Shown: in pieces, positions 1 through 33,473 of the stretch
Layout: each line of letters opens with the position of its first letter
Position numbering within the stretch: the first letter of the stretch is position 1
Assembly: GCA_045837725.1 (NCBI GenBank)
Contig: JBEWZL010000077.1
Span: 744,001 to 777,473, forward strand
DNA from: Vermamoeba vermiformis
Lineage: Eukaryota
Direction: 5' to 3'
DNA: 33,473 bases
The notes under the pieces: model-generated
What the model saw: the letters and a program-made list of their open reading frames with translations, nothing else
Told to the model about the DNA's origin: nothing
The model's database searches: none
Position numbers and translations under genes: made by a program

Positions 1-46
1 TAAGTCTGGCTATGCGTCCTAATTATCATTATTAACATGACCTTAG

Positions 47-2081
47 ACAAAACCTGACTTCGAGCTATTCCCTCAATTGGCTAAGACTTGGGACAACAAG
101 TAAGAGAATTTTCCGGAGGAGATCCGAAATTTTGGTTTTGCGCCTTTGCAAGATTGTACTTAATTTTGTTTACATCATAGGTCTCACTCTTTTCAGCTTT
201 ATTTCTTTGGTTACCCAATTATCGTAACGTGGGATCCTCAAACAATCCGCGAAGTTTCAAGGTACGCATCCGGCACTAAACTTGATAGTTTCAATGCGTT
301 CGGTATCAAATATCAATACTTCAATAATATAGAAAATATATATAAATTTTAGAATAATTGCGTTTTTGGACGTTTTGATCGATTTTTGACTTCGCTAACG
401 CCTCATTTTTTAACCTCACTACAGCAACACGGAGGTCTTTCACAAGGTCGGCAATTTGAGTTCGATATTGGACCGCCTAGCTGGATCTGGTGTGCTGATG
501 GTCGATGGTGACACGTGGTCCCGACAACGACGAGTAAGTCATGAAGTGATGGGGATGCGACGATCAAGTGATTGACACGTGTCATTTCAGGTGATGAATC
601 CTTCGTTCAGAATCACCAAGCTGAAATCACTCTTCCCTGCATTCACTCACTCTGGCCACTTGTTGATCAATGCAATCAAAGAAGAAATGAACGAGAACAA
701 TGGAAGTGTGAAGATGTATCCTTTGTTGACCAAGGTACACCTTGCCAATCTGTTCCTAAATGAACGATGTCATTTCTGACTCATTCTATAGATGACGATG
801 GAAGCTATTGGCAAAGCAGGTTTTGGTTTCGATTTTGGCAGTTTTGACAAAAATTCAGCGCTGGAGTTACAATCGTATCAATTCATTATGGACAAGATGG
901 CCGATCCTAAATATTTCTTCTCTATCGTGCAAAAGCTGCCAACGAAAGAGAACAAGAAACTCGAGGAAAGTTTCACCTCATTCCGCAAACTCGTGACTGA
1001 TTTGATCGCTAAGAAACGTGCTCAACCCAAAAAAGAAGGTCGGTTACTTAAACTAATGTTAACCTGTTGGGCGATATGTTGACATTTTGACACTGACACG
1101 TGCTTGTTGTAGGCGAAGAAAGTGACTTGTTGGAGATGCTCGTATCAGCGAATGACGAAGGATCAAAGATGACAGACGAAGAGCTGATTCACAATGTGAA
1201 CACTTTCTTCATTGCTGGTCACGAGACATCATCTTCTGGTACGTTGATATTTCTCTTTGTCATTGTCAATAACGTTAGTAACATGGTTATTACGCAGCAT
1301 TGAACAACACACTTTATCTTTTGGCGAAGAATATGGATGCTCAAGAAAAGGCACGAGAAGAAGTCAAACAAGTTCTTCACGGAGCAGATCCGACATACGA
1401 AGACATCGCACACTTTAACTACATTACTGCTGTCCTTAGAGAAGCTATGCGTATCTTGCCACCGTTGTTAGGATTCTCGAGACAAGCGATCGAAGACACC
1501 ACTGTCAACGGCTATCACGTGCCTAAAGGTACCATGTTCAGCATTCTCTCCGTCGCACTACACAACTCCGAAGAGTTCTACGATGAGCCATCAAAATTCA
1601 AACCTGAACGATGGATGAAAGAGAACGAGAACGAAAAGAACAATGCTGCTCCTTGGTACCCCTTTGGTGCTGGTAAGCGTATTAATTCTGAGAGTTAGAG
1701 TCACATTAAGATAATTGGACGGTAACGCAAATATTTTTGGCTTGACAGAGAAATTTTTGTAAAACCGGACCGCGAACCACCCTGGGTCTGATGCGGTAAC
1801 TTTGGAGTACTTACATATTGACGTGGGTATTGATGTATTTGTCTAAAAGGTCCTCGTATGTGCATTGGCAATAATTTTGCAATGACGGAAATGAAAGCGG
1901 TGCTGGCAATGTTACTGCAACAATTCAAGTTCACGCCGAAAGTCGAGGTAAGAGCTTTAAAATTGCCCTTATATATCCTTAGTTTGATCATATTCTAATT
2001 ATATTGTTCTAGCTTAAATTCCAGCAATCAATTACTCTCAAGCCAGTGGATTCGTACACGATCGGCGTTGAAAAATTGTAA
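47..2081 (+). CDS. Cytochrome P450, multi-exon, 5' end outside window
   Basis: Spliced translation gives the C-helix WSRQR, I-helix FFIAGHETSS, K-helix EAMR, PERW and the heme motif FGAG|PRMCIG (split by intron ~1673-1849). Stop TAA at 2079-2081. All junctions are GT-AG and in frame. Confidence 0.95.
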
Positions 2082-2161
2082 ATACTATTTAGCTAGTTTT
2101 TTGCTTAGATAAATAGTTACTCGTAGTCTAAATCGTTATTTCGCTATTTTAATTAACAAAA

Positions 2162-5100
2162 TTAAATATTTCCAAGCAATGATTGAGCTTCGTCTGCTTG
2201 AGTAACGTTAATGGATGCGGTAATAGTCTTTTCATCGGCTTGTTTCTTAGTTCTTTGGCATAATTGCGAGCCCTTGATTTTATCAACCCAAAATAATATT
2301 TGAGCCAACAAACAGGCCAATACGTCGACCACAGCCAAGCAGATCATGAATGTATCGTAGCCGTAGTTATGCGAGATCTTGCCACCAATGAAATTGACTC
2401 CTGCGAGACCTGCATTTTGAATAGCAGTCTAAAAGTAATGGTAATTAGCATGTCTTAACGTCAAAATATTTATAAATAAGAAATTTAGATCCGATCACGA
2501 ATTCTCCGAATTTTTTCTAGCTTCGAGCTGAGACTTACCATCAAACCGTAGGCTATTATATTAAAAATAGTATATTAGTACTATTATCATAACAAAATCG
2601 GTCGTTTTATTGCTTACCAGTGGCGGTATTTTCTTCAGCAATAATAATCGGACTAAAATAGCAGCAAGTTAATATACATCCTTGCGTAAATATGATCCTT
2701 ATTATTTTAACTTACATAGCAGGCCACAAGCAGGAAGGCACCAAGCTATAAGCCAAGCCAATAACAGCAATGGGAATGGCAGGGAAGACGTAAGTTAAAC
2801 CGAGCATGAAATGCGCAGGAATAATTGCCAAACTGCCGAAGATGACTATAGGGCGATAATAATGCGATTAGTATCAATATATATATTAACAATATTTAAA
2901 TGAAACTAAAATCCGACTCGGATCGCGCCTTCGATTGATCCACTTGTTTGAATAAAATAGTTTTTAAGGGTCCTTATAATATTTCCAGATAAGGGTATAT
3001 TTATAAGGTTGTATTTAACTGTTCGAATAAGAAACTCAGTGAGAAGATTAATAATCATTTCATTCAGTGACCCTCTTGCGAGGGCGGAACGAAGATTTTT
3101 CATCATTATTTCCATTCGAAAATCATTAATTATTATTATTCGTATATCATAAGTTATCGTTTAGATATATATACAATTACAAAATCGTTCAAATTTTCTA
3201 AAAGGAAATTAATTTGTACTGGATCCGAGCGAAAGATTATTATTGGTGCTAGAATCATGAAATAATTATATGTAAACTACTTACGGAAATAAGGGCGTCT
3301 ACCAACAGCATCGACGAGTCTGCCCAAGAATGGCGCTAAGATCATTGAAGCCAAAATAGGAATGCCCGAGATCTGTTCAGACCAGAAGTCTCTGTCCTTT
3401 TGATCGGGCCACAAGTATCCCCATTTATAAGGAATAAACTTACTATATTATAAATAACGTTAATTACATGTACTGGCTTGCAAAAAAAACTGTAGAAAAT
3501 TCTTCGAAATAAAATCCGTGTACAAAAGATGCCGAATTACTGATTATTAGCATTACTAGACTCATTAATAATAGCATAAAGGCTATTTGGGTATTATAGT
3601 ATAAATTACGCGAGTTCAAACTTTCAAAAATATTGATTAAGATCTGAATGTACGTACTCAGCAATAGCCACAAATGGAGTAACGGCAGAATAAAATACGA
3701 GAGTCAAGAATGACACGAGCCAGAATCGACCGTCGAATTTGAATACAGCCAAAAAGTTCAACTTCTCTGGTGGCGGGGCATTGCGCTTGACAACTTTGTC
3801 CGCGTATTTGTCCATAATGGAGTATATAATAACTGATAGGAACGAAAGACTAGTCAATGCGACACCTAATACGAATTATATTAGTCCTTTAAAATATTCT
3901 AAAAACAAAAAAATTTCAAACTCAATCCGGATGCGATCCAAAATTTTGCTTTGAATTCAATTAAGAGTAATATATAGATAATACTATTATGACCTACCAG
4001 CCCACAAAGTAGCTCGATAAGTTCCGAACAATCGAGCAATATTGCCTCCTTGAGTCACAGCGAGGTAATCGCCCAAACGAGACAACGACAATACGATACC
4101 AAAGGCCATGGCTATATAATAAGGCACATATTAGTATCATAATATCATAATGATATCATCGGAATGATATAAATGCATTACAGAGACGTACCCATTTCAG
4201 CACCGTTGAACCAACGAGCAACCATGGCAATTTGAATTGTGTTCAAGACTCAGCGCCCATACTATATTATTGAATTAATACATTATACTAATCATAGTAA
4301 ATTAATTTAATGATAATTTAACCGGTAAATAAATTAAACAAAAAATTTTGTTAGCAAATCTTGATCGATAAGAAAAAATAAACATTTTTAAATGCGCTGG
4401 CAACACTAAGTATAGCAGAGATATGTTAAATGTAAATGAACGTACCCGAATACAGTTCGGCCAATAGCCATGATTACGTAAGCATTTGAAAAACCGGGCG
4501 CGAATGCCACGATAATGACACCAGCGAGGGTCAGCGACACAAAAATAAGACCTGCTAGACGCAAACCGATTTTATCGCCTGAAAAATAAATATACATTAA
4601 TATTGGGAAGTCATGCAAGTATTTACAAAAGATTTGATCAGCGCATCCGAAATTTGAAATTTAAGGATCTCGATTAACCGATAATTTAAAGTACTATAGC
4701 ACTATACATCATAATAGTAAATATAAGGTGTTCGTTGATTACCTAAAATACCGCCAAAAAATACGAGAATCATGTTCGGAATTGAATACACTGAATACAG
4801 CACTGTAAACTTCTCAGTATCGATGCCGAGGTGCTATAATAATATACAAAAGTGTTATTATAATAAGTATTAGGTATTTTAAGCTTATATAGAATGGTTA
4901 TAAAGCTCGATCGTGGATTCGTGTTGATCCACGAAGGTATAATTAGCAGCTAAATAAAAATTGCAAAAACGAAAAATAAAGAAAAAATTATTATTATATA
5001 ATAGCATATGATAGGTAAAGATTGATAATATTAATTAACTTCGTGACTTTTTAGTCAAATATCTAGATCTGCTTAAATAAATGTTTCTAACGTATGATAG

Positions 5101-5275
5101 TACTTACAACATCCAAATCATTGGCAATTGGTTGAATTTCGTCAAAACTGAAGTAAGATCCAAAGCAGATCAGCGAAACAACGGCTAGCACCGTGTAACG
5201 GTAGAATCTGCGAGTAGGATGAAAAAATCCAACGTTATTATATAAATTTATCTTTAAATTTCTAGTCTGTTCCAT
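2162..5275 (-). CDS. MFSD1: MFSD1-like major facilitator superfamily (lysosomal-type) transporter; apparent 1-nt deletion at ~4246
   Basis: Spliced peptides LICFGSYFSFD, LYSVYSIPNMILVFFGGILGD, GRTVFGMGAES(L), RWFNGAEM, LWPA and TAYGLMTAIQNAGLA follow the MFSD1 family pattern. Includes a 14-nt microexon at 2539-2552. The start codon is less certain because a splice acceptor lies just upstream of the ATG. Confidence 0.88.
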
Positions 5276-6679
5276 TGTACCTATATTAGAAAAAGAAATA
5301 ATTATTTAATTAACTAGATCAGCTCACTGGAGATTTTTATACGGTATAAAAATCGATTTTCTAAATAAAGGACTCGGCAAATATTTCTAAAATTATATTA
5401 TATATTCATTATATATATTTTAATATTGTTGTTGGATTTGATTTCGAGCTAGATTTGATTGATCTGCGCGCCATATTTTGTTGGTTTATAGTGGAATTGT
5501 AACGTACGTTATGAAATTATATACGATCGTCCTGTATGTAGCAAAAATAATGAGCTGTTGCTTCTAATTGCGGGATCTGGACGAAAAAAATCTGTCGGAT
5601 AGACACCCACCACGAAGTCGAAAACCGCCCCCGCCAACGGGCACACAGAAAAAGGAAGAAAAAGAGCAAGCGGAGCGGGGACTCACTGGCTCCAGTATTG
5701 AAAGATCGTGCACAATTGTTCGTAACCAAACGGCTTTGTATGTGCTCTCTTACTGATTGTTCTAATTATAGTGTAATTGAGGAATGTTTCATATGGTCAA
5801 GCTATAATTAAGAAAGAGAAGGTAGGTTTATCGACAGTTTATGTGGAATGGGAAGAGGAAATATTTTTAATATTTTATTTAAAATAATAATTTATTAATA
5901 TTCATTTTTTGACTGGGAAAAAAAATAAATGGCGGATGAGATCCTGAATTCTTCCTTTGCCAGAAACCAAATAAGTAGTCAAAGTGTTATTTAAAAGTGG
6001 ATTTCTTGTATTGATTGACTTTGCCTAAAATTTTGTGAGTTAACTTATTGCCAATCCTAGGCCAAGCGCTTTACTGCAACATATCCTCGTCAAGCTTTTT
6101 AATATGTTAGACGGATTTATGTGCAGAATGAAATATATGTTCTCATCAAGAAACGTATTTTTTTTGTAAGTTGTACTGTAACAGCTGTATGAATCATTAT
6201 GAAGGACAAAATTAAATGTATATAAGATGAAAAGCCTTTGTAAAGATGGCCGTTTCGTTCTGCTCGCCCGCTATTCTGGCTATCATGCTTTCCATTGGCC
6301 TGAAAGAGCTAGATAAAAGTTAAAATTGAAGATAGAATTTGAAGTAGGGCGCTCGGCGGAAGTATTTTATTTCTTCTCATCCTATCCCCTTGTGATATCT
6401 CCAGTTGGAAGGACAAAAAAAATCCTCTTCAGCCCCTATGATTAATTTGTAATTACCAGTCTGTATATAATATTTTTTGGGTTGGTTTTTTTTGCTAATT
6501 TTTCTCATATTTAAGGTTTATTTTTTTTTGATTTTGAGGTGGGAGGATTTCGTTGCTTTTCTGGTATCCGCAATTGTAGTGGATAGAATTAGGAACTCCC
6601 ATAAATTTTTTGTACGTTCGTTCAGGATAAAATATTTGATTAATACTTGACGAAATTTTGTAATCCTGAAAACCCACAA

Positions 6680-6960
6680 CCTCTGCCCTCCCAGGGTGGG
6701 AATCTGCCGTTTTAGGTAGGGAAACCCAGATTTAAATTTAGAAAAGGCGGACGAGGAGAGGGCGGGGCTGAGAAACCCGGCTTATAGTCGCCCGAGGAGG
6801 ACTGTGTGAGGGAGGGAGGGCCCCGGAAGTGTCCGTCCTACCCGAAAAGTCGGTAGGAAAAAAAATACCAGGTAAAATTTACCTTACCCGGGAGTCGAAC
6901 GACTATCATCTGTCGCAAAAGTCCTGTCCCTTTTCCAAGCCGAAAAAGTCAGTTTTTTCA
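6680..6960. promoter_or_regulatory. GC-rich putative promoter upstream of the Costars gene
   Basis: Local G/C island (GGGCGGGG, GGGAGGGAGGG) with three AAAAGTC copies and short inverted repeats, lying directly before ATG 6982 in an AT-rich background. Confidence 0.45.
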
Positions 6961-6981
6961 AATTTATACTAACACGACAAC

Positions 6982-7602
6982 ATGTCTTACGACGCTAATC
7001 ACGACGTTGCTATTTTAGTTGAGCACTTCAAGCGCATTGCTGCCAAGCAGCCTGATGGCTCTTACAAATGCACTTTCAAGGACGTTTTCAAGGACGAACA
7101 ATTGGAGCAATTGTTGGAATCCTTGGTACGTATTATTTTAGCATTAAATTTTGCAGTAATGAGCTACAATAAATTACAAAAAGATTTTTTTTCAATTTGT
7201 CGTTTTTGATCAAAAAATATCTGTGGTTGTCAGAGCTTTATAAATATAAAGCCGCGATATTGCTCAAATAATTATTTAAAATAATATTAGACGTGGGATC
7301 AAATTTTATCTAATTTACTAACTCAATTTTCGAACAACGAAATCTGCACGCGCATCTAATTTGCAGCGATAAATCCCTTGATAAAATAATATAGATATTT
7401 TGCAATGGCATAATTAGGTTAGCTTATTTGCACCAATGTTTAGTATTTTATCGATGATCTCGAACTAACGGAATTTTTCCTGCGCATCTAGGTTGGTACC
7501 ATGAAGGCCGCGAAGAAGAAGGGTCTGTTGAACTTCAAGGGTGAAATGTTGTTGCAAGGTGCTCACGATAACGTTGAGATTACTATGCCTGCTGGCGTTT
7601 AA
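6982..7602 (+). CDS. ABRACL: Costars family protein (ABRACL/cosA homolog), 84 aa, 2 exons (6982-7125, 7492-7602)
   Basis: MSYDANHDVAILVEHFKRIAAKQPDGSYKCTFKDVFKDEQLEQLLESL|VGTMKAAKKKGLLNFKGEMLLQGAHDNVEITMPAGV* contains the diagnostic Costars motif LVGT.KAAKK...F.GE.LLQG.HD.V.I. Confidence 0.95.
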
Positions 7603-7922
7603 ATTTCTACTACAAGAAGAAAGTAGATGCCGCTCTGGCTCAAAGCAAACAACTTTGTAATTCTTAGCTTATAAACGCAATAATAATATACTACTTAAAC
7701 ATGTTCTATCAATAACAATCGAATGCTTATCTTCCTCAGGAGTCAAAATTTCCTTCTCGATCGGACAACGAATCCGAATTTAAGCTTAGCTGGTTGCCAG
7801 TAACTAGAAAAATTAGTTAATATCTTACAATATGGTGTATAATCTCGGGTCAAAAATAACAATATTGAAGATGTATTGAACAAGGTGTTTGACAATTCAA
7901 TTTACATTTCAGTAATTCACAA

Positions 7923-10484
7923 ATGACCACCGTGCAATATTCAACACAAAGTAAAGAAGCGATTGAATTCGTGGAAAAAGCGATTTTAGAGGCAAGCAGA
8001 ACCATTCATATTTATAGGGAGATGTTTTGAAGTGTTATCAAGTTGGATCTATTCAGAAAATTTTTAAAATGTAGATTTATGGTTTATTATTAAGCATATG
8101 TAATTGTTTACGATATGCACCATATTAACGTAATTTCTAAAATTTAGATTCTTGCATGGAGCGGAGATCCAATTGCCACAGTTGAATTCAGCGATTGCAG
8201 CTGACGAAAAATTCGGTAAATATTAATTATAGCAAAATTATCAATTTTATTATTATTAATAGGTCGAGGTAGGCTTTCCTTACTTGATCCAAGCCTCGCT
8301 GGATATTTTGAGCACTGGTGTTCGTGGCGACGATCAAAAATTAAATTTATTGTTGAAAAATGCTAGTAAGTATTTAGTTATGTATTACCGTAGTATTACA
8401 ATACAATTAACAACAGATCCATAAATATTTTTTATGGATGTCATAATAAGTTCATTTTTTTCGATATTTTACGGAGCTTACTTGCGTCTGCCATTACTTT
8501 AATTAATATATTTATTAAGGCGATAGATTATTACACGCAAATTCACGTGAAAAACAGCACTTTGAAGCGTTGAAATTGTCGAATGATGGGCGATTTGAAC
8601 CAGCACTCGAGATCTGGAGCAAATTAATTGCTGAACAGCCCTGGGATGTATTGGCACTCAAATATTATAGCGATGCGTACGTATAATACGAACGTTATAT
8701 TATTTTTCGTCGCGTGAATAGCATTGGATCCAGTTTAGTTTTTGCGAAGTTTAATTATCACCGGTTCTCCATACTAATGTTTAATTACGATGTAATTACA
8801 ATTGAATTTGGACTAATATTTCTATATTAGGCTATTCTACATTGGTCGTGTTAATGATTTGAAAGTTTTGTGTGAAAAATATCTCGACGAGTGGAACAAA
8901 CACAAAGAGCATCCACATTACGGGTACGTATAATATATACACATATATTATAGTATTATATTATTGGCGTTTCAAAAGTGCGACAAAAAATGAAGTGGAT
9001 CCAGAAATATTAAAATTTTGTGACACGTGCCATTTGAGCTTTCCGTGGCTCTTTCCTAATTTAGTAATATACCTAATATTCCGCAGGTACATCATGGGCA
9101 TCGCCTCCTTTGGCTACGAAGAGTTTGGACTGTACGACGAAGCGGCCAGGCTGGCCACGATAGGTCTCGAGTGCAACCCTCGCGATGGTTGGTCAGCTCA
9201 CACCCGCGCACACGTGTACGAAATGGAAAATCACGCGAGAGAAGGCATTGAATTCATGATGGCACGTGTCAATGATTGGACGGTAGGTCAAACTTTTCAA
9301 CACCTGTTCATCCGCCCGTTGAAATTTCATCGTGAAAATTTAACCTAACGAGGCTTAGTTGATACTTCGCTTGTAAATTTGCAGATCTAATCTTTGCAAT
9401 AATTTCGTGATTGATAATATTAATTTGCTCGTATTCAGCACGCGGTGTACTTGGCGTGTCATAATTTTTGGCACGTGGCTCTTTATCACATCGAATACGC
9501 TGAATACGAAGATGCATTGAGTACGTAACAGAGTAGTAGAGCAATATTTCCTTATTTAGTAAACTGCCTAACATCGGTTCATGAACAGGATTGGCGGACA
9601 CTGAAGTGTTGCGACGAGCTTGCAGTTCAGGCGCGTTATTAGACATGGTCGATGCGTCATCGATATTGCTCAGATTGGAATTTCAAGGTGAAATTTCATC
9701 GTTTGTGAATGAAAGAGGTCTGCGAATCCAATTCTCATCGAATTAATTTTTAGGAATTAACGTTGGTGTTGAGCGATGGCAAAAAGTTTATCAAACTTGG
9801 GAGCCACATTTGCACGACCATATTTTGTCGTTTAACGATGCACACTTGATGATGGCCTTATTAGGTAATCATTGCCAAATATGGAAAGTCCGTACAATTT
9901 CCCACTAATCATTTCTAAAGGCTCCAAGCAGCCCGAAGAAAAAATCAACAAATTTATATCGTCTTTAGAAAAATACGTTAATACCAAATTAGGAAATGAA
10001 AAAACGACAAACCAGAGGTCAGTTTAAAAAACATGTGATCGATGTCAAACAACTAAATTTTTCCTTTTTTAGAATGTCCGAAGAAGTTGGTTTGCCACTC
10101 GTTAAAGCAATGCACGCTTATTCTAAGGCTGATTATAAAACAGCCGTTGATTTGTTGATGCCCATCAAAGACAAATTCATTCATATTGGAGGCAGTAATG
10201 CTCAACGAGGTAAGATTCAATACTTAAACTTTTTTTTTACACCTCAAAAACAAATACTTTTGAAGGGACTATATTTTTGAAAAATTTTATTATAGATTGG
10301 CCTTAAAAGCTGTTCTAACAGATAATTATTTTTAGACGTGTTTTTACAACTGACTATTATGAGTGCTATCAAAGCCAAAGACATCAAATCAGCAACAATG
10401 TTGATCAATGAGAGACTGGCTGCAAAGCCAAAGAGTCCTTTGAATGCTCGATTGAATGCACTTATTCAACAGTTGCATAGTTAA
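7923..10484 (+). CDS. TTC38: Tetratricopeptide repeat protein 38 homolog; probable GC-AG first intron and a 1-nt insertion at ~8171
   Basis: Spliced motifs PWDVLALK, FGYEE, NPRDGWSAHTRAHVYEM, HNFWHVAL, DMVDASSILLRL, FNDAH and IGGSNAQRDVF are characteristic of TTC38. Stop TAA at 10482-10484. Confidence 0.92.
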
Positions 10485-10598
10485 AAGTGGTTTGTGCATT
10501 AGCGGAACAATATGAATCAAACAATTTATTAATCACTATTTGTGATTCTACACATGCCATTCAGCAATTCATCACATATTGCTTATTGCTTACTTTTG

Positions 10599-13365
10599 TT
10601 ATGCCACTCTAGAATAACAAACTGGCCAAAGAATAGGGCACACCAGTTGAGAAAACAGCCAACTTTGAATTGCACACAAAAGTGGAGTATTGTGTACGCA
10701 CGTTATTAGGGAACACTAAGCAGCTCTCAGAAGACATTGTTTTGAAATTCCAAACCTGGCCAAAAGGTGTTGCACTGAATTGTTCTATTCCTCGTCCTGC
10801 ACCATTGAAATGGACCTGAAAATTAGATCATGTCAATTCCAGTCAATTGTTAAAGTTAATTTTGCCTGCATGCTTATAATAATGATAAAGTGATGAAAGT
10901 TGTTGGCTACATACTGGTTTTGGAATGGTCAATATGGACTTCATCATCCTCAAATCATACACACGTGACACATCAGCAGTAGCTATCATGGTGTATTCAT
11001 CAATGATGTCGACTTTGGCAAATCTGCGATTGTTTTGATCCAACTTGACCTCCCATTTTGAAGATGTCACTGTGTTCAAATCTTTGTCCATGATAATAAT
11101 ACTCTCTACATTGGTGAGGCCCACAAACAAATTATTGAATGGATTGAATTTGGCTGCCAAAATCCTTCCATGATCTACATTTACAGGAACGGTTCGTTGA
11201 TGAGCAATATCATACATCAAATCTGCCATAAAAGATATATAGTATTAGTTGCCTATATTGTGAATGAAACATGTATTACAGTACATACTTGAACTGATGA
11301 GGAATCTGTTATTGGACAAATTGAATAGGCACCTATCACCTTCAATTATACCAACATCAGCATACTTAATCTGTGTCAACTGATTGTTAATTCGATATCC
11401 AAAATGTTGATATTCACTGATAAGTAATGATGGCACTTCATAAGGACTTGAACTCAAAAATTCAACTTTTGTAGCTTCATCATTCAATTTGAAAATTTTC
11501 TGTGATCCATCTCCTAGATTCCACAATCGAAGTTTTTTGCCTTGTGTGCTGGCCAACCAGTACTCATCAATCATTCTTGGATGAAGTTGTACAGGTGAAG
11601 GTGGTGTGCGAAGTTTTTTCACAATAGCTTTGCCGTGCTTCCAATTAACGCCAGATCTGTACAGAAAAATTATCAATTAACATACTGTAAGTGCATAAAT
11701 GACAATGTCATCAAAAAACATACTTGATTCTTGGAGCAACTTTCTCATGCCAAGTCTTTTTTGTATCAGCTTCTAATTGACGGTACAACATTGGTGAATC
11801 AACTTTGACCATTTGTAGCCAATGATAATCTGTTAACATAGCATTCAATGCTTTTGAGGCTGAAAATAATCTGGCTTGATCTTCAGAGCCTAAATGTGCT
11901 GTAACCATTTCTAATAATTCTGCTGGCAGTGCTGCAATGTCAAACTGAGTGTTGCCCAAGAAAAACTTCAATTGCATTTTCTCCATTCGTTTTGCCAAAT
12001 AATCTAGCATACAATACAACGTTAGAAATGCAAACATAGTGTCCATAATCATGTTAGAACCTTCTTCAGATACAGGTTTGCCATCAAACATAAAAGATTT
12101 TAGCACTTTTTCTGGGATACCAGTGTACTTCAATTCAGATAATAATTCAGGTTTGGATTTAAGTAACTCTTTGATGGCCATAACAAAGTCTAAATTATAC
12201 ATGATAAGATTAGTATCAATCTTGAATTCAGCAAATTGTATTTTTTTACATACTCAAAGAATTGTGCAACTTTGTTGGTTCTGTCATTTTGAATTGTGTA
12301 GCAACCAGTTTTCCACCCAACATTCTGAGTAACCAATGAGTTTTGTGTTTAAAGTAACTAGTTCCTTACCTATCACCTAACATCTTAACAAGCTGTGGTA
12401 CACCAAAATACTGCATCAACCTTTCAGCATATCCTCCTAGCACAATAAGAGCGTTCTGATCCTTGATTTTCACTACAAAATAACGTTAGAATAACATTAT
12501 TATCGAATGAAATATTTTTCAGCACATCCTTTTTTCATTTGGATGGCCCCAATAATAATATGTAATTTCCGATTTCTTATAAAAATTAGATAAATTAGTT
12601 TACGTACGGTTTTCAATGCCCGGGGCTTGAACTAAATATTTCAAGCACTCTTTGCGCTCGACAACGCAAACTTCGATTGGTGACTTGTGATCAGGACCAG
12701 AAGGCTCTATTGTTAACACATTCTTTTTCAACATGTGTTCTAAGAGATGCGATCTCGAAGACCTGTTTAGAGTAGCTGATTCTACGATTGCGAGCGTTAG
12801 CATTTCGCCCTTGGAATTTCTCTCGAATGGGTCTGCGCCAAGTTTTAACAACGTAAAAAATATTTTGGGGTGTTCAAATGCACGGAATATGGATATTTTT
12901 CCGGTTTTGTAGAGATGCAGAATAGATTCGTTACGCGCTTTTTCGTTCTTTTTCTTTCTTCGAGCAATATCCTCCGCTAAATAAAAAATTAACCTTAACA
13001 ATACTAAAAATAGGAACGTACCGAAATATTTCTCCCAAGTAAAAAACTTGGAAGTTCTAGCTGCATGACAGTCCAACACATCTCGTTTCAAAATGTCCTT
13101 CCAGACTGTATCGCGATCTTCTTTCTTCGCGAGTAACGTGATAGTATTTGCAATTAATCTAGCACCCTCTAATTTGTCAATTTTAATAGCCTGCGTTAGA
13201 AAAAAGCAAAATCAGAAAATTGGTCTTGATCGGATCTTGGCTTACCGAATGCAATGAATCATGCAATAAAATAATATTTGGGGCATTGGGCATAACGATA
13301 TTGAATTTTTCTCGCAGAGCAGATACAGAATTGCAATTTATCAATTTCACTATGTTTGGATCCAT
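10599..13365 (-). CDS. Ankyrin-like N-terminus + F-box + divergent beta-propeller-like C-terminus
   Basis: The exons join in frame from ATG 13365. They include an ankyrin-like segment (LLKLGADPFERNSKGEM...SPIEVCVV..CLKYLV) and an F-box (IAALPAELLEMVTAHLGSEDQARLFSASKALNAMLTDYHW), followed by NWKHG and WD-like strands (KKLRLWNL, SRVYDLR). The exact stop is 10599 or 10609 depending on the last splice. Confidence 0.7.
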
Positions 13366-13753
13366 TCTAAAGTTTGAAACAGGCTTAATTAATATATAAA
13401 TTAATTAATGTATCATTTATTTTAAAATTATTGTAGGCAATTCCACCCGTTTTTTAGTAAAGGCAGATTTAAAAGTAGGAGTTTGACGTTTACATAGCAA
13501 TTAACTTACATTAACTTACTTCTATATTATAATATTATAGTATTGTTAAATCATAAATATGCGCTTTGTTGCGCTCTTGGGGTTGGCGAACAAAAATAAC
13601 CAAATTTTCAGTGGTTGTTACTTCTGTACCAAAACGGCTACTCATTGAATGAATTATTATTTAGTAGAATATTATACATCATACGATTAGCGCTAAATAT
13701 TACTTGAGCGCAATCGATATTACACAAGATGATGTTCATCTTAACGAAGCAGC

Positions 13754-15783
13754 TTAGTGCGAGGCCATAACAGCTTGACGAACGGATCTGTCGAACTGTT
13801 CTCGGTAATAAACAGCGTTATCTCGTTCAAATCGCTCAAGGTACTTAGATGATTCCAAAAACTCAACGGCAGCCTAATAGAAATAGCAGATCGAGTTAGA
13901 TTAACTTAAATCCATTATTAAACCAATAAATAATAAGCTTTACCTTAATTTCGTTCTCTTCTGTAGTTGCCAAGAACAAGCGCACTTGATCCAACGTCTG
14001 AAAAAAAGGTCACGAACGTTTTTGGAATGCATGTAAGCTTACAAAGGCAGGTGCAAGCGAGCGAATATATTTGGCAAAAGCATCTTCAGAGGCCGTATTT
14101 CTATAAGGACGGGCCTTAAAAACTTCGAGAACATTGCGTTGGATGTGGCTCAGTTCGCTGAACTCGATTTGAGGAGCTTCATATGACGAATTGACTGAGA
14201 TACCTATCGGACATTATAAGTACACTGTTACGGTAATATTGATAATACTTACTTCGCACTGAGTCACTCTCAGATGAGGCTTCGGAATTGTAATGAACGG
14301 ATTCGTTGACGACTTCATGAACGCTGCGGTTGTGCACATCTTCGACGACCCTTTCTTCTTCGTGCATGCTTCTGTTAACAATTTCAGCGGCATTCTCATC
14401 ACCACAAATTTCAGCGCGGATGCGATCCTCTTCAGTGCATTCTTCGTACTCAGCAGCGATGGCAGCTTGATCTGCGGCAATAGCATTGACCTGCTGACTA
14501 ACAGAGCTGTTGATAGCATCAAAGTCTGGGTCAGGATCAACAGTAGTGTTGTGCGACAGAGTGCGTGGATCTTCAGCGATCGAGGAGTTCAGTGACGCAA
14601 CTGTATCGTTAGCAGAGGGTCCTGTAGGAGTCACGGGCACATCTACTCTTTGAGCATCAATATTGAAACGGCTAGGCGAATTAGTAAGTGAAGATCGTCG
14701 TGACGAGTGACCCTTAAGATCCACATCTGCGGCGAGGGCAGAAAAGCTAGAAATTGCAACAGTATGTGATGCACCGCGAGGCAACAGAGGCGTGGTCAAT
14801 GGAGGCGATGAAATAAGCTTAGGAGGTGTATCTAAGCTCAACGAAACATTCGAAATGTTGTTATGGCTGCAGATTCGTTAGGATCCCGAAACAAGCAAGC
14901 AGTTAATGTAGCGACTTACTGTCCGTATTTAACATCCATAGGAGTCTTCAATAACGTAGTCTTGATAGGGCTAGCCAACAAATTGTCAATGCTTGGTGGC
15001 GTAGCGGGGATAGAAAGATCTGTCACGGGCACCAAGGGAGGCAATGAAGATGAAGACGAAGCCATCGAGGAAGTGGAGGTAGTGCTATAAGGGGACGAGA
15101 CTACAAATGTTAAATTAGTAAATTGAAGCAGGTTGCGGTCCGAAAAGGAAGGTTGTTTTGTCAAATAATAGCAAACAGCACAATTTTATAGCATATTTGA
15201 GCAATTCTGCTAATTACTCGTGGTACTAGCGTTATATTATCACGTACCTGTGGTTTTGAAACGAGGAGCAACAACCGATCGGCTCTTCATGTTCGGAAAC
15301 AAAGGAGTCGTCAAAAGTGGGGAAGACATTGTTGGCGTAGGAGGTGAGGGTTGTACATTGTAATTAGGAAGCACGCTCATGTGTTTGGCCTTGATGAGTG
15401 GCGTAGCAATTGGCGAAGAAAATTGAGGCGTAGATGGAGAATCGACAACTGAGCCTTTTCATAATTATAATTAATTAACAACATATTTAATGCGCAAAAA
15501 ATATGTGGAATAATTAATTTGAATTATGCTTACCCATGGAAGGAATGTTAAGATCGCTTGGCTTTAAAAAGGGAGTAGACATTGCTGGCGATACTATTTT
15601 GCTAATCGATGAAATTGATGAGTTTGCTTGGCTGGGAGTGGATTGATTGCTAATAATCTCGTCGTTGCGTGGATGATCGAAAGATGCGTTGATGTCATTA
15701 GTTGAAGTCACATAATCGACGGAATCGTTCAACAACGATAAATTAGGTGTATCAGACATATCATTAACTAACGGTGAGTCCAT
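13754..15783 (-). CDS. Hypothetical protein: long Ser/Thr/Pro-rich disordered region plus a small C-terminal globular domain, 7 exons
   Basis: In-frame GT-AG splicing of ORF pieces 15783-15534, ~15454-15249, ~15100-14920, ~14866-14253 and three short 3' exons ending AAVEFLESSKYLERFERDNAVYYREQFDRSVRQAVMASH*. Confidence 0.75.
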
Positions 15784-16262
15784 TGTGTTGCTATGATTCA
15801 AAATAAATATTTTGAATAATTTGCGCGGGAGATTGGCAAAAAACGGTTAGGTTGCATTTCAGCGTCAAATTTTCCACTACGTCGTGCGAAACACCACGCT
15901 CGTATTGTTATTTTTACAACTTGAAGCTCATTTAAACGTAAGCTTCAAACCTACCGAATATTCTTTCGGGTTCCAATACCCCAGCCGCGACCAAGAACCA
16001 AAGTTGAAGATTGGGTTGCAGTACCAAGTGAGATTCTATTACACGAAGGGGCTTGTGGGGATACGTATCTTTTAACCCGTACCTGATAATAACTCATCAA
16101 AATTTCTTTTGGATTTCGATCGAGTTGCAAAAAAAATTAATGCCGTCGTTCGATTATGTTTAAAAATTCTTTTGCATATACCTCGTAGCATAGTGAAGGG
16201 ATACGAATTTTAATTCAACACTAAATGCACAGAATAGATTTGTACAATATTTATTTGTTTAA

Positions 16263-18707
16263 ATGATGATTTGGGTAACGTTATATTTTGCCTTCGCTCT
16301 CGCTCTCCTATGCGGATTAGTCGCATTAAAGGTAAATTATTTCACTTATATCGTTGTATTTTGATTTATGCCAGCATATTGATTTAATTTTTCGGATCTA
16401 CAGAGCAGGAGAAAATTCAAATTTAGCGAAGGAGTAAAAATACCACGAGTATCAATATGGACTGCTATTAGGGTAGTTACGCAATTTTATACGGATCTAG
16501 TAAGTAAAATTGGCACGTGTCATTGTTTCAATTCTAATGTCATACTGCAGCTGTTGCCCGTTCATACAATACGCAAAGAGGGCGGCGATATAGCTTACAT
16601 CAACGTATTAAACGAGAATTTCATAGTAGTCTCGAACGCAGACATGATTCAGTCGTTTTCGCGGGATCCAGATCGGTTAATAACGAAATCTTTGCAAAGC
16701 CCCGCATTCGATGCTTTACGGGAGGTAAGCACCAAAGAGACTGCATTCGTAGCATTAACGGAAAGATTAATACACATCGTTTAAATATTGCGGCCAGCTG
16801 TTCTGTTTCATTTAAAATTCTTTTTTTCGCGTTTTACCACCTGAAAATTCATTTATTTGTGGGCATTGCACAAAAAGCTCGCGATCGCTCTATTTATATC
16901 AAAAGGCAGTGTTTTATACCGATTTTAAATCTTTGATTTAGATCTTCGGGCCGTCTGTAGTGAGTTTGGATTCGGGCATCCAACACAGGTGAGTCTTGGT
17001 GGCCACATTGTACAAATATATCGCTAACGGGTGTTATATTAATAGCCATCTTCGCCGCTATCTAGTACCGACACTAAGCGCAGGCTTGAAGCAGTACTTT
17101 GACGGCATCTCGGGCATGGTGAACAAGGTAAATTAGAAATTTACTTTCTGTGCACACGTTTCATCTAATAAACAATATTTGCTAATCTAATCTACAGTTA
17201 TTGTTCAAGTTGGACGACATTTACTCCGAGTGTACGAGCGAGAATCAGTTCGTCAATTTGAATTTTGTAATGAAACTCCTGTCTTTTGATATGTTTGGCG
17301 AGATAGCTATGAATTATGACTTTGGCGCGTTAGACACTTGCGATTTTATGGTAAGTTCGCGAAACATTTTCATTTTGAGAATTGCGATCCGCCATGTTTG
17401 GTGAACTAGATCTGACTTTGGTTATGCAGAAAGACTTTCCAGGAGATAAAACATCAACATTCCTGCTGGCTGTAGATTACTTATCGGGATATACCCGCGA
17501 TTGGGCTTTGCTCAGCTCCGTTCCACTCGTCGGATCAGTGCTTACCATTGCAGTTCGAAGAAAAATCAAGAAAGCCTTGTCAGTCATACATGCATTCTTT
17601 AACGAGATATTCGATCGAAGGCAGACTGGTAAGCAATGACGCTACCATTGCGAATCAAATTGCTGTTTCATCTGTTCAATTTCCGATCCCGAGTTCTGAT
17701 TCGGTTTTACAGAGAGTCCAAGAACTTACAAGAAGCGTCATAAGGATATTTTAGATGTACTCATCGACGCGAAGAAAGAAGGAGTAATGTTTGAGAAAGA
17801 AGACGTTGTACACCATTTGATTGCATTCATATTTTCGGGGTACGCAGCCAAAGTAGATTCCCTTCAAATTGCGCCACTAGTCTAAATTAATATCTCTATT
17901 CGATAAAAATGATACGATTGCTGATTATTATGCTTTAGGTGCCATACAGTTTCGTCATTACTGTTCTGGACTTTAGTTTCGATTTTGAAAAACAAAGAAG
18001 TTGAAGAAAAGATTCTTAAAGAGCTAACGCATGCTATGGGTCCTAGTGGCGTCGATGTAGAGTACCAGCACTTGGATAAGATGACTTACATGAACTTGGT
18101 GCTGATGGAGACTATGAGGTTATACCCGCAATATCCAGTCGTTACACGGCAAGCCATTGATGACTGCATAGTTAATGGCTATCAATTTCCGCGAGGGGTA
18201 CGAGTTATTACCAATCTACGTGTTATCTAAACCTAAGACTAACTGGTTGCAAATAGACGCACGTGCTAATCAACTGTTACTCGCTGCATCGAGATCCGAA
18301 GTACTGGACGAAGCCGGAGGAGTTCAATCCTGACCTTCATTTCGCAGAAGATGGTACTCGACATCCATATGCATACTTGCCTTATTCGTTTGGAGATAGG
18401 TGCGTACTACCAGATCCCTAGATCTCTCAAATAACTTGCGTTCAAACTCGTTAATGATACTCTATACCTACATACAAAGGTTACTCTTTATATTTGTTAA
18501 TTTATTTTCTGCAGAAAATGTCTTGGAGAGCATCTGTCAAAATTTCAAACCAAGATCGCGTTGAGCATGTTGCTGCGGAACTTCAAGGTTGAATTTAAAG
18601 ACCCACGACAAGAACTGACTCCCATCGTGCATTCAGTATTAATGGATGTTAAAGAAGATGTCATGGTTCGATTCGTACCGAGGCTCGAACACAGCGAAGA
18701 GGGCTGA
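16263..18707 (+). CDS. Cytochrome P450 with atypical motifs and an N-terminal membrane anchor
   Basis: Hydrophobic N-terminus MMIWVTLYFAFALALLCGLVAL, I-helix FIFSG|CHTV, ETMRLYP, LHRDPKYW, FNPDLHF and heme motif PYSFGDR|KCLG. All exons are in frame. TGA at 18705-18707. Confidence 0.93.
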
Positions 18708-18881
18708 CTATGATGCCTTATAGGGCTTCTGCGTTCAAGTACTGTTTTTATTATGTTAATATGATATTATTATTATGTTGTAAATTGTAAATAAGCTTGT
18801 ACAGCGATAAATGAACTTGAAATTAAAATTGTGAGTTCAATTTGCATAATCAATGACGGTAGACCACTAAAGAAGGAAATT

Positions 18882-19674
18882 ATGTCACTATATAAAAGAG
18901 TGGTCAATAAGATATCGGCAATAGACAGCGATACTGTCTTTAGAGGGATCTCTGGATTGGCGCTCGGATTGGGTGCAGCTTGCAGCGTTTTGGCGATTAA
19001 AAATTACTACAGATATAAAAAATTAAGGAGAGGCATTAAGTAAGTAAAAACGGTGTCTTAATAGTCGTAGAATTAAATACTTAATTTTTCTTTATTTTTT
19101 TGCACGTGACGTAATTTTAATAATTAATCTTGCAGAAAAGAAGCTACAGTTATTGAAATACGACAAGGACATAAGGACCATTATGTTATTCCAGTACTAC
19201 AGTTCAAGACGGCGAGAAATGAAGAGGTGATCTGTCTACTAACTTTCGATTATCACATTTTGCTTAATAAGCTCCTTTAATATTATATATTAATAATTTT
19301 AATGATTTTTTCGGCATTCATAGACTAAAATAGTTCAATACTTCACAGATCACGGTGATTGGCGAATGGAATACTGCAGGCCTAGCATTAAATGACAAAA
19401 TTATGATATCATACGACCCCAATAATCCAAGTAATTTCATTGAAGTGCGAGAATTGCATAAAAGATCTTTTTTACGAGCCCTGTGTAAGTTTCCAAGTTT
19501 TATCAGATCTTGCCGCTCTGTGGGTTGATAATATGTTTTATAGGGATATTTAGTGCAATGCTAATCGGGTGCGGCACATTAGGCCTATTAAAATACTCTC
19601 CTAATGCCAGCGAAACCCTCCATCTGATCAACGATCGTGTTCCTCGTCTTCCATTGCTAGCTTTTCGGAAGTGA
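18882..19674 (+). CDS. Small two-TM membrane protein, DUF3592-like, 4 exons
   Basis: TM helix, then KEATVIEIRQ..YVIPVLQFKT...ITVIG...LALNDKIMISYDPNNPS, then a second TM helix (GIFSAMLIGCGTLGLL). This TM / beta domain with YDPxxP / TM layout is the DUF3592 pattern, recognised by eye. Confidence 0.7.
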
Positions 19675-19820
19675 CGGATAACATTGTAATATATTCATTC
19701 GTATAAATGAAAATTGAAGTTTGAGCGATGTAAGAGTTTTTTTAGCCTGTTGACCTAGTCTGAGTTAGTGCGCGAAAGAAACATTCTTTTAATATTATTG
19801 TCGCGAGCAACAACCATGCA

Positions 19821-21827
19821 ATGAATACTTTACTCAAGCTTTTGCTATTCGTATGCTGCTTAGCGGTGCTGTATCCACAAGTCTCGAGTGACGTGGTAGA
19901 TTTGACGACTGCCAATTTTGACGAATTTATAAAAAACCAAACGCGACCTACTTACGTCATATTCTACTCTCCATGTAATTTTCTGCTATTATTTTAATTT
20001 TTGTAAATTTTCTAACAAAAATTTTGTCAGGGAGTCGGATTAGCAATAGAATTTTGTCTGTATTCTCGGCGCTTGAGGATCTGAACAGTAAGCATACGCT
20101 ATAATAGAGAGCTATTATTGATATTTTATTACAGTTACCCTTGCCCGGGTCAACATTATTGAAGAGAAAGCACTTTACGAATCTCAATTTTTAGCAGAAA
20201 CTCCAACTTGTAAATTATTCCGGTGCGTATGTAATATATTCCATATGTTATTTTAACTCTATTCTTAGCAAAGGACAATCTGAAATGTACGCTGGAGAGT
20301 ACTCGATCGACTCGATGGCTTGGTGGATTCAGGAGTAAGCTTACTGAGCAACTTTTGTGCTTAAATACTGACGTATTTTCTTAGAAAAATTAACGGATCC
20401 AAACATATGATCCATTTACAAGACTTTGAGCAGTTACAGAAGTTGAAAAACCTGCACGAAGTCGTCATTGTCGGAAATTTCGTTAGTAACGCTACAAAAG
20501 GTAATTTGCAACGAGAATACCTTGCATTAATTGTACCTATATAATTATAATTGACGTAGTCTTACTAAATGTAATCTATAATGCAGAATTTGAAACTTTT
20601 TCGGCGATGCCACCGCTATTTTTGGACAGCCACATTGTATTTGCAGCTACGTTCAATAATTCCATTCTTACCAAAAATGGAAATATCTCCGAGTTATGGC
20701 TCAATGAAACAACGACCAGCTCTATAATGATCATGAATCAAAAGTCCAATTTTTCGGTGACGTCATATCCCGGCTCTAAAAATATCACCGTGGTGGCTCT
20801 CAAACGCTGGATCAGAAAGAATTCAATTCAAGCCGTCAAATGGATAGCATTTTCAGAGGCTAAGGCGTTCTTGGAGAAAAGGCCCGTATTGATTTTGTTC
20901 ATGAACCCACCTTTGCCGTACCAATACAAACCCAACACGATAATACAGCCCAAAGCTATCACAGCGTTAGGTGGATTAAACTCATCGCATCAAATTCCAC
21001 CTGAGCGAATTGACGCTTTGCACTCGTTTTACTCTGTCGCGCACGATTACAGTAGCAAACTTAATTTCGGACTAATGGACGCGTAAGTGATATATTAAAC
21101 CATCACTATAATAGGGAGTTAGTTATTAACGTTTACTTATTGCAGGAGGCGATCGGAATATTTCAAAGATTCGTTGGGGGCAAAAGATCCGTCGGAGATT
21201 TCATTCGTGTTTTTAGATCTGACCAAGAAACACAACAAAGTGTTCACTGGTGACATTACCGAAGAAAATTTAGCAACGTTTATCGACGAGCAGTTGAAGG
21301 TCAATGGTACAACGGTGACAAAATCTCTGCCCGAAGTCAAAGTGAAAAATACTCAAAGCAAGTTGTCACCCGAAGAACTTGCTGCACTATACAAGTAAGA
21401 AGCGAGTCTCGTATACTATAACAGAGACTAATATATTGATTTATTAGAGCATCTGATGAGCCGTCCATAGTGCTTATAACCCTCCGATGTGAGTACATTG
21501 TTACTGCGCCGAAGAAACGTTGTATTAACTTTGCATAGGGTGCGCGTATTGTAAGAGAATATGGCCATTGTTTTGGAGTTTAGCGGAGGATGAGGGGTTG
21601 ACACGTGTCAACTTTAGATACTTTGACTTGTCGCAAGACGAGCTGCCGTTAAAGTACGTAATTCGTCGCGAACTTTTTTCATCTTTATTAACGCATATTT
21701 AAGTCTACGACATATTGAGGCATTTCCTGCAATGCTTGCGTTTAGCCCAGGTCAGGAACCGAAAATTTTGCCAGTCACCTCCTATGACAAGGCAGACTTG
21801 GCTGCTTTATTGCACGAATCCTTTTAG
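19821..21827 (+). CDS. Protein disulfide isomerase/thioredoxin-family protein with signal peptide
   Basis: Signal peptide, then SDVVDLTTANFDEFI...VIFYSP|WSRIS (degenerate a domain), b-like domains, and a C-terminal domain with WCAYCK and the cis-Pro loop AFP. Ends LLHESF*. Confidence 0.85.
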
Positions 21828-21867
21828 AGTACGAAGTACGTATTTGTGTAAATGTCTTAATTGTAAT

Positions 21868-23590
21868 TTAGTTTAATGGTCTGTAAACCAATCGAGGAAG
21901 CTTTTCGGCCACTTGCGGTACCGCGTCTTTCTTCGTCCAAGGCAAGATAGGCCGTCCGCCAAAAACAGGAGTTGAGTCTGAAAATCCAAGGCTATGCAAG
22001 CGTGTCAATAGTGTCAAAGAGGTAACCCAATCAAATCCGTCAAAAGATCTCGCGGCAACCAAGTACGTTAACTTTTGCAGGCTCGTTAATGCTACTAATT
22101 GCATATTTGATGCGAGGCTAAGAGTTAACTCGCGAACTTTGTGCAGACTAGTCACGTGATTTGCGGCGGCAGATCTGTAGCGATGCAAGCGAGTCAATTT
22201 TGTCAGCTTTGATATGAATGAATAATCTTCTGCCACTACGATCTCTAAATTAATCAATTTGGTCAAATTGGGCATTGGACTGAGAGTTTTCAGTGATTGC
22301 ACATGTAGCTGCGTCAGATCCGTCAAACTATTCAGATCGAGTGGTGTCATTGAATCACTCTTGAAGTGCAAATGTAGCCGCTCTAATGAAGTCAAATTAG
22401 CAATCCATTGCATTCCAAGCTGATTGGAAGACAGCAAGCTTAAGCTTGTTAATTGCGTTAGGGTTGATAACAGTTTTAGATCCGGCTTCTTTTCGATCCA
22501 TAGCTTCATTTCTCGCAAGTTAGTGAATGACGTAATGTTAAGGCTAAGCTGATCTGTGCCATAGCCAGCAGTTAAATGTGTCAGCGTGTGTGGATTTAAA
22601 TAATTCAAAAATTCTCCGGTAAAGCTGTATTCACCGAGCCATATTTTCAGTGAATTTAACTTCTTCATATCTTTCATGAACGCAAATGCGTTGTCACTGA
22701 ATCCGCTGCCGTAACCAATTTCCAGGTCTTGTAAATTTGTCGCAGCTTTGATGGATGCAAAATTTTTGATTCCGTCCATTGAGAGTTTGGTGAGTTTGTT
22801 GCACTCTGTCAACTTATAGGCATCTAGCATTTTCAATTCTTCAATATTTTGGAGCGATATAAGCATGCCTTTCAATTTGAGGCTGGGCAGATGCAACACT
22901 TTGAGGTTTGGAATGTAGTCGTTGATTCTGGGACCCAGTATATCTTCTTTATATTTTAGCGTTGTTAATTTTGGAACTGTTGGATACGTTGTAAGTGGCA
23001 CGTCGCCTTTTGTAATCGAAAAGTATTCCAGATTTGGTATGCACTTCGGATCAGCGAGCACAGCATTTGTGGCTTCTAAATACGTCAAATGTGGTAGTAC
23101 TGTTTTAGCTTTTATGCCTATATACGGCAGTGTCAAGCTTTGCAGGTTTGTTAGGTTGTTTAAGCGAATTGATCCAGCTTCGTAGTTGTATCGGTGATGA
23201 ACGAACGACATATCCAAAGAAATCATGTTCGTTAAATTGCAAAATAGCTTGTTGTAATCATCTCCGAGCATAGTATCCGCTTTATGAACTGTCAAGCTGA
23301 AAAGTTGGTTACATCCACTAAACGTTTCTGCCATCGAGTCAACTTCGCTTGATAGGGGCAGGTAAATATCAAAATGAACTTTGCCAATGCAATTTAACCA
23401 CGTTTTGCATACTGCTCGAGCTATTCGTCGTCGATTGTTGGATTTTATGAATGACAGCGTCAACTCGATCAGCTCGTTTGGAAAGTCACCGAAAAAAATC
23501 TGGATAATAATAATAATAAATATTTAGTGATTATTGTTGGATAAACACGGAATAAATTGAGTTCCGGTGATTTGTTCGTACCTGATCCAT
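21868..23590 (-). CDS. F-box/leucine-rich repeat protein (9-nt first coding exon plus one long exon)
   Basis: ATG GAT CAG|gtacg...ccag|IFFGDFPNELIELTLSFI...ARAVCKTW is an F-box. It is followed by many LxxLTxLxxLxL repeats in the 531-aa ORF. Confidence 0.88.
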
Positions 23591-23831
23591 AGATGCGGAA
23601 AAAGTTAGGAATAAATCAGGCTTGTTTCTTTGTTTCGCAGCAGTTGCTTAATATTTTATTTATCAACTCTAAACAGCGCTCTAACGAAGAAAGAGGACTG
23701 TTGTTCCACGCTGAATTTGTGCAGATTTTACCATTAATAACGGTTCCGATACCATCTAAAAAGATCTTTGAACACGTGGTAATTTCCGTGTATGTCGATC
23801 GCTTATCAAGAAAACCAATTGCTGACGTTTA

Positions 23832-24926
23832 TTATACATTTGACGGGGTGGGTGATGAGTGTGAATTTTTCTGTCGCTGTTTCTTCGGCCGTCCAATGAT
23901 GTGATATTCAGTGCCAAAAGCTTCGCGTTTTAATTCAATAATTTCCAATCCTGATTCATGTACGATTTGTTCGATGGGTTTGTTCCAATTACAGCCGAAA
24001 TCATGGGCATGCTTTTCCGCTTTACTTTCTAGCCTCTTAGCTACCATACTACAATCGGCTAATATTAATAAAAAATATCGCTATATATGGCAGTGTATTA
24101 TTTGTAATTATTTTTACCTTGTTTTATTATCAGCTTCGCCGTGCTCAAGTAAAATTATTTTTCCGTCTGGCTTGCAAACTCGTTGCATTTCGTTTAAGAC
24201 CTGCGTTGCATTTTCAAAACTACATAGTCCAAATGTATCCACCACTATAATAACGAATCGTAAATTAGTTATCGTGAGACGGGATCAAGCCGCAAACAAA
24301 AATAGATCAAAACTTCTTTTGGTCTTACCGGTGTCAAATTGGTTATCTTGGAATTTCATATTATGTGCATCCATTAATATAGTCGTTACTTGAATATTTT
24401 TCTCGTTTTTGGTGCCAAATAACTTCTGGATCTTGGATTTGACTTGCTCTAACATTCCTTCGCTTAGATCTATTCCTACAATTCTACTGTTCGGGGGATA
24501 AAATTCTAAATTTCTTCCAGTACCAATAGCTACTTCCAAAACGTCAGGGCCTTTGACGTGTTCTAATATTTTTTTACGATTTGCCAAGATCCCGGTTAGT
24601 CGCTCATCAAAATTGACCTAAACAATTTTAATTAATACTACAAAATTATTAATAAACAAAAAATAGTAGAATATTGATTACTTTGACTCGCTTTATTTTC
24701 TGGCAATTATTTTCGGTTCGATCTTGTCAAGTGACTTCAGCCCTACCTTGGAGTCATATTTCGGTGCAATCTTATTGAATATTTTAATGCCTTCTTGTTG
24801 TGGAATATAACCGAGCTCTTTTAATGAAAATGAGGGCTCTTCTTTTTTCTTCGTGAATTGATTAGCGAAGTAAGCCGATCCAGCAAACACGCCTAGCCCT
24901 CCGACTATTAGAGCTACTTTCCTCAT
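23832..24926 (-). CDS. OMS1: OMS1/METTL7-like SAM-dependent methyltransferase with an N-terminal TM segment, 4 exons
   Basis: Motifs DVLEVAIGTGRNLEFY, GIDLSEGML, FDTVVDTFGLCS, CKPDGKIILLEHG and FGCNWN. Confidence 0.85.
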
Positions 24927-25029
24927 AATTACAATTGTTTGTGCTTTTTATTGCGCTCACTTTGTTGCGTGTTAAATTGAAAGAACTTGGAAACTCGTTC
25001 ATTTTTTAATGCAAACGCATCTGCGCAAC

Positions 25030-25711
25030 ATGCTAGCTTTGCGAACTTGTGGTGCTTATTTGAGGCGCAATTTGCGACCACTTACTGTGGCTAGCCAGCC
25101 GATTATCATCGTGTCAAGTTCAGTGCTTCGATCGGTAAGCCTATAACGTATCCTCGAATTAATTACGATAAATAAACTAACAAATAAATATAGAAAAAAC
25201 ATGGAACGAACATATCGGTGCCAAAGAGCAGGTAGATTTGATTTTAACATTTATATCTGATCCGACACCAGACTCCCTTGTAATTTTGCCTGTCAGGATT
25301 TAAGCTACCGTTCATATTGCAATCAGGTGCTCAGTAAGTAATATTAGGCAACAAATATAATTACACATGGATTTTGCGCGTTTTTTCTTTTGTTTGCGGA
25401 TCTAATCGTTTTTCTCGCAGTGCATGAAGCAACACATCATACCAATTCTTTAAAAAACGGTAAGCTATCATTCATTGAATGTATTTGAGTATTGACATGG
25501 TTAATCGACAGATTTTGTGAGAAAGATCCAAGACGCAGCTCAAAGTTTAGTAGAAGGCGTCGATCTTACGCCACAATCCATTGAACAGGCACAAAAAACC
25601 ACCGACGACATGCACAAGCGTGTCTTAGGAAGCTTTTGGAAGAAATCGCTTGCGTTCAATCCGCTGTACACGAACTTGCAAGCCAACATTGACCTTCGCT
25701 TTATGCCGCGG
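25030..25711 (+). pseudogene. Putative mitochondrial-targeted hypothetical protein; exon 4 interrupted by the transposon left end
   Basis: The N-terminus MLALRTCGAYLRRNLRPLTVAS is Arg-rich and acid-free. Four exons splice in frame, and the frame runs into the TIR and stops at TAA 25724-25726. Confidence 0.6.
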
Positions 25712-25720
25712 CCCTGCAGA

Positions 25721-25823
25721 AAATAATTCGTCCTTGCCTTGGACACGGAGCGAGGCAAGGCAGCCTTGCCTTGGAGTTGGAGCGAGGCGAGGCAAATTGC
25801 CTAGCGGTACGAACAAGGCAAGG
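25721..25823 (+). repeat. Left terminal inverted repeat and subterminal CCTTGCCTYG motifs
   Basis: Motif copies at 25732 (+), 25751 (-), 25764 (+), 25783 (-, one mismatch) and 25814 (-). Confidence 0.9.
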
Positions 25824-27614
25824 AATATTGGTGTACGTATTATTGTCAAATAAGGCGACAATAGTGACTTGGATGCGAGCTACGATGCCTATGAATGCTC
25901 ATTTTGCGTGAAACGTGGCTGATCGAGAGCGACAATGGAACGGCGATAAATTGTAGGCTTCATTGACATAATTTGAAATAAATATGACAAGGATGTATAT
26001 TACGAGCATAGTTTTATCGCGTGCAGCGATTAATTTGATGAAAGAAGCGTTGAAAAAACAATTTAATGAATTTTATTATTCAAGTAAAACTTAAAACTAC
26101 GGGGACATTTCCTGATCTACGACAGGACATACATACCAGCTACCAAATGGATCTTTGCCGCTAAGCTTGTGAATATTATGAATAAATCCTGAACACTGTT
26201 CGCTCGTTTAAATTAATCAAAAATAACGTGCCTGTCAATTGTCGTTCTGATCTAAAAGTCGTCTTATTTAGCGGCATAGATATAGACAATCAATGGGTAA
26301 TTGACGCGGATCGAAAAAGTCGCACTTGATTTCTTGCTTAATATTACGTTCAACGCTCCGACTTCAGCACCAATGTAGCATGCTATGCGCCTTGTGTAGA
26401 TATAGCAGGACTCTGGTACATGAGAGGTTCTGCTGGATGCAGATTTGAAATGTAAGCGGTGCTTGTCAAAATAGTAAGCGTTATTCCGAATAATTCTTTT
26501 TATTAACACTGATAAAACATATTAGGATATAACTTATTCATATGACCAAAGCGGAAGCATTCGGTTATTTCCAAGTCGCTTGTCGATCTCTGGATTTACA
26601 ATTCTTCATTCTACAATATTAAATTATAAGTAAATTTGGGTAAAAAATATTCGAATTGTAGCTATTTATATGCTTACTCTTGTGATTGGGCGATACAATT
26701 TTCCGGTTAGACACGCGATCGAAATCTGACTTACGCTAACGTAACCCCCGGGCTAACTGGGTAGGTAATACCACACTATAGATACATTAAAGGTATTTAT
26801 TGCTAAAAGTAATGAGAAAAATCAGGGTCATGCAGGAGCTCGTGTTGGATGCGAGCGAGGCACGAAATAAATTTGTTGCTTGGTTTTAATCAAAAACGCT
26901 ATCAGATAATAAAACAACCACCTATTTCAATAGGAGTTTACTAAGATTGTATTAGTAAAAATGCTCAGGTAAGCAAGTACGTGACCACCCTGAGGAGATT
27001 TGAAACTTTCGAGTCAATTTTATCGGTAACTCATCATAATTATTAGAAATCATCGCTCAATAGCAAGATTATAGTAATAAAGAAATTAACCAATGGTATT
27101 TTTGATTTATCAGGTTACTTCGTATGATCGATCCGCAAAATCTATCCTTTGGATGCGCAAGACAGTATCATTTTGCAGCACTGAATGCCTTCTTTTAAAT
27201 CTTTACCATGATTGTACAACAACGTCTGATAAAATTTGATTCTGTTGTAAAGTACCGCAATAAACGACTTTTTCATTTCGATTCTCAACGCAATCCACGA
27301 CCACAACTCAGCTTATACAATTTTACAGTGTATTTCTCCGTCATTGATGTTATATATATATATTAATTACATCTATGATTGATATTGGCCTCTATATCAA
27401 CGGCAAAGGCCCATCCGATCGAGACCATGACTTAATCTACGCAACACCGCAAATGTTTGGACAAATACAAATTTGCACCAATTCAAAGGTAAATTATAAG
27501 TACTAATTTCATTTATTGGGAATATTTAAATTTTTTGAACAAGTGGATTTGCACTTAATTTGATCCATCCTTTAAAGACCGATTTATGGTAAAAACTTGC
27601 TTTATTACATTTCA

Positions 27615-30600
27615 TTAATCCCATACAAATATAGTTTGGCCTTCTTGGACCATTACAGCCTTGCTCTTCAACGTACATTGCGACCATCCACACGGGTAGA
27701 ACTCGTCACTCTTTAGTATCGTGCCCTCTCGTACAGGCAAATCTTTCTCGCTGTTGGTGAATCGAATTGGACGCATAGACAAGAACGGAAGTGTATAATA
27801 TCGAGTTAGCTGCTCAGTTGCGATCTTAACGTTCACGATGAAAGTTTTGGTAAATAGTCCTGTAATAGTAGTTCCATCGAACTAATAATAATCTAATTAG
27901 ATCTATTAACAATGAGAGCACGTACATCCAGCACCAATATTACTTCTTTGATTCTCTTCTTTCGTGACTGCGCGCTCGCACTCTTCATCTTTTTGTTGTG
28001 CCAGCAGAATCCGTCGATTATGAATGCAGAGAGTATATCAACATCAGCCTCTTCTTCACCGACAAGATTGTTGACAAGCTCTGCAATACGTCGCATGTCT
28101 TGGTTGTTTGGATTCAAAGGCGTTGGTTCCTTCGGTATTATCAAGTCATAGTCCCTAATGAAGTGAGTATATGAACATATTATTGACTTAACATACGCAA
28201 ATGATTGCTTTTGTTGCTTTCTATTGACATATTGGGCATAAGTGACGACTTGACCGTCGTTATTTTCTATCGGAACGACAGTGGCAGACCGTTGATTCTC
28301 CACCTTAATCAATCGTATTAATACAACTATAACGATTAATAATTAATCGTACCATCCTAGTCAGGAAGTTTGCCTGTTGTCTTCCGTTTGAAACTTGCAG
28401 GATCTGTCGTCGGCGTCGGTTCATCTCTTCATCTCGAGCTGTTGATTGAAAGTGTAGCGGTCCCAAGAAAGCAATTTGGTAAGGAATTGCATACATTGTT
28501 TCGAAATTTGGGAACGACCAGTCAGCGTTAGGATACAAGTCCTAGTTGAACTTTGGTCATACAATTTTCGTTCAAATAGATTAATTTAACACTTACCACC
28601 ATCGATTTTCTTATAGAATAAACCAAATTTTCTAACTTGCCTGCAGGTTGTAGTTCATCACTGGTCCACGTCTTCGTCACGATCATAATTATACCGTTCA
28701 TTATTGTCTTCCAAAGACGGTACTGTTGCACGTGCAGATGTCCATAATATCTTTGTTGGTAAGCGTTAGTTAACGTCTATATGAAATACGAACTAAACCT
28801 TTTGAACATAATGATAGACTGTGCCGCAAATGTCAACCACATGTCACCTTTCAACGAGTTTACATCCGGAGTTCCTTCGCGAAATACATTCATCGTGAGG
28901 CGAGCATAGCCTTCTGCTGGGTAGATACTTCGCATGATTTGGTTGAAATCTACGACCGTAAGTTAGTAATAGACAGTCATTAATCGTATATTTACCCAAT
29001 CGTTGTTGCTGGGTCAACTCAAGCCCAAAGCAGCATGCCAAATTTTTAACGATTCCGATGAATAGTTGATGCAGGTCACAGATTGCAAAGCGTTGAAAGA
29101 AGTTCTTTGCAACGAGAGCAAGGGACCAGAACGGACTCTGATGAGTGTTAGAGTGCGCACCGTATAAGAGCACGTGTCACGTACCACGAAGCCATTCAAG
29201 CCAGTTTGTTGGATCATAGCAGTTTTTTCAGTCCCAGTAAGTACCCCTATAAGCTCAATCTGCTCTCTAGCTGTAATAACAGTTAGTTAATATTGACTTG
29301 ATGAACAGGCTAGACCACCAACCTCGATCAGGATTGCGCAACGTGCGAAACTCGGATCGAAGATCAAAAAATAGTGCCGACGCAGTAGTAGTATAGAATG
29401 AGCTGCATTTCCCCGAAGGGGCAACGACACCTGCGAGCTCAATTTTGCTCATGTGATCGCCTGTGGTGTAAGTGTCGTTTAGTCTTTCTTTATCAGCGTA
29501 CGATACTAACCTTTGATTGCATGAAGTGCGCCCACGGGAAGCTTTCTTGTGCCTTGGAACTCGAAAACAGATAGCTCCTTGTTCTCCAATTTCCGAAGGA
29601 ATTTGATAATGACTTTATCGATGAATTCCTTTTTTCGATGGTTCAGCGACGGAGGAATGTTGGTGATGCAGAACCTGGAGTGCGTTCGACAAGCTATCTG
29701 AAGGATTGTGGTAAGTAAAGCTTACAGTTAATCAATCATACCGAGTTTGGAAAGTTGGCAAACGTCATACTGATTGACGTGTAGCTTTTGTTTCTACTTA
29801 GTTCGCCGACAAAGCCATCAATCCAAAGTGCTACCAGTATGAGCAAAGCATTCTGTGTATCGAGCATTGGTTGGAAGTGATCTTGAATGATCTTCCATCC
29901 CTCAGACGAGGAAGGATGATCGTAGTCATCGCTCCACGAGCTCACCCAATCTAAGCAAGTAAGTCGATTGGCTCTTAATATGTATTCGTACTCACCCTTT
30001 GTCAGATCTTCATTCTTCAATACGTATTCAAGAACGTGTTTGGGTTTATAGTAAGTGATTACTTCATCCGTGCCACCAAACTTGAACATCGATGCTGGAA
30101 TACGATCGAAGAAGAAGTCATCGCAGCGGAACGCAATGTACTTTGTCCTAGGTGTGTCTTCAGCTCTAAACCCTACATGATACACAATATCGAAGATTTG
30201 TTGCAGAGTATTCGCTAGGTAAGAACGTGAGCTATAACTGCTTAACACGAACCAAAACTTACCCGAAAAGGGCACTCCTCGATTACTATAAAATAAGGCT
30301 AACCACAATTTTGTAGTTAAATTTTTGTAATTGGTGAACTCGGCAGGTCTACCACGCTTCACTTGCTGTTCATCTTCGTTGTCGTCATCTTCGATTCCCT
30401 GAAGCACGGGAACGAGCTCAAAGCGTTCTATCTGAATGCTTATCTGGATGGCCACGTTGGTGCCTTCCTGAAGACCAAGCCGAACTAACAATGACACAGG
30501 GTATGTACTATGAGTATACAGGATCGGACAATCTAACAAAAGTTAATATAGAATGACGTAGTACGAACACCAACTCTTCTGAACATTGTCGTTCTCGCCA

Positions 30601-31117
30601 AACTTGACATTGATGTTGACAGTGGCATCCAGCACGACGTAAGTGTTATTCTCAATATAATCATTTAGCTCAATAGTAATAGTTGATGCTACATCGTCCT
30701 CGTCAAGTCTTAGTTTCCTGCAGATCCGTTGGTCAAAATTCTTTGAAAAATTATTATTAATTTTTTGCTCACCAGGAATGATCTGCGAAGTCAAATATAT
30801 GCTCTTTTGCACCACGAGAAGCTACAAAATTTATATTGTAGCTCATGTCCATAGGTTCGAAGATCTCTTCTGCTTGCTCAACCAGAGGTTCGTCAACCAG
30901 GTAATTTTCAAAACGAGATAGCTCACTCTCAACTTATACAAATGATCAACCACACTCTATTGAATTAATACTTACTAAATGTATTTAGCTCTTGCTTATG
31001 ACGTTCTCCTTGCCAATGTGACAATCGAAGGCGTCGAGAGACACGAAGGTCACATATGGTACACCAAACAGTATTGGAGTCAACTCTTTGGTATATCGCA
31101 TCAAATACCGATTCCAT
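27615..31117 (-). CDS. CACTA/CMC-type DDE transposase (TnpD/Tnp2-like), 16 exons, roughly 900-950 aa, with an N-terminal C2H2-like zinc finger
   Basis: The spliced frame is open throughout. Motifs in order: WCTIC..SHWQGERH (Zn finger); HPSSSEGWK; LWIDGF...SYTSISMTFANFP...ITNIPP...KFLRKLE; AIKGDH; CDLHQLFIGIVK; LKGDMWLTF; PNFETMYAIPYQIAFLGPLHFQSTARDEEMN. These parallel the CACTA motifs HP.D..W, DGF, NLP, D.P, D.MH...G, GP and ER. Confidence 0.88.
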
Positions 31118-31237
31118 GGTGGTAAGTTTGACTAAAAATAGAAACAAAAATTTTTGTGGTTTATGTCGTTACAAATTCTTGACTAAATTTTTGTTTCATT
31201 ATTCATACCAACAACCACTCATAGCAGCAAGTCAATT

Positions 31238-33240
31238 ATGGATACTAACGAAGACTATTATCAAGACAACTTCCATGAAGAGCAGTATCAAGATCACGTG
31301 GATCCCCAAGATCAACGACCAAACAAAAGGAGGTAAGGGACTAGATTGTTGAAATATGGTGCTCATATTGCTCTATGAACCATACAATAACATTTTTTGA
31401 TCGAATCAACTCATCCGAGTAAAGTTTGAATTTATTCATTAACTTAAAATATTTTTTAGAAGGCTTGACGAAACCGAAGAACAAGGGGTACCCTACGAAG
31501 AATACAGGTATGACCTACCCTAAATTTTAAAATCATTTAAACCATTTTCTAGGGAACTTGATCCGCAAGTACGCGATGCAGATCTAACAAGAGAAAATCT
31601 CGAAGAAGCTCATCGTATCCTACATCAGATGGATTATGATGACAGAACTCACCCAAATGCACAGTTGGCAACTCAAGTTGAAGTTGCATTGGCAAAAAAA
31701 CGTTCCGATCCGGTCTCTGATCTTTGGGTACGTTATATTATGCTACTTGAGTTGAAATACTTACTTCTCGTTTAAAGAATGGTTGGTTGGGATCAAAGGT
31801 ATTAATCAAAACCTTTCTGTTGGATCCGTATAAACGTATCTCGACGAATCTCAAAGAGTGGATCTTGGCGATGGAAGTACCAGACCCTCTAGTCAAATTA
31901 ATAACAACCAAGGTACAATATACACGCGTGCAATGTATTTACTGATGCTATAGCTATATGTAGGCTGGCGCGTACTGGGACGACAAACGACATGATCTGA
32001 ATACAATGCTAGCTAACGCTCTTTGGTCGGAGAGTAATGATGAACTAAGACAAAGTCTTCAAGAGCAAGGTGCTCAGTTCCTCAATTCTGCGCGGGGTCA
32101 GGAGTTTATTGCTGCTGTGGCGACAACGTTCCGCAACAAAAAGCTACCGAACGACTATGGCCTTCCAAGCTTAAAGTTACAAATGTTTATTAAAGAACGA
32201 ATGTTTGTAGCACAAGGTAACTAATATATTGTCTGTTCGATCCAACAATAGCTCATTATTTGACAAGGTGCCACTTCGCTCAAAGATGCGAAAGAAAGAA
32301 TTGGAATGGTGCTAACAACACAACAAACTCTTCAGTTATATGAAGTACCACAGCAGTTCGAGGGTAAGTTTTAAAGACGTAAGTCAATTACATCAGCCAC
32401 TCACACTTATTCAGAAAACAACGCAGGCCATCTTGTGGCGATCCATGCGAAAGGAGCGAGAGCCAAGCAACCAGCACCAAATGGCGCTCCAAAAGTAGCC
32501 AGAGGGAAACAAGGCATTGCACCAGTTGCGCCCGTTCCCAAACAAGGTCTCATCCCTGTCGCTCCTGTCGCCAAGCACGATGCTGCACTCGTGCCACGTG
32601 CACCAGCAAAGCGACCTTTAGAGCTTGTACCAGTAGCACCACCTAAAGGACAAGGTAAGCAGTTGTAATGTTCGTCAACATTTTAACGAACTGCGTCTAT
32701 CAAGGGAAGCAAGCACTTGCGCCCATCCCCAAGCAACCTGTTGCAAACCAGAATGGTCACGAGGAGGACGAGCACGTGCAAGAGCAGGTGCCAGCTGTCC
32801 CAGCCCCTCCTAAAGCGAAAAGAGGACGAGGTGAGCAGAGCTGCATCAACGTACTCGTTTCTAATCAGGCATTGAAGGTAAACAATCTTCTGGTGGCCGA
32901 AAGCAACCACCTCCAGAACCTGGCAATGCAAAGGCAACCAGAGGACAGGACGCACAAGAGCTGCTTGTTCCCGCGACAAACAATCAGCGTGAAGTGGCCG
33001 AGCGAGAGAATAATGGCAATGCGTCGGGTAATACTACTTTATGACTTGCTCAAACTCTTTATTAACGTCTCATACAGATAATGACACGCCAGCTCAGCCC
33101 TTGATGCGTATGTAACAATCATAAGTAATGAGCTCTATTAACTCTTATTGTTAGGCTATTCACTTCGCGCACGTAGAGACCCTAACGCACCACTCGATGA
33201 AGATCAAGGGACTCAACGCTACGAGGCTACTGAAGACTAG
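31238..33240 (+). CDS. Transposon accessory protein of unknown family (positional TnpA analog), 11 exons, ~480 aa
   Basis: Ten GT-AG introns give an uninterrupted frame: an acidic N-terminus with NKRRR, a helical core, and a Pro/Ala/Lys-rich tail with KQG.APVAP repeats, KAKRGRG and RYSLRARR. TAG at 33238-33240. The gene lies inside the TIRs. Confidence 0.82.
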
Positions 33241-33368
33241 ATTACCAGTCAAGTATTCTTATTGTACAACGCTTGTACTGTATATAAATATTAGTTTCTA
33301 AACCGATATCGTAATTCAATTCATGAAAATACCCGAAGGCTGTATCCCGTCGTCATTCCGTTGGTTTG

Positions 33369-33473
33369 CCTTGCCTTGGTCTTGGAGCAAGGAGCCTTGC
33401 CTCGTGGTTTCCCTGTATACACAATGTATGGAGCCTTGCCTCGCTCCGCACGCAAGGCAAGGACGAATTATTT
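33369..33473 (-). repeat. Right subterminal motifs and terminal inverted repeat (truncated by the window end)
   Basis: CCTTGCCTYG at 33369, 33395 and 33434, CAAGGCAAGG at 33453. The end reads GGACGAATTATTT, the reverse complement of 25721-25733. Confidence 0.9.

What the first reader, a model, noticed from the sequence alone, without database searches (positions are those of the whole stretch)
25712..33473. Intact two-gene CACTA/EnSpm-like transposon hidden by mini-introns
Seen: near-identical inverted ends ~7.75 kb apart and two genes whose frames stay open across 25 introns, with CpGs retained. The ORF track shows only fragments. Known: CACTA/CMC elements encode a DDE transposase plus an accessory DNA-binding protein and have subterminal repeats; some non-plant EnSpm elements begin with CCC and make 2-bp TSDs. 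Inference: this is a young, potentially active and divergent CMC lineage in a protist, with a CCCTG rather than CACTA terminus.
Basis: partly seen in the sequence, partly recalled or inferred. Interest (0 to 1): 0.78.

Follow-up and report, generated by a model that had tools for sequence, protein, structure and literature searches.

The report
Intact two-gene DNA transposon, mini-introns
This is a real mobile DNA element of about 7.8 kb, with matching inverted ends and two complete genes split by 25 tiny introns; it is an ordinary kind of thing, but it belongs to a rare family that known transposon models do not recognise.

Summary
A 41-nt inverted repeat (37/41 complementary, the visible terminal 21 nt identical) bounds 25721-33473 and is cut by the window end. 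GGCAAGG/CCTTGCC units cluster only at the two ends. Two head-to-head genes stay open after splicing: a 930-aa protein (minus strand, 15 introns of 42-55 nt) and a 480-aa protein (plus strand, 10 introns).

Contigs of a DNA run show a second junction with a different flank starting at 25711. This places the left terminus at (G)CCCTGCAG. They also show a contig joining the left-end and right-end sequences, and extra partial copies.

The CACTA/CMC label is only partly supported. Support is a protein-language-model lead to Plavaka and one sub-threshold Pfam Plavaka match in a relative. No window piece hits any transposase Pfam model. The CMCT zinc motifs C(2)C and H(3-4)H are absent, and the terminus is not CA..TG. 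The TSD and the right tip lie beyond the window.

Only 13 short unnamed relatives exist among 1.84 billion representative proteins. CpG retention is uninformative, because the host DNA is not CpG-depleted either. The two RNA runs laid gave no reads, even on the host flank, so they are no test of expression.

Verdict: a genuine, intact-looking two-gene TIR transposon of a divergent, unresolved DDE lineage. Its best lead is EnSpm/Plavaka.

The parts
25711..25761 (+). Left terminal inverted repeat. The terminus is (G)CCCTGCAG at 25711/25712, and 25721-25761 pairs with the right arm.
   Evidence: 41 nt, 90%. (21-mer exact on both ends, 0/100 shuffles). (run X1 has a loose end 'before' 25711: the same end behind an unrelated flank).
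25732..25825 (.). Left subterminal array: three palindromic units of about 31 nt (CCTTGCC..GGCAAGG).
   Evidence: family D1. (period 32, 2.0 copies, 87% matches)..
25826..27614 (.). AT-rich non-coding left arm downstream of the transposase stop. It holds segments that occur in extra, variant copies.
   Evidence: no long frames. (higher summed depth at 26.1-27.8 kb; polymorphic sites; joints 26440->26686 and 26732->26804; loose ends at 26712, 26830 and 27697).
27615..31117 (-). Putative transposase gene: 16 exons, 15 introns (42-55 nt), 930 aa. It has an N-terminal C-x2-C-x12-H-x5-H zinc finger (residues 19-40) and candidate catalytic Asp356 (LWIDGF) and Asp445 (IKGDHM). Exon ends (high-low): 31117-30976, 30932-30773, 30717-30575, 30532-30263, 30214-29996, 29950-29742, 29697-29511, 29460-29323, 29270-29185, 29137-28996, 28949-28799, 28750-28597, 28541-28353, 28303-28197, 28154-27926, 27881-27615.
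   Evidence: curation. (controls). (13 relatives). (W, D, R and FANF invariant in 6 of 6 sequences). (relatives support introns 5 and 6). (motifs).
31118..31237 (.). 120-nt spacer between the two start codons; presumed bidirectional promoter. It lies within an imperfect inverted repeat (31126-31153 / 31185-31212).
   Evidence: pair I4, 28 nt, 75%. Start codons. Promoter function is inferred.
31238..33240 (+). Second gene (ORF2): 11 exons, 10 introns (38-127 nt), 480 aa. It has an acidic N-terminus with a KRRR motif, a central region of about 225 aa, and a basic Pro/Ala/Lys-rich tail (pI 9.7) with (V/I)AP(V/P) repeats and KRGRG. Exons: 31238-31332, 31460-31507, 31553-31727, 31778-31912, 31964-32216, 32268-32363, 32415-32654, 32705-32830, 32869-33027, 33078-33107, 33155-33240.
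   Evidence: curation. (composition). (no Pfam family).
33367..33464 (.). Right subterminal array of the same CCTTGCC/GGCAAGG units.
33433..33473 (-). Right terminal inverted repeat, truncated by the window end. About 9-10 nt plus the flank are missing.

Best explanation
The segment from 25711/25712 to the window end is a nearly complete copy of an autonomous-looking cut-and-paste (class II, TIR) DNA transposon. Only its last 9-10 nt are missing, so the expected length is about 7.77 kb.

Structure (shown):
- It has about 50-nt inverted termini beginning (G)CCCTGCAG.
- It has three palindromic GGCAAGG-type subterminal units at each end.
- It has two genes transcribed outward from a 120-nt shared spacer.

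The minus-strand gene encodes a 930-aa protein that I read as the transposase. It has an N-terminal C2H2-like zinc finger. This is followed by a core with an invariant Asp in a W-x-D block (Asp356) and a second Asp 89 residues later (Asp445).

Mechanism (inferred): the protein binds the TIR and subterminal units, excises the element and reinserts it. ORF2 (480 aa, with a basic Pro/Ala/Lys tail and a KRGRG motif) would help by binding the subterminal repeats or assembling the ends, as TnpA does in En/Spm.

The most likely ancestry of the enzyme is a deep, divergent branch near EnSpm/CACTA-Plavaka (the CMCT clade). It lacks that clade's C(2)C and H(3-4)H zinc motifs, so I do not file it as a member.

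The family has few copies in this organism. These include other junctions, a contig joining left-end and right-end sequences, and partial variants.
For: Structure:
- TIR statistics.
- End-restricted subterminal repeats.
- Two spliced open frames across 25 introns, 22 of them needed for the frame. Exon/intron GC contrast and sense/antisense/shuffle controls.
- Host genes in the same window have similar GTACGT/GTAAG introns. The two P450 introns I read by eye are about 59 and 177 nt.

Mobility:
- Contigs of run X1 show the same left end behind an unrelated flank, aligned from 25711.
- A contig runs from 25823 to 33369. Whether other letters lie between is 'not known' per the tool.
- There are deletion variants and polymorphic extra copies of 26.1-27.8 kb.
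- The long X1 pieces differ from the window at 8 positions in 5,265 nt, with no stop or frameshift.
- Run X5, an aquifer metagenome, holds short pieces with 0-9 differences.

Protein:
- 13 relatives at E<=1e-3 in an exhaustive phmmer search. All are short unnamed ORF fragments from several contigs, as expected for an intron-split repeated gene.
- W, D, R and FANF are invariant in 6 of 6 aligned sequences.
- Three relatives lack intron 5, and one resumes homology after intron 6.

Family lead:
- 28 of 30 named ESM-Atlas hits are Plavaka clusters. The top score is 0.94 with 175 shared features.
- Relative P0012's Asp block matches Pfam Plavaka positions 105-153 of 325 at E 0.072.
- Cys462 lies 17 residues after Asp445. 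From memory, not from a call, this is the position of the first Cys of C(2)C in RAG1.
Against: - No window piece (10 + 9 + 10 scanned) matches Transposase_21, Plavaka or any other transposase Pfam model, even at E<=10 for the exact exons.
- The Atlas query had recognition 1418, below the 2300 mark. The tool states that a third of shuffled proteins also get ten concordant hits.
- An independent exon (exon 7) gave no usable Atlas hit.
- The Plavaka hit is far below the cut-off (12.7 against 26.3 bits). Part of its matched stretch is intron read-through. An unrelated family, DUF4130, scored better on another relative in the same call.
- C(2)C is absent downstream of Asp445; the protein has C-x2-F instead. 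No H-x3-H or H-x4-H exists anywhere in the protein. None is hidden in other frames in a usable way.
- No catalytic Glu could be assigned.
- The terminus is not CA..TG.
- The TSD and right tip were not seen.
- Three word-index searches (two for longer proteins, one on the exon-10 frame) and five scans of contig collections found nothing.
Confidence: 0.55

Rival explanations
1. It is a genuine two-gene TIR cut-and-paste transposon, but its transposase belongs to another DDE superfamily or to an undescribed one, not to the EnSpm/Plavaka/Transib (CMCT) group.
For: - The defining CMCT motifs C(2)C and H(3-4)H were tested and not met.
- The terminus is (G)CCCTG, not CA..TG.
- There is no Pfam transposase match.
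- Only 13 fragment relatives exist in 1.84 billion representatives, none named.
- A C-x2-H motif (residues 538-541, followed by L..IG..K) recalls the [C/D](2)H motif of hAT, MULE, P and Kolobok. That comparison is from memory, not from a call.
Against: - The only family pointers obtained both name Plavaka.
- No hAT dimerisation domain or other superfamily model was hit on the C-terminal pieces.
- From memory, the block around Asp356 (DGF ... FANFP ... NIPP) resembles the first-Asp block of plant CACTA transposases.
Confidence: 0.3
2. The copy is structurally intact but catalytically dead. It is a young non-functional copy, or one that depends on a transposase made elsewhere.
For: - The position expected for the second Cys of C(2)C holds Phe (TTC, one base from TGC).
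- No acidic residue sits beside His541, where, from memory, CACTA and Plavaka carry Glu.
- No excision or empty site was seen.
Against: - 930 and 480 codons are open, and 25 splice-site pairs are intact.
- The long contigs of run X1 shown list no other letter at the Phe position. That table was truncated (65 rows not shown), so this is weak.
- Without relatives for exons 8-10 (one search found none), the family's native residues are unknown.
Confidence: 0.3
3. The inverted ends belong to a foldback or Pack-type non-autonomous element that has captured two host genes. On this reading, neither protein is a transposition protein.
For: - Neither protein hits a transposase model.
- ORF2 has no recognisable domain.
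- The introns look like host introns.
Against: - Relatives of the large protein occur as scattered fragments on many short unnamed contigs. Clusters are of 1-2 members, a pattern typical of repeats.
- The Atlas lead is to a transposase family.
- A conserved Asp block and an N-terminal zinc finger are present.
- Gene size and layout fill the element.
Confidence: 0.07

Closest known systems
EnSpm/CACTA (CMC superfamily; Pfam Transposase_21), e.g. maize En/Spm
   Same: - TIRs plus arrays of short subterminal repeats at both ends.
- A large transposase of about 900-1000 aa, plus a second protein.
- Multi-intron genes.
- A first-Asp block of the DGF type (this resemblance is recalled, not tested).
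   Different: - The terminus is (G)CCCTGCAG, not CACTA.
- The genes are divergently transcribed from a shared spacer, not co-oriented and alternatively spliced.
- There is no C(2)C or H(3-4)H.
- There is no Transposase_21 match on any exon.
- The TSD is unknown.
Plavaka (fungal; Pfam PF18759; PlavakaA/B of Kojima 2025, PMC12730594)
   Same: It is the only family named by the tools: 28 of 30 Atlas hits and one weak Pfam hit on a relative's Asp block. It belongs to the same broad CMCT clade.
   Different: - Per the paper's passages, Plavaka termini are TGT..ACA or CATCA..TGATG, and it keeps C(2)C and H(3-4)H. The element here has neither motif.
- The match is far below Pfam's cut-off.
- The full-length relatives searched for were not found.
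Transib / RAG1, Mirage, Chapaev, ESTA, Lanisha (other CMCT lineages)
   Same: DDE cut-and-paste elements with short TSDs (2-5 bp) and, in some, divergent termini (passages).
   Different: All share the 2C + 3H zinc signature, which is missing here. No sequence match to any solved RAG1 or Transib chain appeared; PDB searches gave only chance-level hits.
hAT and PIF/Harbinger (other TIR superfamilies; Harbinger also has two genes)
   Same: - Both are TIR elements.
- Harbinger has a transposase plus a DNA-binding partner.
- hAT has a C-x2-H motif (recalled).
   Different: No hAT dimerisation domain, DDE_Tnp_4 or Myb-like domain was detected in any piece. The protein is far larger than a Harbinger transposase.

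Membership tests
CMCT clade (EnSpm/CACTA, Mirage, Chapaev, Transib, Plavaka ...; definition from Kojima 2025, PMC12730594) | DDE catalytic triad on an RNase H-like core | tested here: inconclusive
   - Asp356 is invariant in 6 of 6 aligned sequences.
- Asp445 is a candidate second Asp.
- No Glu could be assigned.
- The two AlphaFold2 models, of relatives' fragments, had mean pLDDT 44.0 and 50.4 and were not used.
CMCT clade | C(2)C motif between the second Asp and the Glu | tested here: not met
   The only CxxC in the 930-aa model is in the N-terminal zinc finger (residue 19). After Asp445 there is C462-x2-F465. The alternative frames that carry CxxC are short and bounded by stops.
CMCT clade | H(3-4)H motif before the catalytic Glu | tested here: not met
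   There is no HxxxH or HxxxxH anywhere in the spliced protein. The one in-frame HSNTH lies inside intron 9, over its CTAAC branch site and behind a stop.
CMCT clade / EnSpm | Termini 5'-CA..TG-3' (CACTA in EnSpm) | tested here: not met
   The left end reads (G)CCCTGCAG at 25711/25712. The paper says 'in most cases', so this is not absolute.
CMCT clade / EnSpm | TSD of 2-5 bp (3 bp in EnSpm) | not testable with these tools
   The right tip and flank lie beyond base 33473. No whole genome is held. Read laying is capped at one call, and its table did not show the letters running over the end.
EnSpm (Pfam PF02992) / Plavaka (PF18759) | Match to the family HMM above the gathering score | tested here: not met
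   0 of 29 window pieces match. 1 of 8 relatives matches Plavaka, at 12.7 bits against a cut-off of 26.3. The exons are 28-89 aa and the spliced protein could not be submitted, so a full-length test is still open.
Plant-type CACTA organisation | Subterminal repeat arrays plus a second (TnpA-like) gene | tested here: met
   Arrays are present at both ends. A second 480-aa gene is present. Binding of ORF2 to the repeats is inferred, not shown.
hAT | C-terminal hAT dimerisation domain; 8-bp TSD | tested here: not met
   No Dimer_Tnp_hAT hit on the C-terminal pieces. The TSD is not testable.
PIF/Harbinger | DDE_Tnp_4 transposase plus Myb-like partner; TWA TSD | tested here: not met
   Neither domain is present in any piece of either gene. 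The TSD is not testable.

The most novel reading that the evidence does not exclude
The element founds a previously unrecognised, superfamily-level lineage of eukaryotic DDE transposons. This lineage would branch beside or below the EnSpm/Plavaka/Transib-RAG1 clade but lack that clade's zinc-binding C(2)C/H(3-4)H site. It would have (G)CCCTGCAG termini and a divergently transcribed transposase-plus-partner gene pair, and it would still be mobile in its host.
Probability: 0.22. Interest if true: 0.62.

Novelty: new variant of a known kind. Interest (0 to 1): 0.42.

Why it matters
If the lineage is confirmed, it adds a deep branch next to the transposon group that gave rise to RAG1. This branch would work without the zinc site thought to be universal in that group, which bears on how the RAG1/Transib/CACTA catalytic core evolved.

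It is also a practical warning. An intact 7.8-kb transposon is invisible both to ORF-based and to Pfam-based annotation when its genes are cut into 28-89-aa exons by introns of 38-55 nt (one of 127 nt).

If it is active, a low-copy two-gene element with defined ends could become a genetic tool for its host. If it turns out to be an ordinary divergent EnSpm, it is simply a new family for a repeat library.

Tried and rejected
- Whole genome: none is held, so copies, the right tip and the TSD could not be looked up.
- Earlier notes of this scan: nothing for this genome or sequence. A word search gave two Naegleria CMCT elements in other genomes.
- Word-index protein searches: the 268-aa frame against longer proteins; alignment A1 against longer proteins; the exon-10 frame against near lengths. 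All were empty.
- Collection scans:
  - The TIR 21-mer in metagenome contigs and genome contigs gave 0 matches.
  - Exon 6 in metagenome contigs had 218 pattern matches, none confirmed.
  - Exon 5 in genome contigs had 90 pattern matches, none confirmed.
  - Exon 6 in viral contigs had 12 pattern matches, none confirmed.
  - Alignment queries A2 and A3 were not accepted, because no column stretch was conserved enough.
- Pfam on raw frames and exact exons: no transposase family.
- ESM Atlas on exon 7: no usable hit.
- PDB sequence searches with P0013 and A3: only chance-level hits, Nectin-1 at E 0.15 and dynein at E 1.2.
- AlphaFold2 of relative P0013 (3-row alignment) and P0003 (12 rows): mean pLDDT 44.0 and 50.4. 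These were too poor for a fold search, so none was run.
- Rfam on the window: nothing.
- RNA:
  - No RNA holder was listed.
  - Two RNA-seq runs with the same species label gave 0 reads on all 8,474 bases, host flank included. The tool calls this 'no test'.
- I considered and dropped the idea that the HSNTH in front of exon 10 is the missing H(3)H. It sits in intron 9 behind a stop, with no acceptor upstream.
- Two of the three in-frame, stop-free introns are uncertain: 30262-30215 and 28196-28155.
  - For 30262-30215, relatives P0008 and P0009 have residues at that place, so the count may be 24 rather than 25.
  - The third, intron 5 (29995-29951), is supported by three relatives that lack it.
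It remains a recollection.
- Yuan & Wessler 2011 was not held under the id I tried.
Full report
**What is there**

Reading 25500-33473 and the repeat scan confirm an inverted repeat: 25721-25761 against 33433-33473, 41 nt and 90% complementary. Its outer 21 nt (25721-25741) recur exactly, inverted, as the last 21 nt of the window. None of 100 dinucleotide-preserving shuffles gave two matches. Over the whole window, with arms of 30 nt or more, only one other and weaker inverted pair appears.

The window stops inside the right arm. The 9-10 nt outside 25721 on the left, (G)CCCTGCAG, therefore have no visible partner.

Inside each arm lie palindromic units of about 31 nt, CCTTGCC...GGCAAGG. There are three on the left (25732-25825; Tandem Repeats Finder gives period 32 and 87% matches) and three on the right (33367-33464). 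Five of the 8 CCTTGCC and all 3 GGCAAGG in the window sit in these two terminal stretches. The 11-mer CCTTGCCTTGG with up to one mismatch occurs 6 times against 0.18 expected, and 5 of those are in the ends.

**The genes**

The six-frame list shows only fragments; the longest frame is 268 aa. I curated the splicing by eye on three-frame displays and assembled it by script.

- The minus-strand gene runs 31117->27615. It has 16 exons, 15 GT..AG introns of 42-55 nt and a 930-aa open frame.
- The plus-strand gene runs 31238->33240. It has 11 exons, 10 introns (38-127 nt) and 480 aa.

Removing 22 of the 25 is required to keep the frame open. Exons are 43.4% and 48.6% GC, and introns 33.2% and 32.3%. 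A deliberately permissive spliced-frame finder reaches 977 codons on the sense strand, against 327 on the antisense strand and 147-447 in 10 mononucleotide shuffles.

Three introns are in frame and free of stops.
- One, 29995-29951, is supported by three relatives that lack those residues.
- Another, 30262-30215, is doubtful, because two relatives have residues there.

Intron 6 is supported by relative P0013, whose homology resumes after a 16-residue read-through (45% identity to exon 7). Host genes in the window have similar introns: about 59 and 177 nt in the P450 gene, read by eye.

The two start codons are 120 nt apart and face away from each other.

**Is it mobile and multi-copy?**

No genome is held. 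I therefore laid public runs on 25000-33473. The results are as follows.

- In contigs of DNA run X1, one contig matches the element from 25711 onward but has 76 unrelated letters before it. The same end therefore sits behind a different flank, which fixes the left boundary at 25711 or 25712. This could be another copy, or the reverse complement of this copy's right end. In the latter case no clean 2-3-bp duplication is evident: CGG against CAG at best.
- Another contig goes from 25823 to 33369, suggesting a short derivative that keeps only the ends. The tool marks 'between: not known'.
- Joints at 26440->26686 and 26732->26804, loose ends at 26712, 26830 and 27697, and polymorphic sites with raised summed depth across 26.1-27.8 kb point to further partial variants of the left arm. 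The tool warns that this depth is not a copy number.
- The long X1 pieces over 27710-33398 differ from the window at 8 positions in 5,265 nt.
- Of the 7 differences listed in the gene region, 3 are synonymous, 3 non-synonymous and 1 intronic. A 6-nt gap also falls in an intron. None breaks a frame.
- An aquifer metagenome (X5) holds short pieces with 0-9 differences.
- Two RNA-seq runs with the same species label gave no reads at all, even on the host flank. The tool rates that as no test.

**What family?**

An exhaustive phmmer search of 1.84 billion representative proteins with the 268-aa frame found 13 hits at E<=1e-3. One is the same sequence. The rest are 24-83% identical, all are 242 aa or shorter, and all are unnamed, from clusters of 1-2 members. 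These are ORF fragments of intron-split genes on short contigs.

In the block around the first candidate catalytic Asp, W, D, R and FANF are invariant in 6 of 6 sequences.

No annotated full-length relative was found, and nothing appeared in metagenome, prokaryote-genome or viral contig collections. Pfam finds no transposase family in any of the 29 window pieces, including the exact exons at E<=10.

Two pointers exist, and both are weak.
1. The ESM Atlas places the 268-aa frame next to Plavaka clusters. 28 of 30 named hits are Plavaka; the top score is 0.94 with 175 shared features. But the recognition value of 1418 is below the tool's 2300 mark, and concordant top tens occur for a third of shuffled proteins.
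2. One of 8 relatives (P0012) matches Pfam Plavaka positions 105-153 over its Asp block, at E 0.072 and 12.7 bits against a cut-off of 26.3. An unrelated family, DUF4130, scored better on another relative in the same call.

Exon 7 alone gave no Atlas hit. PDB sequence searches gave only chance-level hits. The two AlphaFold2 models of relatives' fragments were too poor to use, with pLDDT 44.0 and 50.4.

**Testing the CMC label**

I tested the label against its published definition. Kojima 2025 (PMC12730594; passages read, supplements not seen) states three things.
- They mostly have CA..TG termini.
- They make 2-5-bp TSDs.

In the spliced protein the candidate Asp residues are 356 and 445.
- After Asp445 there is only C462-x2-F465.
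- There is a C538-x2-H541 motif.
- There is no HxxxH or HxxxxH anywhere, and no assignable Glu.
- Other frames hide nothing usable.
- The terminus is (G)CCCTG.
- The TSD cannot be tested.

Two defining features are therefore tested and not met, so I do not file the element as a CMC member. Its layout does work like one: TIRs, subterminal arrays, a large transposase with an N-terminal C-x2-C-x12-H-x5-H finger, and a second gene.

It differs from En/Spm in its divergent gene pair. ORF2 has an acidic head, a KRRR motif and a basic Pro/Ala/Lys tail with KRGRG (pI 9.7 for residues 276-480). It has no Pfam family. Its DNA-binding role is an analogy, not a finding.

**Age and activity**

CpG observed/expected is 1.07 in the element and 1.16 in the 25.7 kb of host DNA. 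Retained CpGs therefore carry no information on age here.

Open frames, intact splice sites, near-identity between samples and extra junctions fit a recent element. The missing zinc ligands, the unassigned Glu and the lack of any excision evidence leave activity open.

**Verdict**

This is a real, nearly complete, intact-looking two-gene TIR DNA transposon of a rare and divergent DDE lineage. EnSpm/Plavaka is the best lead, not an established membership. The decisive tests could not be run here. They are full-length HMM-HMM and structure comparison of the spliced protein, and the right tip, TSD and copy census in the genome.

Noticed in passing
window 25000-25700 (host flank), seen in run X1: The host flank is present as two strongly diverged haplotypes. 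For example, 13 single-base differences are listed between 25302 and 25434, each at about 279 of 606 depth. The element body over 27.7-33.4 kb showed only fixed differences from the window.
   Followed up: partly
window 25505-25726 (+): A 73-aa open frame with no Pfam match runs straight into the left terminus and stops inside the TIR. The element may therefore have landed in or at the end of a host exon.
   Followed up: partly
window 26712-26830 and 26981-27829: Segments of the element's non-coding left arm have up to about 2-3 times the summed contig depth of the gene region in run X1. They also have loose ends and internal-deletion joints. This suggests other repeats, or older family members that share this arm.
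   Followed up: partly
window 31126-31153 / 31185-31212: An imperfect 28-nt inverted repeat (75%) spans the spacer between the two divergent start codons. It is a possible shared regulatory element.
   Followed up: no
run X5 (aquifer metagenome), pieces on window 27615-33321: Short contigs with 0-9 differences to the element occur at depth 2-4 in an environmental metagenome. Two bins (25849-26131 and 30943-31225) reach depth 36-48, and most of the laid contigs run on into unlike sequence.
   Followed up: no
window 21868-23523 (-): A single uninterrupted 551-aa leucine-rich-repeat frame, with only a weak Pfam LRR hit (E 0.0018). This is unusual in a window where other genes are cut by many short introns.
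   Followed up: no
window 10001-15000: CpG observed/expected is 0.85 and TpG/CpA is 1.25 here. Every other 5-kb block of the host DNA shows 1.18-1.26 for CpG.
   Followed up: no
window 1239-1297 and 1673-1849 (+): The host cytochrome P450 gene (Pfam p450, E 1.3e-40) is split by introns of about 59 and 177 nt. The second interrupts the haem-binding motif. The donor types (GTACGT, GTAAGC) are the same as in the element's genes.
   Followed up: partly
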